NCBI GenBank assembly: GCA_018302545.1
Contig: JAGVZM010000002.1
Coordinates: forward strand, 2,198-66,197
Direction: 5' to 3'
Length of the DNA stretch: 64,000 nucleotides
DNA from: Candidatus Woesearchaeota archaeon
GTDB lineage: Archaea > Nanobdellota > Nanobdellia > SCGC-AAA011-G17 > GW2011-AR18
Part shown: positions 1 to 64,000 of the stretch, piece after piece
Layout: every line of letters begins with the position of its first letter
Numbering within the stretch: the first letter of the stretch is position 1
Program-made: the position numbers and the translations under genes
Notes under the pieces: model-generated
What the model was told of the DNA's origin: nothing
Database searches by the model: none
The model's input: the letters and a program-made list of their open reading frames with translations, nothing else

Positions 1-155
1 CTCTCAGCATCTAGTTCAGTATTATAAATAGAACTTCCTACATCATCCACTCTATAACTATCTAATACAAAACCAACATAAGCTCCTGCAAGAAAAATAA
101 AGATAGCTATTAAAAAAGCAGTTAGCAGCATAATTTTTCTAAATACTTTCACCAT
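1..155 (-). CDS. partial ORF (N-terminal part, runs off the window): hypothetical membrane/secreted protein
   Basis: ATG at 155..153, open to position 1; hydrophobic N-terminus MVKVFRKIMLLTAFLIAIFIFLAG. Confidence 0.3.
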   Translation of the reverse strand, partial: MVKVFRKIMLLTAFLIAIFIFLAGAYVGFVLDSYRVDDVGSSIYNTELDAE

Positions 156-1393
156 TTCTTTTCAGCTCCACTAAACTCTAAAATAAAAGCATGCAACCAT
201 TGCATACTTCTAAACAAGGGATATATAAAGATGTAAATAAGGGAAGGTATATAAAACTTCCATTTCTCGCCAACATATTTATGTGCTGCTAAGTATAGAT
301 ATAACCCTAAGAACAAAACAACTAAACTTGGAAAAAGTAAATTCCAGTTTAAATTTAAAATAAATTGAAGGAGTGTAGGAAAATCAAATTCAAGAAAAGC
401 AAGTTTCATTATATAAATCTTAAAAGCTAAATCAAGAAATAAAGTAACTATATGATAACCAAACAGACCAATAGAAAAGAATACACAAAGTAAAACAAAA
501 ACTTCTAAAGGAATTTGAAACATGCCTAATAGACCATAGTTTTTATTTAATATCATTTTTTTGTATTTTAAATTGTTATACATAAATCCTCTAAACCATC
601 TAACTCTCTGCATCCACATTGTTTTTATTTTAGTAGGCACTTGAGTTCTAAAATTGCCATGTTCACACATTACAATCCTATAATCATTATATCTTAGTCT
701 CATAGCAATCTCAAAGTCTTCAGTTAAATTGCCAACATCAAAGCCGCCAATCTTTTTTAAAATACTAGTTCTAAATAAACTAAGTGCATTAGTAATATGT
801 AGAGTATCTGCAGTTCCTAATAATTTCCTAACAAAAGCAGCCATTACATATTCCAAGTTTTGCATCCTAGCAATGAAATTTCCTTTATTCTTGATTAAAG
901 TAATAGCAACAACAGCCGCAACATCAGAATTATTTTTATCATAAAAATATTTAACCATATTTTTTAATAAATTTTTATCAGAAACAGAATCAGCATCATA
1001 AACCCAAAAATATTCTCCAGTTGCTTCCTTGAGAGCAGTATTCAATGCTCCGCCTTTGCCTAAATTTTGATTGTGTTTAATTAGTTTAATTTTAAACTTA
1101 GACTTAGAAATAAAATTATTAAGAACTTTAATAGTATTATCCTTACTTTTATCATCAACAACAATAACCTCTAAATTATTAGTAGGATAATCCTGAGAAA
1201 AAATGGATTTTAAAGTTTGAATAACAGCTTTTTCCTCATTCCAAACAGGAACAGCAACAGTAATATTAGGAAAGGTTTTGAGATCTGGGAGTTTCTTATC
1301 ATAATATTTAGTAGCAAAGTTAAGTATAATCCATAGTATAGCTACAAAAGTAGATATAAATGAGATAATCCAAATATAAATTTCAAATAGCAT
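149..1393 (-). CDS. membrane-bound family 2 glycosyltransferase (processive GT2, cellulose-synthase-like)
   Basis: N-terminal TM, GT2 motifs VAVPVWNEE...VVDDKSKDNT, DAD, QRVRWFRG; C-terminal TM helices. Confidence 0.75.
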   Translation of the reverse strand: MLFEIYIWIISFISTFVAILWIILNFATKYYDKKLPDLKTFPNITVAVPVWNEEKAVIQTLKSIFSQDYPTNNLEVIVVDDKSKDNTIKVLNNFISKSKFKIKLIKHNQNLGKGGALNTALKEATGEYFWVYDADSVSDKNLLKNMVKYFYDKNNSDVAAVVAITLIKNKGNFIARMQNLEYVMAAFVRKLLGTADTLHITNALSLFRTSILKKIGGFDVGNLTEDFEIAMRLRYNDYRIVMCEHGNFRTQVPTKIKTMWMQRVRWFRGFMYNNLKYKKMILNKNYGLLGMFQIPLEVFVLLCVFFSIGLFGYHIVTLFLDLAFKIYIMKLAFLEFDFPTLLQFILNLNWNLLFPSLVVLFLGLYLYLAAHKYVGEKWKFYIPSLIYIFIYPLFRSMQWLHAFILEFSGAEKKW

Positions 1394-2842
1394 TTATTGA
1401 ACGCTCCTATTAATACTCCACAATCCAACATCATCATTAACAACTAAGGGTATAAAGTAATTACCCCCATAAGTTAACAAAAACATAAATTTTTCATTAT
1501 TGTTATTAAAATATCTTATTTTAGTTTTTTTATCAAACAAAATATAAGTCACATTATAATTATTAAAATAACTTAAAGTTTTATTTAAATCAGTAGAGTT
1601 CATTATGACTTCAAAGTCATTAATTCTCTGGTCTATATCTGAAACATAAAGAGCATTTTCATCTAAAAAAGTTTTCTTGTTAGCATATTTTATAAAATCA
1701 GCATTACGATAGCTTGAAAAAACAACATCTTGATTGTCATGTGATTTCAAAAGCTTAATAGCTTGAAAATAGTTTTGATCAGGAGAAAAATTAGGAAGTT
1801 CATTATAATAAACTAAAAATGAAAATAAAATACCACAAATCAATACTAACAAAGTCATAAATTTAAATATGCCAGATTTCCAATTGTGTTTAAATAACAT
1901 GGAAAAAGCTAAAGCTGCAAAAAAAGCCATTAAAAAGGAGAGATAAAACAAGATATAATGATTATAAAAAGCAAATAACAACAAAAAGAACAAAACAAGA
2001 TAAATAAAAATAAATCTATAAAATCTATTATAGTAAAAATAAATTCCGATCAAAGCTAAAACAAAAATGAAAAGACTAAACCCATATTTTCCGCCAAATT
2101 CAAATATGATAAAAGAGATTAAGTTTACAAAGGAGAATTCTCTTAAACCCAACAAAAAGTCAGGAGGTAAACCAATAAATAAAAGTCTATAAAATTGTAG
2201 AATAAAAGAAATTAAAAAAAAAGTTAATAGTAAAGAAAATTCCTTATAACTCTTCTTTGTATAAGCATAAAAAAGAAAACTAAGTAAAACAAGGAATAAT
2301 CCAAATATAGAAAAGAAACCACTAAGTAAAAAAGATAAATAACTTAAAATTTTTTTGTCAGTTTTAAATAAATAAAAGCCTAAAATAATAAAAAAAACAG
2401 AAGCAAGATACTTAGTAGATACAGAAAAAAAATATAAAAAAGTAGGAGAGACAATTAAAATTAAAGATGCCATAAACTTTAATTCTGGCTTTACTTTATC
2501 TACTAAAAGATAAAATAAAACAAATGACAAAATACCTAAGAAAAAAGGTAAAATCCTGACTAAAAGTCCTGGACTAAAGCTAATTAGATAATACCAACCA
2601 AATTCTTCTAAGTTGACTCTGCCCCCATAACTAAGTTCATCAAAATTATTAATAGCATTTAAATTAGAGTAATCAGCCAGTCTTAAACTATTATAACTAT
2701 CCCCATCTAGAAGCAATCCATTTGTAGAGTAAAACCTAATATAATGAGATAAGCCTAGTAAAAATATACATAAAACAAGGAGGATCCAAAAATACTTCCT
2801 AGCAGTGAACAAAGTAATACCTCCCTTCTCTAAAAGATTCAA
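1394..2842 (-). CDS. polytopic membrane protein, GT-C fold glycosyltransferase-like (PMT/ArnT-type)
   Basis: more than 10 predicted TM helices, DGDSY acidic motif in first loop, soluble C-terminal domain. Confidence 0.45.
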   Translation of the reverse strand: MNLLEKGGITLFTARKYFWILLVLCIFLLGLSHYIRFYSTNGLLLDGDSYNSLRLADYSNLNAINNFDELSYGGRVNLEEFGWYYLISFSPGLLVRILPFFLGILSFVLFYLLVDKVKPELKFMASLILIVSPTFLYFFSVSTKYLASVFFIILGFYLFKTDKKILSYLSFLLSGFFSIFGLFLVLLSFLFYAYTKKSYKEFSLLLTFFLISFILQFYRLLFIGLPPDFLLGLREFSFVNLISFIIFEFGGKYGFSLFIFVLALIGIYFYYNRFYRFIFIYLVLFFLLLFAFYNHYILFYLSFLMAFFAALAFSMLFKHNWKSGIFKFMTLLVLICGILFSFLVYYNELPNFSPDQNYFQAIKLLKSHDNQDVVFSSYRNADFIKYANKKTFLDENALYVSDIDQRINDFEVIMNSTDLNKTLSYFNNYNVTYILFDKKTKIRYFNNNNEKFMFLLTYGGNYFIPLVVNDDVGLWSINRSVQ

Positions 2843-4307
2843 AACAGAGGTTATTCTTAGTATAACTCAAACCATTTATACCATAGAATTCTTTGGTTTC
2901 ATCAGAAACATAAATAAAATTAATATTATACTTCCTCAATAAATCTAAAGCTAATGCTTCACTAGGAGTAGTATAAATAAGTTCTATATCCCTATATCTA
3001 ACAACTGGATCAGGAGCAACTGCAAAATTAGTGTCTATCACATTTTTCCTCATGCCATAATAATTTATTAGATTACCCTCTTCAAAATTTCCCAAGATAA
3101 CATGCTCAGGTAGAGTATTAATACTTAACCACTTAATTTGCTTTACTTTATTATCTGTTAATTGTCGAGAATTATTAGCAGAATCATAAGAAGGAATAAA
3201 AGATAAAAAAATAAAAGAGAATATTAAAACAACTACGAATACTGTTCTCAATCTAATAAACTTAAAATTACTAAAATAGTCATAAACCAAAGTAAAAGTA
3301 GAAGAAGAAAACACACATAGAACTAAACCTAAAAAAATTAAACCAATAGATATTGATAAAAATCTAAAAAAAAGCAATATTAAAACTGAAAGACCAAAAG
3401 AAGCAAGTAAATAAGCAAGTTTCTTCTTTTCTCTTATAACACTAACATAAACCCCAAAAGCTCCCAAAACTAGAGGTAAAAGACCCAATCCAAAGATTAA
3501 ATCTGTAGAGGAAAATTGTCTAAAGAGATCATTAAAAATATTAGAAGGGATATTATTCCAGAGCAAGCCTAATCCATGTTGCAAAATCATTTTTTTATAT
3601 ATTAAAAGTTGTAATAATAAGATTAGAAAAGAAGAGAAGAAAATTGCTTCCTTTTTAATCCTAGTGGAAGATAAAGCTCCTCCAGATAATAAAAAAAGAT
3701 ACAAAAAACCCATAAAAACAAATAGTAGAGAAGAAGGATGTAATAAAGGCAACAAAAAGGAACCTAGAACAAAAAACCAAAGATATTTCTTATCATCCAA
3801 TCTAGTCAAACTATATACCATAAGTAATAAAAGTGGCAGAATAAATGTGTAAATAGAAAGATTATTTAGAGTTTCATAAAATATTAAAGGATAAAACCCA
3901 AAAAGCAAAGAAGAGAATAAAGCACCAAAAGAATTACCGCTTATATCTTTAGATACTAAATAAACCACAAAAACAGTTAAAGAAATTGCTAACTCAGGAA
4001 TCAACTTCAACATAAAAACAGAACCAAAACTAAATAACGCCATTAAAATATGAAATAAATGAGGATAGATTACATCAATACCACCATAACTCAAAGGATC
4101 ATAAATCATTACAGTTCCTTTTTCTAATATGTGTTCAATATACTTCAAGTGAAAATAAGCATCATCGGTATTGAAATATTCTACCTGAAAAGCAAAGTAC
4201 ATTCTAAATGCTAAAATAAATAAAAAGATAAGTAAAAGTAAAATATGTTCAACTTTTATCTTCTTCATTAGTTTTCTCCCCAGAGGATATATTTTCACTA
4301 TTAACAT
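2799..4307 (-). CDS. polytopic membrane protein, GT-C fold glycosyltransferase-like (dolichyl-phosphate-sugar dependent)
   Basis: about 12 TM helices, NTDDAYFHLKY DD motif in first extracytoplasmic loop, C-terminal soluble domain; real start may be the internal Met (MKKIKVEH). Confidence 0.45.
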   Translation of the reverse strand: MLIVKIYPLGRKLMKKIKVEHILLLLIFLFILAFRMYFAFQVEYFNTDDAYFHLKYIEHILEKGTVMIYDPLSYGGIDVIYPHLFHILMALFSFGSVFMLKLIPELAISLTVFVVYLVSKDISGNSFGALFSSLLFGFYPLIFYETLNNLSIYTFILPLLLLMVYSLTRLDDKKYLWFFVLGSFLLPLLHPSSLLFVFMGFLYLFLLSGGALSSTRIKKEAIFFSSFLILLLQLLIYKKMILQHGLGLLWNNIPSNIFNDLFRQFSSTDLIFGLGLLPLVLGAFGVYVSVIREKKKLAYLLASFGLSVLILLFFRFLSISIGLIFLGLVLCVFSSSTFTLVYDYFSNFKFIRLRTVFVVVLIFSFIFLSFIPSYDSANNSRQLTDNKVKQIKWLSINTLPEHVILGNFEEGNLINYYGMRKNVIDTNFAVAPDPVVRYRDIELIYTTPSEALALDLLRKYNINFIYVSDETKEFYGINGLSYTKNNLCFESFREGRYYFVHC

Positions 4308-4812
4308 TTTCTGTTTTTTCTTCCAATACTTTATCCATTTTAATTTTTAATTGATTTTCAACTATGTCAAAATAATCAAAAAATTTGCTAGTTAATTTAA
4401 TTATTTTAGATCTACCAAAAGGTTCAGAAACAATAAAGTCTAATTCTTTCAAAAGTTTTATATGATCATAAGCTCCATTTCCCCTTATTTTTATTATTTC
4501 GCTTTGTAATGCTGGATTCTTATATGCAATAACTGCTAAAGTCTCTTGTGTAGCCCCATCAAATTCAGCTTCTTGTAATAATGATTGAGTCAGGTGAAGA
4601 TATTCTTTTCTTATATTCAATTTCCATTTATCTACCTGTTGGGTTATCTCCAAGGAACAATTCTTATTTTTGTAATCTTTCACTAATTCAAACAAAACTT
4701 CTTTCAAATAACCAACACTAGCAATTCCAGTCATCTTACTAATCTCATCTAATCCTATAAATCTACCAGTAGTAAACAAGATAGCCTCTACTTTATTTTT
4801 ATCTTCCTGCAT
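4249..4812 (-). CDS. scpB: segregation and condensation protein B (ScpB)-like
   Basis: ILFTTGRFIGLDEI and ETLAVIAYKNPALQSEIIKIRGNGAYDHIKLLKELDFI match ScpB winged-helix repeats. Confidence 0.55.
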   Translation of the reverse strand: MQEDKNKVEAILFTTGRFIGLDEISKMTGIASVGYLKEVLFELVKDYKNKNCSLEITQQVDKWKLNIRKEYLHLTQSLLQEAEFDGATQETLAVIAYKNPALQSEIIKIRGNGAYDHIKLLKELDFIVSEPFGRSKIIKLTSKFFDYFDIVENQLKIKMDKVLEEKTENVNSENISSGEKTNEEDKS

Positions 4813-4859
4813 GAGAGAAATAAAAACAATTTAATTTAAAAGACTTACGTAAGGTAAAT

Positions 4860-5255
4860 CTACCTAAAAGAATTAGGAGAACAAACTCTAAAGACAACAC
4901 CCTCCTCTCCAACAGACCTAACAAAGATATTAATTCCATTAATATTTTCAACACTATTAACATCTATATTCCCTAAAACCCCATTAATACCAAATGTAAC
5001 AACATCTGAAGTAAAGTCCTGCAAAATTATTGTTCTACCAACATTAGGAGCATTTAATGCAGAATTTCTTAAATTAGATCTAAAATCAACCCCATCACAA
5101 AGTTCAAAATCACTAGAATTGTTTTCACTTCCAACATCCTTAACAACATTTCCTGTAATAAGATCTCCACTTAAAATTTTATTTCCATAGAACCCTATAC
5201 TAAAAACTAATAAAACAATTACAATTCCAAAAACAGACCAAACCACTTTTTGCAT
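4860..5255 (-). CDS. hypothetical secreted/membrane-anchored protein
   Basis: N-terminal TM/signal MQKVVWSVFGIVIVLLVFSIGF; no recognisable domain. Confidence 0.35.
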   Translation of the reverse strand: MQKVVWSVFGIVIVLLVFSIGFYGNKILSGDLITGNVVKDVGSENNSSDFELCDGVDFRSNLRNSALNAPNVGRTIILQDFTSDVVTFGINGVLGNIDVNSVENINGINIFVRSVGEEGVVFRVCSPNSFR

Positions 5256-5291
5256 ATTAAGAATAAACCTAATATAAATATATAAAATTAT

Positions 5292-6389
5292 CTAAAGTTC
5301 AACAGAATACCTTAGTATAGCTGCAACACCACCAAGTTCTTTTAATTGGGATCCTTCTTTAGTATCAAGACTAATAATAAATACATTAGTTCCCGTTTCA
5401 TTAGCTTTTTCTTCATATTCCTCAAGTTTAGAAAAACTCTCACTTAATAATAACTTATCAACTGCCCCATATTCTAAAGATTTTAAAACATCGGCAGGAC
5501 CATAAACCGCCTTATCTGAATTTTTAGATATTAGGGTAAAAAATTCATTAACAATCTTTTTTTCCTTTACAACTTCAGCTTCAGATAAAACATCCTGAGA
5601 TCTTTCAACTAATTCATTTAAACCTTCTTCATCAGTATAAGAGATATCCTTAATTGCTAAAACTTTCTTTCTTAATTCAGCATGAAGATGATTAGAATTA
5701 AAAAAAGTTTCTTTTGTTGGACCCGGACCACCTATTAATATACCCTTAAGATCCTTCCCTATTGCAGCAAATTCAATATTCGCAACATCAGAAACTCTCT
5801 TATAAAACTCATTAGCTGCCTCTTCTCTCAATCTTGCATACCTTTGTTGGGACCAGCCACCAACTTTCAATTTTCCAGGAACAGTAGAACTAAAATCTCT
5901 AATTACTTGTATGCTTTTCCCTTTTAATAAACCAAGTGTAGCTTCTCTATTATCCAAAACAAGCAATCCGTATATTTCATTTATTTGAATCATAGAATCC
6001 AAAGGATCTAAAATAAAAGTTTGATCACATCTATACATCCTAATGTTAACAGGAACAGGAGGCTCAACACTCCAGACTTGTATATCTTGTTTTCCTTCCT
6101 GCTCTGAAACATTACCAGAAAAAGCAGCCAATCCATTAGAAGGAGTAACCTTAAATAATCTCAAATGTCTTATCATCCTTTCTAAAGCATCTTGTACATT
6201 CTGTCTAGTAGTCTTGTCTTTTATATTAGAAGCAGTTCCTTGTTCCTGTGCCAAATGTTGAATTATTTTATTAAGATCATATCCTATAGGAATATAAACT
6301 GTAATAAGCTCAGTATGTCTAGCTCTATATTTTTTAAGTTCATTAACAAATTTCCTTAATTTAAATTGATTTTTTGTGTCCATATTCAA
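5292..6389 (-). CDS. prf1: peptide chain release factor aRF1 (eRF1 family), with GGW in place of GGQ and NIKD in place of NIKS
   Basis: strong colinear similarity to aRF1: ELITVYIP, TASNIKDKTTRQNV (NIKS region), EIYGLLVLDNREATLGLLKGK, VPGKLKVGGWSQQRYARLREEA (GGQ region). Confidence 0.8.
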   Translation of the reverse strand: MNMDTKNQFKLRKFVNELKKYRARHTELITVYIPIGYDLNKIIQHLAQEQGTASNIKDKTTRQNVQDALERMIRHLRLFKVTPSNGLAAFSGNVSEQEGKQDIQVWSVEPPVPVNIRMYRCDQTFILDPLDSMIQINEIYGLLVLDNREATLGLLKGKSIQVIRDFSSTVPGKLKVGGWSQQRYARLREEAANEFYKRVSDVANIEFAAIGKDLKGILIGGPGPTKETFFNSNHLHAELRKKVLAIKDISYTDEEGLNELVERSQDVLSEAEVVKEKKIVNEFFTLISKNSDKAVYGPADVLKSLEYGAVDKLLLSESFSKLEEYEEKANETGTNVFIISLDTKEGSQLKELGGVAAILRYSVEL

Positions 6390-6403
6390 ACCCGAATTAA
6401 TTG

Positions 6404-8785
6404 CTAAAACTCTATTTTAAGTTCCTTTCCATATTTTATTTCTTTGGCTTGCGTAACTGCCTTTAAGTCTTTATCTAATAATTTAAGACTTGTATAACAA
6501 TTCAAAAGTTTTAAAGGTTCCTTTAAAGATTTACCTTTAGAAGACTTCTCCTTCCTAACAAAACTAACTACTTCTACAAATTCATTCCCAATTTTCTCAG
6601 ATTTCTTATCAACTAAATTTTTATCAAAAATAGGCCAGGTACTAATATGCAAACTTTTATCCTTCTCTTTATCCTTAAATATGTCTTGATATAACTGTTC
6701 TGTAATGTAAGGCATAATAGGAGCAAATAATTTTAAGATATTAAGTAAGCAAGTATATAAAGTAAATAAAGAACTATCACGTTCTTTACTCTTACCTTCA
6801 CTATAAATCCTATATTTAACAAACTCTAAGTAATTATCACAAAAATCTTTCCAAAAGAATATATCAATCGCAGCTTTAGCTTTACTATATTCATAAACTT
6901 CAAATGCTTGAGTGCAAATTTGAATAGTATTATTCAATTTATTCAAGATCCATTTATCTATAATTTCTAACTCAACTTTTTTCAATTTGTAATTATCCAA
7001 ATGTTGTCTTGCAAAATTAAAAGAGTTCCATAATTTAGTAACTGTTCTTTGTCCAGTACTCAATTCCTTCTCCAAGTATCTCAAATCATCTCCTAATTTA
7101 GAACCTGCTGCCCAAAATCTTAAAGCATCTGCACCGTATTTATCTAAAACTTCTGCAGGTTCTATAGCATTACCTTTACTCTTGTGCATAGCTTGCCCTT
7201 TAGGATCCAAAACATGCCCAGAAATAACTATATCTTTCCAAGGAAGTTTGTTATGATGATATAAACCTTTAACAATTGTATAAAAAGCCCAGGTTCTTAT
7301 TATATCATGTGCCTGAGGTCTTAAACTACAAGGATACATTTTATCAAAATCAAAATCATAAACATTATCCTTTACCCAATTTAAAATAATTTGAGGAGTT
7401 ACACTAGATGTAGCCCAAGTATCCATTACATCCTTTTCTGCTTCAAATTCATTATTACCACATTTACATTTAGTCTTAGGCTTATCATTTAAAGGATCAA
7501 CAGGAAGTTGTTTTTCATCAGCAATAATAACTTCAGAACAGTTCTTACAATACCAAACCGGAAAAGGAACTCCAAAATGTCTCTGCCTAGATATACACCA
7601 GTCCCATTGCAAACCTTGAATCCAATGCTCATATCTTAACCTCATAAATTGGGGATACCAATTTATTTTTTTACCTTCATCAATAAACTTCTTTTTATTA
7701 TCCAAAACTTTAATGAACCATTGTTTTGTACTTAAGAATTCTATTTCTGTTCCGCATCTTTCATGTACATTAACAACTTGTTTAAGAGGTTCTTGTTTAA
7801 CTAAAACTCCTGCCTCTTTCCAATCTTCTAAAACTAGTTCTCTAGCCTCTTTTACACTCATACCTTTATACTTTCCTGCTTTATCATTCAATTTTCCATC
7901 TTTATCAAGGATATGTATAACCTCTAATTCTGGATGTTTCCTTACAAATTGAAGATCATGAATATCTCCATAAGGACACCAATATACTGCACCTGTTCCA
8001 AATTCAATTTTAGAGAAGTCATCAGCTATTATTGGAACCTGAATATTACTAATAGGAATTGTTGCTTTCTTACCAATTAAATTCTTATATCTTTTATCCT
8101 CTGGATGAACAGAAATAGCAATACAAGCCATCATAAGTTCAGGCCTTGTAGTAGCAAAAGTTATGTTGCTTCCCCCCTCAACTTCAACTTTTACATAATT
8201 TAATTTAGATTCTCTTTCTTTGTCTTCCAAATCAGCTTGAGCTATAGCTGTTTGACAATGAACACACCACATAGTAGCGTCCTCACTTTGATAAACTAAT
8301 TTTTTCTTGAATAGATCAATGAAAGATTTTTGAGAAGTCCTTATGCAATGCTCATCTATCGTAGAATAAGTTTTAGAAAAATCACAGCTCATACCCACTA
8401 ATTTCCAATCATTAATAAAATCAGGTTTAATTTCCTCAATAGTCTTTTCACATAATTCTACAAATTCATGTCTACTCATTTTTGTAGACCTAACGTTCTT
8501 TAATTTCTCAACTAATTTCTCTGTAGGTAAACCATTATCATCTGTACCAAAAGGAAAAAAAACATTATCTCCTTTCATTCTATGATATCTAACAACAATA
8601 TCTTGTTGTGTATAACTAAAAGCATGTCCTAAATGCATCTTACCAGATACAGTAGGAGGAGGAGTATCTACAACATAAGGTTTAGCTTTAGATTTTTTAT
8701 TAAATACATAAACCTTTTCTTTTTCCCAAAATTCTCTCCATTTCTTTTCTACATCCTTAAAAACATATTTATTGTTACTATTCAT
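6404..8785 (-). CDS. valS: valine--tRNA ligase (ValRS), class I
   Basis: VVDTPPPTVSGKMHLGHAFSYT (HIGH), KMSKSKGN-like MHKSKGN; start taken at MNSNNKYVF (longest ORF extends to 8866). Confidence 0.8.
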   Translation of the reverse strand: MNSNNKYVFKDVEKKWREFWEKEKVYVFNKKSKAKPYVVDTPPPTVSGKMHLGHAFSYTQQDIVVRYHRMKGDNVFFPFGTDDNGLPTEKLVEKLKNVRSTKMSRHEFVELCEKTIEEIKPDFINDWKLVGMSCDFSKTYSTIDEHCIRTSQKSFIDLFKKKLVYQSEDATMWCVHCQTAIAQADLEDKERESKLNYVKVEVEGGSNITFATTRPELMMACIAISVHPEDKRYKNLIGKKATIPISNIQVPIIADDFSKIEFGTGAVYWCPYGDIHDLQFVRKHPELEVIHILDKDGKLNDKAGKYKGMSVKEARELVLEDWKEAGVLVKQEPLKQVVNVHERCGTEIEFLSTKQWFIKVLDNKKKFIDEGKKINWYPQFMRLRYEHWIQGLQWDWCISRQRHFGVPFPVWYCKNCSEVIIADEKQLPVDPLNDKPKTKCKCGNNEFEAEKDVMDTWATSSVTPQIILNWVKDNVYDFDFDKMYPCSLRPQAHDIIRTWAFYTIVKGLYHHNKLPWKDIVISGHVLDPKGQAMHKSKGNAIEPAEVLDKYGADALRFWAAGSKLGDDLRYLEKELSTGQRTVTKLWNSFNFARQHLDNYKLKKVELEIIDKWILNKLNNTIQICTQAFEVYEYSKAKAAIDIFFWKDFCDNYLEFVKYRIYSEGKSKERDSSLFTLYTCLLNILKLFAPIMPYITEQLYQDIFKDKEKDKSLHISTWPIFDKNLVDKKSEKIGNEFVEVVSFVRKEKSSKGKSLKEPLKLLNCYTSLKLLDKDLKAVTQAKEIKYGKELKIEF

Positions 8786-9011
8786 TTTATCAACTCCAAA
8801 TAAGATGGTATATAAAATATAATGTAAATGCAATAGCCTAAAGGCTATGCCACCACTACAGAACAAACTAATAAAAACAATACAACACTGAAATTATTGT
8901 TTCTAATCATAAAAAAAAGATAATTAAAAGATATTAAAACCTTTCGATTGAAAACATTTTTAGATTTTAAATAAAAAAGACATAAAAAACTATAATGAAA
9001 AACAGCAAAAA

Positions 9012-9020
9012 CTTTAATAA
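9012..9020 (+). promoter_or_regulatory. TATA-like box upstream of tRNA-Phe
   Basis: CTTTAATAA about 26-34 nt upstream of tRNA 5' end. Confidence 0.3.
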
Positions 9021-9045
9021 GAGTAATTTAATCAAAAACAATATT

Positions 9046-9169
9046 GGGCCTGTAGCTTAACCTGGGAAAGTACACGACTGAAGCTCGTGTTATTGTGACT
9101 GATTAACAGGAATTGTTAGTTGGCAATAAGGTTCAAATGAGCTTGTCTCTGAAATTCCCACCGGGCCCA
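9046..9169 (+). tRNA. tRNA-Phe (anticodon GAA) with two predicted introns in the T-arm (9098..9129 at 51/52; about 9139..9156 at 60/61)
   Basis: acceptor GGGCCTG/CGGGCCC, D-arm GCTT-AACCTGGGA-AAGT, anticodon arm CACGA-CTGAAGC-TCGTG; splicing yields T-arm GTGGG-TTCAAAT-CCCAC; both inserts flanked by 4-bp central helices and 3-nt bulges (BHB). Confidence 0.55.
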
Positions 9170-9329
9170 GATTTTAATTTAAATCCAAAAATAAGATAAA
9201 ATACTTATATCCTACAAAAACATGAGGGTATCTCAACTTGCATTTAATTGTGAATATACTAGAAAGAATTCGGGAATATGGTGCAAATAAAAGAATAATC
9301 AAACTTAAAAAGAAATCAAAATCTAAAAA

Positions 9330-9890
9330 ATGATGAAACATATAACTAACTTTATCTATGAATTAGGACAATTAAAAAGAATAAAACATGAGGGTTGGAG
9401 ATTGATAGGTGTTGAAAACCCTGAATCTGTAGCAGACCATACAACAAGAGCAGCACAAATTGCATTCATATTAGCAAATTTAGAAAATTACAAAAATCCC
9501 TATGAAGTTTGTACTCTAGTAGTTTTTCATGATATTGGAGAAACAAGAGTTGGAGACATACATAAAGTAGCAAATAGTTATATTAAAGTTGAAGAAGAAA
9601 AAGCAGTTGAAGATCAAACAAGTAAATTAAATGAAATTGGAAAAGAAATTTTAAAGATTTGGAAGGAATCAGAAAATAGAAATACTCTAGCAGGAGAGAT
9701 AGCAAGGGACGCAGATTTATTAGAACAGGCATTTACAGCAAAAGAATTAATAGAAATAGGCCACGAAAAAGCACAAGATTGGATAAATAACGTCACAAAA
9801 GCACTAAAAACTGAATCAGCAAAAAGATTACTTAAAGAACTACAAGAAATTAATTCCACAGATTGGTTCGATGGATTAAAAAAATTATGA
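9330..9890 (+). CDS. HD-domain phosphohydrolase (YfbR-like 5'-deoxynucleotidase family)
   Basis: H..H...HD motifs: VADHTTRAAQIA, VVFHDIGETRVGD. Confidence 0.65.
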   Translation: MMKHITNFIYELGQLKRIKHEGWRLIGVENPESVADHTTRAAQIAFILANLENYKNPYEVCTLVVFHDIGETRVGDIHKVANSYIKVEEEKAVEDQTSKLNEIGKEILKIWKESENRNTLAGEIARDADLLEQAFTAKELIEIGHEKAQDWINNVTKALKTESAKRLLKELQEINSTDWFDGLKKL

Positions 9891-9929
9891 ATAAAAAACT
9901 TTAAATATAATTCAAAACTAAAATTAAGT

Positions 9930-10448
9930 ATGAATTCAAAAAAAGGTGCGATTGAACTTTCTATGACTACTATCATAGTTATTGTATTAGGAGTAACTTT
10001 ACTAATTTTAGGTTTGGTTTTTGTAAGAGGAATATTTGATAAGTTAGGAGGATTAACAGAAAAGTCCTTCTTGATAGCAGATAAAGAATTACAAGATAGA
10101 ATTGGAGCTTCAGATAGAATCTATGTCCCCGGAGTGGACTTTGAATTAGAACCGGGAGCATCAACAACAATCACAATTGGAATACAAAATCTTGCAACAA
10201 ACGACGAAGCAACACCATCAACTTTTAAATTAGAAGTGAAACCTGGAGATGAAGCAAGTAAAAGATTAAAAGTAACTCTACCTCCAGAACAAAGCCTAAG
10301 GATAGGACAAAGTAAAGGATTACCTCTAAAGGTGCAATTACCAGAAGGTTCAAATCCTGGAACAAGTTATTCTTTAACTATTAGAGTTCTAAAAAATAAA
10401 GAATTATATGATGAACAATCAATATTCATTTCTGTAAAAAAATCTTAA
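9930..10448 (+). CDS. type IV pilin-like protein with class III signal peptide
   Basis: MNSKKGAIELSMTTIIVIVLGVTLLILGLVFV: KG followed by a charged residue then a hydrophobic helix; Thr/Ser-rich beta-rich C-terminal region. Confidence 0.45.
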   Translation: MNSKKGAIELSMTTIIVIVLGVTLLILGLVFVRGIFDKLGGLTEKSFLIADKELQDRIGASDRIYVPGVDFELEPGASTTITIGIQNLATNDEATPSTFKLEVKPGDEASKRLKVTLPPEQSLRIGQSKGLPLKVQLPEGSNPGTSYSLTIRVLKNKELYDEQSIFISVKKS

Positions 10449-10681
10449 AAGTAAAGTCTAGGGACATCTTCTCGTAATTCATGATCTAAACTATCCCTTA
10501 AATCCATATAGGATCTAACAGCAGGACGATAAAACTGAGAAAGAGAGATCATACCACTAGAAGCATTAACTCTTTCAGCAAGATCCATTAGAATAAGCGC
10601 TAAATCTTCTCCACAAAGGTCTTCTTTCTGAATTCGATTAAGTTCATTAGAGAGATTTTCCGCAGTTATTGGTTTTGCCAT
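10445..10681 (-). CDS. hypothetical small protein
   Basis: ORF only. Confidence 0.3.
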   Translation of the reverse strand: MAKPITAENLSNELNRIQKEDLCGEDLALILMDLAERVNASSGMISLSQFYRPAVRSYMDLRDSLDHELREDVPRLYF

Positions 10682-10717
10682 AAAATAAAAAGAAAATAAA
10701 GAAATTAATAAAATTAT

Positions 10718-11257
10718 CTAAGCAGCTTCCGGAATATTATTTAACTCATTATAATTATCTAAACTCTCTTTAGCTCTCTTCAAATAATTAATAGAAGTAA
10801 TTAAATATCCACAAACTAATATCTTATTTTTAGGTATAGGAAACATTCTTCTTTCCATCTCAGGACCCCACATATCTTTATTTAGGGTTTTTAAAATTCC
10901 AGAATCTTCAGATTCAAGAGCTAAAATCCAATTGTTAATCATATCTCTAAGTTGATCTAAACTCTTTATAGTATTCATAGTATTTACAGTATTCTTCAGT
11001 TTCTCTTCAATAAAAATAATTCCATTTCTAATCTCTTTCCTAATATTAATTAATTTAGCTTTAACATCTGTGTTATACATCTCATAATGCCTATGGGCTG
11101 GCTCAAATCCTTTCAAACCATCTAAGAAATTACCCATAAACTCAAAACCGCTCCTTAAATTAGTCTTAGCCACATCCAAATAAGAATTCATTTCCTCATC
11201 CATAACCTTTTTTCTTGTAGAAGGTAAACCCCCTTTAAAAAAATCAATGATTCCCAT
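10718..11257 (-). CDS. hypothetical protein
   Basis: ORF with typical composition; same-strand cluster with neighbours. Confidence 0.35.
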   Translation of the reverse strand: MGIIDFFKGGLPSTRKKVMDEEMNSYLDVAKTNLRSGFEFMGNFLDGLKGFEPAHRHYEMYNTDVKAKLINIRKEIRNGIIFIEEKLKNTVNTMNTIKSLDQLRDMINNWILALESEDSGILKTLNKDMWGPEMERRMFPIPKNKILVCGYLITSINYLKRAKESLDNYNELNNIPEAA

Positions 11258-11298
11258 AATACTAGAATAACTATTTTTAATTTAAATAGATTTCCATA

Positions 11299-11568
11299 CT
11301 ATATTTCATCTAATCTAAAAGATTTAGAAAAACTCTCAATTCTTTTATTAATCCTAAATCCTCTAAGGTTTATACCATATATTGAAGGCTTACCTTTATC
11401 TACAAACTTAACCCCACATTCAAGGGAGCTTAGTTTATTCTTTCTAACTTCACAATATAAATCCCCCTTATGTTCTTGATATTTAGTAAATACATAGTCT
11501 AATATCCCAAAATTATAACTAAAAGCAATTAAAAAAGCACTATATTTAATAGTCTGCCCCAATGTCAT
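11299..11568 (-). CDS. hypothetical protein
   Basis: ORF, start overlaps upstream gene stop. Confidence 0.3.
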   Translation of the reverse strand: MTLGQTIKYSAFLIAFSYNFGILDYVFTKYQEHKGDLYCEVRKNKLSSLECGVKFVDKGKPSIYGINLRGFRINKRIESFSKSFRLDEI

Positions 11569-11957
11569 TTATATTTCCCTCCCTTAATACAACTATAAAA
11601 TTCAGACTCCAGTTCCATCCATCTAAAAACAAGCCTTCTCTTTTCTTCCTCAGTAAATTTTTCAAAAGTATAATCTGGATCACCAACCATGAGCCCATCT
11701 TCTCTTAAGTATATAGGAATTCTTCTCTGATAAAAGTTAAGGTATAGTTCATATCTAGAATTAAAATTAATTACTCCCAAAACTCCAATATTCCTCCCCT
11801 GTTCTTTTGTAGGAAAACCAGGTTCAGCTTCATAAGGAATAGATTTTACCCTATTTATTATGCTTTCAATATTTTCATGATAACTATAAGTCAAAGAGGA
11901 AATAGCTAAAGCACCAAAAACAAAACTTAAACTTCTTCTTGTATTATTTAACGCCAT
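11565..11957 (-). CDS. hypothetical secreted protein
   Basis: signal peptide MALNNTRRSLSFVFGALAISSLTYS. Confidence 0.35.
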   Translation of the reverse strand: MALNNTRRSLSFVFGALAISSLTYSYHENIESIINRVKSIPYEAEPGFPTKEQGRNIGVLGVINFNSRYELYLNFYQRRIPIYLREDGLMVGDPDYTFEKFTEEEKRRLVFRWMELESEFYSCIKGGKYK

Positions 11958-12024
11958 AAGAAAAAATTTAAAACTAGATTAATAAATTCTAATAAAGAAT
12001 TTCCGAAAGATTTTCAAAAAAGTT

Positions 12025-12333
12025 TTAATCATCACTCTTTATGCCTAATCTTTCCTCTAATTCTCTTATCCTTTCATTATTTTTAATTCCAGAAGCAATA
12101 CCCATAACAGCAGCACCACCTATAACTTGAAGAGAAGAAAATAACTGACGCTGTTCTTCTAGAAGAGCACCTAGTATAGGTCCCTTTGAGATTTCATAAA
12201 GTTGTGTAGCCTCACTAGGAGCAACATATTTCAATAAAGAAATCCCCGTATAAAGACCTTGAATAGCATCCAAAACTCCAAAACCAACGGTGCTAAGACC
12301 AGCATACCACAAGAAATCATAATATTTTGCCAT
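12025..12333 (-). CDS. hypothetical membrane protein (glycine-zipper-like)
   Basis: two hydrophobic segments, GxxxG-rich. Confidence 0.35.
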   Translation of the reverse strand: MAKYYDFLWYAGLSTVGFGVLDAIQGLYTGISLLKYVAPSEATQLYEISKGPILGALLEEQRQLFSSLQVIGGAAVMGIASGIKNNERIRELEERLGIKSDD

Positions 12334-12377
12334 GTATAAATGACAAAAAGAAAAATATATAAAGGATGTGTAGAAAC

Positions 12378-12388
12378 CTTTTTAAATA
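12378..12388 (+). promoter_or_regulatory. TATA-like box for S19e operon
   Basis: CTTTTTAAATA about 65 nt upstream of ATG; AAGGAGC Shine-Dalgarno at 12438..12444. Confidence 0.3.
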
Positions 12389-12453
12389 CCTTAAAAGTCA
12401 CAAATTAATCTTAAAGGGCTAAAACCCAATTACTCCGAAAGGAGCTCAAGAAA

Positions 12454-12879
12454 ATGGTAACAATATACGACGGAGATATACAAAAATCTATAGAAAAACT
12501 TAGTTCTAGTTTAAAATCTAGTATTAAAGTACCAGAATGGGCAAAATTTGTCAAAACAAGCTCAGGAAAACAAAGACTTCCTGAAAATCCAGATTGGTAT
12601 TATATAAGGGCAGCATCTATTCTAATAACAGTATATAAAAGAGGTCCTATTGGAGTCTCAAAATTAAGAATGAAATATGGAACAAAAAAAGATAGGGGCC
12701 ATAAACCAGAAAAGTTTGTAAGAGCTTCTGGAAAAATAATAAGGGATATCTTACAACAATTAGATAAAGCAGATTTAACTATTTACAAAAAAGACGGAAT
12801 TCACAAAGGAAGAATAATTGCTCCTAAAGGAAGATCATTAGTTGATAAAAATGCAGTTATTATAAAAAATGAAAACTGA
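12454..12879 (+). CDS. rps19e: 30S ribosomal protein S19e
   Basis: PEWAKFVKTSSGKQRLPENPDWYYIRAASILITVYKRGPIGVSKLRMKYG. Confidence 0.85.
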   Translation: MVTIYDGDIQKSIEKLSSSLKSSIKVPEWAKFVKTSSGKQRLPENPDWYYIRAASILITVYKRGPIGVSKLRMKYGTKKDRGHKPEKFVRASGKIIRDILQQLDKADLTIYKKDGIHKGRIIAPKGRSLVDKNAVIIKNEN

Positions 12880-13114
12880 AAATAATTTAGAAGAAATGAA
12901 AAAAATGCAAGAACAAATAGCAAAGCTAGAGTTAATTGCAAAAAATCAAATGACTAATTCAGCAGTATCCAGATATGGAACATTAAAATCTGCACATCCA
13001 AAAAAAGCATTGCAAGCTGCAACAATAATTGCCCAATTAGTCTCACAAAATCAAATTCAAGAAAAAATAACAGATGAACAATTCAAACAATTATTAATAA
13101 GTATGGAGCAATAG
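12869..13114 (+). CDS. PDCD5/TFAR19-like dsDNA-binding protein
   Basis: conserved archaeal neighbour of rps19e; helical small protein with matching length. Confidence 0.65.
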
Positions 13115-13289
13115 AATGGCAAGAAACAAACCAAAAGCAAAAAAACTAAGATTAGCAAAAGCAGCAAAACAAACAAAGTGGGCTCCCCTTTGGTTAGTTC
13201 CAAAAATAGAAAAAGGATTAAGAAAGGTTCATCCAGCAAGATATACAACTAAAAAAAGACACTGGAAAAAACATAAAATAAGTGCATAA
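13106..13289 (+). CDS. rpl39e: 50S ribosomal protein L39e
   Basis: [57 protein letters not shown]; not in the supplied ORF track (about 60 aa). Confidence 0.7.
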
Positions 13290-13824
13290 GAAAATGGCAG
13301 AAGAAAAAACATTCACAATAAATTTAAGAAGAGAATTCATAAAAAAGCCTAATTATAAGAGAAGTAAGAAGGCAATAACTGCAATAAAAGAATATACATT
13401 AAAACATTTAAAGACAAAGGAAGTAAAAATAGGGCCAAAATTAAACCTAAAAATATGGGAAAGAGGAAGAAAGAATCCTCCACCAAAAGTAAAAGTAAAG
13501 GCAATCGTCGAAGATAATATAGCTTATGTTGAACTTCCAGGTTTCGAATTCATTAAACAAAAGCCAAAAGAAGAAAAAAAGTCAGTAGCAGATAAATTAT
13601 TAGGTAAAAAAACACAATCAGAACAAAAACAAGAAGAAAAGAAAGCTGAAGAAAAAGAATTAGCAAAAGAAGCTGAAAAGGAAATAGAAGTTAAAGAAAA
13701 AAAAGAACATAAAAAGGGGATAACAGCCCAAAAAACAAAAACTCAAGAAGAAATGATTGAAAAAGTTAAAGACGAAGGTCAAAAAATAGGCAGAACAGGT
13801 AAAAAAGGTTCAAAGAGTCAATAA
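13282..13824 (+). CDS. rpl31e: 50S ribosomal protein L31e with about 90-aa K/E-rich C-terminal extension
   Basis: [64 protein letters not shown] then low-complexity KE tail. Confidence 0.8.
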
Positions 13825-13863
13825 AATCAAAATCCTTTAATATATTTCTAAAATACATTTTCC

Positions 13864-14064
13864 ATGGAAAAAAATCTAAGTTATGAAAAAGAATTAGAAT
13901 TAGCTGAAGATTATGCAAATGATGGCCCTTATGATTGGGATGAAGAACATATGGAAAGATGTCTCAGAAAGGCAATAGAGAAAGCTAAGAAAGAAGGTGT
14001 TGATATCTCAAAAGAAGTAGAGCGTATAAGAAAAATTTGGAAGGATCAAGAAAATGGAAAATAA
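13864..14064 (+). CDS. hypothetical small acidic protein
   Basis: ORF only. Confidence 0.25.
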   Translation: MEKNLSYEKELELAEDYANDGPYDWDEEHMERCLRKAIEKAKKEGVDISKEVERIRKIWKDQENGK

Positions 14065-14141
14065 ATTACCTTATGAAAATCTTTCGGAAATTCTTAGTAA
14101 ATCATTATAAGGGATAAAAGATTATATAAGTTAATTCTAAA

Positions 14142-15557
14142 ATGAAAGTAATAGCTAGAGAGATAATCCAAAATAAAATATTATATGATTTAATATACAA
14201 AGAAAAGTATGACTTTAAAACAAAATTAAAGATTTTTTTGGGTAATCGTCCTTTCATTACAATATTAAAAAAACAAAGAGAAAGAAATAAACTTTATGAA
14301 GGAGAATTAGTTGTAGTAAGGATTAATAAAGAAAATAGAATATACGAATTCATAACAAAAATTAGGGAATGGGGAAAAATAAATATCCCCATTAAAATAA
14401 TTAAAGATTTATCAATAAAAAACAAAGAAAAATTAAAGATAGAATTAATTAAAAATAAAGAATTTAAAAACATAAACAGAGAAAACACTATAAATCTAAC
14501 GAACATAATAAGGTTTAATAAGAAGTTAGAGATTATAAATAGAAATGAAAAGTATATAACAATTTACAAAACAAGTTGTATACCAATTACAATTCCTAGA
14601 ATAATAAAGATAAATGAAGATTTGATAGAAGCAATTTATTTACTGCATGGAGATGGACATTATCAAAAAAAATTATATTTTTCAAACAAGAATTATGATC
14701 TACATAAATTTATAATAAACACTTTCAATAAACAATTATTTATTCCTAAAAAACTATGGAGATATAGAATTAACCACAATAAAAGAGAATTAATAGATAA
14801 AGCAAAAAATTTTTGGATAGAAAATTTAAAGGCAAATAAAAAGAGATTTTATGAAACAAGAAAATTAAGCAGTTTTAATACAGTAAAATATGGAAACTTA
14901 AGATCAATAATAGATAATACAATAGTTTCAGAAATATTCAATTATTTAATTCATAAAATCAAAATAGATAAAGAAAGACTAAGTTTAATTGCTTTAAATG
15001 GAATACTCTCAGCAGAGGGGAATGCTCAAATAGATAAAAAAGGTTTGCACAAAATAACAATTGCATATAACGAAGACGAGAAACAAATGTTCATTAATTT
15101 ATTAATAAAATCAAACCTAAAGAATTTCAAAATAGAACAGAATAAAAGGTTTTGTATTAGAAAATGGGAGCACCAATACAAATTCATCAAAAAATTTCTT
15201 TCAAATAATCTTATACCCTTCAATAAACATAGTGAGAGAAGATTAAACCTTATAATAGGTTTTCTAAATCATTCATACACAAGATCTGCAATAAAATATC
15301 TAGAGATATTAAAACAAGGAAAGAGTTATGAAGAGATAGCAAAAACATTAAATCATAGAAAGGATTCAGTTTTAGAGTTACTCAAAAAAGATAGATATAA
15401 AAAGTTTACTAAGAAAACAATTTCAGGTAAGATTAAGATAAATAAGAGAGGTAAAGAGTTTATAGAAATAACAGAAAAATTAAAAAACATGTTAAAAGAA
15501 ACAGAAAAAGAATATTTAGAGTACATAAAACCAATAAACAAATTCAAGGAGGAGTAA
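14142..15557 (+). CDS. free-standing LAGLIDADG homing-endonuclease-like protein (two motifs)
   Basis: motif 1 IYLLHGDGHY, motif 2 LNGILSAEGNA about 120 aa apart, each followed by the typical helix/sheet pattern; K/N-rich; C-terminal HTH-like segment. Confidence 0.5.
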   Translation: MKVIAREIIQNKILYDLIYKEKYDFKTKLKIFLGNRPFITILKKQRERNKLYEGELVVVRINKENRIYEFITKIREWGKINIPIKIIKDLSIKNKEKLKIELIKNKEFKNINRENTINLTNIIRFNKKLEIINRNEKYITIYKTSCIPITIPRIIKINEDLIEAIYLLHGDGHYQKKLYFSNKNYDLHKFIINTFNKQLFIPKKLWRYRINHNKRELIDKAKNFWIENLKANKKRFYETRKLSSFNTVKYGNLRSIIDNTIVSEIFNYLIHKIKIDKERLSLIALNGILSAEGNAQIDKKGLHKITIAYNEDEKQMFINLLIKSNLKNFKIEQNKRFCIRKWEHQYKFIKKFLSNNLIPFNKHSERRLNLIIGFLNHSYTRSAIKYLEILKQGKSYEEIAKTLNHRKDSVLELLKKDRYKKFTKKTISGKIKINKRGKEFIEITEKLKNMLKETEKEYLEYIKPINKFKEE

Positions 15558-16562
15558 ATGAAATTACCGTTTGAAGAAGAAAATAGAAAAATTTTAGTGA
15601 AGAAAGAAGCTTCCACAGATCCCAAATTTGGGAAAAAACCAGAAGAACGAACAGTAAGAGAACTGTTAGAGTCTTCGGTAATATGTTTAAACAAAGTAGA
15701 AGGTCCTTCTTCACACCAAGTAGCAGACTATGCAAAAAAAGCTCTAGAAGTAGAAAAAATCGGTCACGGCGGGACACTTGGAATCTTTTAAGATTAGTGA
15801 AATCCTGCAGTAACTGGGGTTCTACCTATATCTATAGGAAAAGCTACAAGAATAATGGAGGCTCTTCTAAAATCAGGAAAAGAATATATTTGTTTAATGC
15901 ACATACATACTAAAGTTCAACAATCAAAGATACACAAAGTAGCTAAACAATTCTTAGGAAAAATAACCCAAATGCCTCCTGTAAAGTCTGCAATTAAAAG
16001 ACAATTAAGACAAAGAGAAATTTATTACTTAGAAATCCTAGAAATAAAAGATCAAGATGTACTTTTCAAAGTAGGATGTCAAGCAGGAACCTACATAAGA
16101 ACACTCTGTGTTGGATTTGGAAAAGAATTAGGAACCAATGCGCACATGCAGCAATTGATAAGAACAAAGGCAGGACCATTTAATGACAAAGAATGGTATT
16201 CTCTACAAGACATAAAAGACGCATATCAATTATACAGAGAAGAAAAAGAAGAACAATTAAAGAAAATTCTAAAACCAATAGAGTTTGCCATACAACATTT
16301 ACCTAAAGTATGGGTAAATGATAATACTATAGATTCAATATGCCATGGCGCATCATTAAAAGTCCCAGGAATAATAAAAGTCCATTCAAAGATAGAAAAA
16401 GAAGAATTAGTAGCTATAATGACTTTAAAAGAAGAATTAGTTGCTTTAGGAACATCAAAGATGAATTCAGAAGAAATGATAAAAAATCAAAAAGGATTAG
16501 CAATAAAAACAACAAAAGTCTTTATGGATCGAAATACATACCCTAATTTTAAAAAAGCTTAA
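15558..16562 (+). CDS. cbf5: H/ACA RNP pseudouridine synthase Cbf5 (TruB family), interrupted by a 21-nt BHB intron at 15781..15801; spliced product about 327 aa
   Basis: exon 1 ends ...EVEKIGHGGTL + G; exon 2 supplies AT-CCT-GCA... giving [35 protein letters not shown]; colinear with Cbf5 through the C-terminal PUA domain. Confidence 0.8.
15781..15801 (+). other. predicted archaeal BHB (bulge-helix-bulge) pre-mRNA intron in cbf5
   Basis: GAATCTTTTAAGATTAGTGAA holds TAA, TAG and TGA in frame; exon CACT pairs intron AGTG (4-bp central helix); 3-nt bulges TG|G and AA|A; 6-bp outer helices GCGGGA/TCCTGC and AATCTT/AAGATT. Confidence 0.75.
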
Positions 16563-16586
16563 AAATATTTCTGATAAACTTTTAAA

Positions 16587-16808
16587 ATGACAAAATGTAA
16601 ATATGAATATCAACAAATAGGATACATTAATTGCAATTATAATGGAGAATGTCCATATAAAAAATTAAATGAAGGAATTAGATGGGAATTAGATGAACTA
16701 GGTCCTACCTGTGAAAGACCTAAAGACCTAGAACCCCCAAAATTAGTAGATCTCCCAAATAAAAATAGAAGGCTAGAAACAATATTAGAATTTCTTCACC
16801 TAGTATAA
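16587..16808 (+). CDS. hypothetical small Cys-containing protein
   Basis: ORF with 4 Cys. Confidence 0.3.
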   Translation: MTKCKYEYQQIGYINCNYNGECPYKKLNEGIRWELDELGPTCERPKDLEPPKLVDLPNKNRRLETILEFLHLV

Positions 16809-18868
16809 ACAACATCATACTTAACTAGATTACATTCCTTATGACTCTTAACCTCAACGAAATTCTTCAAAATTTTCAAAACATCTTCAAGATTATATTT
16901 AATCTCCAATTTATCATCAAAACTAAAGGGAATAAATTCATTCTTTTCATAACAAACAAATTCATTCAATCTCAATAAGGTATTCAAATTATTATGAAAA
17001 ACAAACCCATTACCTTCCTGAACTAAAAACATTTTACTAACTAAACTAGTTAATAAACTCAAAGCTTTAGAAAATTGTATTCCTGTTTTAGCAAATACAT
17101 CTGCAGCAGTAAATTTTTTATTCATTTCTATACAAGTAGCTAAAACTTTTATCTCTTCTTTACTCAATTTATCAAAATCCAAGAAAAAATCAACACCAAC
17201 TCCCCTCTCAAGATCGTTAATTATCTGCCCATTATATAGATTAATTAAAAGATTAAACTCTTTATTATTTTTTATACAAGTAAACATATAACATGGGATC
17301 ATAATAGCTTTCAGACTCTCAATCTTCCTATTAACCAAACCTTTAATCTCTTCTTTAGTAACCTTAGGTCTTATCATACTAACAACTTCCTTACCAGTAT
17401 CATTCCATTGTCTTTTTTTAACTTCAACATCTTCAGAAATTAATTGTTTAGGTAATTCTTCATATTCAATATCCGCATCAACAAAAGTACCAACAACATC
17501 TATACTTTGACCACCATGCAAAGTCATTCTAGGTCTGACATCAATAAACAAAGGCATATCAGAAATACCCACAAGCATAGCAGTTCCTACATGCAAATTA
17601 ACAATTTCCTTCTCAGTCTCAGAAGTTATACCTTCAACAGAATTACTTATAGATTTAAGATCATTAGGATTAGTTATTTTTAATATAAATTGAGTACTAC
17701 ATTGTGAAAGAACAGTCTTGTCTAAACGTGCAGGTCTTTGTGTAACTAAAGCAACACCTAAACCGAACTTTCTACCTTCAGCTATTACTTGTCTTAAAAT
17801 AGGAGAGCTTTTAGCTTCTCCAAAATTTCTTTCAGGAGAATAATTATGAGCTTCCTCCACAACCAAAAAAAATGGTGGAATTTCCCCTCTTTTTCTAGCA
17901 CTAAATAAATCATTAACTAATTTATAAACAATAATCTCTTGCACTTCTTGGGGCACCCCTCTTAAATTAAGAATACTACATTTTCCAACTTTAACCAAAT
18001 CATTTGGAGTTGTACCATCAGATTCAGAAAATATATTTAAACTTTTCAAATAATCAATAACATTTATTAAAGTCCATTTAGCATTATTCTCTTCTGATTG
18101 TAAACTCAGCATTAATTGATCAAAATCATTTACTCTATTAATATTACTTAAAGCACCATACAATAAACCCATTTGACTGCCGCTTAATTTAGCAGGAAGC
18201 ATATGCATTAATTCACTTCCAGTCATGCCTTTTGTATTTAATTTTAAAAGTTTAGCTTCTGGATTTTTCTCAACATCAGGACTAAATTCTTGTATTTGTT
18301 TAAAATAACCTTTAGGTTCTAATCCGAATTTTTTTAACATCTCTCCATCTTTACTAGGATACTTTAAACTAGAATATTCTCCATGTGGATCAATAACAAC
18401 AATTGGAATTTTTCTTTCTAAAATTTCTTCTAAAAGAATAGAAACCAAATATGACTTTCCAGATCCAGACTTAGCTAATACTGCTAGATGTTTAGTAATT
18501 ATTTTATTTAAATCCAAATAAACTTTAATATTTTCTCTATCTTCTAACACCCCCACATAAGCACCCCTTTTACTTTCTTTTAAACCCAAAATATTCCTAA
18601 CTATCTCATCTTCAGCATATTCTATCTCTGCACCGGGTTCCAATGGTGTCCTTAAATTTCTTAAAATACCAAATTTATCTCTATAACCCATAATATTACA
18701 TTTAGCTTTAGTTTCTTCTTTCTCTTTTTGAACATCTACAATTTGAGCTAAAACAATATAATCTTCTTTATGTTTCGCTTTAACATACATAAATTTCTTA
18801 GCAGTATCCTCTACTAGAAAGTAAAATTCATTAGTACCACTTTTTCCAATTATATGTCCAAGGACCAT
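16796..18868 (-). CDS. herA: HerA-like (DUF87/FtsK-HerA superfamily) P-loop ATPase with about 200-aa C-terminal extension
   Basis: HAS-barrel-like N-terminus, Walker A AKSGSGKSYLVS, VIDPHGEY, Walker B VVEEAHNY, VALVTQRPARLDKTVLSQCSTQFILKITNPNDL. Confidence 0.7.
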   Translation of the reverse strand: MVLGHIIGKSGTNEFYFLVEDTAKKFMYVKAKHKEDYIVLAQIVDVQKEKEETKAKCNIMGYRDKFGILRNLRTPLEPGAEIEYAEDEIVRNILGLKESKRGAYVGVLEDRENIKVYLDLNKIITKHLAVLAKSGSGKSYLVSILLEEILERKIPIVVIDPHGEYSSLKYPSKDGEMLKKFGLEPKGYFKQIQEFSPDVEKNPEAKLLKLNTKGMTGSELMHMLPAKLSGSQMGLLYGALSNINRVNDFDQLMLSLQSEENNAKWTLINVIDYLKSLNIFSESDGTTPNDLVKVGKCSILNLRGVPQEVQEIIVYKLVNDLFSARKRGEIPPFFLVVEEAHNYSPERNFGEAKSSPILRQVIAEGRKFGLGVALVTQRPARLDKTVLSQCSTQFILKITNPNDLKSISNSVEGITSETEKEIVNLHVGTAMLVGISDMPLFIDVRPRMTLHGGQSIDVVGTFVDADIEYEELPKQLISEDVEVKKRQWNDTGKEVVSMIRPKVTKEEIKGLVNRKIESLKAIMIPCYMFTCIKNNKEFNLLINLYNGQIINDLERGVGVDFFLDFDKLSKEEIKVLATCIEMNKKFTAADVFAKTGIQFSKALSLLTSLVSKMFLVQEGNGFVFHNNLNTLLRLNEFVCYEKNEFIPFSFDDKLEIKYNLEDVLKILKNFVEVKSHKECNLVKYDVVYTR

Positions 18869-18970
18869 TACAAAACTTGATTTCTTAGCTTATTTATAAA
18901 ATTTTGTCATAAAAATAATAAAAAAGAAAAAATAAGTAAAATAAGATTAAAACCAATATAATTATTAGAA

Positions 18971-19156
18971 TTATTGCTCTTTCTTATTTCTATAGCAGTC
19001 TTTACAAAAAACCTCTCTTCCTTCAGATGGCTTGAATGGTACTTCACATTCCTGTCCGCATGAAGAACAAGTTGCTTTGTGCATCTCTCTAGGGCCTCTA
19101 TTAAAGTTGCCTCTACTACCGCCTCTGTGGCCTCTGTGCTCAAAACTATTTTCCAT
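18971..19156 (-). CDS. zinc-ribbon protein (CxxC...CxxC, zf-trcl-like)
   Basis: CSSCGQECEVPFKPSEGREVFCKDCYRNKK; preferred over the overlapping 104-aa ORF 18907..19221. Confidence 0.45.
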   Translation of the reverse strand: MENSFEHRGHRGGSRGNFNRGPREMHKATCSSCGQECEVPFKPSEGREVFCKDCYRNKKEQ

Positions 19157-19317
19157 TTATCTCTCCTAAATAATACAAAGAACGAAACCTTCATATCATT
19201 TAAAAAATGCAATAAAATCACTATTTATATAAGTTACGTTTCTAAAAATAGCTTAAAAAAAGGCAATTGATGAGAATAAATAGAATCTTTTATAATTCTT
19301 TCCAAATTTAATACATT

Positions 19318-20337
19318 ATGAAAACACTACCAATCCAAAAAGAAATCCCAAAATTTAAAGGCTTAATTAAAATAGATAGAGAATCCCAAATACCCCTTAT
19401 AGGAATAATTCAAATAGGCATAATTGATAGAGGTTCTTCATTATTGCAAATAAGAGCTTCAACTGCATGTAATATGAAATGCCAATTTTGCTCAACAGCC
19501 GCAAATTCTTATGATATTCACCCATATAACTACGAAGTAGAATTATTTTATTTAATAGATTGGGTTAAAGAAGTTATTAGATTAAAAGACAACCAAGTAA
19601 ATCAGATAAACATAGATTCCGTAGGAGAACCAACTGCATATAAAGATATAGTAAACTTAGTCAGAGAATGTAAGAAAATTCCAGAAATAAAATTAGTAAC
19701 GATGCAAAGCAATGGAACCTTATTAAACGAAGAATTGATAAAAAAACTAGAAAAGGCAGGCCTAGATAGAATAAACCTATCCGTACATTCTTTAGAAGAT
19801 CAACAATCAAAAGAACTATTTGGATCAAATAATTATAATCTAAAAAAAATATTAGAAAATGCTAAACTAATAAACAAATCAAAGATAGAGTTAAATCTAA
19901 CTCCAGTATATCTCCCAAATATAAACGATAAACAAATTTCAGACTTAATTGAATTCGCAAAAGAGATCAATTGCAGAATTTCCATTCAAAAATATGAAAT
20001 TTATAAATATTCAAGAAAGATGAAAAAAGTAAAAGAGCAGAATTGGTTTAAATTTTATAGAAAATTAGAAGAATTAGAAAAAAAACATGATTATAAGTTA
20101 AAAATTGGACCTACAGATTTCGAGATTTATAAATCAAAGAGAATACCTTTAGAATTTAAAAGAGGAGATATAATAACTGCAGAGGTAATAATGCCTGGAT
20201 GGATTAAACAGGAGAAGATTGCAAAAGCAAACAATAGAGTTATAACAATCGTAGATTCAGATGCAAAGATGGGAGATAAAATAAGAGTAAAAATTCTCGA
20301 ATCTAAAGATTCAATCTACATAACTAAAAAAGTTTAG
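19318..20337 (+). CDS. radical SAM protein with C-terminal TRAM domain (putative RNA-modification enzyme)
   Basis: CNMKCQFC (CxxxCxxC) radical SAM cluster motif; C-terminal DIITAEVIMPGW...IRVKILESKD TRAM-like. Confidence 0.7.
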   Translation: MKTLPIQKEIPKFKGLIKIDRESQIPLIGIIQIGIIDRGSSLLQIRASTACNMKCQFCSTAANSYDIHPYNYEVELFYLIDWVKEVIRLKDNQVNQINIDSVGEPTAYKDIVNLVRECKKIPEIKLVTMQSNGTLLNEELIKKLEKAGLDRINLSVHSLEDQQSKELFGSNNYNLKKILENAKLINKSKIELNLTPVYLPNINDKQISDLIEFAKEINCRISIQKYEIYKYSRKMKKVKEQNWFKFYRKLEELEKKHDYKLKIGPTDFEIYKSKRIPLEFKRGDIITAEVIMPGWIKQEKIAKANNRVITIVDSDAKMGDKIRVKILESKDSIYITKKV

Positions 20338-20492
20338 TGAATTCCAATTTCTCAAAACAATAAATACCCTATATAGATTATATATAACTACTAATAAGTA
20401 AACAACGAAAAAAATAACATTTAAATAGAAAAAATTACAAAAATCTAATTAAATAAAGATCAAAAATAAAAGATATAGGAGGTAGATAAAAA

Positions 20493-20861
20493 ATGGCCAA
20501 AAATAATTCAACATCCGAAATGATTGGCGGTTGGTCCTTTATAGTTGGTGCATTAATTGCATTAATTCTAGGAGTTATACCATCAACAGCAAATAAGCCA
20601 TGGGTAATTGGTTTATTATTAGTACTTGGTGTGATTGTTGGATTAATCAATATAACAGATAAAGAAATTGTTCCATTTTTAATAGCCTGTGTTGCATTTT
20701 TAGTTGCCGCCCCTACATTCGGAGCAGCAGTAGCAGCAGGAGGATTTGGAGCAACCTTTAGTTGGTTAACAAGAATATTAACACATATAGGTGTTTTCGT
20801 AGTTCCAGCAGCTGTTATAGCATCAATTAAAGCAATTATGGCTTTAGCAGGTTCAAAATAA
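20493..20861 (+). CDS. hypothetical integral membrane protein
   Basis: strong SD AGGAGG at 20478, 3-4 TM helices, Gly/Ala-rich. Confidence 0.45.
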   Translation: MAKNNSTSEMIGGWSFIVGALIALILGVIPSTANKPWVIGLLLVLGVIVGLINITDKEIVPFLIACVAFLVAAPTFGAAVAAGGFGATFSWLTRILTHIGVFVVPAAVIASIKAIMALAGSK

Positions 20862-20866
20862 ACCTG

Positions 20867-20880
20867 TTTTTTTCTTTTTT
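20867..20880 (+). terminator. T-tract putative archaeal terminator
   Basis: TTTTTTTCTTTTTT immediately after stop. Confidence 0.3.
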
Positions 20881-20925
20881 ATTATTTTAGAAAACCTTAA
20901 TTAATCAAACAAAAACAATTTCTTA

Positions 20926-21924
20926 ATGCAAATAATAGCACAGTGTATTCCAAACCTAGAAGAAATCTCAATAAAAGAGATTAAAGAGTTAATAAATCAA
21001 GAATCAAAAATAATAATTCCAGGAAGAATAAAATTTAATGCAACAAAAGAAGAAATAAAAAAATTAGCTAAGAAAACAAGGAGTATACTAAAAATTTATT
21101 TATTCATAGAAAAAATAGAATTCAAAGAGTTAGATGATTTAGAAGAACAAATAAAAAAGATAAAATTCCCAGAAATAAAAGAACCATTTGCTGCAAAATG
21201 TGAAAGAAAGGGAAATCACAATTTTACATCTAACGATATAGAAATAATAATAGGTGATTCTATAAAAAATAAGAAAGTAGATTTAAAAAATCCAGAAACT
21301 ATAATAATAGCAGATATACTAAAACAAGATTGTCTAATAGGCATAGAAATTTCAAATAATTTAAGTAAGAGAGATTATAGAATAAAGATATTGTCTAATT
21401 CTATAAATCCTTGTTTAGCTTATTGTATGTTAAGAATCTCAGAAGTTAAAGAAAAAGAAACAATTTTAGATCCTTCCTGTAAATCAGGAGAAATTATAAT
21501 AGAAGCATTTTTATCATTTAAGACCTTAAAAGGTTACGCAACAGATTCTTTACTTAATCACTTAAAAGCGCTTGAGATTAATTCTAAAATAGCGCAAGTA
21601 TATAAAAAAATAGAAATAAGTAGGCAAGACATAGAATGGTTAGATACTAAATTTAATGAAGAAGAAATAGATCATATAATAACATTTCCACCATATCCTT
21701 CCAAAATTTTTAAAGAAAAAAAAGCAGAGAGATTATACAAAGACCTATTTCATGCAGGTTCTTACATCTTAAAAGAAAAAGGAAACATAACAATATTAAC
21801 AAATTCCCCAAAGTTACTAGAAAAAACAGCAAATTCAGAAAATTTCAAACTCAAAAAACAATATAAATTAAATTATATGAATCAAGAATTTTATATCTTG
21901 GTATTCAGTAAATCTTTTAAATAA
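20926..21924 (+). CDS. THUMP-domain RNA (guanine-N2) methyltransferase, Trm14/RlmL-like
   Basis: THUMP motif KRDYRIK; SAM motif ILDPSCKSGEIIIEA; FPPY-type catalytic motif IITFPPYPS. Confidence 0.6.
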   Translation: MQIIAQCIPNLEEISIKEIKELINQESKIIIPGRIKFNATKEEIKKLAKKTRSILKIYLFIEKIEFKELDDLEEQIKKIKFPEIKEPFAAKCERKGNHNFTSNDIEIIIGDSIKNKKVDLKNPETIIIADILKQDCLIGIEISNNLSKRDYRIKILSNSINPCLAYCMLRISEVKEKETILDPSCKSGEIIIEAFLSFKTLKGYATDSLLNHLKALEINSKIAQVYKKIEISRQDIEWLDTKFNEEEIDHIITFPPYPSKIFKEKKAERLYKDLFHAGSYILKEKGNITILTNSPKLLEKTANSENFKLKKQYKLNYMNQEFYILVFSKSFK

Positions 21925-21942
21925 ATATAAAGTCGTAAAAAC

Positions 21943-23814
21943 ATGACAAATCCAGAAAATCAACTAATAGACCAAAGATTACAAAAATTAGAAGAAATAA
22001 GAAAGTTAGGAATAGAGCCATATCCCTATTCATACAAAACAAATACTACAGCAAAAGAAATTAAAGAAAAGTTCTCAAAATTAAAGAATGAAGAAAAAAC
22101 TAAAGCTAAAGTATCCCTCTCTGGAAGATTAATGACTATTAGGAGAATGGGTAAAGCATCTTTTGCTCACTTACAAGATCACACAGACAAGGTACAATTC
22201 TACATAAGAGAAGATGAAGTAGGAAACTCTGAATATGAAATATTTAAAAAATTAGATATGGGCGACATTATAGGAATAGAAGGAATAATATTCAAAACAA
22301 AGACAGGAGAAGTTTCTATATGGATAAAAAAATTAACTTTCTTATCTAAGTGCCTACGTCCCTTACCAGAAAAATGGCATGGATTAAAAGATGTAGAAGC
22401 AAGATACAGACAAAGATATCTAGACTTAATAGCAAATCCAGAAGTAAAGGAAATATTCATAAAAAGATCTAAAATAGTATCTGCTGTAAGAGAATTTTTA
22501 GAGATGAAAGGTTATATTGAAGTAGACATTCCAACTTTACAACCTCAATATGGGGGAGCAAATGCAAAACCATTCAAAACCCATATTAATGCTTGGAATA
22601 TAGATCTATATTTGAGTATTTCACCAGAGTTATATTTAAAAAAATTAATAGTTGGAGGATTTGATAAGGTCTTTACTATTTGTAAAAATTTTAGGAATGA
22701 AGGGGTTGACAAAACGCATAATCCAGAATTCACAATGATGGAGTGTTATGCAATAAATGAAGACTATAATTATTTATTAGAATTAATCGAAGATTTATAC
22801 ATATATGCAGCTGAAAAAGTTTTAGGAACAACAAAGATAACTTATCAAGGACAGAAAATTGATTTGAAAAAACCATGGAAAAGACTAACAATGTATGAAT
22901 CACTAAAACAATATGCTAATTTAGATGTCTCAAAAATGTCAGATAAAGAATTAATAAAACAAGCAAACTCACATGGGGTTCAAATAGAGAAAAATACACC
23001 AAGAGGATTAATAATTGAAGCATTATTTGGAGAACTAGTAGAAAAACATCTTATTCAGCCCACTCACCTAATAGATCATCCAAAAGAGACAACACCACTA
23101 TGCAAAGTAAAAAGGGGAGATGAATGTCTAATCGAAAGAGTCGAACCTTATATTAATGGATGGGAAATTGGAAATGGTTATTCTGAATTAAACGATCCAA
23201 AGATACAATATGAATTATTCAAAGAACAAGAAGAAAGAGGAAGAGCGGGAAATGAGGAATTCCATCCAATGGACGAAGATTATGTTAAAGCTTTAGAAAC
23301 AGGTTTACCTCCAACAGCAGGAGTTGGCTTAGGAATTGATAGAATGGTAATGTTACTAACAGATTCCACTACAATAAGAGATGTAATATTATTCCCTACA
23401 ATGCGTCCAGAAAATAAAGATGAGGAAAAAATAACAAAAGAAAATATTTTAGAACAAGAAGGAATAATAGTTGGCAAAGTAGTAAAAATAGAGAAACACC
23501 CAAATGCAGATAATTTAAAAATATGTACTATAAACATAGGAAATAAAGAGGTAATTTCTGTAACAAACTGTAAAAATGCAAGAGAAGGAATGATAATTCC
23601 AACAATATTAACAGGAACAAAATATTTTGATTGGAAAGGTTCAGGAAAAATATTAGTAGCAAAAAGATCAGAGTTAAGAGGAATAGAAAGCAACGCTATT
23701 ATGGGCGCTGGAGAAGAAATAGGATTGCCAACTCCAGAAGACAAAAGAGAATTAATATATGAACTAAAATCCGGAAAACCAGGAGACAAAGTAAAAGATC
23801 ATATACATAGATAA
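21943..23814 (+). CDS. lysS: lysine--tRNA ligase, class II, fused to C-terminal EMAP-II/Trbp111-like tRNA-binding domain
   Basis: N-terminal OB anticodon-binding domain; motif 2 FRNEGVDKTHNPEFTMMECY; motif 3 GLGIDRMVMLLTDSTTIRDVILFP; C-terminal VGKVVKIEKHPNADNLKICTINIG. Confidence 0.85.
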   Translation: MTNPENQLIDQRLQKLEEIRKLGIEPYPYSYKTNTTAKEIKEKFSKLKNEEKTKAKVSLSGRLMTIRRMGKASFAHLQDHTDKVQFYIREDEVGNSEYEIFKKLDMGDIIGIEGIIFKTKTGEVSIWIKKLTFLSKCLRPLPEKWHGLKDVEARYRQRYLDLIANPEVKEIFIKRSKIVSAVREFLEMKGYIEVDIPTLQPQYGGANAKPFKTHINAWNIDLYLSISPELYLKKLIVGGFDKVFTICKNFRNEGVDKTHNPEFTMMECYAINEDYNYLLELIEDLYIYAAEKVLGTTKITYQGQKIDLKKPWKRLTMYESLKQYANLDVSKMSDKELIKQANSHGVQIEKNTPRGLIIEALFGELVEKHLIQPTHLIDHPKETTPLCKVKRGDECLIERVEPYINGWEIGNGYSELNDPKIQYELFKEQEERGRAGNEEFHPMDEDYVKALETGLPPTAGVGLGIDRMVMLLTDSTTIRDVILFPTMRPENKDEEKITKENILEQEGIIVGKVVKIEKHPNADNLKICTINIGNKEVISVTNCKNAREGMIIPTILTGTKYFDWKGSGKILVAKRSELRGIESNAIMGAGEEIGLPTPEDKRELIYELKSGKPGDKVKDHIHR

Positions 23815-23937
23815 ATTAACTTCCGAATAGAAGCAAAGAAAACTTTATAAACACTCAAAAACGGTAATTTCAATGAAAAACGAGGTTTTAAGCTAATATT
23901 CTCGTTTTCAATAAAAATAATTGAGGAGGCAAACAAG

Positions 23938-24108
23938 ATGGGTGAACTGTTAGTTGTAAGAAGTAAAATAAAAGACGTTGCAAAGGGAATGAACGTTGCT
24001 GGTGATTTTGCAGACGCTTTAAGTGAAAAAGTAGAAATGTTAATTAAAGACGCTTGTAGAAGAGCTAAAGAAAACAAAAGAAGCACTATTCAACCTAGAG
24101 ACTTATAA
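23938..24108 (+). CDS. small histone-fold-like DNA-binding protein (DUF1931/HMf-like)
   Basis: strong SD GAGGAGG; 56 aa; RSKIKDVAKGMNVAGDFADALSEKVEMLIKDACRRAKENKRSTIQPRDL resembles archaeal histone helix2-3 (RKTIKAEDI); not in ORF track. Confidence 0.4.
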   Translation: MGELLVVRSKIKDVAKGMNVAGDFADALSEKVEMLIKDACRRAKENKRSTIQPRDL

Positions 24109-24119
24109 ATCTCTAGTAT

Positions 24120-24135
24120 ATTTTCTTTTTTTATT
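24120..24135 (+). terminator. T-tract putative terminator
   Basis: ATTTTCTTTTTTTATTT. Confidence 0.25.
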
Positions 24136-24182
24136 TAATTTTCATAAACTATTTATATTAATAAATTAAATTCTATCTATAA

Positions 24183-24599
24183 ATGACATCAAAAATTAAA
24201 GGTTCTAGAACTGAAAGAGAATTAGTTCAACTATTCCAAAATACAGGAAATTGGAGTGCAATTAGAGTAGCAGGCTCAGGTTTAACTAAAAATCCAAATC
24301 CAGATGTTTTAGCAGGAAACGGTAAAAGATATTTAGCACTAGAATGCAAAGCAACTAAAAAAACCTCCAAACACATATATGAAGAAGATGTAATACAAAT
24401 AATAACATTTTCAAACAAATTCGGAGCAGAACCCTGGTTTGCAATAAAATTCAATAGAAAACCATGGTTATTCCTAAAACCAGAGCAATTAAACAAAACA
24501 AAAAGTTCAAATTCAAGTATTAATTTAAGATTAGCAGAAGAAATAGGTTTAACATTTGAGAGATTAATAGAAGGAGGAGAATTATGCAAAACACAATAA
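24183..24599 (+). CDS. hjc: Holliday junction resolvase Hjc
   Basis: KGSRTERELVQLF, AIRVAGSG, PDVLAGNGKRYLALECKATKK. Confidence 0.8.
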   Translation: MTSKIKGSRTERELVQLFQNTGNWSAIRVAGSGLTKNPNPDVLAGNGKRYLALECKATKKTSKHIYEEDVIQIITFSNKFGAEPWFAIKFNRKPWLFLKPEQLNKTKSSNSSINLRLAEEIGLTFERLIEGGELCKTQ

Positions 24600-24964
24600 A
24601 ATATAGCGGTTTAAAAAATCTTAATCCTATAGAACAACAGATAATAAATCAGATATTAGAAAGAGAATATCCAAGAATTCAAAGAATGATAAAAAATGAA
24701 TCAGATTTGCATGTCCATATAAAAACAGTAAAGAAAGATACAAGAAAAAGATACATAATAAGTATACGTTTAGAAGCTGCTACAAAAATGTATTCTACAA
24801 AAACAAAAGACACAGAAGAAGCAGGCGACTGGGATATAAAAAAAGCAACACACAAAGCAATAGAACATTTAGAATCAGAAATAAAAAGAAGTATAAAACC
24901 AGATGAAGGAAAATGGAAAAAAAGCAAATTAAGAAAGATCTTAGAAAAAATCAGGGGAGAATAA
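24584..24964 (+). CDS. hypothetical protein, translationally coupled to hjc
   Basis: ATG overlaps hjc stop. Confidence 0.4.
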   Translation: MQNTIKYSGLKNLNPIEQQIINQILEREYPRIQRMIKNESDLHVHIKTVKKDTRKRYIISIRLEAATKMYSTKTKDTEEAGDWDIKKATHKAIEHLESEIKRSIKPDEGKWKKSKLRKILEKIRGE

Positions 24965-25049
24965 ACCTCCCAAAAATTTTTCAAGATTTTTGAAAATCTT
25001 TCAGAAATTTCTACTAAACCCTTTTTAACCAAAGAAGTTAATTAGTTTT

Positions 25050-26042
25050 ATGAAAAAAATAATATACATAATAATAACTTTAATTTTTTTGCCATTAGTA
25101 TATGCAGAATGTGATTGTACTTGTGAAGATCCAAAAGCAAATCTATCCTTACCAGAAGGCCATTGCAATATTTCATTAACATTAAAAACAGATAAAGATA
25201 GGTACAAAAATGAAGAGAAAATAACAATTTTCAATGAATTGACAGAAAAAAAACAAGACTTTACTATTGAATATTGGATAGAGGATATAAAAGGAGAGAT
25301 AATAAAAGAAAAAACTGAGACAAAAAATACAAATAAAAAACAATTCACACCAAAACTAACTGAGAATACAACTTTAGTAATAAAAAACAACTTAACTTAT
25401 TTAGATTGTAAAAATATAATAGTAGAGAACTATAATAAGGTAGAAGTATTCATAGAAGTCCAGCCAAAAAAAGAACCAGAATTAGAATTAATTAATTATT
25501 CAAAGAAATTAAATTTATCAGACGAATTAAACATCTCTTTAATGATATATTCAGGAGATAATATAAACTATTCAATAGCCTTTTGGATTGACAATATAAC
25601 AAAAACAGAAGATTATAAGATAGATCAAAGATACAAAAATGAAACAGTAAATCTAAGTATTAAGATCCCAAATAACTGTAGTATAGAATCAAAAAAGTAT
25701 GATTTAATAATAAAATCTCAAGAAAAAGAAATAAAGAAAAAAATAGATATAGAAAACAATTGCAAGGAAAAAGAGGAAGAACTAGAGGAAAATACAGAAA
25801 AATGCATTTTAAGCATACATTCAGAAGAAAATAACTCCGAAAACATTATAAATCAAAGTGCAAACCCAATCACAGGATTCACAATATATGAATCCACAAC
25901 AATAAAATCAAAGGAAATAGCTAAATACTTATTGATGATTATATTAGCATCAATTTTAGTATTTATAATCACAATAAACAAAGGAGTAGGAAAAGCAATA
26001 AAAGAATATTCACAAAAATGGTCTTCACAATTAGAGCACTGA
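25050..26042 (+). CDS. cell-surface protein (signal peptide, C-terminal TM anchor, many N-x-S/T sequons)
   Basis: MKKIIYIIITLIFLPLVYA signal; C-terminal KYLLMIILASILVFIITI anchor. Confidence 0.5.
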   Translation: MKKIIYIIITLIFLPLVYAECDCTCEDPKANLSLPEGHCNISLTLKTDKDRYKNEEKITIFNELTEKKQDFTIEYWIEDIKGEIIKEKTETKNTNKKQFTPKLTENTTLVIKNNLTYLDCKNIIVENYNKVEVFIEVQPKKEPELELINYSKKLNLSDELNISLMIYSGDNINYSIAFWIDNITKTEDYKIDQRYKNETVNLSIKIPNNCSIESKKYDLIIKSQEKEIKKKIDIENNCKEKEEELEENTEKCILSIHSEENNSENIINQSANPITGFTIYESTTIKSKEIAKYLLMIILASILVFIITINKGVGKAIKEYSQKWSSQLEH

Positions 26043-26407
26043 TTGAAGTTCTGGGTTTTCCTGAAGAACACATTAAAGAAATTGTAAAAAAAGTATTAGA
26101 AAAACTAGAAAAAGAAGACGGGATAGAAATAATAAATAAAGAGATACATGAAACCCAAAAAGTAAAGGAAACCTTCTTCTCGTGTTTTACAGAATTAGAA
26201 TTAAAGATACATGATTTAAGTATACTATTAAAGTTCTGTTATGATTATCTTCCCTCAAATATTGAGATATTAGATGCAGATAACATAACTATACCCTCAA
26301 GAGAGTTCAACTTAAGTATAAATGAAATGTTAGAGAGGTTGCACCAATATAATATAATAGTAAACAACCTATCAAACCAAGTCAAAAAATTAGAAAAGCC
26401 TCAGTAG
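26018..26407 (+). CDS. hypothetical protein
   Basis: ORF only. Confidence 0.3.
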   Translation: MVFTIRALIEVLGFPEEHIKEIVKKVLEKLEKEDGIEIINKEIHETQKVKETFFSCFTELELKIHDLSILLKFCYDYLPSNIEILDADNITIPSREFNLSINEMLERLHQYNIIVNNLSNQVKKLEKPQ

Positions 26408-27738
26408 TTCTTTCTCTTTTGAACGCTCTCAACAAAACCCTCAAATTTATCTTTTTTAGGTTTCATTTTTCTATAAACAATAAATATTATTAACAAAAAG
26501 ATTATCAAAAATATAAACAAAAGAATAAAACCATATCCTCCTTCATCTCCATTTTTAATTGTAGTCTTATTAAATTCAACAAAAGAGTTATTAACAGAAT
26601 TATTAATTTCATTATCAACTTGAACATTAATAGATTTATTAAGAACATTCAAACTAACAGGGATACTAACAAAAGCATTTTCTGCACTTCTAACTTTTAA
26701 GGTACCGTAATAATTTCCAGGTTTTAAATTACTACTATCCTTAAACCCAAAAGAAAATGAAATACTATTATTAGCACTTAAAAAGCTAATCTTAGAGGGT
26801 TCAATCTCAAAAAGATCATCATCAAAACCTTCAGTATAATAACTCAAATTATGCAAATCCACACTGGCATTATTAACAACGACAATTTGTCCTGGAGGAT
26901 AATAATCTCCTATGTTTGTATTTGGCAAACTTATATTTATTAATTTTATACCAGAACCTCTAGTTAAGTAAATTGCATCATTAATTCCAGTCAAATCAAT
27001 ATTTTTTTTAGCCAAGTCATCTGGTTTAACATTAGTATCATTATTATTTTCAGATTTTTCAACATAATTAGTATCAATAATAAAAGGAATGATATAATTA
27101 CCAGAACCATAATCAACAAGAATTCTTCCATTAAATCTAGAAGCCCTCTTATTAAATAAAGAAGTTCTGACTTGAACATTTTTAGATTTATCAGGAGCAA
27201 GATTAAAATTAGATTCATCTAAACTAAAAAAGCCGCCTTCTGCAACTAAAGAGATAGAAACAGAATTATTCATTTTATTACTAAAAACTAAAACAAAAGG
27301 CACTTCATCTCCAGAATTTACAGCCTGATAAAAATATCCAGGCCTTATACTAACACTAGATTTATTAACAATCTTAAGATTAGAAAAAAAATCCTGTCTC
27401 TTCAATATCCCCTTTTCAATATAATTTATATTTTTAAAGCCAATCATATATTCCCCAGAAACAACTTGAGGCAAATCAAAATAAAAAGCATAAAAAGTAT
27501 TGTTAATCTTAACCTTATTTTTAATAATATTCAAAGAATTATTATTCATGTCTAATAATACTATATCAGAAACAGAAAGATCCCTATTTAAAGACAAATT
27601 TGTAAAAACTTCAAATTGAACAGTTTCAAAAGAACCATAGTCATTTTTATAAAGATTAATTTCAAAATCAGAAGCATTAACAAAAGAGATAATTAATAAA
27701 AATGAAACAACAACCAAAAAAAGATTTCTAAAAAACAT
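26401..27738 (-). CDS. cell-surface protein (signal peptide, C-terminal TM anchor, N-glycosylation sequon-rich)
   Basis: MFFRNLFLVVVSFLLIISFVNA; C-terminal GFILLFIFLIIFLLIIFIVYRK. Confidence 0.5.
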   Translation of the reverse strand: MFFRNLFLVVVSFLLIISFVNASDFEINLYKNDYGSFETVQFEVFTNLSLNRDLSVSDIVLLDMNNNSLNIIKNKVKINNTFYAFYFDLPQVVSGEYMIGFKNINYIEKGILKRQDFFSNLKIVNKSSVSIRPGYFYQAVNSGDEVPFVLVFSNKMNNSVSISLVAEGGFFSLDESNFNLAPDKSKNVQVRTSLFNKRASRFNGRILVDYGSGNYIIPFIIDTNYVEKSENNNDTNVKPDDLAKKNIDLTGINDAIYLTRGSGIKLINISLPNTNIGDYYPPGQIVVVNNASVDLHNLSYYTEGFDDDLFEIEPSKISFLSANNSISFSFGFKDSSNLKPGNYYGTLKVRSAENAFVSIPVSLNVLNKSINVQVDNEINNSVNNSFVEFNKTTIKNGDEGGYGFILLFIFLIIFLLIIFIVYRKMKPKKDKFEGFVESVQKRKNY

Positions 27739-27739
27739 A

Positions 27740-29602
27740 TTAACCTTTAAGTAATTTTTGAGCTTCCTTTAAGGATTTATCTAAATCATCTTCCCCTTTA
27801 ACTCTAGGGCTAGGGCCTAAGGGTCTTAAAGGCCTTGTGGGAGTAAAAGGCTTTGTAGCAGGTTTAACAGGTTGTATAGTTGGTCTTTGAACAGGTTTAA
27901 ATTCTGCTTGTCTCCTAAAGTTTTCAAAATTGGGCCTATCAGATTTTTTCTTAAACAAACTTCCTAAATCTACTTTACCAGTTTTAACATATTTAAAGTA
28001 AAAGAAAGCTCCTCCTCCCCCTAAGATTACCAAGATAATTAACAACCATAACCACCATAAACTACTAGGCTCATCTTCAATAGGAGGTAATGTGGTGTCA
28101 TCTTCATCATCATCCTTAGGAACCTTAAATGGTTCCTCCTCTTTATCATCATCAGAATCTAAACAAGCAACTCTACATCTGCCGCCACAATCAACACCTT
28201 CCTCATCACCATCTTGTCTTCCATTATCGCAAACACATAAAGGATCCTCAACACATGCAGAATCACCACAATCAGTTAAACCATCTCTATCATTATCAAT
28301 ATCATCTCCACAAACCTCAACATCTAAACTAACTCCATCTGAAGGAGTACTGGGTAAAGAAACCCTAGATAATTCAGCACCATGTAAAGCAATTAAAGCC
28401 CAGGAAGTACTCTCTATACTATTCCCCCAATGACCTTCATCTTTATCAACCCTTTTTTGTAAAAAATCAATGCCTTTAGAGACTGCTTCACCTGCTCCTC
28501 CCAAATCAGTTCCAAGTAAACCAAAAATAGAAACACTTGTATCTTTAATACTTCCTCCCCAACTACCATCAACAGCTCTTTGTAATTTAACTAGATCATT
28601 GATAAAAGAAGGCAATACATTAGAAGCTTTAAATCTAATCCTATTCAAAAAACCCAATTTATCTGCTTGATTTCTTTTAGTTAGAGATTGACTCTCTAAA
28701 TAAATGTGTGTTCCTAAATTATCTAAACTTAACTCACTATTACTTCTAACAGAACCAACTTCAAGTAATGCCCAAGTAGCATATAATGTACTTTCATAAT
28801 CACATCTAGAATCTGTTTTAGTTCTACCAAAACAAGCATTAGCAATTTTTAGATTCGTATTAAAACCCGCATCACTCCTTTGAATAAAAAAAGTACTTGC
28901 ACTTGGTTTAAAAACTAAAGTAATAACTGGATCTCCTAAATCTTGATTACAAGATATTCCAATATTTGGCTGAACTTCTGTTCTAACTAAATTTCTACTA
29001 AGTTCATTTAGACTTATATAATACCCGCTTCTTCCACCTGTTGATTTTATTTTATCTCCCTCAATAGTATATGTTTTGGTCCTTGTACCTCCGTAATTAA
29101 CTTCACAAGTACCATTATTCCCTTTAACAACAATCCACCAATCTCCAGTTGGGGGCATAGCAACCCTAGAACTCCTTAACCAGTTTACTTCTTCACTAAC
29201 ATTCCTTCCAGCCAAAGCTAAAGTCAAAGTAGCTAAAGAAGTATCCTTAACATTACAATTACCTGCAGGCCAACAACCATCAGAATCCCTATTGCTTTCA
29301 ATTCTTTCAATCATACCTTGTACATTAATATCACCTTTTTGCATCAAAGCTATAGTTGATAAAGACATTTCATCCACACTTAAAGATGAAGTATTACTAA
29401 CTTTATCATAGAGCCATTTGTAAGATTTATCTTGACTAAATCCTGAAGATTGAACTCTAAACCTAGAACCAGTACTAGAATCTTGATCTGAACTAGAATC
29501 TTCTTCATCAGAAGAAGTATGGTTTTCTGCATAAGCAAAAGACAGACACATTAAAAAAACCAGAATAATGACTAAAGACTTAAAAAACACACCTCTTTCC
29601 AT
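27740..29602 (-). CDS. surface protein with prenyltransferase/terpene-cyclase-like alpha/alpha-toroid repeats, Cys-rich stalk, TM anchor and Pro-rich cytoplasmic tail
   Basis: signal peptide; repeats DGCWPAGNC..TSLATLTLALAG, DGSWGGSIKDTSVSIFGLLGT, EGHWGNSIESTSWALIALHG; CGDDIDNDRDGLTDCGDSAC; TM LWWLWLLIILVILGG. Confidence 0.5.
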   Translation of the reverse strand: MERGVFFKSLVIILVFLMCLSFAYAENHTSSDEEDSSSDQDSSTGSRFRVQSSGFSQDKSYKWLYDKVSNTSSLSVDEMSLSTIALMQKGDINVQGMIERIESNRDSDGCWPAGNCNVKDTSLATLTLALAGRNVSEEVNWLRSSRVAMPPTGDWWIVVKGNNGTCEVNYGGTRTKTYTIEGDKIKSTGGRSGYYISLNELSRNLVRTEVQPNIGISCNQDLGDPVITLVFKPSASTFFIQRSDAGFNTNLKIANACFGRTKTDSRCDYESTLYATWALLEVGSVRSNSELSLDNLGTHIYLESQSLTKRNQADKLGFLNRIRFKASNVLPSFINDLVKLQRAVDGSWGGSIKDTSVSIFGLLGTDLGGAGEAVSKGIDFLQKRVDKDEGHWGNSIESTSWALIALHGAELSRVSLPSTPSDGVSLDVEVCGDDIDNDRDGLTDCGDSACVEDPLCVCDNGRQDGDEEGVDCGGRCRVACLDSDDDKEEEPFKVPKDDDEDDTTLPPIEDEPSSLWWLWLLIILVILGGGGAFFYFKYVKTGKVDLGSLFKKKSDRPNFENFRRQAEFKPVQRPTIQPVKPATKPFTPTRPLRPLGPSPRVKGEDDLDKSLKEAQKLLKG

Positions 29603-29652
29603 CTTTCATATTCAGCGTAATATATTTATAAAAGTTTCTATAAAGATAAATA

Positions 29653-30156
29653 ATGATGCCTAAAAAATTTATTAAATATAATCCCGAATTATTTGCAAAA
29701 GGAAAGAGAGGTTTGATTTATGTATTTAAAAAAGATAATAAAAAGATAGCAATAAAAATAAAAAATCCAAAATCAGAGGCAAAAGATAGAATTCAAAATG
29801 AAGCAAAGTTTTTAAAAATTTTAAATAAATATAAAATAGGTCCAAAGATAATGACATCTGGTAAAGACTATTTTTGTTATGAGTTTATAGAAGGAAAATT
29901 ATTAAGAGATTATTTAAAAGAAAATAAAAATCCAGAAAAAGTATTAAAACAAATTATGCAACAATGTAAAATTTTAGATAAATTAAAGATAAACAAAAAA
30001 GAGATGCATAAACCTATAAAGAATATAATAATCAAAAAAGATAAAGTAATATTATTAGATTTTGAAAGATGTTATTATGCAAAAAAACCACACAATGTAA
30101 ATCAATTTAAAGAATTTCTAAGAAGATTTAACGAGCATAAGAAGTTTTCCCAGTAG
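29653..30156 (+). CDS. small Bud32/RIO-like atypical protein kinase (possibly inactive)
   Basis: Gly-loop-like AKGKRGLIYVF, K in AIKIK, LLDFERC (DFG-like); catalytic-loop Asp apparently replaced (HKPIKNIII). Confidence 0.4.
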   Translation: MMPKKFIKYNPELFAKGKRGLIYVFKKDNKKIAIKIKNPKSEAKDRIQNEAKFLKILNKYKIGPKIMTSGKDYFCYEFIEGKLLRDYLKENKNPEKVLKQIMQQCKILDKLKINKKEMHKPIKNIIIKKDKVILLDFERCYYAKKPHNVNQFKEFLRRFNEHKKFSQ

Positions 30157-30979
30157 AACTACTTCTTCTAGGAGGAACGCTACTTGCTCTTCTAAGGGGT
30201 TTTAGAGCAGCCCTCAAATCTCTTTGATAAGCCTCACTAGGAACATAACCAGGAACTACAGGCTCTATAATTCCATATTTTCCAGCTAACATTCTACTAA
30301 GCTCATCTCTTGAAAAGATTCCTAATCTATCATCTGGATCTTGATCACTAAAGCCTTTAATAATTTGTTCTGGATTGTATATCCCTGTTCTTTCAATTAA
30401 ACTAAGTAAAGACAAAATAGACCCTCCCCATTCTGGGTTTCTATTATCATTAACTCTAGGATTTTCTATTAAACCTAAATTCCTTTTAATCATAACCAAA
30501 GGATCTTCAACTGTAAATTCAATTCCAAATAATCCATTAGTTTGAGTTCTAGAATAACGATCTTCATAACTTGCATAAGTATCAAAATGATAACTACCTC
30601 TTGAAGGGTCTTCCTCTATCAAAAAATTTGAGGAAGAAGCTATACCTATAGTTTCCTCCCTTTTAGCAGCAAGACCATAAGAACGATGTAATTGAATTAA
30701 GGAATCTGAAGAACCTAATAAAACAACATGATCATTACCTTTCCAATGAGTTAAAACCTCAGTTCCAAATTTATCAACTAAATGCATCAAAGCACCATAA
30801 GCACCAACAAAAGTAAGATTTGATAAAAGTCCAGAACGAATATAAGCATTCAAATCTAAAGCAGATAAAAAAGTTCTTCTTGGAGCAGAATTATCCAAAG
30901 CATCTTGTAAAGCTAAAAATTCTTCAAGTGTTTTTTCACCACTCTTAAAAACAGCTTCTTCTAAATGCCCCAAAACCAT
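30128..30979 (-). CDS. hypothetical protein in Fic island, Arg/Ser-rich disordered C-terminus
   Basis: ORF with higher GC and different codon usage than surrounding genome; same strand and downstream of fic. Confidence 0.4.
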   Translation of the reverse strand: MVLGHLEEAVFKSGEKTLEEFLALQDALDNSAPRRTFLSALDLNAYIRSGLLSNLTFVGAYGALMHLVDKFGTEVLTHWKGNDHVVLLGSSDSLIQLHRSYGLAAKREETIGIASSSNFLIEEDPSRGSYHFDTYASYEDRYSRTQTNGLFGIEFTVEDPLVMIKRNLGLIENPRVNDNRNPEWGGSILSLLSLIERTGIYNPEQIIKGFSDQDPDDRLGIFSRDELSRMLAGKYGIIEPVVPGYVPSEAYQRDLRAALKPLRRASSVPPRRSSSTGKTSYAR

Positions 30980-31046
30980 TCAAAAATAAAAAAATTAATC
31001 ATTTATAAATTTTTATATTGACAAAAAAATAGATCCAAAAGAAGAA

Positions 31047-32024
31047 TTATTCAGATTTAGAATGAACACTAGTTTTAAAACCATAATCAAGTGCACATTT
31101 AGTAACAATCCCATTAACTTGTTTATAACCTATATCTCCTGTGACATCCAATACTTTATCCTTTCTACCAGAACATTCAATATCTAAAATTCTAACTTTT
31201 ACTCCCTGTCCTCCAATATGATGGCCATAACTTCTAATCCTTTGTGCAGTAGAAATAACAATTGCCCTATCAGGAACATCTACTAAAGTAACAACATATT
31301 TCCTCTGAGCCCTTAGATCCTCTTCTAATCTCCTAGCAGAACCCAAAACCTTTGTAGCTACAAATGTTCTAAACAAATTTTCACCATCACTTGGTTTTTC
31401 AAAAGAACTAGTTTTTGCATATCGATCTTTTAAAGCAATATTCAACAGAGCTATGTAATGTTCTCTATCAGAGGGAACTATAATTCCTGGAGTGTATCCT
31501 GATTTTTTCAAGCAATAACCTTGTACTAATCTAGCAGATCTACCATTACCATCTACAAAAGGATGAACTTGAACAATTTCTAAATGTGCTTCTATCGCTT
31601 TTAAAACAGGATGAGCTTGACTGTGTTCCATCAATTCTACTAAACTTTTCATTCTGCCAGCAATTTGATCATAATCATGTGGAGGATTAAAACTCCCAAA
31701 TTGAACTTCAGTAATTCTAAAATTTCTTGTTTTATTTTTATCTGGTTCTATTAAATAACCTAAAGCAGCTAAAGTCCCTAAACTTAAACCATACATATCT
31801 AAATGACTTGAAGCAGAATCTAAATTTTGGAGGGCTACTCTCTCCCTCTTTCTCAAAGCAGATTTTTTTAGATTTTCTTCCTCTAACTCTAAGGACAATG
31901 AATGTTTGGCTGCCTCAGCAAGCAAAGTGTTAAACTCTCTAGTTCTTAATGAACTAGAATATTCTGGATGAACATTAATTCTCTCTACTACTTCATCTAT
32001 TTTAGCAAGTAACTTTTTCATCAT
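31047..32024 (-). CDS. fic: Fic/Doc family protein (adenylyltransferase-type)
   Basis: canonical Fic motif HPFVDGNGRSARLV. Confidence 0.8.
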   Translation of the reverse strand: MMKKLLAKIDEVVERINVHPEYSSSLRTREFNTLLAEAAKHSLSLELEEENLKKSALRKRERVALQNLDSASSHLDMYGLSLGTLAALGYLIEPDKNKTRNFRITEVQFGSFNPPHDYDQIAGRMKSLVELMEHSQAHPVLKAIEAHLEIVQVHPFVDGNGRSARLVQGYCLKKSGYTPGIIVPSDREHYIALLNIALKDRYAKTSSFEKPSDGENLFRTFVATKVLGSARRLEEDLRAQRKYVVTLVDVPDRAIVISTAQRIRSYGHHIGGQGVKVRILDIECSGRKDKVLDVTGDIGYKQVNGIVTKCALDYGFKTSVHSKSE

Positions 32025-32089
32025 TCAGAAAAAATAATAGTCAATTTATAAATCTTTCTATTAGATTACCACCATTAAATAGTAAAAAA

Positions 32090-33397
32090 TTAATGACGGT
32101 TTGATTTCTTCTTAACATTACTAGAAGCCATTTTAAGCATTTTTAAAGCATAATTAACAGGATTCTTGCATTTACTACAAATACCGTCATCACATTTAAT
32201 GCTCATAGTTTTATAATAACTAGGGTTATCACAATTAGGAGGCAAAACCAATTTCTTCTGCCTTTTAAACCAACTTATCTGAGCCTTAACATAACCTTCT
32301 CTTAAAGGTTCAGCATTTCTTTTATTCCACTCAAGCATAAACTTCTCTATATCTTCTAGATTCCAACCAACATTTTGTAAAAAGTTAACTAAAATAAAAA
32401 TGCCTCTCTTCCTTCCATCTTCCTCTACGCCTTGCATTAATTTTAAAATACAAGGAGGAAAATAATCAACCTTTATTGGAACCTTAGGAGCCTCAAACTT
32501 TCTAGTAATTGTTATTTGTTTCTCTTCAATATAATTAGTTTTTCTAGCCCAATCAAAAGCTTGTATCAACAAATTTTTAGCTTCATCCTTTTCAACATTC
32601 TCTGAATCTAAAAATTTCAATCCAAATTTGACATTATCTATCTTTGCCTGTCTAATGTCAAAATCCTTAATAGTCTTCAAAGGTATACTAACTAACCCAG
32701 ATTTTTCATTTATACTATAAGCACATCTAAACAAATGTCTACTAGATATTAAAACACTATCGATATCTACTAACTTAAAAGGATCCAATTTATTCTCTTT
32801 AATAACATCTTCAACTTTTTTTCCAACACTCTTAGCAGCATCTTCTACTGTATGAGTCTCTAAAATCTTAGCACTTAAATGTTCTTTAATCATATTCTTA
32901 AGATATTCAGAAATAACTCTCACACCATCAGGAAAATAATCTTTTATATTAACATTATTAACATTAGAAGGGAAAGCTTCAAAAGGAATACCAATATGGA
33001 ATCCACGATTACCTGAATATTTTATAGAAAAATTCTTAACATCATTAAACCTTAAAGCATCTTCTAAAAATTCAGCGCACATAATACTAAAGTTTAAATT
33101 TTTACTATCCAAATCCAAGATACAACTCCAACCAATCCTTAAGTTATCTAATTCTTTCTTACTCAAACCACTTTCAAGCATCATAGGATCTTTCCAAATT
33201 TCCTCACTAACATGAAAAGAAGTCATACCTTGTTTAACTAAATCATTAATATCTCCCTGAAAATTAACAATCTCTGGTCTTTTTCCCCTAATATCTCCAA
33301 ACCAAGCCTGAACCTCTCTATTTTGAGATAGTCTCATCAATTCTTTTTGAACTTCGTTTTGAGAATAATACTCTTTTATTTTTTTAAGATCAGACAT
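32090..33397 (-). CDS. priS: archaeo-eukaryotic DNA primase small-subunit (PriS)-like protein with C-terminal Cys-cluster extension
   Basis: AEP motifs ILDLDSKN (DxD) and YSGNRGFHIGIPF (SGxRGxH); C-terminal CDNPSYYKTMSIKCDDGICSKC. Confidence 0.55.
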   Translation of the reverse strand: MSDLKKIKEYYSQNEVQKELMRLSQNREVQAWFGDIRGKRPEIVNFQGDINDLVKQGMTSFHVSEEIWKDPMMLESGLSKKELDNLRIGWSCILDLDSKNLNFSIMCAEFLEDALRFNDVKNFSIKYSGNRGFHIGIPFEAFPSNVNNVNIKDYFPDGVRVISEYLKNMIKEHLSAKILETHTVEDAAKSVGKKVEDVIKENKLDPFKLVDIDSVLISSRHLFRCAYSINEKSGLVSIPLKTIKDFDIRQAKIDNVKFGLKFLDSENVEKDEAKNLLIQAFDWARKTNYIEEKQITITRKFEAPKVPIKVDYFPPCILKLMQGVEEDGRKRGIFILVNFLQNVGWNLEDIEKFMLEWNKRNAEPLREGYVKAQISWFKRQKKLVLPPNCDNPSYYKTMSIKCDDGICSKCKNPVNYALKMLKMASSNVKKKSNRH

Positions 33398-33465
33398 AAA
33401 ATAAATAGATTTACAATATTTATAAAAACTTCCAAGAAAAAGATATGATATCTACAAAATATATT

Positions 33466-34005
33466 TCATCTTCTATTATAAATACTAACCCCTGCATTAG
33501 TCAATCTAAATTTAACAAAATATTTTCTTAAATCTAAATTTCTAACTACGCATTCAAAGACTCCTAAAGCCCCTTGATGACTAACAATTAAAATAGTTCC
33601 AGAATTATGTTTCTGTAATATGTAACTATAAAATTTCTTAATCCTCTTTTGGACGTCCAACCAATTCTCACCACTAAAAGATTTCTGATGAAATTTATCT
33701 CCTTTCAAATCAGCATGTTCATATTCTTCCTTGCTTTTACCTTCAAAGATACCATATCTTTTTTCTCTTAATAACCTGTTCTTAATAATCTTAACATTAT
33801 GATATTTAGCGATAATTTTAGCAGTATCAAGACATCTTTTCAAATCACTTGTATAAATAATCTCAATTTTATTATTTTTTAAAGATTTAGCAGTCTTCTC
33901 AACTTGATCCTTTCCTTTCTGAGTTAAATGCCCAGGTAACCAACCTTGAATTATATGTTTTCTATTTTCTCTAGTTTGACCATGCCTGACAAAAATTAAT
34001 TTCAT
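33466..34005 (-). CDS. histidine phosphatase family protein (phosphoglycerate-mutase-like)
   Basis: LIFVRHGQTRENR (RHG motif), YTSDLKRCLDTAKII. Confidence 0.7.
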   Translation of the reverse strand: MKLIFVRHGQTRENRKHIIQGWLPGHLTQKGKDQVEKTAKSLKNNKIEIIYTSDLKRCLDTAKIIAKYHNVKIIKNRLLREKRYGIFEGKSKEEYEHADLKGDKFHQKSFSGENWLDVQKRIKKFYSYILQKHNSGTILIVSHQGALGVFECVVRNLDLRKYFVKFRLTNAGVSIYNRR

Positions 34006-34036
34006 AATAATAAAAAGAAGAGGATTACTTATAAAT

Positions 34037-34441
34037 CTAATTCATACCTTGTATTTCTTTTTGTAATTGCATTAATTTATTTCTAGTATTATTAATCTCA
34101 GTTTTTAATTGAATCATAAAATCACTAACTTCTTGCATTTGGATATTGACTGTCTGTTTAGCTTCATGCAAACTCTTTTCAACACAAAGATTACTACCAA
34201 CATTCATTACAACACTTTGATTATCATTTAAAGAACCTTTCAAAAAAATCCCATTACCTAAGGGAATTAAAGATTCAGTATCTTTTTTAGTATTAGAAAT
34301 AACATCTAAATTCTCATTTAATTTCATAAGATCATTTATGTGTTTTTCTATGTTTTCAGAATTTTGCTCTAATTGTTGTAATTGCTGCATTAACATCTGA
34401 AATTCCATATACTTATGTTGCATTTGATTATTTTCAGACAT
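34037..34441 (-). CDS. pfdA: prefoldin alpha subunit
   Basis: coiled-coil, hairpin, coiled-coil: IPLGNGIFLKGSL...VVMNVGSNLCVEKSLHEA; conserved position after rpl14e. Confidence 0.55.
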   Translation of the reverse strand: MSENNQMQHKYMEFQMLMQQLQQLEQNSENIEKHINDLMKLNENLDVISNTKKDTESLIPLGNGIFLKGSLNDNQSVVMNVGSNLCVEKSLHEAKQTVNIQMQEVSDFMIQLKTEINNTRNKLMQLQKEIQGMN

Positions 34442-34836
34442 TATTCTTTTTTAGAAGAAGTTTTCTTCTTAACTACTTTTTTAATTTTAGACTCTTTTTT
34501 ATTGTCAAGTTTAGATTCCTCAGGCTTATCCAAATGTTTTTGTAAAGATTTTCTAATCTTAACAGGCTTTTGTTTTTTATCTCTAGCCTCTCCTTCCTTA
34601 GGTTCTTTAAAATCGAAACCTGCTTCTTTCAAAGCTTTTCTAACTTCTTCTGTTTTGGCTCCTTTTTTAATCTTAGCTTGGCTACCTAAAAATTCCAAAT
34701 GAATTAAATTACATTTTTTTCTTCTTGTTAATCCATCCACTAAAACAAATTTATCATCAACAACATCAACAACTGCGCACAATTGCCCAGCATCTCTTCC
34801 AGCAATCTTCAAAGCAATTTCCCCAACTTTAACCAT
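34441..34836 (-). CDS. rpl14e: 50S ribosomal protein L14e (KOW) with K-rich C-terminal extension
   Basis: VKVGEIALKIAGRDAGQLCAVVDVVDDKFVLVDG. Confidence 0.8.
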   Translation of the reverse strand: MVKVGEIALKIAGRDAGQLCAVVDVVDDKFVLVDGLTRRKKCNLIHLEFLGSQAKIKKGAKTEEVRKALKEAGFDFKEPKEGEARDKKQKPVKIRKSLQKHLDKPEESKLDNKKESKIKKVVKKKTSSKKE

Positions 34837-35119
34837 CTTGTTTCACCATGCCTTTTGCTTTTTGAACCATAACCTTCCTCATGCAACCACTACAAAGAAC
34901 CCCTCCATAAGGTCTCTCTGGTCTTTTTTGAGTCTTACTTAATTTTTTAATTTGAGCAACTATTCCTCTAGCAACCCCAATTAAATATTTGCCACAATCT
35001 CTACATTGAGGTTTACCTGGTTTTCTTCTCTCATAATGAATGACATTATCCCCAGTAGGAGTTCTTCTATGAACTCTTCTCAAACTTCTTGATCTAAATC
35101 TTGGTTGTACCATTTTCAA
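34829..35119 (-). CDS. rpl34e: 50S ribosomal protein L34e
   Basis: RFRSRSLRRVHRRTPTGDNVIHYERRKPGKPQCRDCGK...YGGVLCSGC. Confidence 0.8.
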   Translation of the reverse strand: MKMVQPRFRSRSLRRVHRRTPTGDNVIHYERRKPGKPQCRDCGKYLIGVARGIVAQIKKLSKTQKRPERPYGGVLCSGCMRKVMVQKAKGMVKQDG

Positions 35120-35571
35120 TGCACCTTCAAAATCTTTCTTAATATTAAACTAAATATAAGGGAAAAGACAATATAATTACCTATTCCCCCCATACCTAAA
35201 AAGACAGTACCAAAAGGTTCATAAATGTTTCTTATCCAAGTAAATATCAATATAAAAGGAATAAGAGTAACTAACATAGGTTTTAAGCTCTGTTTAAATT
35301 GTTGAATTATTAAATCCATTTGCTCTGCTTGTACTTTCTTATTAACTTCCATCATTTTCTTAGGATCATTCTTATGCTTCTTAATTTCATTCTGCATTTC
35401 TTTAGACCTTTCCTTAAAAGATTTCATCAGTTCTTGATCTGTCAAATATTTAAAAGCCAATAAAGAAACTAAAGATAAAATAAAAGAGATTACAATTATC
35501 CCAAATAATGGGCTTATATTTATAGCCCAACCAAACAAAAATCCTAAAATCTGATCTACAAAACTAACCAT
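35116..35571 (-). CDS. DUF106 family membrane protein (archaeal Oxa1/YidC/EMC3-like insertase homologue)
   Basis: 3 TM plus coiled-coil topology; conserved position between secY and rpl34e. Confidence 0.6.
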   Translation of the reverse strand: MVSFVDQILGFLFGWAINISPLFGIIVISFILSLVSLLAFKYLTDQELMKSFKERSKEMQNEIKKHKNDPKKMMEVNKKVQAEQMDLIIQQFKQSLKPMLVTLIPFILIFTWIRNIYEPFGTVFLGMGGIGNYIVFSLIFSLILRKILKVH

Positions 35572-35572
35572 T

Positions 35573-36946
35573 TTAACTATCCCCCCCCATCATCTTTCTC
35601 AAAGAAGGATGCATATCCATCATATGTTGTTTAGCTATATCCTCATATAATTTATATATAATCATAACAGCTAATAAGATACCTGTACCTCTTGACAAAG
35701 CTCCAAGCAAATCTGCTCCTGCAGCAATCAAACCAATAGATAAACCACCCATAACAGTCAAAGGAAAAATATATCTCTCTAGTATTCTCTCTAAAATTCT
35801 TTGATCAGTCCTAAATCCAGCTACATGCAATCCAGCAGCCCTAATCTGTTTAGCTTGACTTTGTGCATTCATACCTGCACTTTGCACCCAAAAAATAGAG
35901 AACACAACAGAACCCAAAGCTAAAACAACCATATAAACCATTGCCTTGAAAACATCACTTGCCACTAAACTTCCGGAGATAGCATTAAGTACTATAGGAC
36001 TACCACTAACCCAAGATGCAATTGAAGTAGCAGTAGCAGAACTAACTATTTCCCTTGTTTGTAAAAAAGTAACTGCTAGTTGTATATTAGCCAACAAAGC
36101 AGCTATTAATATAACTGGAATATTACTTGTGTATAAAAAATTCAGAGGCCATCTAACCCCATACCCTCTCACTCTTCCAAAACTTAAAGGAATTTCTACT
36201 TTCATAGCTTGTCCATAGACACTTATAACAAATACAATAATAGTCGCAATTATTGCAAAAGCAGCTGTAAAAGCCTCACTAGTAGAACCATTAATCAAAC
36301 TTAAAATAAAAACAAAGAATGCGCCAATAGGAGCACCATCAGAACCAACTCCAAAAGCAAAAGTGCCACTACTAGTCAAAGGACTAAAAGCCCTAATAAA
36401 GATCTCAGCAGCAACACCTGAAGCTATAAACAGACTAACACCTGAACCAAAACCCCATTTGTTAGTAACTTCATCCATATAAAATATTAAAATACCTCCA
36501 ATAATCAACTGAGTTATTAAAATATATTCCATACCAGGTTGTGCTCTTAAACCATTTAACATAACATAGACAATTGCTTCAAAAATAATAAAAAACCAAG
36601 TAGTTAATTTTTGTAAACTCTGAAAAAAAGTCCTACCATCATGTGTAGTTGTATCTATCTTTAAGATACCAGAACCAACAAGTAACTGTAAAACAATAGA
36701 TCCGGTAACAATAGGACCTATTCCTAAACTTAAAATAGAACCAAAGCTAGCACCAAGGATAATAGATAATTCTCTAAATTGTGAAAGTGCATTACTTTCT
36801 AAACCATATAAAGGAATCACTCCTAAAATAAAAAAAGAAACTAAAATCATTAAAGTCCATTTTAACTTAACTTTAAAATCCAACTTTTTCTCTGGTTTTC
36901 TTACCTCTGGTATAAAAGAAACTACCTTAGTTACTAGATCCTTCAT
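35573..36946 (-). CDS. secY: preprotein translocase subunit SecY
   Basis: 10 TM, SecY signature regions; downstream of rpl15. Confidence 0.9.
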   Translation of the reverse strand: MKDLVTKVVSFIPEVRKPEKKLDFKVKLKWTLMILVSFFILGVIPLYGLESNALSQFRELSIILGASFGSILSLGIGPIVTGSIVLQLLVGSGILKIDTTTHDGRTFFQSLQKLTTWFFIIFEAIVYVMLNGLRAQPGMEYILITQLIIGGILIFYMDEVTNKWGFGSGVSLFIASGVAAEIFIRAFSPLTSSGTFAFGVGSDGAPIGAFFVFILSLINGSTSEAFTAAFAIIATIIVFVISVYGQAMKVEIPLSFGRVRGYGVRWPLNFLYTSNIPVILIAALLANIQLAVTFLQTREIVSSATATSIASWVSGSPIVLNAISGSLVASDVFKAMVYMVVLALGSVVFSIFWVQSAGMNAQSQAKQIRAAGLHVAGFRTDQRILERILERYIFPLTVMGGLSIGLIAAGADLLGALSRGTGILLAVMIIYKLYEDIAKQHMMDMHPSLRKMMGGDS

Positions 36947-37397
36947 CTTTATTTATGATAACACCACCCTTTTCTTGAATTTTCTTACTTGCACTATTTG
37001 AAATATGCTCAGCATCTAATTTTAATTTAACACTCAATTCTCCTGTTCCTAACAATTTTTGATAACCTAACTTACTCAAATTCACAATATACATATCTTT
37101 CTCTTTGCTAATCAGCTTACTTTCCAAATAAAAGTTTAATTTCTTTTGTAAATCTTTTATATTAATAGCTTTAACTTTTTTAATCATCTTCTGAGGTCTA
37201 TGAAATCCTCTTTTACCAAAATATTCATTACCATATAATTTTAAAATAGTAGGCTTTTTTTGATCAGCCCTCTTTCCAGTTCCAGCCATGCCCTTACCGC
37301 CCCTATTACCTGCACCTCTTCTCTTCTTTTTACTGCCACAACCATGTGTATGACTTCCTCTGTACCTTGAAAGCTTTCCTCTCTTATTTACTGTCAT
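36927..37397 (-). CDS. rpl15: 50S ribosomal protein L15 (uL15)
   Basis: RYRGSHTHGCGSKKKRRGAGNRGGKGMAGTGKR. Confidence 0.85.
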   Translation of the reverse strand: MTVNKRGKLSRYRGSHTHGCGSKKKRRGAGNRGGKGMAGTGKRADQKKPTILKLYGNEYFGKRGFHRPQKMIKKVKAINIKDLQKKLNFYLESKLISKEKDMYIVNLSKLGYQKLLGTGELSVKLKLDAEHISNSASKKIQEKGGVIINKDEGSSN

Positions 37398-37861
37398 AGC
37401 ATTTTCCTCACAAGATTATTTATTTCTTTACCCCTATATCCTAAAGAACCACCTAAACTAAAAGGTTTTTTTATACCTTCTCTCTCAAAGCCCCCGCGAG
37501 GTGGAGTCAATCTAAAAAAAGGTTTTAAACCTGGAACTTCTTTTAGTTTAACTTTTCCTTCAATAAAATTATTAATAAATTCATCAAATCCTGCTTTAGC
37601 ATTATCTTTTAAATATTTTTCAGTTAGAGGATGGTTGCCTACTATCTTGCCTCTTTTCTCAAATAATAATTTAACAGTCTCTTTATCTGCCTCTCCCCAA
37701 GTAATATAATCCTTAAGTCTCGCCAACATACCTATTCTTTCAGGAGTATTATCAACAAGCACACAACTATTTTTCTTTATTAGTTTAAGAGATTTCAAAG
37801 TATCTTTAAAATTTCTATTAATATTTAAAACTCCTCTAACTTGAACAACAGCTAATTTCAT
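37394..37861 (-). CDS. rpl30: 50S ribosomal protein L30 (uL30)
   Basis: MKLAVVQVRGVLNINRNFKDTLKSLKL. Confidence 0.85.
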   Translation of the reverse strand: MKLAVVQVRGVLNINRNFKDTLKSLKLIKKNSCVLVDNTPERIGMLARLKDYITWGEADKETVKLLFEKRGKIVGNHPLTEKYLKDNAKAGFDEFINNFIEGKVKLKEVPGLKPFFRLTPPRGGFEREGIKKPFSLGGSLGYRGKEINNLVRKML

Positions 37862-38586
37862 AATTCACTCCTAACAAAAGCACCATCAACAACTCCAGAT
37901 TGAGCACAAAAATCATCATTAACCTTAACTTTATTCAATTCTCTCAAAGCTTCGAAAGTAGCCATGAAAAAATTCAGTTTTGTTGAAGTATTCCCTAAAC
38001 TCTTAGAATAAACATCTTTAATACCCGCTAATTCTAGAATCTTTCTACACTTTCTTTCTGCATTCAAACCAGTTCCCCTAGGTGCAGGTTTAAATGTTAC
38101 TTCTACACTACCATGTTTTCCATAAACTCTAAAAGGAATTGAATGATGGGTTTTACAACCACAGTCCCAAGATCCACAACCTCTTCTAATCTTAATAAGA
38201 TTTAATTTAGCATTTCTAATAGCCTTCTCTCTTGCAGGTACAGTTTCTTTACTACTTCCAAAACCAACACCAACAAAACCATTTTTGTTACCCACAACAG
38301 CAAATGCAGAAAACTTCATTCTAGATCCCTCTGAAGTTATTTTTTGAGTTTGTTTCCAAATACTCCCTTTACCACCACCAAACTTACCCTTACTTTGACC
38401 AACTTCTAAAAGTTGTGTCTCTAAATCAGGCAATAAAGCATCTACTAACTCAGCCTCAAGAATTCTATAACCACTATCAAGGATGTAAGCAATATCTGTT
38501 ATCTCTCCAGATTTCACTCTTCTACCTAACTCAGTCTTAGGATTCCACTCCTCCAAATTAAATGTTTTACCTTTTAACATTTGCAA
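37858..38586 (-). CDS. rps5: 30S ribosomal protein S5 (uS5)
   Basis: dsRBD plus S5 C-terminal domain: RMKFSAFAVVGNKNGFVGVGFGSSKE. Confidence 0.9.
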   Translation of the reverse strand: MQMLKGKTFNLEEWNPKTELGRRVKSGEITDIAYILDSGYRILEAELVDALLPDLETQLLEVGQSKGKFGGGKGSIWKQTQKITSEGSRMKFSAFAVVGNKNGFVGVGFGSSKETVPAREKAIRNAKLNLIKIRRGCGSWDCGCKTHHSIPFRVYGKHGSVEVTFKPAPRGTGLNAERKCRKILELAGIKDVYSKSLGNTSTKLNFFMATFEALRELNKVKVNDDFCAQSGVVDGAFVRSEL

Positions 38587-39154
38587 TCATCTTCTCCTTA
38601 GCTTGATCAAAATATTTGCTTAAATCTTCTGGTTTAAATCCATTTTTAAGATAAACAGAAAACTGCTTCTTATAAACTTCACTATCTTTAACCTTTTTAG
38701 CATAATCCTCTATATGTTTACCAGAAACTCTATCTTCACTTGGTAAAAAAGATTCATTAACCTTAACTTTAAATCCTGAATCAATCAATCCTTTAGAAAC
38801 ACCAAATAAAGAAGAGCCCTTAACAACCCTATTAAATCCAAAATCAATAATTCCAGTATCAATACCTTTTTGTAAAGCTTTAAGACCACATAAAAAACCA
38901 ACAAGATAAGAAGAAGGTAAATTTCCTCTATGAGCTTTCCAACCATATTTAATAAGTTCTCTCGAATGGCTAGAAACCAAAACTTTGTCACCTTTTAAAT
39001 CAAAACCTACAATCTGAACAAGTATATTATTCAAAGAAATCCTAACAATCACTCTAAACATATTAGAAGATATAAGTTTCAACCTAGTCCTATAATCTGT
39101 TTTCCCTTCTCTCTTTCTTCTATAAGCCAAAGTATATGCATTTCCTTTTTTCAT
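38567..39154 (-). CDS. rpl18: 50S ribosomal protein L18 (uL18)
   Basis: position and RRKREGKTDYRTRLKL. Confidence 0.85.
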   Translation of the reverse strand: MKKGNAYTLAYRRKREGKTDYRTRLKLISSNMFRVIVRISLNNILVQIVGFDLKGDKVLVSSHSRELIKYGWKAHRGNLPSSYLVGFLCGLKALQKGIDTGIIDFGFNRVVKGSSLFGVSKGLIDSGFKVKVNESFLPSEDRVSGKHIEDYAKKVKDSEVYKKQFSVYLKNGFKPEDLSKYFDQAKEKMIANVKR

Positions 39155-39612
39155 TTTTTATCCTTCTTTAACCATAATTCATGTTCTGTTAAGTAAAGTT
39201 TTATATGTCTTCTGCTTCTGAAAAATCCCCCTCTAGATTTAACTCTCAAGTGCCTATAAGTTTCTCTAGAGATTTTTTGATCAGTAACCAATGAAGAAAC
39301 TAAGTCTCTCTGAGCTCTAATAGAATTCATCCAATTTTGTTTTCTAGACAATCTTGCAGTTTCTTTTCCTTTCTTATTACCTGGACCATTTCTTCTACCC
39401 TTACGTTTTTGGATTATTCTCTTTCTTATTCTAGATCTTGATATTCCTCTTTTAGGTTTAACTAAAATTACTCCATTAGAGATTAAACCTCTTAAATCTT
39501 CTTTAGTCACAGCTTCTTTAATTTCATTAGACTTCTCAGGATTAAACCAAACTCTACCCAAACCAATATCTAGTAACCTAGCAACCATTTCTTTTTTACT
39601 TCTTAGGTTCAT
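39151..39612 (-). CDS. rpl19e: 50S ribosomal protein L19e
   Basis: MNLRSKKEMVARLLDIGLGRVWFNPEK. Confidence 0.85.
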   Translation of the reverse strand: MNLRSKKEMVARLLDIGLGRVWFNPEKSNEIKEAVTKEDLRGLISNGVILVKPKRGISRSRIRKRIIQKRKGRRNGPGNKKGKETARLSRKQNWMNSIRAQRDLVSSLVTDQKISRETYRHLRVKSRGGFFRSRRHIKLYLTEHELWLKKDKK

Positions 39613-40270
39613 TCTTCTTCACTCCTTTCTTCTTTGGCTTAGATTCTTTAGTTGATTCCGTATTTTCTGCATAAGGATCTATCCTATGATCATCTTTATC
39701 TAATCCTTTAGAATTGCTAGTATCTTCTTTCGAATCTTTATGATGTGAATGATCATGATCTTTATGTTCATGAGATTCTTCTTTCTTTTTTTCTTTTGCT
39801 TCACTTAATTTTTTCTTTTTCTGCTCTTTTCTAGATGCAGAACCTTGTTTTTTAGAAATCAAAATATCTTTAACACTAACAACATAAGCTTCTATATCTT
39901 TAACACCCAAGACTTTAAGGCCTAAAGATTTAGCCTTATCTAAAATTAATAATCTCTTTTTAATGCCTACTCCAGAAGAGATAATCACACAACAATTTTC
40001 TACTACTTTACTGAGATCATTAATATTAGAAACAAGAATAGGCATTAATCCATGTTTGGTTAAACCTTTAACTAAATTAGGACCCGCATAACCTATTGAA
40101 GGAATATTCCTATGCCCTCTAAAACCTCTTCTTAATTTACTTTGAATACCTTTAGGTTTTCTCCACTTTCCTCTAAATTGTTTAATCTTATTAGCTTCTT
40201 GTCTCTCAAAAGGAGGAGTTTTATCTTTAATTTTCTTTCTCAAATCCAATAAAGGTTTTATTTTATTCAT
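39596..40270 (-). CDS. rpl32e: 50S ribosomal protein L32e with about 90-aa His/Lys/Glu/Asp-rich C-terminal extension
   Basis: FRGKWRKPKGIQSKLRRGFRGHRNIPSIGYAGP core; tail HEHKDHDHSHHKD. Confidence 0.8.
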   Translation of the reverse strand: MNKIKPLLDLRKKIKDKTPPFERQEANKIKQFRGKWRKPKGIQSKLRRGFRGHRNIPSIGYAGPNLVKGLTKHGLMPILVSNINDLSKVVENCCVIISSGVGIKKRLLILDKAKSLGLKVLGVKDIEAYVVSVKDILISKKQGSASRKEQKKKKLSEAKEKKKEESHEHKDHDHSHHKDSKEDTSNSKGLDKDDHRIDPYAENTESTKESKPKKKGVKKNEPKK

Positions 40271-40818
40271 TCTTCATCTCCTGGTTTTAAAATAATAAAA
40301 CAACCATCTTGGAATATTCTTCTATCCCTATTTGTAATTCTAGTGTTTTGCTCTATCTTAGCAGCAGTCTGACCTACCTTCTCTTTATCTAATCCATCGA
40401 CTAAAATAAGGTCACCTTGAACCTTTACAGATACCCCATCAACAAAGCTTGTCTTTCTAGGAACTTTTTCACCTAAAAAATTCTTAATAACAAGAGAATT
40501 ACCTTCAACAGTAACAGTCATAGGGAAATATCCTGAACATATCTTCAACTTAGCTTTATATCCTTCTTGAACTCCTATAAACATATTTCTTACATGTGCT
40601 TTATAAGTATTCATAAACATTTTATCAGAATTAGAAAATCTAACACCATTCTTATTCTTAAAAATAACTACCCCATTTTCAACAACCATAACAATTCTTG
40701 GGTTCAAAAAAGTTCTTTCTAAACTACCTTTAGTTCCCTTAACAAAGATAGTATTATTCTCTACTTTAACTTCCACTCCTTGTGGAATACTAAGTTGAGC
40801 AACGTAAATTTTCTTCAT
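40267..40818 (-). CDS. rpl6: 50S ribosomal protein L6 (uL6)
   Basis: two L6 alpha/beta domains; position in cluster. Confidence 0.85.
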   Translation of the reverse strand: MKKIYVAQLSIPQGVEVKVENNTIFVKGTKGSLERTFLNPRIVMVVENGVVIFKNKNGVRFSNSDKMFMNTYKAHVRNMFIGVQEGYKAKLKICSGYFPMTVTVEGNSLVIKNFLGEKVPRKTSFVDGVSVKVQGDLILVDGLDKEKVGQTAAKIEQNTRITNRDRRIFQDGCFIILKPGDEE

Positions 40819-40819
40819 T

Positions 40820-41212
40820 TTAATAACAATAAGCTATAAGCTTGCCTCCAATGCCTTTATCTAAAGCCTCTTTATGAGTCATAATTCCTTTTGAAGTAGT
40901 CACAATAAATAAACCAAAATTTTTAGAAGGTAAATATCTTTTTTCAAAAGTTTCATAATTATCCTTTGTAAAAGAAAATCTAGGTTTGACAACTCCACAT
41001 TTATTTATATTACCTATTAAATTAATTTTTATCCATCCCCCTCTAGACTCATCAACAACAGAAAAGTCACCAATATAATTACTATCCTTAAGTAATGTTA
41101 ACACTGAAACCAAAATTTTAGATTTAGGTCCAACTAAACATTCATTCTTACCCTGTTTCTCACTGTTTAAAATATGACTTAAACAATTTGCTAATGGATC
41201 ATTCAAACTCAT
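40820..41212 (-). CDS. rps8: 30S ribosomal protein S8 (uS8)
   Basis: MSLNDPLANCLSHILNSEKQGK. Confidence 0.85.
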   Translation of the reverse strand: MSLNDPLANCLSHILNSEKQGKNECLVGPKSKILVSVLTLLKDSNYIGDFSVVDESRGGWIKINLIGNINKCGVVKPRFSFTKDNYETFEKRYLPSKNFGLFIVTTSKGIMTHKEALDKGIGGKLIAYCY

Positions 41213-41220
41213 TTTTCCTC

Positions 41221-41451
41221 CTAGCTAAATTTCTTAAAACCAATTTTCTTAGCATCCTCCCTAAAACACATTCTACACATCTGAATTCCATAACATCTTA
41301 TATGAGCACCAAATCTACCACATCTTCTACACCTTCTCAAACCAATTCCAGTAGTCCTAATTTTAGGTGAATTATGCTTCAAAAATTTCTTCTTTTTAGA
41401 TTTTTTCGCATCTAGTTGTTTAAAAACCTTAGTAAATTCTTTAATAGTCAT
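41221..41451 (-). CDS. rps14: 30S ribosomal protein S14 (uS14, zinc-binding type Z)
   Basis: [27 protein letters not shown]. Confidence 0.8.
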
Positions 41452-41963
41452 TATTCATCCTCCAACACCAAACTAAATTCTTTTTTCATGAAATCCATAG
41501 CTTGAACATCACTAATATTGTGCCTGCTAGGAATCTTTCTTTTTAATTTGGATCTTCTCTTAATTCTAAATCCTTTTCTGCTTAAAGTAACAGCCGCTTC
41601 TAAACCTATAACTCCTATACTCGCTTCATAAGGAACTTCAGGAATATCTATATACTCTTTAATACCAAATGAAAAATTACCAAACTTATCAAACTTTCTC
41701 ATAGAAATACTATTATCCATTGCACTCAACAATCTTTTCAGGAGTTTAGAAGCTTCCTTTCCTCTAACCGTAACTTTACATGCAATAGGTAATTTAGGTC
41801 TAACCCCCCAAGTAGGAATTCTCTTATCACTACTTGTTTGAACAGGTTTCCTTCCAGAGATATTTTTAAGTAATCTCATAGCCTTATCTAATTTATCTCC
41901 AGGACTACCAACCCCAATGTTAAGGGTAACTTTTTCAACATGTATTTCTCTCATTAGATTCAT
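41451..41963 (-). CDS. rpl5: 50S ribosomal protein L5 (uL5)
   Basis: [18 protein letters not shown]. Confidence 0.9.
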
Positions 41964-42676
41964 GATTTAGCCTCCAAGCCAACTTCAACTTTTCCATTAC
42001 CAACAACAAAAACATAATTCCTCAAAGTAATATAATCTTTATCACCAATCTCAAGAACAAGTTTAGCAGCCTTCATATCTTTAGAAGGAACTAATTCTTT
42101 GACCTTTGCAATAACCCCAACATAACTGCCATCTACCAAATAAACAAAAGATCCTTTGTCTAGAGAAAATAATTTATTTATCTTCTTATTTTTTAGATCA
42201 TATAATACACTATCTCCGATTTTTGCATCAGATTTATCCAATAAAATATTTCTGCCATCATGGAAAGTTATCTGTAATTTCCCATTTTTAACAATAGACT
42301 TTTTAATAACTTTCAAGAGTTTAGTATTTTGTTCATCTTTATCTAAAGGAATTAAAACAAAATTTCCTTTTTTATTAAACACTATTTTATAAGACTCTTT
42401 CAATTTAGGAAGTTCTATAATATCCATTATACCTATTGGAAACTTATAATCTTTTCTAACAACACCATCAATTAAAAGACCACCAGAATTAATTATATTT
42501 TTAACTTCTTTAGCAGTCTTTGCATAATTTAATAAATTTTTAAGTAAAAAATTCACAGTCAAGCATCTTGACAGAGGGTGCGGTCCCGCTAAAGGTCTTG
42601 TTATATATTTGTTTTCCTTTCTAGCTAATTTCCAATTTTTTGGCGATGCCAACCTAGATAAATGATTTTGTCCCAT
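41960..42676 (-). CDS. rps4e: 30S ribosomal protein S4e
   Basis: MGQNHLSRLASPKNWKLARKENKYITRPLAGPH. Confidence 0.9.
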   Translation of the reverse strand: MGQNHLSRLASPKNWKLARKENKYITRPLAGPHPLSRCLTVNFLLKNLLNYAKTAKEVKNIINSGGLLIDGVVRKDYKFPIGIMDIIELPKLKESYKIVFNKKGNFVLIPLDKDEQNTKLLKVIKKSIVKNGKLQITFHDGRNILLDKSDAKIGDSVLYDLKNKKINKLFSLDKGSFVYLVDGSYVGVIAKVKELVPSKDMKAAKLVLEIGDKDYITLRNYVFVVGNGKVEVGLEAKS

Positions 42677-42677
42677 T

Positions 42678-43055
42678 TTATTTCCTCTCTAATATTTTCT
42701 TTCTATATTTATCCTCCATATTTAACTCAGTTATAAGTAAATTAGAAGGATCTATAGGTCTGGTTAACTTAGTTCCATCTCTTTTAACATTAACAACCCC
42801 CTCAACATAAACAGAGTGGTTTACTAAACTAACCCTAGTAACTTTAGCAACTCTCCCTTTAAACTCTCCAACAATAACTTTAACAAGATCTCCCTTTCTA
42901 ACAGGAAGATTTCTCTTTCCATATTTTTGTTTTAAATCTTTACTTAACCTAACACTCATAAATTTTCTAATTATGTGTAAAGGAGCATTATATCTATACT
43001 TCCTTTGTTTTCTAGGATTTTTACTCCCAACCCATTTTCTACTCCACAATTTCAT
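42678..43055 (-). CDS. rpl24: 50S ribosomal protein L24 (uL24, KOW)
   Basis: NPRKQRKYRYNAPLHIIRKFMSVRLSKDLKQKYG; start chosen at internal Met overlapping rpl14 stop (longest ORF to 43067). Confidence 0.8.
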   Translation of the reverse strand: MKLWSRKWVGSKNPRKQRKYRYNAPLHIIRKFMSVRLSKDLKQKYGKRNLPVRKGDLVKVIVGEFKGRVAKVTRVSLVNHSVYVEGVVNVKRDGTKLTRPIDPSNLLITELNMEDKYRKKILERK

Positions 43056-43056
43056 T

Positions 43057-43458
43057 TTACACCACAAGTTTAGCTATTTTAGTAACAGCAGGCCACCTTT
43101 GTGATACCTCCTTAGCAATTGGACCTTTAATTAATGTTCCTTTTGGATTTCCTTTATCATCCTTTAAAACGACTGCAGCATTATCTTCAAATTTAACCCT
43201 AGTACCATCAGATCTTCTATATTCTTTTTTTTGTCTAACTATAATTGCACTAACAACCTTCTTTCTCATTTCAGGATTCCCTTTTCTAACAGACGCAACA
43301 ATATGATCGCCAACGCCCCCACTTAAGTTTCTTCCCTTAACAGTTTTAGCTCTTTTAAAAGACATAACAAATAAAATCTTAGCTCCTGAATTATCACACG
43401 CGAGTACATAAGATCCTTTTTGTATTCCTTTTGTTATATTTGCTTTTAATGCTTTCAT
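43057..43458 (-). CDS. rpl14: 50S ribosomal protein L14 (uL14)
   Basis: LACDNSGAKILFVMSF... Confidence 0.9.
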   Translation of the reverse strand: MKALKANITKGIQKGSYVLACDNSGAKILFVMSFKRAKTVKGRNLSGGVGDHIVASVRKGNPEMRKKVVSAIIVRQKKEYRRSDGTRVKFEDNAAVVLKDDKGNPKGTLIKGPIAKEVSQRWPAVTKIAKLVV

Positions 43459-43772
43459 TATAATTTCTCCACAATTACAAAGTTTTTAGTTTTACTTATA
43501 GGCCTAGTCTCAACTATCCTTACTTTATCTCCTACTTGTGCATTTATGCATATAGGATTATGAACTTGTATCTTACTTCTCCTTTTTTCATATCTTTGAT
43601 ATTTGGGCAAGTAAACAATTCTACTCCACTGTACTACTGCAGATTTTTGAGCACCAGATTTAACAACTTGAGCAATAAACTCTCTACCTCTAAGTTTCAA
43701 ACCAGTCTCCTCTACTACCATCTGCACAGAGCCCTTTTCAACTTCCATTATTTTTTGTTTTTTCTTAACCAT
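43458..43772 (-). CDS. rps17: 30S ribosomal protein S17 (uS17)
   Basis: OB-fold; KTKNFVIVEKL. Confidence 0.85.
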   Translation of the reverse strand: MVKKKQKIMEVEKGSVQMVVEETGLKLRGREFIAQVVKSGAQKSAVVQWSRIVYLPKYQRYEKRRSKIQVHNPICINAQVGDKVRIVETRPISKTKNFVIVEKL

Positions 43773-44091
43773 TTTTACCTTGACTTTCTTTGATTATTAT
43801 TGAATCAGCGTTGAATCCTAATTTCTGCAACTCTGCTTTGACCTTTTCAACATGATTACCTTGTAACTCTATAACACCATTCTTAGATGTTCCGCCACAA
43901 GCAAGTTTAGTCTTAAGTTTTTTACTAAGATCCTTAAGATCAATAGTCTTTTCATCAAAGCCTTCCACTACAGTTGCTAATTTACCATATCTTTTTTTAA
44001 CAACTTTAATAGTTATCTTTTGACCTTCCCTGGCAATAGTTTGACAAACACAAAGGTCTTTAGGTAAACTACAAACACTGCATATTTCCAT
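43765..44091 (-). CDS. translation initiation factor SUI1/eIF1 homologue
   Basis: IKVVKKRYGKLATVVEGF...LACGGTSKNGVIELQGNHVEKVKAELQKLGF. Confidence 0.75.
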   Translation of the reverse strand: MEICSVCSLPKDLCVCQTIAREGQKITIKVVKKRYGKLATVVEGFDEKTIDLKDLSKKLKTKLACGGTSKNGVIELQGNHVEKVKAELQKLGFNADSIIIKESQGKNG

Positions 44092-44316
44092 TTATTTTGT
44101 CGTTACCTCCTTCTTATTTTTCATATTCAAAATTGTCTTCATTCTAGCAATATTTTTTCTAATTACTTTAACTTTTCCTGGATTCTCAGGAGGAGTACCT
44201 CTTGAGATTTGAGATCTATATTTAATTAGTTCCATATTTAGTTCTTGCATATTTTTTCTAATTTCTTCTTCTCCCATATTTTTTAATTCATTCTTCTTTA
44301 GTTTCGCCATTTTCAA
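44092..44316 (-). CDS. rpl29: 50S ribosomal protein L29 (uL29)
   Basis: MKMAKLKKNELKNMGEEEIRKNMQELNMELIKYRSQ. Confidence 0.8.
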   Translation of the reverse strand: MKMAKLKKNELKNMGEEEIRKNMQELNMELIKYRSQISRGTPPENPGKVKVIRKNIARMKTILNMKNKKEVTTK

Positions 44317-45121
44317 CTTCCTGTTTTACTTCTTTTGTTTTTTTCTTTGTTCTCTTTTTAGGTTTTTCCCCAGTTTCAACTTCAGTAGTCTTAATTTCCT
44401 CTTTGACATCAACTGATTTTTCTTCAACAACTGGTTTAGGTTGATCTAAAACCTCAGAAGATTTTTTAGCTTGTACAATTATATCTTGTTCACTAACTGG
44501 AGTGCTAACAACTTTAATTTGATCTTCTCTAATTTTTATATCATCAGGCAAAACAACCTCTGAATGCAATATACTAACCTTTATTCCAATAGTACCACTT
44601 CTTAAGTTACAAGACTCATAAGACCTATCCATATAATTTTCTGAAACATCACCTGATTTTTTCAAATAGCCTGCTGAAAATCTCCAAGTTTTAGCTCTTT
44701 CACCAGGAACTCCCCTTCCAGATATAACAATTTCTATTCCTTTTGCTCCTGCCCTCATAGCATCCTCTAAGGCTTTGTAAGCCATAGCCTTAAATCTCTT
44801 AGGACCAAACCTATCAAATCCAGTAATCAAAGATCTAGATACAGATGAAGCATCAACTAAAGGATTAGGAATTTCTAAAACTTCTAGCTGAGGATTTTCC
44901 ATATTAAACTTAGTTTTCAAAATATCTGTTAATTTCTTAATGTTAGCTCCTTTTCTACCAACTATTAAACCAGGTCTAGAGGTATAAACACTAATCTTCT
45001 CTCCTAAAGGAGTTCTCTGCATAGCAATATAACTACAGCTAGTTGCACCTAAGAAACTAAATACAAAATCTTGTATTTGTTTTTCCTTCACTTTTTCAGC
45101 AATAATCTGTCTTTCAATCAT
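44288..45121 (-). CDS. rps3: 30S ribosomal protein S3 (uS3) with K/E-rich C-terminal tail
   Basis: KH domain RPGLIVGRKGANIKKLTDIL. Confidence 0.9.
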   Translation of the reverse strand: MIERQIIAEKVKEKQIQDFVFSFLGATSCSYIAMQRTPLGEKISVYTSRPGLIVGRKGANIKKLTDILKTKFNMENPQLEVLEIPNPLVDASSVSRSLITGFDRFGPKRFKAMAYKALEDAMRAGAKGIEIVISGRGVPGERAKTWRFSAGYLKKSGDVSENYMDRSYESCNLRSGTIGIKVSILHSEVVLPDDIKIREDQIKVVSTPVSEQDIIVQAKKSSEVLDQPKPVVEEKSVDVKEEIKTTEVETGEKPKKRTKKKTKEVKQEVENGETKEE

Positions 45122-45558
45122 TTTTTACCTTCCTTTTTATCTTCCACATTTCTCTCTTCAACAATCAATTCAACATGAGTATTTTTCATTTTAGTTCTAC
45201 CCTTCCTAGTAGAATGCCATCTAGCCTCAGCCTTATCAGCTTTAGCATGAACTAAATATAAACTATTAACATTCAATCCCTTATTTTCAGCATTAGCCTC
45301 TAATGAATTAAACAAATTCAAAAATTCAGTACCTGCTTTAACTGGATATTTACCAGGACCAACACCTTTCCTATGGCCTCTATTCCAACTATATCTCCTA
45401 ACAGGAACAGCCCTCTCCTGATCAACAGTATATTGAATCATTTGTTTAGCTTGTTTTAGAGATTTACCTCTAATATAATTACAAATCTCAACAGACATTT
45501 TAGTAGAGATATTTAAAGATCTTCCACTAACCTTTGCAGTATTATTCTTATCAACCAT
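45118..45558 (-). CDS. rpl22: 50S ribosomal protein L22 (uL22)
   Basis: position and conserved core. Confidence 0.85.
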   Translation of the reverse strand: MVDKNNTAKVSGRSLNISTKMSVEICNYIRGKSLKQAKQMIQYTVDQERAVPVRRYSWNRGHRKGVGPGKYPVKAGTEFLNLFNSLEANAENKGLNVNSLYLVHAKADKAEARWHSTRKGRTKMKNTHVELIVEERNVEDKKEGKK

Positions 45559-45559
45559 T

Positions 45560-45958
45560 TTACTTCACACTAACTGATGAACTTGATTTAGTTGCACCAA
45601 TACCTGGAGCATTATGTCCAACTTTCTTTCTTGTTAAGGCAAATTCACCTAAATACATACCTAACATATCAATTGTGATTTCAATAGGAACAAACTCCTT
45701 TCCATTATAAATATGAATAGTAGTTCCTAAAAATTCAGGAAGTATAATCATGTTTCTACAGTGAGTTCTTACAGGTTTCTTTAATTTTCCTTCTTTACCT
45801 TTCTTGACTTTTAACAAAAGTCTTTTTTGAGCATCAGTCAATCCTCTTTTCAAAGTTCTTCTAGCTCTTGCAGGAACGTATTTCGCAAAATCAACTAAAC
45901 TCATATTCGCCAGTTCCTCTACAGTCTTTCCTTTAAAATTTACTTCTTTCCTTGCCAT
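45560..45958 (-). CDS. rps19: 30S ribosomal protein S19 (uS19)
   Basis: HCRNMIILPEFLGTTIHIYNGKEFVPIEI. Confidence 0.9.
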   Translation of the reverse strand: MARKEVNFKGKTVEELANMSLVDFAKYVPARARRTLKRGLTDAQKRLLLKVKKGKEGKLKKPVRTHCRNMIILPEFLGTTIHIYNGKEFVPIEITIDMLGMYLGEFALTRKKVGHNAPGIGATKSSSSVSVK

Positions 45959-45960
45959 AT

Positions 45961-46674
45961 TTACTTCTTCCTACCTGTTCTTCTCGGTGCTACTTTTCCT
46001 ACCTTTCTTCCTGGTGGAGCATGTCTAGGCGCAATACTTGATTTACCTTTATGCCTACCTCTTCCTGAACCAAAAGGATGTTCAACTGCATTCATCGCTA
46101 CAGCAGAAGTAACAGGATATAATTTACCTCTAGCTCTCATAGCATGCCATTTTTTTCCAGCTTTGACAAATGGTTTTTCAAGTCTACCACCGCCAGCTAC
46201 TTGTCCAACAGTTGCCCTACACTTAGCATTAAATTCTTTTTCTTTTTTACTAGGCATTAATAATTTAACCTTACCCTCTGTTCTCGCCAAAATTTTTGCA
46301 AAAACTCCAGAAGATCTAACAAACTTACCACCGTCTCCTGGTTTAGATTCTATATTATAAACAAAAGTTCCTTCTGGGATCTCAGATAATGAAAGTGTAT
46401 TCCCATTATTGATACTAGACTTATTTCCTGTAAACACTTGATCACCAACAGCCAATCCTTCTGGAGCAATCATATAACAAATTTCTCCATCTTCATATTG
46501 AACAACTGCTAAAGGAGCACTATGACTAACACTATGCATTAACTCAACAATTACTCCAAAACAACCTTCACTATTAAAAGATTTATTCTTAGCTCTAGCA
46601 AAATATCTATGACTAAGTGCTACATATCTCCTAGTTCCTCTTCCTCTCTTCTGTGAAGTTATTCTTTTTCCCAT
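45961..46674 (-). CDS. rpl2: 50S ribosomal protein L2 (uL2)
   Basis: MNAVEHPFGSGRGRHKGKSSIAPR. Confidence 0.9.
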   Translation of the reverse strand: MGKRITSQKRGRGTRRYVALSHRYFARAKNKSFNSEGCFGVIVELMHSVSHSAPLAVVQYEDGEICYMIAPEGLAVGDQVFTGNKSSINNGNTLSLSEIPEGTFVYNIESKPGDGGKFVRSSGVFAKILARTEGKVKLLMPSKKEKEFNAKCRATVGQVAGGGRLEKPFVKAGKKWHAMRARGKLYPVTSAVAMNAVEHPFGSGRGRHKGKSSIAPRHAPPGRKVGKVAPRRTGRKK

Positions 46675-46935
46675 TTACATTAACCCCAATTTAGTCATTA
46701 TATCAATTGCTGGATTAGCCTCATTTAATTTGACATATGCTCTTTTTTTTCCATCAACATTCAAAAAAGTATTTACTTTATCAACTTTAACATCAAATAA
46801 TTTTTCAACAGCCTGTTTAATCTCTTCTTTTTTAGACTTCAAATCTACAACAAATAATAATTTATTTTCCCTATCCATAAGTCTAATCGCTTTTTCTGTA
46901 GCCAGAGGATATTTTATAACTTGATCTTTTTTCAT
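46675..46935 (-). CDS. rpl23: 50S ribosomal protein L23 (uL23)
   Basis: IKYPLATEKAIRLMDRENKLLFVVD. Confidence 0.85.
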   Translation of the reverse strand: MKKDQVIKYPLATEKAIRLMDRENKLLFVVDLKSKKEEIKQAVEKLFDVKVDKVNTFLNVDGKKRAYVKLNEANPAIDIMTKLGLM

Positions 46936-47702
46936 TTCTTCACTCCAATAAACAACTTCTCTTTATCCATAGTTTCCAAAGCATTTTTAGTAAATATGCA
47001 GGCTCTAGGTAAGTTGTAATTCAAAGACAATAAATGCGCATTCAAACTCTTAACGTCAATAGTATCATAACCAGGAAGATTATTCAGAGCTTTAACAACA
47101 TCACAATTCTTTGTAACGACAACTAAAGGATTCTTCTTATATCTAACAGCCCTTCCTCTAGATTTACCCCTTCCAGCTTTAAAAATTTTTTTTCCATCAA
47201 CATCAAAACCTAAAGTCTCCAAAACTTTCTTAACATCTTTAGTAACTTTAATACTTTCAAACTTAGAATCAATAATAGTCAATTTATTTTGTTGCTGAAT
47301 ACCACTTAAAGCACTTCTAATAGCCTTTCTTCTTTCCTTAACATTAATCTTTAATTCCCAATTTTTACTAGCTTTAGGAGGATGCGCCCTTCTACCTCCA
47401 ACAGTACTTGATATTAAAGCACCAACCCATCCAAACTGCATACCTCTTCTCCACATTGTTTTTCTTGGAACTCTAGATATTCCCTTACCATAAGAACCTT
47501 TATAATTCCTTCTTCTTCTAGATAATTTAGCAGAATAATTCTTTCCAGCCCTAGGCATAGTTCCATAAGGCTGTCTTAAATGACTAAATATAGCTAATTT
47601 AGCTCTATTGACCAAACCAGGCTCATATTCTTCAGTAAATTGAATAGGCAATTCTATACTACTTAGTTTTTTCCCATCCAATCCTAAAACATCAACTTTC
47701 AT
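46932..47702 (-). CDS. rpl4: 50S ribosomal protein L4 (uL4)
   Basis: position and length. Confidence 0.85.
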   Translation of the reverse strand: MKVDVLGLDGKKLSSIELPIQFTEEYEPGLVNRAKLAIFSHLRQPYGTMPRAGKNYSAKLSRRRRNYKGSYGKGISRVPRKTMWRRGMQFGWVGALISSTVGGRRAHPPKASKNWELKINVKERRKAIRSALSGIQQQNKLTIIDSKFESIKVTKDVKKVLETLGFDVDGKKIFKAGRGKSRGRAVRYKKNPLVVVTKNCDVVKALNNLPGYDTIDVKSLNAHLLSLNYNLPRACIFTKNALETMDKEKLFIGVKK

Positions 47703-48703
47703 TGCTTACTCTCCTTACTAATATAATCTACATTTATTCCAGCGCCAAATCCCTTTGTTTGCCTTATAGGACTAGTAAAAGTAATTAATCTTTTAACATG
47801 ACCTGGCAAGCTTCCTTTTATTAATAAATAATCATTCTTAACTAAACCATAATGTAAAAATCCACCTTTAGGATTAACTTTTTCAGGATCAGAACTAACA
47901 AATAAAATATCTTTATTATATTCTGTTCTCAAATGTATACCCATTCCACCAGGCATTTTAACTCCCCACCAAACACGTCCAGGACTCTCAGGACCAAGAA
48001 TATTACCTCTTCTTTTCTTCTCTGTTTTATGGTTTCTTAAATTAATTCCAAATCTCTTAACTGTACCTTGAAATCCTTTACCTATAGTAACAGCATGAGC
48101 ATCAACTTTAATACCTTCTTTTAAAATATCACTAACTTTAATCTCTCTATCAAACAATGTTTTAGCATAATCAAGTTTATCTTTTACATTATTTCCACCC
48201 ACACCTAATTCAAGAACTTCAGGCTTTTTCTTGCCAATTCCTGTTTTTTTAGGCTGTGTGTATATTTTAACTCTTAAATCATAAAACTCTCCAATTTTAG
48301 ACTCTAACTCCTTTATTTTAGAGTCATAATCCTGCTTTTTTGGAAGTTTAATCTTCTTAGCAAGCTCTTTGTCTAATTTTGGATTCATAATTTCAGAAAC
48401 TAAAACTAAATGATTAAATGAATTTTTTTTATAAAATTTTAAAGAAAGAACCTTAATAGAAGGACATTCAACAACAGTAACAGGCCAAATAAGACTCTCA
48501 TTTTTTGTCATTGAATTTGATCTTGTATCCTTAACATTAACATGGGTCATACCAACTTTATAACCAACAAATCCTTGTAAACCAACATCTTTACTTTTAA
48601 CCCAAGATCTAACTCTAGCAACCATTTTCTTAGCCCTCTTTCTAGGCCAAAATTGCTTACTTCCATGTTTAGGATTATTTCTCCTATTTTTTGTGTGTCC
48701 CAT
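47699..48703 (-). CDS. rpl3: 50S ribosomal protein L3 (uL3)
   Basis: HGSKQFWPRKRAKKMVARVRSW...GYKVGMTHV. Confidence 0.9.
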   Translation of the reverse strand: MGHTKNRRNNPKHGSKQFWPRKRAKKMVARVRSWVKSKDVGLQGFVGYKVGMTHVNVKDTRSNSMTKNESLIWPVTVVECPSIKVLSLKFYKKNSFNHLVLVSEIMNPKLDKELAKKIKLPKKQDYDSKIKELESKIGEFYDLRVKIYTQPKKTGIGKKKPEVLELGVGGNNVKDKLDYAKTLFDREIKVSDILKEGIKVDAHAVTIGKGFQGTVKRFGINLRNHKTEKKRRGNILGPESPGRVWWGVKMPGGMGIHLRTEYNKDILFVSSDPEKVNPKGGFLHYGLVKNDYLLIKGSLPGHVKRLITFTSPIRQTKGFGAGINVDYISKESKQ

Positions 48704-48723
48704 TGTTCTTCTCGACCTTTATC

Positions 48724-48737
48724 GGTTTTATAAATCT
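48724..48737 (-). promoter_or_regulatory. TATA box/BRE of the ribosomal-protein operon (minus strand reads ATTTATAAAA)
   Basis: about 25-30 nt upstream of rpl3 ATG; short or no leader. Confidence 0.35.
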
Positions 48738-49027
48738 TTTGCTAAATCCTAGCCTCAAAATCGATAATACACTCTAGAATCAGCGACTAATTACAATCAG
48801 TAGGGTAATAATAAAGACCCAAGAACTTATTTATAAATTTATTGGTAAAAAATAAGTATATACTGTATATGATAAAGTCCTATATTTAAAAATTCTAAGT
48901 AAATATTGGGACAACCTCAAAAAATAAAGTCACCCTTAAGAATTTCAAGAAATAACAAGTACAACAAATTTAGATTCAAAAGACGAGGTTGCCACCCCCA
49001 TAAAAATAAATTTAATAGTAAACAAAA

Positions 49028-49477
49028 ATGAAAGATTGCCTAAGAATGTTATTACCACTAGTTGCAATGGCTAGTTGTTTAGAATCAGGTTGTATAAATC
49101 CAAGAGGAACATATCAAGAAGTAACTAGAACAAAAGGCCCAAGTTCGATAAATTCAAAAACAATTAATTATGGTTTTGCTAGTTCAAAAAATAATGAAGG
49201 ACGAATACAAGTAGCAACCTTATCTTATGGAATAACAAGAGATAAAACTTTCAGAAATTTAAATGATAAATTAGCACAAGCAAAATATGATCCAAAAAAA
49301 TGTTCAGAATTGCCAATATATATAGAAATAACAAGCCATTCTCTAGGAAGATTAGAAAGCAATTTAGAGAGAGGGATAAAAGGCCTAGAAAACTCAAGAG
49401 ATTATCAAGAACTAAAATTGGCAACAAGATTAGAAATGAAAGTTTATAAAGATGAAGCAAGAAAAATATGTAACTAA
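49028..49477 (+). CDS. hypothetical secreted/lipoprotein-like protein
   Basis: MLLPLVAMASCLESGC signal with lipobox-like Cys. Confidence 0.35.
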   Translation: MKDCLRMLLPLVAMASCLESGCINPRGTYQEVTRTKGPSSINSKTINYGFASSKNNEGRIQVATLSYGITRDKTFRNLNDKLAQAKYDPKKCSELPIYIEITSHSLGRLESNLERGIKGLENSRDYQELKLATRLEMKVYKDEARKICN

Positions 49478-50223
49478 GCCTCAAAATCAAATTCATTAAT
49501 TATCTCTTTTCCATCTAGATCTAACTTTCTAACTATCTTACCCTTTTTCTTTGCATGGATTCTAGCCAAAGCAAAATCATTTTGATATTCTTTAGGAACT
49601 ATTATCTCATTAATTATAAAAGTATGATTTATTTTACAAGATTTGAAAGAATCATGAACATCAAAAACAAAGTCTCTAAGAAGGTTCTTATCTGAAGTAG
49701 TAAAAGTACAATAATCTGCCTTAGCATCTTCATCTCCTTTCCCAGGTTTAGCAGACTTAGGACTCTTAACTTTTGTTTTCAAAGAACCATAATCATTAGT
49801 AAAAGTTAAACAATAAACAGCATCTGAAAACTTATTCATCGCATTCAAAATATCATCTTTAGATAAATCCGTATTAATCATATAAGTTCTAACACCTTGA
49901 AATTGTTTAGTCTTATCAATAGGAATTCCTGTAACTTGTTCAAAATCTTTAGCTGTTGTTATAATACCCCCTGTAACATTAACTTTAGTTGTTATTTTTT
50001 CAGCCAATAATCTAACAAATCCTTCTGCGTATTCAAAGCTGGTCTTAATCTTAATTTTAGAACCAACAGTAATTTCCATTATGGCCCTATCTTTAAATTC
50101 GCCTTTACTAAATCTCTTAAATTGTCTATGCTCAAAATCCCCAACAGTTCCCTCAAAAATATTTTTAATAAAATTCATCTTCCAAACATTTCCTTGTATT
50201 TTTTTTCTCCAAATAAAATCCAA
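49474..50223 (-). CDS. hypothetical protein
   Basis: ORF with normal composition. Confidence 0.4.
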   Translation of the reverse strand: MDFIWRKKIQGNVWKMNFIKNIFEGTVGDFEHRQFKRFSKGEFKDRAIMEITVGSKIKIKTSFEYAEGFVRLLAEKITTKVNVTGGIITTAKDFEQVTGIPIDKTKQFQGVRTYMINTDLSKDDILNAMNKFSDAVYCLTFTNDYGSLKTKVKSPKSAKPGKGDEDAKADYCTFTTSDKNLLRDFVFDVHDSFKSCKINHTFIINEIIVPKEYQNDFALARIHAKKKGKIVRKLDLDGKEIINEFDFEA

Positions 50224-50289
50224 TATATAGTTAATATAAAAGTAACAAAGATTAAACTTAATAAAAATAAATTAACCATAAAAAATAAA

Positions 50290-53200
50290 TTATTTACTCT
50301 TTTTTAAATCTTTTCTATTCCTAACATTAAAAATAGAGTAGTAAACAATCAATAAAACTAAAGCAAAAACTAAAGCCCCTATGCCCCAACCAGGAATATT
50401 GTTGGATTCAAAACCAGTAGCACAAACCCCTACAACTCTAAGCGGACTACTCAAACCCATTGCTGTAGCTTCTGCTTGAGTTATTTGATTGGTATTACAA
50501 ACATCAAAACCTAAAGCTGCAAAATTCTGACCACAAGTAACCTCAACATCATCCAACTCTCCATCATTATCTAAATCAATACAACTCTTAAGATTAACAA
50601 AGGACGTCCCAGGAATACCTCTTGTACAAGATTGGCAACAATTAGGTTCATTTATATTACCAGATAAAGAAAGATTACCATTACAAGCTTCACCAACACC
50701 GCATAAATATCCTCTAACACTACCGCAACTAACTGATCCTCCACCAGGACCTCTACCTATTATACTTCCACAATCGTTTCTACAAACACCATCACCACAA
50801 CAAGTCATTCCTCCAAGACAGTCATTATTATTAAGACACTGCCCTCCTATATTAGTAATTCCAGTATACAAAAGACAACTAGGACAAAAACTAGAATTAA
50901 ATCCTCCTAAAGCATTTTCTAGATCAGAAACAGGACCATAATGAATCCAACCTAAGTAAAGATAAGTAGCATTCATAGGAGCAACATAATTAAAATTTAT
51001 TATACCATTCAAAACAGGTATAGCTGTTAGAGTATCTAAAACTACAAGAGAATTAGTATCATTAAATCCAACAACAAAGCTAGTTGCATATCCTGAGAAT
51101 ATTGAAGAACCTCCTCCAAAAGTTGGATCTTCTCTTACACAACTACACTGCAAACTAACTGTTTGACCAACAACAGCTGTAACCATCATTCCTCTATTAG
51201 TTATTGCAGTTCCATTGTTCCAGACACATTCAGTTTGACAAGTATTAGAACAAATAGGATCAGGAAGAACTCTACAAATACCAGAATTCGCACCTTGTTG
51301 AAGAGCGCTACTTCCACTATTAAGATCACAATAAAATCCAGTGCCTAAGGAAGAACAATCATTATTACTACTACAAGTAACAACCTCACATAAACTAGTT
51401 GAAGGATTACAAACCTCAGTTAACCCACAGTCATTATTGGTATTACAAATTGAACAAGTTCCAGTTTGACAAATCAGACATTGCCCAACTAAAGGATTGC
51501 TAGTTCTTAAACATCTTGCATCAGGATAATTCTGACAAGTTCTACCAATCCTACAACCAGAAACACACTGACATCCATCACAAACTTCCCCAATACTACA
51601 ATCACTATCAAAAACACAACTAGCATTAACAATATGAAGTAATTGATCATTTCTATTTCCAGAATCACAAATTAAATTATTATTTGTAGAATTTAGAAAA
51701 TTAAAAGCATATCTTCCCTCATCTAAAAAAGCAGAAGATAAGAAACCAGTACTACCAAAACGAATTGGTGAATAATTACCATATGAAAAAGAGTTATTAT
51801 CTAAATCTCTTAAAGTAAAATTCAAAGATCCACTATTCAAAACATTTCCTTGTGAATCTAACAAACAAGAAAGATAACCTATAGCAGAGTCTCCCTCTTC
51901 AATCGTTAAATTATATCCATTACCGCTATGTAAAATACGGCCGTCAGTCCAATTACAAGAAGGATTACAATTTAAACCTAAATTAGGATCTCTAACTTGT
52001 AAAACCCCTCTAAAGTTATCTACAGAATTACAATTAGGATTAGGAGCACCACCAACTGTAAATATATAAACCCCAGGAGTAGAAGGAACAAAAGATCTAA
52101 TAGCATTACCATTAGTAACACCAATATTAGTATCCACTAAAACAGGGGCAGTTAAACTATTAAAGATATTATAAATCACCAAATTTGTATTTGTGCTATC
52201 TAACAAAGCACCAGAAGAATCTTGTAAACATGAAGCATTTATCATAACATTATCTCCTGTGTTTACACTAACAACATTAGGACCTGAAAGATAATTCCCT
52301 CCTTCCCACTGACAACCAAGATTACATGATACACTAGAAGCTGCCCTAAGAAGACAACTAACTTTATTTCCATCATTATTACAAGAGTAATTAGGATCAC
52401 AAAAATATTGTCCTAATTGATAAACATTTTTACAAGAAGCAAAATCACCAGAACAACTCCATCCATCAGAGACATAACCACAAAGACCTTGATGAGTACC
52501 ACCACCAATTTGAGGACTAACACAAATATTAGTAGAAATATCACAAGTTTCTCCAAGATTACAATCAGAGTTACTCAAACATCCAGGTCTACAAAGACCA
52601 CTAGAAAAATCACAAAAATTACCACTAGGACAAGTAAAACTTTGAGAAGAACAAGTAAAAGTACAAATACCAGGGCTAGCAACTCTTAAATCACAAGTTT
52701 CTCCAAGATTACAATTATTGTTGCTCAAACATCCAGGTCTACAAATTCCAGAAATAGTATCACAATAATTTCCCGAAGTACAAGGAGCATTTTGTCCACA
52801 ATTGTTAGGTGATTGAATTCCACAAATTCTAGTATTAGGATCACAATAATTAGAGCTACACTCTATGTTATTATTACATGAAAGTCCATCAGTTTTTTTA
52901 GGATCACACGAAACACCACTTCCTATATTACTGCAATAATAATTAGTATTACAAAAATATTCTGATGCAGTTAGACCCGAAACTTGTTTACAAGAAGTAA
53001 AATCCCCTGAACAATACCATCCATTTATAGTATCCCCACAATATCCAATATAATTAGTTATAGTAGTTCCACCACTTTGTTGTCCAATAACACAAGTATT
53101 AGTAGTAAAGTCACAAGTCTCACCAGTATCACAAAATTGATTTATTTGTCCACAAGGAGCTCCAGGTATAGCAAAAACAAGTTCAATAGAAAATAAACTA

Positions 53201-53304
53201 ATTAAAACAGCAATAAGTAAAAATAATCCCCTCTTTAACATATAAAATAGAACATCAAAATAGCTATTTAAAATTATTCTTTTAATCAGACCAGATAGAA
53301 ACAA
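50290..53304 (-). CDS. giant (1004 aa) cysteine-rich cell-surface protein with tandem Cys modules and C-terminal TM anchor
   Basis: N-terminal TM/signal; repeated CxSGNxCDxxSGxCRPGCLSNxxCNLGETCD modules; C-terminal GIGALVFALVLLIVYYSIF then basic tail. Confidence 0.55.
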   Translation of the reverse strand: MFLSGLIKRIILNSYFDVLFYMLKRGLFLLIAVLISLFSIELVFAIPGAPCGQINQFCDTGETCDFTTNTCVIGQQSGGTTITNYIGYCGDTINGWYCSGDFTSCKQVSGLTASEYFCNTNYYCSNIGSGVSCDPKKTDGLSCNNNIECSSNYCDPNTRICGIQSPNNCGQNAPCTSGNYCDTISGICRPGCLSNNNCNLGETCDLRVASPGICTFTCSSQSFTCPSGNFCDFSSGLCRPGCLSNSDCNLGETCDISTNICVSPQIGGGTHQGLCGYVSDGWSCSGDFASCKNVYQLGQYFCDPNYSCNNDGNKVSCLLRAASSVSCNLGCQWEGGNYLSGPNVVSVNTGDNVMINASCLQDSSGALLDSTNTNLVIYNIFNSLTAPVLVDTNIGVTNGNAIRSFVPSTPGVYIFTVGGAPNPNCNSVDNFRGVLQVRDPNLGLNCNPSCNWTDGRILHSGNGYNLTIEEGDSAIGYLSCLLDSQGNVLNSGSLNFTLRDLDNNSFSYGNYSPIRFGSTGFLSSAFLDEGRYAFNFLNSTNNNLICDSGNRNDQLLHIVNASCVFDSDCSIGEVCDGCQCVSGCRIGRTCQNYPDARCLRTSNPLVGQCLICQTGTCSICNTNNDCGLTEVCNPSTSLCEVVTCSSNNDCSSLGTGFYCDLNSGSSALQQGANSGICRVLPDPICSNTCQTECVWNNGTAITNRGMMVTAVVGQTVSLQCSCVREDPTFGGGSSIFSGYATSFVVGFNDTNSLVVLDTLTAIPVLNGIINFNYVAPMNATYLYLGWIHYGPVSDLENALGGFNSSFCPSCLLYTGITNIGGQCLNNNDCLGGMTCCGDGVCRNDCGSIIGRGPGGGSVSCGSVRGYLCGVGEACNGNLSLSGNINEPNCCQSCTRGIPGTSFVNLKSCIDLDNDGELDDVEVTCGQNFAALGFDVCNTNQITQAEATAMGLSSPLRVVGVCATGFESNNIPGWGIGALVFALVLLIVYYSIFNVRNRKDLKKSK
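52541..52745. repeat. intragenic direct repeat (two about 55-nt copies, about 90% identical, 52541..52595 and 52691..52745)
   Basis: TCACAAGTTTCTCCAAGATTACAAT...CTCAAACATCCAGGTCTACAAA occurs twice; encodes repeated Cys module. Confidence 0.5.
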
Positions 53305-53689
53305 ACATTAAGATAGTAACTAAAGGAAATAAATTTGTTATAAATGCATATTGTGGGAAAAACCAAACACCCACCATTATTTCAACAACAGCAATAATTG
53401 CAAAAATTTTGCTCATGTGATGTCCCCTTCTAGCAAATACCCAAAATAAAACAAAAGCACCTATCGCACCAGCAAGATCAAATAAACCATTATCAAAACT
53501 TAATAGATCTATAGCATCAACAGCAATTGCAAAAGGTAGTTTCCACAAATCCAAAGCAATATCTAAAAAGTGTTTTAAAGAAAACAAAACAGCAAAAGCC
53601 AGAACAATACCAAAAATAACCCAACCATAATCAAAAGGTTTACTAACAGAATTAACAACAAAACCTGTTAAATCATCTAAACCGAACAT
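53282..53689 (-). CDS. hypothetical integral membrane protein
   Basis: 4 TM helices. Confidence 0.35.
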   Translation of the reverse strand: MFGLDDLTGFVVNSVSKPFDYGWVIFGIVLAFAVLFSLKHFLDIALDLWKLPFAIAVDAIDLLSFDNGLFDLAGAIGAFVLFWVFARRGHHMSKIFAIIAVVEIMVGVWFFPQYAFITNLFPLVTILMFVSIWSD

Positions 53690-53798
53690 GAATTAATTCT
53701 GAATTAATTAATATTTAATACTTTTTAATTAAAGAAAAAGGAGAAGTAAGAAAAATTAAAATAGTGAATGAAAACATTTTATTCATTCATAGAAAAAA

Positions 53799-54212
53799 TT
53801 AATCTTTAGAAATTATTGCATAAATAGCTTTTCCAGGCAACCTCTTTCTAAACCCAGACTTAGCATATTTAATATAACTATTTTTCAAATTAAAATTTAA
53901 CCAAGAATCCATCCAACCTTGAGCAGTATAAACTAAATAATGCCCAGAAGGATATTTTTTAGATCTCTGGATAAAAACAATAGTATTTTCTTTATATCTA
54001 ATTCTTTTATTTCCAATGTATCTATAAAAATATTCTCTTCCAGAAATTCTTAAAGCATTAACAAGGTCTTTACAAATAAATCCCCTAATTCTAGCTAGTG
54101 TAGAATATCTAAAATAATTCTTTTTGGAATAATTATAAGAGTTACCGCAAATGAAAGAAACACATGCAATACCACAACCTAAAGGATCCTTTTGGACAAC
54201 AGCATTTTTCAT
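53799..54212 (-). CDS. papain-like cysteine peptidase domain protein (peptidase C39-like)
   Basis: putative catalytic Cys in DPLGCGIACVSFICG and His in SGHYLVYTAQG. Confidence 0.4.
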   Translation of the reverse strand: MKNAVVQKDPLGCGIACVSFICGNSYNYSKKNYFRYSTLARIRGFICKDLVNALRISGREYFYRYIGNKRIRYKENTIVFIQRSKKYPSGHYLVYTAQGWMDSWLNFNLKNSYIKYAKSGFRKRLPGKAIYAIISKD

Positions 54213-54263
54213 ACAATAAAAGAGTTAGTAAAGTTTATAACAATTAGGATCAATTAGTTAACA

Positions 54264-55061
54264 ATGAAAAAGTTCATACTAATTCTAGTGATGTTAATTC
54301 TAATAATAAGTTGTACTAACAAAGATAAACCTACAAAAGAGGATAAAAGAACAGAGATATACCTCCCATCCCCAGGAACAACTTGGCAATGGCAATTATC
54401 AGGAAAAATAAATACCAATTATAATGTAGAATTATATGATGTTGACCTATTTGAGACATCAATAGAAACAATTAATGAATTACATAATAGAAATATAAAA
54501 GTAATCTGCTATTTCTCAGCAGGTACATTAGAAGAATACAGAGAAGATTATGAAAATTTTCCCAAGGAGATAATAGGTAAAAGCTTATTAGAATGGCCAG
54601 ATGAAAAATGGTTAGATATATCTAATTATAAAAAGTTTTCAGATATCATGGCAAAGCGTATGGATTTAGCTGTAGAAAAAAATTGTGATGGTATTGAACC
54701 AGATAATGTAGATGCATATACTCAGGATAGTGGCTTCAATTTAAGCTACGATAATCAATTAGAATATAATAAGTGGTTAGCAGAAGAAGCACACAAAAGA
54801 AATTTATCTATTGCGTTAAAAAATGACCTAAATCAAGTTAAGGATTTGGTAAATTATTTTGATTTTGCAATAAATGAACAATGCTTTTTATATAATGAAT
54901 GTGAATTACTCCTTCCCTTTATTAAACAAAATAAAGCAGTTTTAGGAGTAGAATACGAATTAGATTTACACCAATTTTGTAAAGAAGCAAATTCATTAAA
55001 TTTTAGTTGGTTGAAAATGGATTTAGAATTAGACGGCAGTAGAGAATCTTGCAACAATTAA
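54264..55061 (+). CDS. glycoside hydrolase family 114-like (endo-alpha-1,4-polygalactosaminidase/PelA-hydrolase-like) lipoprotein
   Basis: lipobox LIISC; TTWQWQLSG, VICYFSAGT, KWLDISN, CDGIEPDNVDAY characteristic of GH114. Confidence 0.6.
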   Translation: MKKFILILVMLILIISCTNKDKPTKEDKRTEIYLPSPGTTWQWQLSGKINTNYNVELYDVDLFETSIETINELHNRNIKVICYFSAGTLEEYREDYENFPKEIIGKSLLEWPDEKWLDISNYKKFSDIMAKRMDLAVEKNCDGIEPDNVDAYTQDSGFNLSYDNQLEYNKWLAEEAHKRNLSIALKNDLNQVKDLVNYFDFAINEQCFLYNECELLLPFIKQNKAVLGVEYELDLHQFCKEANSLNFSWLKMDLELDGSRESCNN

Positions 55062-55093
55062 GTATTTAAAGTTTCATAAAATTTTGAAATCAT

Positions 55094-55202
55094 AGTCCCG
55101 TCGTCTAGATTAGTTTAAAAACTAAAGACAACGGCCCAGGATCGAGGACTCTGGATCAATAGGAGAAATCCTTGGACGGCAGTTCGAATCTGCCCGGGAC
55201 TA
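55094..55202 (+). tRNA. tRNA-Gln (anticodon CTG) with two predicted introns: D-loop (55109..55131, 23 nt) and canonical 37/38 (55155..55167, 13 nt)
   Basis: acceptor AGTCCCG/CGGGACT + A; T-arm GGCAG-TTCGAAT-CTGCC; anticodon arm GAGGA-CTCTGGA-TCCTT after splicing; D-stem strand GTCT pairs intronic AGAC mimic (central BHB helix) with 7-bp intron hairpin. Confidence 0.6.
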
Positions 55203-55337
55203 TTTTTCCAATAAATTTAAATAACTTTAGTCTTAATCTATTTTCATGAAAACATCAAAGCTAATACAAAATAAGTATTTTTTCTTAGCCATGCTTATGA
55301 TGTTCTAATAGCCTAAAATATTTAGGAGGCCATTGCA

Positions 55338-57527
55338 ATGATAAAAAACAACAAACAGATAGAAGAAGGAACTTTTAAATATCTAGAACTATCAAAGAAA
55401 AAAATGAAGAAAAAGTTTTATATCACAACACCAATTTACTATGTAAATGATAAACCTCATGTTGGTCATGCATATACTACAATAATAGCAGATATTCTAG
55501 CAAGGTGGCATAGATTAAAACAAGAAGATGTATTTTTCCTAACTGGATTAGATGAAAACGGACAAAAAACAGTCGAAGCTTCTATAAAGTTCGGATTTAA
55601 AAGTCCACAAGCATGGTGTGATTATATAGCAGAAGAATATCTAAAAACATGGAAAAATCTAAACATAAGCAATGATGATTTTATAAGAACAACAGAAGAA
55701 AGACACCATAAACTTTCTATAGAGTTCACAAAAAAAGTTCAAAAAAAAGGAGACATCTATAAAGGAAACTATATAGGATTATATTGTGAAGGTTGTGAAG
55801 CATACATAACAGAATCAGAATTAACAAAAGAAGGTTTTTGTCCAAATCACAATAAAAAACCAAAGGAGTTACATGAAGAAAATTACTTTTTCAAATTAAG
55901 TAAATATGATAAACAATTACTAGAACATATAGAGAATAATCCAAGTTTCATACAACCCGAGTTCAGGAAAAAAGAAATTATTAATTTCATAAAGCAAGGA
56001 TTAAAAGATATAAGTATCTCTAGGCAGAGTTTAACATGGGGAATTCCTTTTCCTGGAGATGAATCTCAAAGAATTTATGTTTGGTTTGATGCATTATTAA
56101 ATTATTTGCACCCAAAGGAATATTGGCCTGCAAATATACAAATGATGGGTAAAGAAATAATAAAATTTCATTGTATAATCTGGCCGGCAATGCTTCTCTC
56201 AGCCGGATATAAACTTCCAAAAAAAGTATTTGCTCATGGATGGTTAACAATAAATGGAGAAAAGATGTCTAAATCTTTAGGCAATGCTATAGACCCAAAT
56301 CACCTTACTAAAACATTTGGAACAGATGCATTAAGATACTATTATGCAAGAGAAGTACCTTTAGGAAATGATGGAGATTTTTCAGAAAAACAATTAGTAG
56401 CTAGATTAAACAATGAGCTAGCAAATGAACTAGGCAACTTAATTTCAAGAACCTTAACTTTAATAGAAAAAAAATTAAATTCAGAAATAAAAAAAGATAA
56501 GGTAGATAAAACATTATTCAAAGATTTAAAGGTTAAACAAATCGACAAGTTCATCCAAGATATAGAACCCCATAATGCAATTGCATTAATTTTTCATTTT
56601 ATACATTCATGTAATCAATATATTAGCGAAAAAGAGCCATGGAACATCAATAAAGAAAATGAATTAAATAAAATACTCTATAATTTAACAGATGCTATTA
56701 GAATAATATCAATATTGCTCTATTCATTTCTACCAGAAACATGTGAAAAGATTCATAAACAATTATCTTTAGACACTAAAAAATTAAGTTTAGCTCAGGC
56801 TATTCCTGGAATATTAACAACAACAAAAATAAACAAAGGAGAAATTTTATTCCAAAAAGTAATTTTCAAAGAAACAAAAGATGTTTTCAAAAATCCTAAA
56901 TGTTATGTAACTCCAGAAGTGCAAAGATTAGGAATTAAAGTTAAATTTGCAGAATTAATCAACCTAAATATAAAAAAGAAACATATGGGTTTAGAAAAAT
57001 TAAAATCTGAAATAAAGAAAAGTTTCAAACCGAACATAAGAGTACTAAAAGGATATGATAATTACTCTAGATTATTAAACATAGAAGAAGGACAATGCTC
57101 AGTCTACAATTTAATGGATTTAGTTGAAGAAAACGGAAAACTTCCAACAATAAATACAGCTGTAGATAGTTATAATATTATATCTCTTGCTAAAAGCCTT
57201 GTTGTAGGTGCTCATGATAGAGAACATGTAAAGGGACCAGTGAGGTTTGATATTTTTAAAGGAAATGAATTATACATCCCATTATTCACAAATGAAAAAA
57301 AATCAGTTAATAAAGGAGAATTTGGTTGTATTGATGATGAAAAAGTTCTTTGTAGACTAGATATTAAACAAGGCGATCAAACAAAGGTGACAGAAAAAAC
57401 AAAGAATATTATTCTTTATGTACAAGGAAATGAATATACTTCAGAAGAATATTTGCAGGAAGCAATAGAAGAAATTTGTAAGTTAATGATTAGATTTTGT
57501 GATGGAGAATATAAAATATTAAATTAA
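55338..57527 (+). CDS. metG: methionine--tRNA ligase (MetRS) with C-terminal B3/B4-like domain
   Basis: HVGHAYTT (HIGH), EKMSKSLGN (KMSKS), anticodon-binding helical domain; C-terminal about 200 aa with INTAVDSYNIISLAKSLVVGAHDREHVKGPVRFD resembling the PheT B3/4 domain. Confidence 0.85.
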   Translation: MIKNNKQIEEGTFKYLELSKKKMKKKFYITTPIYYVNDKPHVGHAYTTIIADILARWHRLKQEDVFFLTGLDENGQKTVEASIKFGFKSPQAWCDYIAEEYLKTWKNLNISNDDFIRTTEERHHKLSIEFTKKVQKKGDIYKGNYIGLYCEGCEAYITESELTKEGFCPNHNKKPKELHEENYFFKLSKYDKQLLEHIENNPSFIQPEFRKKEIINFIKQGLKDISISRQSLTWGIPFPGDESQRIYVWFDALLNYLHPKEYWPANIQMMGKEIIKFHCIIWPAMLLSAGYKLPKKVFAHGWLTINGEKMSKSLGNAIDPNHLTKTFGTDALRYYYAREVPLGNDGDFSEKQLVARLNNELANELGNLISRTLTLIEKKLNSEIKKDKVDKTLFKDLKVKQIDKFIQDIEPHNAIALIFHFIHSCNQYISEKEPWNINKENELNKILYNLTDAIRIISILLYSFLPETCEKIHKQLSLDTKKLSLAQAIPGILTTTKINKGEILFQKVIFKETKDVFKNPKCYVTPEVQRLGIKVKFAELINLNIKKKHMGLEKLKSEIKKSFKPNIRVLKGYDNYSRLLNIEEGQCSVYNLMDLVEENGKLPTINTAVDSYNIISLAKSLVVGAHDREHVKGPVRFDIFKGNELYIPLFTNEKKSVNKGEFGCIDDEKVLCRLDIKQGDQTKVTEKTKNIILYVQGNEYTSEEYLQEAIEEICKLMIRFCDGEYKILN

Positions 57528-57529
57528 AG

Positions 57530-57727
57530 TCAATCTTTCTTTAAACCAATTCTAATTAATTCAAACCCGATAATTGAAAATATGGAAGACAAAATAACTG
57601 AAATAAAAACAGCATTTCCTAAACTACTTCTTTGGCCGCCAAATAAAGGTTGTGTCATGTAAAAAACACTAATATAAAATAGGAGTAATATAAAAACCCC
57701 AAAAATCAAAGAAATAATTTTTTTCAT
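57530..57727 (-). CDS. hypothetical small membrane protein
   Basis: 2 TM helices. Confidence 0.25.
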   Translation of the reverse strand: MKKIISLIFGVFILLLFYISVFYMTQPLFGGQRSSLGNAVFISVILSSIFSIIGFELIRIGLKKD

Positions 57728-57765
57728 GTTAAATAATATTTAAATATTAAAAAAATAAAGAAAAT

Positions 57766-58011
57766 TTAAGCAGAGCCTTTAAAGCCCCACCATAACATTT
57801 TCAAACCCCATAAAAATACTAACAATCCCAAAGATCTTTCAAATGTAAACCATCCAACTGGAAACATCATTAATAACCCTAGAACAGCAGTTAACAAAGC
57901 ACATAAAACCATACACCAGCTGCCACTCATACACTTACAAGGACTACAATTACACATAGAACACATGTTCTTATTCATTGATTTCATTTCTTTTTTAGCC
58001 ATAAATATCAC
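57766..58011 (-). CDS. hypothetical Cys-rich small membrane protein
   Basis: CSMCNCSPCKCMSGSWC followed by 2 TM. Confidence 0.3.
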   Translation of the reverse strand: MIFMAKKEMKSMNKNMCSMCNCSPCKCMSGSWCMVLCALLTAVLGLLMMFPVGWFTFERSLGLLVFLWGLKMLWWGFKGSA

Positions 58012-58086
58012 ACTCCCTTTAATAGATTATTGATAAAAATTAGATTTAAAATACTTTCCAAAAATAGCTATAAGTTCATATTAAAA

Positions 58087-59409
58087 TTATTTTAAGATCT
58101 TTTGACAAATTATTAAAGTAAATAAAGAAACTGGCAATGAAATTACTGCTGTTTCCGGATTAATTAAATTTGTAATAAACAAAATTAAAACTGTAATTAT
58201 ACCCATCATAAGACTATAAAAAACTGCCTTTTCTTTAAGTTTCCAATAAAAAGATCCAAATACCACTGGAAAAAGAACAAGAGATAAACTGCCTAATGAA
58301 AAACCTATTCTAATAATATCCTGATAAAACGAAGCAATTAAAACTGCTAAAGAAACAAAAATAACCATAAAGACTCTTGTTAATTTTATCATTGAATATT
58401 CACTACATCTTATTGAGTAATTTTTTAAATCCCTAGTTACAATAGAAGATACTACAAAAGTAATCGTATCTGAAGAAGATAAACTAACAGCATAAAGTAA
58501 AATAATTCCAAATTCTTTTAATCCTAAAGGTAATAAGTTTGAAAAACCAGTAAGAAGAGCATCTTCTGGAACTATATTTGGAAAGAACTGCTTAGTTACA
58601 AGTCCAACAACACTTATAATAACTGCTAGAAAAGGAAGTATAAATGCAGAATAGCTTAACCCTTTTTTTACACTTTTCTCATCTTTAGCAGCAAAAATTC
58701 TCTGCCATAAGTCTGGGGCAACAACAATACTAAAGGCACCAATAAGAACAAAACCTAAGATATTTCCAAATCCTAAATTTGTTAAATTTATGTCCAAACT
58801 AGGAACGTCTGCCTTTCCAAAAAGAAATAACCCAACAGTCAAGCTCATTAAAATCATAATCATAAATTGAAAATAATCTGTTCTTAAGACAGCTTTAAAG
58901 CCTGCTAAAAACAAGTAAGTAAGAACAACAAGCCCCCCAATACTAACTGCAATATACAGAGGCAAAGAAAAAATACTTGAAAGAATTTTACCACTAATAA
59001 TAAGATTTACTATTAAGATTCCAAAAAATTGAATGATGAGAATAATGGAAAAAAGAAGGCCATTAGACTTACCAAAAATATTATAAAAGAATTCAGGCAT
59101 AGAATAAGAGTTTGTTAAATCTGCCTTAGTTTTGATATTTATAGCATATTTTCTTAATAATATAAACCCAAAAGCTAAACCTATAAAGAGCCAAATTGCA
59201 GAGAATCCAAATTGATAAATATAAGCCACAAATATAGCTAAGGTTGCACCATCAAAAAAACCTGCACTCATTGTTGCAGCTAATTGCACCCCTTTAACTT
59301 TTCTTTCAGCAATCATAAAACTGTCTTCAGTTTTGCTTCTAGAAGAAATAATACCTATTAAAAAAACTACTAAAAAGTACAATAAGAAAAATACAATCGC
59401 CCAATTCAT
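58087..59409 (-). CDS. sodium:solute symporter family (SSS) transporter
   Basis: about 12 TM; N-terminal SSS signature region SFMIAERKVKGVQLAATMSAGFFDGATLAIFVA. Confidence 0.7.
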   Translation of the reverse strand: MNWAIVFFLLYFLVVFLIGIISSRSKTEDSFMIAERKVKGVQLAATMSAGFFDGATLAIFVAYIYQFGFSAIWLFIGLAFGFILLRKYAINIKTKADLTNSYSMPEFFYNIFGKSNGLLFSIILIIQFFGILIVNLIISGKILSSIFSLPLYIAVSIGGLVVLTYLFLAGFKAVLRTDYFQFMIMILMSLTVGLFLFGKADVPSLDINLTNLGFGNILGFVLIGAFSIVVAPDLWQRIFAAKDEKSVKKGLSYSAFILPFLAVIISVVGLVTKQFFPNIVPEDALLTGFSNLLPLGLKEFGIILLYAVSLSSSDTITFVVSSIVTRDLKNYSIRCSEYSMIKLTRVFMVIFVSLAVLIASFYQDIIRIGFSLGSLSLVLFPVVFGSFYWKLKEKAVFYSLMMGIITVLILFITNLINPETAVISLPVSLFTLIICQKILK

Positions 59410-59494
59410 AAAATAAAAATCTAAAATTTACTTATAAATAATAGTTGTTTTTAAAAAACAACATATTTAAATAAACCAAAAATAAACATAACTT

Positions 59495-60214
59495 ATGGAA
59501 TATCAAAGCTTAAACTATTTAGGATTAAATGAAAAAGAAAAAGAAGTTTATATTTTACTTTTAAAACTAGGAACTAGTAGAGCAAGTAATTTATTACAAA
59601 AAATAAATATCAATAGAAGTGTTCTTTACTCTATATTAAATTCCTTAGAAAATAAAGGATTTATAACAAAAATAATAAAACAAAATCTAACTTATTTTAA
59701 TCCAATAAATCCAAATTTATTATTAAAAAAATACAAAGAAAATGAAAAAATTTTAGAAAAAGAAATAAAAAAATTAACTGAAATTTCTAGTATAAAAATA
59801 GAAAAACCAAAAATACAAATTTTATCTGGACATAATGGAATATTAACTCTTATGCAAGATATTATAGATTCAAAAGAAGAAAATTTAGTAATAGGAGAAG
59901 AAAAGCATTATCATCAAATAGTAGAAATCTATTCAAAACAATTTTTAACAACAATAGAAGAATTAGATTTAAAAGAAAGAGTACTTGTAACTCATGGTCT
60001 TAAAACTTCTCCAAATACTAAAAATTCTGAGAAAAGATATTTACCAAAAGGATATGAATTTTCTTCTTCAGTAGGGATTTATGGAAATAAAGTAGTAATT
60101 GCTTTTTGGAAAGATCCTTTAACATTTCTTTGGATTGAAGATAAAGATTTAGCAGAGAGTTATAAAAATATTTTTGAGATTCTTTGGAAAATAAGAAAAA
60201 AAAGAATTAATTAA
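59495..60214 (+). CDS. TrmB-family transcriptional regulator
   Basis: N-terminal wHTH LGLNEKEKEVYILLLKLGTSRASNLLQKININRSVLYSILNSLENKGFI. Confidence 0.6.
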   Translation: MEYQSLNYLGLNEKEKEVYILLLKLGTSRASNLLQKININRSVLYSILNSLENKGFITKIIKQNLTYFNPINPNLLLKKYKENEKILEKEIKKLTEISSIKIEKPKIQILSGHNGILTLMQDIIDSKEENLVIGEEKHYHQIVEIYSKQFLTTIEELDLKERVLVTHGLKTSPNTKNSEKRYLPKGYEFSSSVGIYGNKVVIAFWKDPLTFLWIEDKDLAESYKNIFEILWKIRKKRIN

Positions 60215-60235
60215 ATGGTAGGCTATGTTAGATTT

Positions 60236-60290
60236 CCTCTGCCTCTAAAAAGGGCTTTTCCGTAAAGGAAGAACTTTGGAGGCAGACAAT
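60236..60290 (+). ncRNA. structured hairpin; candidate H/ACA-like guide sRNA or bidirectional terminator
   Basis: 8-bp lower stem TCTGCCTC/GAGGCAGA, asymmetric internal loop, 6-bp upper stem CTTTTCC/GGAAGA, then ACA triplet immediately 3' of stem; lies between convergent genes. Confidence 0.25.
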
Positions 60291-60337
60291 GCTTAATATT
60301 TTGATTACGTTCTCAAATAGGAAAAATCTTCATACAA

Positions 60338-61321
60338 TCAAGACTTTAAAGAAATATCTACATAATTAAAATATAACTTATGTAATCTAAAAAATTCTCC
60401 TAGGATTATTCTATTATTTTTTTCATAATTATCAAAAATAAGCCTCGCTTCATAAAAGAATAATCTTAAAATTTGTTGATTCGTATTTAAGGCCACTTTA
60501 TAATCATTTTTAAAATTTTTAAGTTCTTTCAAGTATAAATTCCGTACTTCTTTAATTATAAAACTAAATTTCCTTTTCTTGATTCTAAGTTCATGAGAAT
60601 CTAAGAGTACTTTATTTAGTTCTCTCTCATTAAGCAAAGTAAATGAAGTCGATACAAGTTCTAAATAACCAATCATTAAAGATTGGAAATTCTTTCTTTT
60701 TATGAGTGAAAGTTTCTTTGCAAGTAGATCAATGAGTTTTTTCTCTTCTTTAAATGAAAAAAATTCCAAAAAATCTTTAATAATATCCTTATTTTTTCCC
60801 CGAATAAGACTTATAAAAGGAGGTTGATTTTCTAAGGAAGTACTCCATAAAATTGCTGGAAATTCTTCAAGAATTGAAGTAACTTCAGATCCTTTAACTT
60901 TTAAAAATGTTGGAGTTGTTGTTGATTTATTCTTTCTATTTTTTTTAATATTATTTAATATTGATGAGAAAAAAATATGAATAAGGTCGTGTGCAGCAAG
61001 TAGGGAAAGTTCTTTTTTTAATTTTTCTAAAGCTTGTTTTCGGTCAACACCTTCCTGTCTCCATTTTTTGAAAGCCGCGACTAACAATTTTTTTCCTGCA
61101 TACTTAACATAGGATTTAAGAAATAATACTTCTTTTTTAGAGAGCTGATTTTTTGTTACTCCCAGGCCTTTCAAAAACAAATCAAAACATTTTCCCTTAA
61201 TGTAAATATTTTCTATCGATTCTCTAATCTCTTTCTGAGAAAGCAAATAATCAACTCTTGATTTAAAAGTTCTCATGTCAAAAACTAAATATAAAAAGTA
61301 TTTAAAGAATTGTTTTCTCAT
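60338..61321 (-). CDS. hypothetical protein
   Basis: ORF only. Confidence 0.4.
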   Translation of the reverse strand: MRKQFFKYFLYLVFDMRTFKSRVDYLLSQKEIRESIENIYIKGKCFDLFLKGLGVTKNQLSKKEVLFLKSYVKYAGKKLLVAAFKKWRQEGVDRKQALEKLKKELSLLAAHDLIHIFFSSILNNIKKNRKNKSTTTPTFLKVKGSEVTSILEEFPAILWSTSLENQPPFISLIRGKNKDIIKDFLEFFSFKEEKKLIDLLAKKLSLIKRKNFQSLMIGYLELVSTSFTLLNERELNKVLLDSHELRIKKRKFSFIIKEVRNLYLKELKNFKNDYKVALNTNQQILRLFFYEARLIFDNYEKNNRIILGEFFRLHKLYFNYVDISLKS

Positions 61322-61456
61322 CGCAAGTTCAAATCACAAGAGTTTCGCAATATTTAAGTAATACAAGCCATAAGTACAATATAACTAGGAGAAAACAAAA
61401 CAAGAGGGTGAAGCGTTATTCGTCAAAACCCACTCTCGAAAGTTCAGATCATAAAG

Positions 61457-61530
61457 TGGGCCCGATGTGATTTGAACACACGACCCCTACCTTATCAGAG
61501 TAGTGCTCCACCAAGCTGAGCTACGGGCCC
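61457..61530 (-). tRNA. tRNA-Ile (anticodon GAT), intron-less
   Basis: reverse complement GGGCCCG-TA-GCTC-AGCTTGGTG-GAGC-A-CTACT-CTGATAA-GGTAG-GGGTC-GTGTG-TTCAAAT-CACAT-CGGGCCC-A. Confidence 0.85.
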
Positions 61531-61557
61531 TTTAGTTAAAAAAGCTCTAAAGAAGAT

Positions 61558-62373
61558 TTATAAAGATTTTGGGAAGCTTTTATAGAAAGAATAAGGGTCT
61601 AAATCTCCTTTAAGAATTAATTCTCTTTGTGGCAAATTAGTATGAGTAGGACAAAAACCAAATTTTTTCCAAACTAAATATTTAGTTAAATGCTTTCGAG
61701 AATTAAAACTAATAGTTTTCATCCATTTTTCTAACATATATTCACCAGAAATTTCTAATTGATTAGAGATATGGGTCTTTTCATATCTTTTCTTTGGAAA
61801 ATTAAATAAAGTAGATGTTTTGAAATTTAATTCTAATAATTTTTCATTAATTTGAGAAACTAAAGAAAATGAGCTAGAATTAAAACTAATAACTGGATAA
61901 GAATGATAAGTATTTTTTCGTTCCTTAAATGTTAAACAAAAATCAGAATCAGCCAAACCTCTAATAAAATCATTAAGAAATCTAGGTTCGAGTATAATAG
62001 AAGATATAAGATGATTAACTTTTGGACCAACTGGAAAATTAAGGGAAGTACTAAGAAAAGTAAAAATACCTTTGGATTGAGTAGACAATTTAAGGAAATC
62101 TCCTGAGTCCCTATAAATTTCATAGATCCTCAAGTTTTTATTAAATAATTTTTTAAACAATTTTACAAAAAAAATTCTATAAAAAATAGATTCATCTATC
62201 AAATGTCCGGCATATTCTAAAGAATAATAATATTTTTTAGGGTTTCCAAGATGGCCGTCACCCCAATGAATCCCTGAAAAATAACTTAATTCTCTAGTTA
62301 ATTTTGTGGGAATATTGATCTTATGAGAGAGGTCATAATTACTATATTGCACATTAGAAACGTCTAAATTCAT
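61558..62373 (-). CDS. free-standing LAGLIDADG endonuclease-like protein (two motifs)
   Basis: motif 1 FSGIHWGDGHLG, motif 2 FIRGLADSDFCLTF about 105 aa apart. Confidence 0.5.
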   Translation of the reverse strand: MNLDVSNVQYSNYDLSHKINIPTKLTRELSYFSGIHWGDGHLGNPKKYYYSLEYAGHLIDESIFYRIFFVKLFKKLFNKNLRIYEIYRDSGDFLKLSTQSKGIFTFLSTSLNFPVGPKVNHLISSIILEPRFLNDFIRGLADSDFCLTFKERKNTYHSYPVISFNSSSFSLVSQINEKLLELNFKTSTLFNFPKKRYEKTHISNQLEISGEYMLEKWMKTISFNSRKHLTKYLVWKKFGFCPTHTNLPQRELILKGDLDPYSFYKSFPKSL

Positions 62374-62455
62374 TTAACTAATTAAAGAAAAAAGATTTAA
62401 AAGCTATATTTGAATTTTTCCGAAAATATTTCAGAAAAGTTGTGAAGAACATAAA

Positions 62456-62580
62456 CGCCCTAGGCGGGACTCGAACCTGCGACCCCTTGATCTCTGCTCA
62501 GTAAGTAACAGTTTCACAGTCGTTATGTAGAACACAAGTGCTCTACCTGTTGCTCCCTAATAGGTCTGAGCTACTAGGGC
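62456..62580 (-). tRNA. 125-nt tRNA with two predicted introns (D-loop 62550..62565, 16 nt; anticodon region about 62492..62527, 36 nt); anticodon probably TCT (Arg), identity uncertain
   Basis: acceptor GCCCTAG/CTAGGGC + G, T-arm GCAGG-TTCGAGT-CCCGC (one A-C mismatch), D-stem GCTC/GAGC; D-loop intron has intronic GAGC mimic pairing GCTC plus 3-nt bulges; mature anticodon arm CTTGT-GTTCTAA-TCAAG. Confidence 0.55.
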
Positions 62581-62666
62581 GTCTAAGAATTAGGCAACTA
62601 AAATTCTTTAAAAGCTTTTCTAAGATAAAAAATAGAATAAAAAAGAGTAAAATTATAAATTAGAGT

Positions 62667-62736
62667 GTAGCCCTGCTGATTACGCTTATTTTCATAAAAA
62701 GCCAAAGCTTCAATCAACAAGCTTAAGTACAGGGCC
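62667..62736 (+). other. intergenic nested hairpin (GCCCTG...CAGGGC enclosing AAGCTT...AAGCTT)
   Basis: inverted repeats seen directly; function unknown. Confidence 0.2.
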
Positions 62737-62779
62737 TTAAAAAAGAAACCTTTTTTTAATATAAAGTTTTCTAAAAAAT

Positions 62780-63337
62780 ATGATAGAAGCAAGATGGAAA
62801 ATAGAGTCTTATGAAGATACAAGAAATAAAATTCTAGAACTAAAAGCAAAACAAAAAGGAAAATACTCAGCAACAGATATAATTTTTATTCCTAAGAATA
62901 ATAAAAGCCTAAATAAAGAATTTATAAGAGTAAGATCCTACATTGTAAACAATTGGAATACCAAAAATGTTGTGCTAACACATAAAGAAACAAGATGGAT
63001 TAATAATTTTAAAGAGGATATAATTGCAATTAAAAGAGAATTTGACAAAGAACAAGAAGCTATAAAATTTATAGAAGAACAATATAAAAATAGCTTAAAA
63101 GAGTTAGTAAGATTCAAAAGGGAAGGAGAAGATTTTGAAATAAATAATAACAAATTATTTTTAGAAACATTAGAATATTTAGGACCAACAATAGAAATAG
63201 AAACAGATTCAAAAGAATTATTAATAGATTTAGAAAAACAACTAGCTTTAAAAGAAAGAATAACACAGTCTATACCAGAAACAATAAGGTTATTGAAAAA
63301 CAATGAAAGTTTATCACGGTTCTCCAAAAAAGATTGA
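62780..63337 (+). CDS. hypothetical protein, possibly CYTH-like (triphosphate tunnel) domain
   Basis: alternating E/K pattern near N-terminus (IEARWKIE) and later IEIETD; weak. Confidence 0.3.
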   Translation: MIEARWKIESYEDTRNKILELKAKQKGKYSATDIIFIPKNNKSLNKEFIRVRSYIVNNWNTKNVVLTHKETRWINNFKEDIIAIKREFDKEQEAIKFIEEQYKNSLKELVRFKREGEDFEINNNKLFLETLEYLGPTIEIETDSKELLIDLEKQLALKERITQSIPETIRLLKNNESLSRFSKKD

Positions 63338-63713
63338 AGTTTTAATTCCAAAACAAGCAAAAGGTCATAATGGTTTTCAGAATTTAGAAGCAGTATTCCT
63401 AACAGATAATTTCTTAGAAGCTAGTTTATATGCAATAGGAAAATCACTCAAGGGAAAAGCGCATTTTGGAATACAAAAAGGTAAATTAGTAATTATAGGA
63501 AACGCCTCAACTGCTTCAGAGGGGTATGTATATGAGTTTGATCTTCCAGAAAGTGAATTGATTAAAGGAGAACAGAAAGAAGATTTGGGAGTTTATGCAT
63601 ATCAAAATACTCTAATCTGCCAAGATCCAAAAATTGTCAAAATTGAAGAAATTCAAAGTTACATAATTTATGTAAAAAATAAAAATGAATTAATGCAAGT
63701 TCTCTACAGTTAA
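63303..63713 (+). CDS. hypothetical protein
   Basis: ORF only. Confidence 0.35.
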   Translation: MKVYHGSPKKIEVLIPKQAKGHNGFQNLEAVFLTDNFLEASLYAIGKSLKGKAHFGIQKGKLVIIGNASTASEGYVYEFDLPESELIKGEQKEDLGVYAYQNTLICQDPKIVKIEEIQSYIIYVKNKNELMQVLYS

Positions 63714-63958
63714 TCTAAAAATTCTCTCTTCTTTATTTTTTCTGGCAAGTAAGTTTCAGAAATAAAACTAATACCTTTAGAGCTTAAAGACTGTATTTCA
63801 ACTTTAGCTTTATATTCCTTCATTTTCTTAAATTGTCTCTGCCATTCCTTATTGTCTTTAAACCATTCATATTCACTAACTTGTTTTATTCTAGCATAAT
63901 CTGCTTCTTTTAATTTAATAAAATGTTTTTGTAATTGATATTTTTCAACATCATCCAT
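63710..63958 (-). CDS. hypothetical small protein
   Basis: ORF only. Confidence 0.3.
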   Translation of the reverse strand: MDDVEKYQLQKHFIKLKEADYARIKQVSEYEWFKDNKEWQRQFKKMKEYKAKVEIQSLSSKGISFISETYLPEKIKKREFLD

Positions 63959-64000
63959 TGTTATTCCAACATACCTGACACTAGGAATTGTTAACCGCTC

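Follow-up and report, generated by a model that had tools for sequence, protein, structure and literature searches.

Evidence for a tRNA-Asn(GUU) gene with three short introns and a seven-nucleotide anticodon exon in a Woesearchaeota archaeon

The window analysed here, i.e. the whole 64,000-nt stretch of DNA (~29% GC), carries on its minus strand a tRNA gene of 125 nt (62456..62580), which comes to 73 nt once spliced and in which CCA is not encoded. The acceptor stem is a perfect 7 bp with a discriminator G, the D-arm reads TAGCTCAG...GGTAGAGC and the T-loop GGTTCGAGTCC. An intron-bearing archaeal tRNA of this length had been recognized here in an initial annotation made from the sequence, and this part of it proved to be real, since the 7-bp acceptor, the D-arm, the T-loop and the discriminator G were all found. 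In minus-strand order the gene consists of GCCCTAGTAGCTCAG ACCTATTAGGGAGCAA CAGGTAGAGCACTTG TGTTCTACATAACGACTGTGAA ACTGTTA CTTACTGAGCAGAG ATCAAGGGGTCGCAGGTTCGAGTCCCGCCTAGGGCG. According to our analysis the locus is very probably a tRNA-Asn(GUU) gene of a member of the Woesearchaeota (DPANN), composed of four exons (15, 15, 7 and 36 nt) and three short introns (16, 22 and 14 nt) at positions 15/16, 30/31 and 37/38. The protein encoded next to this gene has an identical counterpart that NCBI lists under Candidatus Woesearchaeota archaeon, and topoisomerase VI genes adjoin the neighbourhood, both of which point to a DPANN archaeon as the source. No second tRNA-Asn was seen within the 64-kb window. 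T-rich tracts lie 3' of the gene. On its 5' side a BRE/TATA-like element (AGAAAAGCTTTTAAA) is the putative promoter of tRNA-Asn, and an element of this kind is found at equal distance in most of the orthologous tRNA-Asn loci. The coordinates of all features are given in Table 1.

Table 1. Features of the tRNA-Asn(GUU) locus and of the other tRNA genes in the 64-kb window
Feature	Coordinates	Strand	Description	Basis
tRNA-Asn(GUU), whole gene (very probable)	62456..62580	-	four exons, three introns	acceptor/T-arm architecture scan, ARAGORN on spliced product, orthologs
Exon 1	62566..62580	-	nt 1-15: acceptor 5' strand, U8, A9, D-stem 5' GCTC, A14, G15	
Intron 1	62550..62565	-	16 nt, ACCTATTAGGGAGCAA, D-loop 15/16	
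Exon 2	62535..62549	-	nt 16-30: D-loop remainder with G18 G19, D-stem 3' strand, A26, CTTG (27-30)	
Intron 2	62513..62534	-	22 nt, TGTTCTACATAACGACTGTGAA, anticodon stem 30/31	
Exon 3 (micro-exon)	62506..62512	-	7 nt, ACTGTTA, nt 31-37; anticodon GTT 62507..62509	
Intron 3	62492..62505	-	14 nt, CTTACTGAGCAGAG, canonical 37/38	
Exon 4	62456..62491	-	nt 38-73: A38, TCAAG, variable loop GGGTC, T-arm, acceptor 3' strand, G73	
Putative archaeal promoter	62607..62621	-	purine-rich BRE and TATA box, AGAAAAGCTTTTAAA	27-41 nt upstream of tRNA-Asn nt 1
LAGLIDADG homing-endonuclease homolog	61558..62373	-	free-standing, two-domain, 271 aa	family profile
tRNA-Ile	61457..61530	-	intronless	ARAGORN default, Rfam
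tRNA-Gln(CUG)	55094..55202	+	109 nt; introns 55109..55131 (23 nt, 15/16) and 55155..55167 (13 nt, 37/38)	
tRNA-Phe(GAA)	9046..9169	+	introns 9098..9129 (32 nt, 51/52, 11-bp inner helix) and 9138..9155 (18 nt, 59/60)	

Removal of local positions 16-31, 47-68 and 76-89 from the gene leaves a 73-nt product that is called tRNA-Asn(gtt) by ARAGORN. Its cloverleaf comprises a 7-bp acceptor, a 4-bp D, a 5-bp anticodon and a 5-bp T stem, with all five anticodon-stem pairs of the Watson-Crick type and a loop reading C32-U33-GUU-A37-A38. Without the micro-exon neither the A31-U39 pair nor the loop bases C32-U33-GUU-A37 would be complete. The bases U8, A14, G18G19, U33, T54-T55-C56 and A58 are all present in the spliced tRNA and unchanged in the exon alignment. 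The known identity set of tRNA-Asn consists of the anticodon GUU and G73; in the gene under study these correspond to GTT at 62507..62509 and to G73 at 62456, both of which are invariant in nine orthologs. At T-stem positions 51:63 (62466/62478, minus) the window and its ortholog L006 have a mismatch, A51.C63, and all other tRNA-Asn orthologs have a Watson-Crick pair (C-G or A-U). The initial annotation had tentatively assigned the gene to Arg(UCU) and had placed two inserts in it, the second being 36 nt in one piece within the anticodon loop. On the evidence of the syntenic orthologs and of the spliced product the isotype is Asn(GUU), and the 36-nt insert is in fact a 22-nt intron, a 7-nt exon and a 14-nt intron, so that the gene holds three introns. 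As the outcome that would overturn it, that annotation had named a different isotype with a single canonical intron; the isotype is indeed a different one (Asn), whereas the introns number three.

Orthologs were located via homologs of the downstream 271-aa ORF (61558..62373, minus; 40-62% identity), and the contigs were then inspected. Wherever a tRNA lies directly upstream of the ORF homolog in the other distinct loci (8/8), it is tRNA-Asn(GTT); in L040 (Diapherotrites) there is no tRNA upstream of the ORF homolog. The same-strand order tRNA-Asn, ORF, tRNA-Ile is kept in the window and in L006, L031, L033 and L035, with the ORFs at ~40-60% identity. Scanning a genome collection with the 3' half of the gene returned mostly bacterial Marinococcus tRNAs and unrelated archaeal tRNAs sharing the acceptor/T-arm; the only true orthologs among these matches were L006, a Candidatus Nanoarchaeia MAG and the closest genome match, and L019. 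The orthologous genes differ widely in their introns. The gene is intronless in L033/34 (73 bits with Rfam), is interrupted only in the D-loop at 15/16 in L035/36 and only at 53/54 in L039, carries introns at 53/54 and 59/60 in L029/30 and L031/32 and at 30/31 and 37/38 in L038, and has the same three introns as the window (15/16, 30/31 and 37/38) in L037 and L006/L019. One and the same tRNA-Asn thus holds zero, one, two or three introns across five sites (15/16, 30/31, 37/38, 53/54 and 59/60), a pattern that looks like rapid gain and loss.

The relatives without anticodon-region introns show the exon sequence in one piece. In L029 the anticodon arm reads A CTTGA CTGTTAA TCAAG GGGTC, which equals the window pieces CTTG, A CTGTTA and A TCAAG GGGTC, and the micro-exon ACTGTTA is identical in nine of nine orthologs. 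When the exons of the nine orthologs (window plus eight) are aligned on their own, 98.9% of the cloverleaf cells are paired and both sides have changed in 11 pairs, values that were equalled in none of 500 shuffles; when the register is slid, pairing amounts to only 31-47%. Pairing in the anticodon stem reaches 100%, and four pair types occur at its pair 28:42. L006 spliced in the same way also gives tRNA-Asn(gtt), with 28:42 changed from U-A (window) to A-U and hence compensated. The intron differences between the window and L006 are confined to loops.

The intron junctions were set by homology and not by structure, so that a bulge-helix-bulge (BHB) motif at these junctions constitutes an independent test. 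BHB geometries were enumerated exhaustively, with a 4-bp helix H between two 3-nt bulges and the cut between bulge bases 2 and 3 (marked ↓ in what follows). For intron 1 the motif has H = GCTC(10-13):GAGC(26-29), the bulges AG↓A and AA↓C and the inner helix CCT/AGG. With four of four H pairs, an outer helix of 0 bp and an inner helix of 3 bp it belongs to the relaxed HBh' type, and it was matched by 8 of 20,000 shuffled introns (p = 0.0004). The unconstrained MFE fold yields the same motif. The 16-nt D-loop insert of the initial annotation (62550..62565), with GCTC:GAGC pairing, 3-nt bulges and a CCT/AGG hairpin, was therefore exact by both BHB enumeration and MFE folding. Site and frame of this intron are common to L006, L037, L035 and the tRNA-Gln of the window, and the inner helices differ: CCT/AGG is replaced by GGTT/AACC or GGGTT/GGCCC in L037 and L035, with the frame AG↓N...GAGCAA↓ kept.

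Intron 2, which is also present in L006, L037 and L038, shows H = CACT:TGTG, the bulges TG↓T and AA↓A, an outer helix of 2 bp and the inner helix GTT/GAC (hBHBh'; p = 0.0027, 20,000 shuffles). Three of its four H pairs form in the window, where there is a U.U mismatch, and all four form in L006 and L038. Intron 3, conserved in the same three orthologs (L006, L037 and L038), has H = CTGT:GCAG (4/4), the bulges TA↓C and AG↓A and the inner helix TT/GA (p = 0.0064, 20,000 shuffles). Its outer helix is 1 bp long as long as intron 2 is present (HBh') and 5 bp without intron 2 (hBHBh'). For ten further introns, from the orthologs and from the tRNA-Gln and tRNA-Phe of the window, BHB shuffle tests gave results from 0/20,000 to p = 0.007. 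By nearest-neighbour energy the BHB conformers reach -18 to -20 kcal/mol versus -25.3 for a non-BHB fold with the helix 47-51/82-86, and local folding of the anticodon region failed to separate the competing models. The folding energies do not refute the three-intron model, because BHB recognition is protein-dependent, and they give no support to it either.

The start of intron 2 (TGTTCTAC) resembles the micro-exon together with the start of intron 3 (TGTTACTTAC) (62513..62534 vs 62492..62512, minus), and ACTGT occurs twice in the gene, at local positions 61-65 and 69-73. Intron 2 may have originated when the anticodon-loop region was duplicated locally. The resemblance also explains how a false anticodon loop could be seen within the intron.

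The gene is presumably expressed, and the motifs permit a splicing path to be proposed. The archaeal tRNA splicing endonuclease (EndA) would cut at six sites, each time between bases 2 and 3 of a 3-nt bulge; an RNA ligase would join the four exons into the 73-nt tRNA, and CCA would be added after this. Only 7 nt separate the 30/31 motif from the 37/38 motif, and both use the exon bases C70 and T71, such that the outer helix of intron 2 (G40-C70, A39-T71) competes with the central helix of intron 3 (70-73/84-87). The 30/31 intron would likely be removed first and the 37/38 intron second, because the 37/38 BHB gains its 5-bp outer helix only after removal of intron 2. For the D-loop intron, being of the HBh' type, a broad-specificity endonuclease would be needed.

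A decaying pseudogene, i.e. a former tRNA-Asn in which insertions have accumulated and which is no longer processed to a functional tRNA, is a highly improbable description of this locus. It would account for the failure of Rfam and default ARAGORN to find the gene, for the A51.C63 mismatch in the T-stem and for the U.U in the central helix of intron 2, but the exons are intact and covary so as to keep their pairing across the orthologs. Moreover, the three inserts keep their BHB frames in the window, L006, L037 and L038, substitutions and indels within the introns fall in loops only or are structurally compensated, the promoter element is conserved, and the window has no other tRNA-Asn.

The assignment to tRNA-Arg(UCU), with a D-loop intron and a second intron of 36 nt at 36/37 or 37/38, rests on a TCT (62529..62531) that sits within the 30/31 intron and was taken as the anticodon. 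Removal of local positions 16-31 plus either 53-88 or 54-89 likewise leaves 73 nt, the 53-88 excision has a BHB-like motif (H 4/4, inner helix 2 bp), and the helix 47-51/82-86 is thermodynamically favourable. In the product, however, position 32 is a G and U31.U39 is a mismatch; ARAGORN reads neither the 36/37 nor the 37/38 product as Arg, the register being shifted to give CUA or CUG. Furthermore the putative anticodon varies between UCU (window, L006), UCA (L037) and UUU (L038) in sharp contrast to the invariant ACTGTTA, and the syntenic orthologs that lack these introns are unambiguously tRNA-Asn. tRNAs reading ANN codons normally have A37, and the G37 of the 36/37 variant would be unexpected in such a tRNA. 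The same 3'-half pattern is found in L009 and L025, distant Arg(UCU) genes with one intron or none; even so, the Arg reading must be judged extremely improbable. An amber-suppressor or Pyl-like tRNA(CUA) in a shifted register, in which the anticodon stem would have 6 bp and the variable loop 3 nt, is likewise extremely improbable. The form spliced at 54-89 is labelled tRNA-Pyl(cta) by ARAGORN, but this label derives from the anticodon string alone, the stem would hold one G.A mismatch and two G.U pairs, the compensation T44-A94 to A44-T94 in L006 fits the standard register, and the gene differs from tRNA-Pyl in its canonical G18G19, its T-loop and the two bases that separate its acceptor stem from its D stem.

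Further two-intron registers, from 35/36 to 38/39, as well as a strict-BHB register with a 75-nt product, were tried and rejected, all of them having a mismatched or shifted anticodon arm.

Standard tools do not recover the three-intron tRNA-Asn. Default ARAGORN and Rfam at its gathering threshold missed it and found only tRNA-Ile, and in permissive Rfam scans (E <= 5-10) the unspliced gene stayed undetected. Among the orthologs the score of the Rfam tRNA model (RF00005; gathering threshold 29 bits) falls with intron load from the value of intronless L033 (73 bits) to 59.5, 48.9 and 31.2. A scan for tRNA architecture (7-bp acceptor next to a T-arm) gave three convincing loci in the window, i.e. 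the gene under study, 55094..55202 and 61457..61530; T-arm pattern matches at 10347, 11100, 18315 and other positions were discarded as coding sequence. ARAGORN -i proposed Ser(tga) with one 28-nt intron (62455..62581), a call that was rejected since its variable arm is not credible. In L038 (808..910) default ARAGORN miscalls the two-intron tRNA-Asn as tRNA-Phe(gaa), with the GAA taken from intron 2. Near the LAGLIDADG ORF, L039 (2043..2161, plus) and L038 (1792..1922, minus) have over-long Rfam tRNA matches of 119 and 131 nt (45 and 38 bits), which are probably further intron-bearing tRNA genes and possibly interrupted tRNA-Ile.

For annotation this means that such a gene is either missed, as by default ARAGORN and Rfam, or miscalled, as Ser by ARAGORN -i, as Phe in the ortholog and as Arg in the initial annotation. 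Because the finders miss the gene, genomes of this lineage appear to be without tRNA-Asn, and probably without other tRNAs too, and an apparent absence of this kind distorts completeness estimates and inference of the genetic code.

The other interrupted tRNA genes of the window show a comparable picture. In tRNA-Gln the 15/16 intron has the bulges AG↓A and AA↓C as in tRNA-Asn, with the D-stem GTCT pairing an intronic AGAC, and the spliced 73 nt are called tRNA-Gln by ARAGORN. In tRNA-Phe the anticodon arm is intact and both BHB introns are located in the T-arm; the spliced 74 nt are called tRNA-Phe by ARAGORN, and the gene itself (9046..9169) is missed by default ARAGORN and by Rfam. The initial annotation had counted three tRNAs with two introns each, which holds for Phe and Gln but not for the gene under study with its three; its view of the window as unusually rich in multi-intron tRNAs is confirmed by a total of seven introns in four tRNA genes. 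The published extreme is Pyrobaculum calidifontis with 71 introns in 46 tRNA genes, and the density in the window is at or above this extreme, albeit in a very small sample. This suggests a burst of intron accumulation outside of, and independent of, the Thermoproteales. The nine tRNA-Asn orthologs also form a series, already at hand, in which introns are gained and lost within one gene, and snapshots of this kind have been requested by reviews on the spread of BHB introns.

tRNAs with multiple introns are established in Archaea, with a published maximum of three per gene in the Thermoproteales (PMC4033280; PMC8450103), and a dependency in intron removal has been described for two- and three-intron archaeal tRNAs in the tRNAscan-SE 2.0 paper (PMC8450103). 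A gene structure of this kind is already known in other archaea, and with its three introns the window gene stands at the known maximum; cases in DPANN are expected and poorly catalogued. The Thermoproteales (Pyrobaculum calidifontis, Thermofilum pendens; Sugahara et al. 2007/2008 via PMC4033280, PMC8450103) resemble the window gene in having multiple introns per tRNA, introns that may be so closely spaced that the BHB of one cannot form until another has been removed, HBh' motifs of the relaxed type, and genes that are missed by standard tRNA finders. They are hyperthermophilic Crenarchaeota, however, whereas the host of the window is a DPANN member of the Woesearchaeota with ~29% GC and probably mesophilic. 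Their EndA is an (alpha-beta)2 enzyme with a CSL loop, in contrast to the L3-loop alpha4 or other types of the DPANN literature, and the type of the host is presumably different from theirs. Unlike in the Thermoproteales, the introns of the window tRNA-Asn are very short (14-22 nt) and AT-rich.

Pre-tRNA-Glu(UUC) of Methanopyrus kandleri (PMC5829648) likewise combines a relaxed HBh' D-loop intron with a canonical 37/38 intron, but it has two introns, belongs to a euryarchaeon and is of another isotype than the three-intron tRNA-Asn. According to Kaneta et al. the D-loop HBh' intron of this M. kandleri tRNA-Glu needs a broad-specificity EndA, and L3-loop EndAs occur in DPANN, where they are associated with increased tRNA disruption (PMC5829648). 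Within the same superphylum, known DPANN tRNAs have non-canonical and multiple BHB introns like the window tRNA-Asn. In ARMAN-2 tRNA-Pro has introns at 53/54 and 59/60 (PMC3239211), a pair of sites shared with the tRNA-Asn orthologs L029 and L031, while the gene in the window uses 15/16, 30/31 and 37/38 instead. Missing tRNAs in DPANN were already flagged by Kaneta et al. 2018 (PMC5829648), and incomplete predicted tRNA sets in this group have been ascribed to undetected disrupted genes. The passages of the DPANN literature consulted for this study mention neither a three-intron tRNA nor a 7-nt anticodon micro-exon.

The ORF between tRNA-Asn and tRNA-Ile belongs to a family in which 14 of 14 aligned members match PF14528. 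Among PDB entries the profile of the family finds intein endonuclease domains, 2dch and I-DmoI, and the aspartates of the motifs, D39 and D142, do not vary within the family; searches of Pfam and PDB with the 271-aa ORF of the window alone gave no significant match. In L006 (5569..6382) two overlapping ORFs of 166 and 119 aa take the place of a single LAGLIDADG ORF, which reflects either a frameshift or pseudogenisation, or else an assembly error. Five insertion sites are used in tRNA-Asn among relatives whose neighbouring ORF remains 40-62% identical. A mechanistic link between the LAGLIDADG gene and the fast turnover of introns in tRNA-Asn can be envisaged but is very unlikely. Endonuclease breaks in or near the tRNA gene might, for example, be repaired with gain or loss of an intron, or introns might be selected for destroying a cleavage or integration site. 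If such a link were true, the locus would be a natural system for watching the movement of BHB introns.

An ORF of 1004 aa elsewhere in the window (50290..53304, minus) has a very high content of Cys, Asn, Ser and Gly and contains repeats of CxxxC-type modules; its N-terminus bears a hydrophobic segment and its C-terminus a transmembrane anchor. It probably encodes a large protein of the DPANN cell surface.
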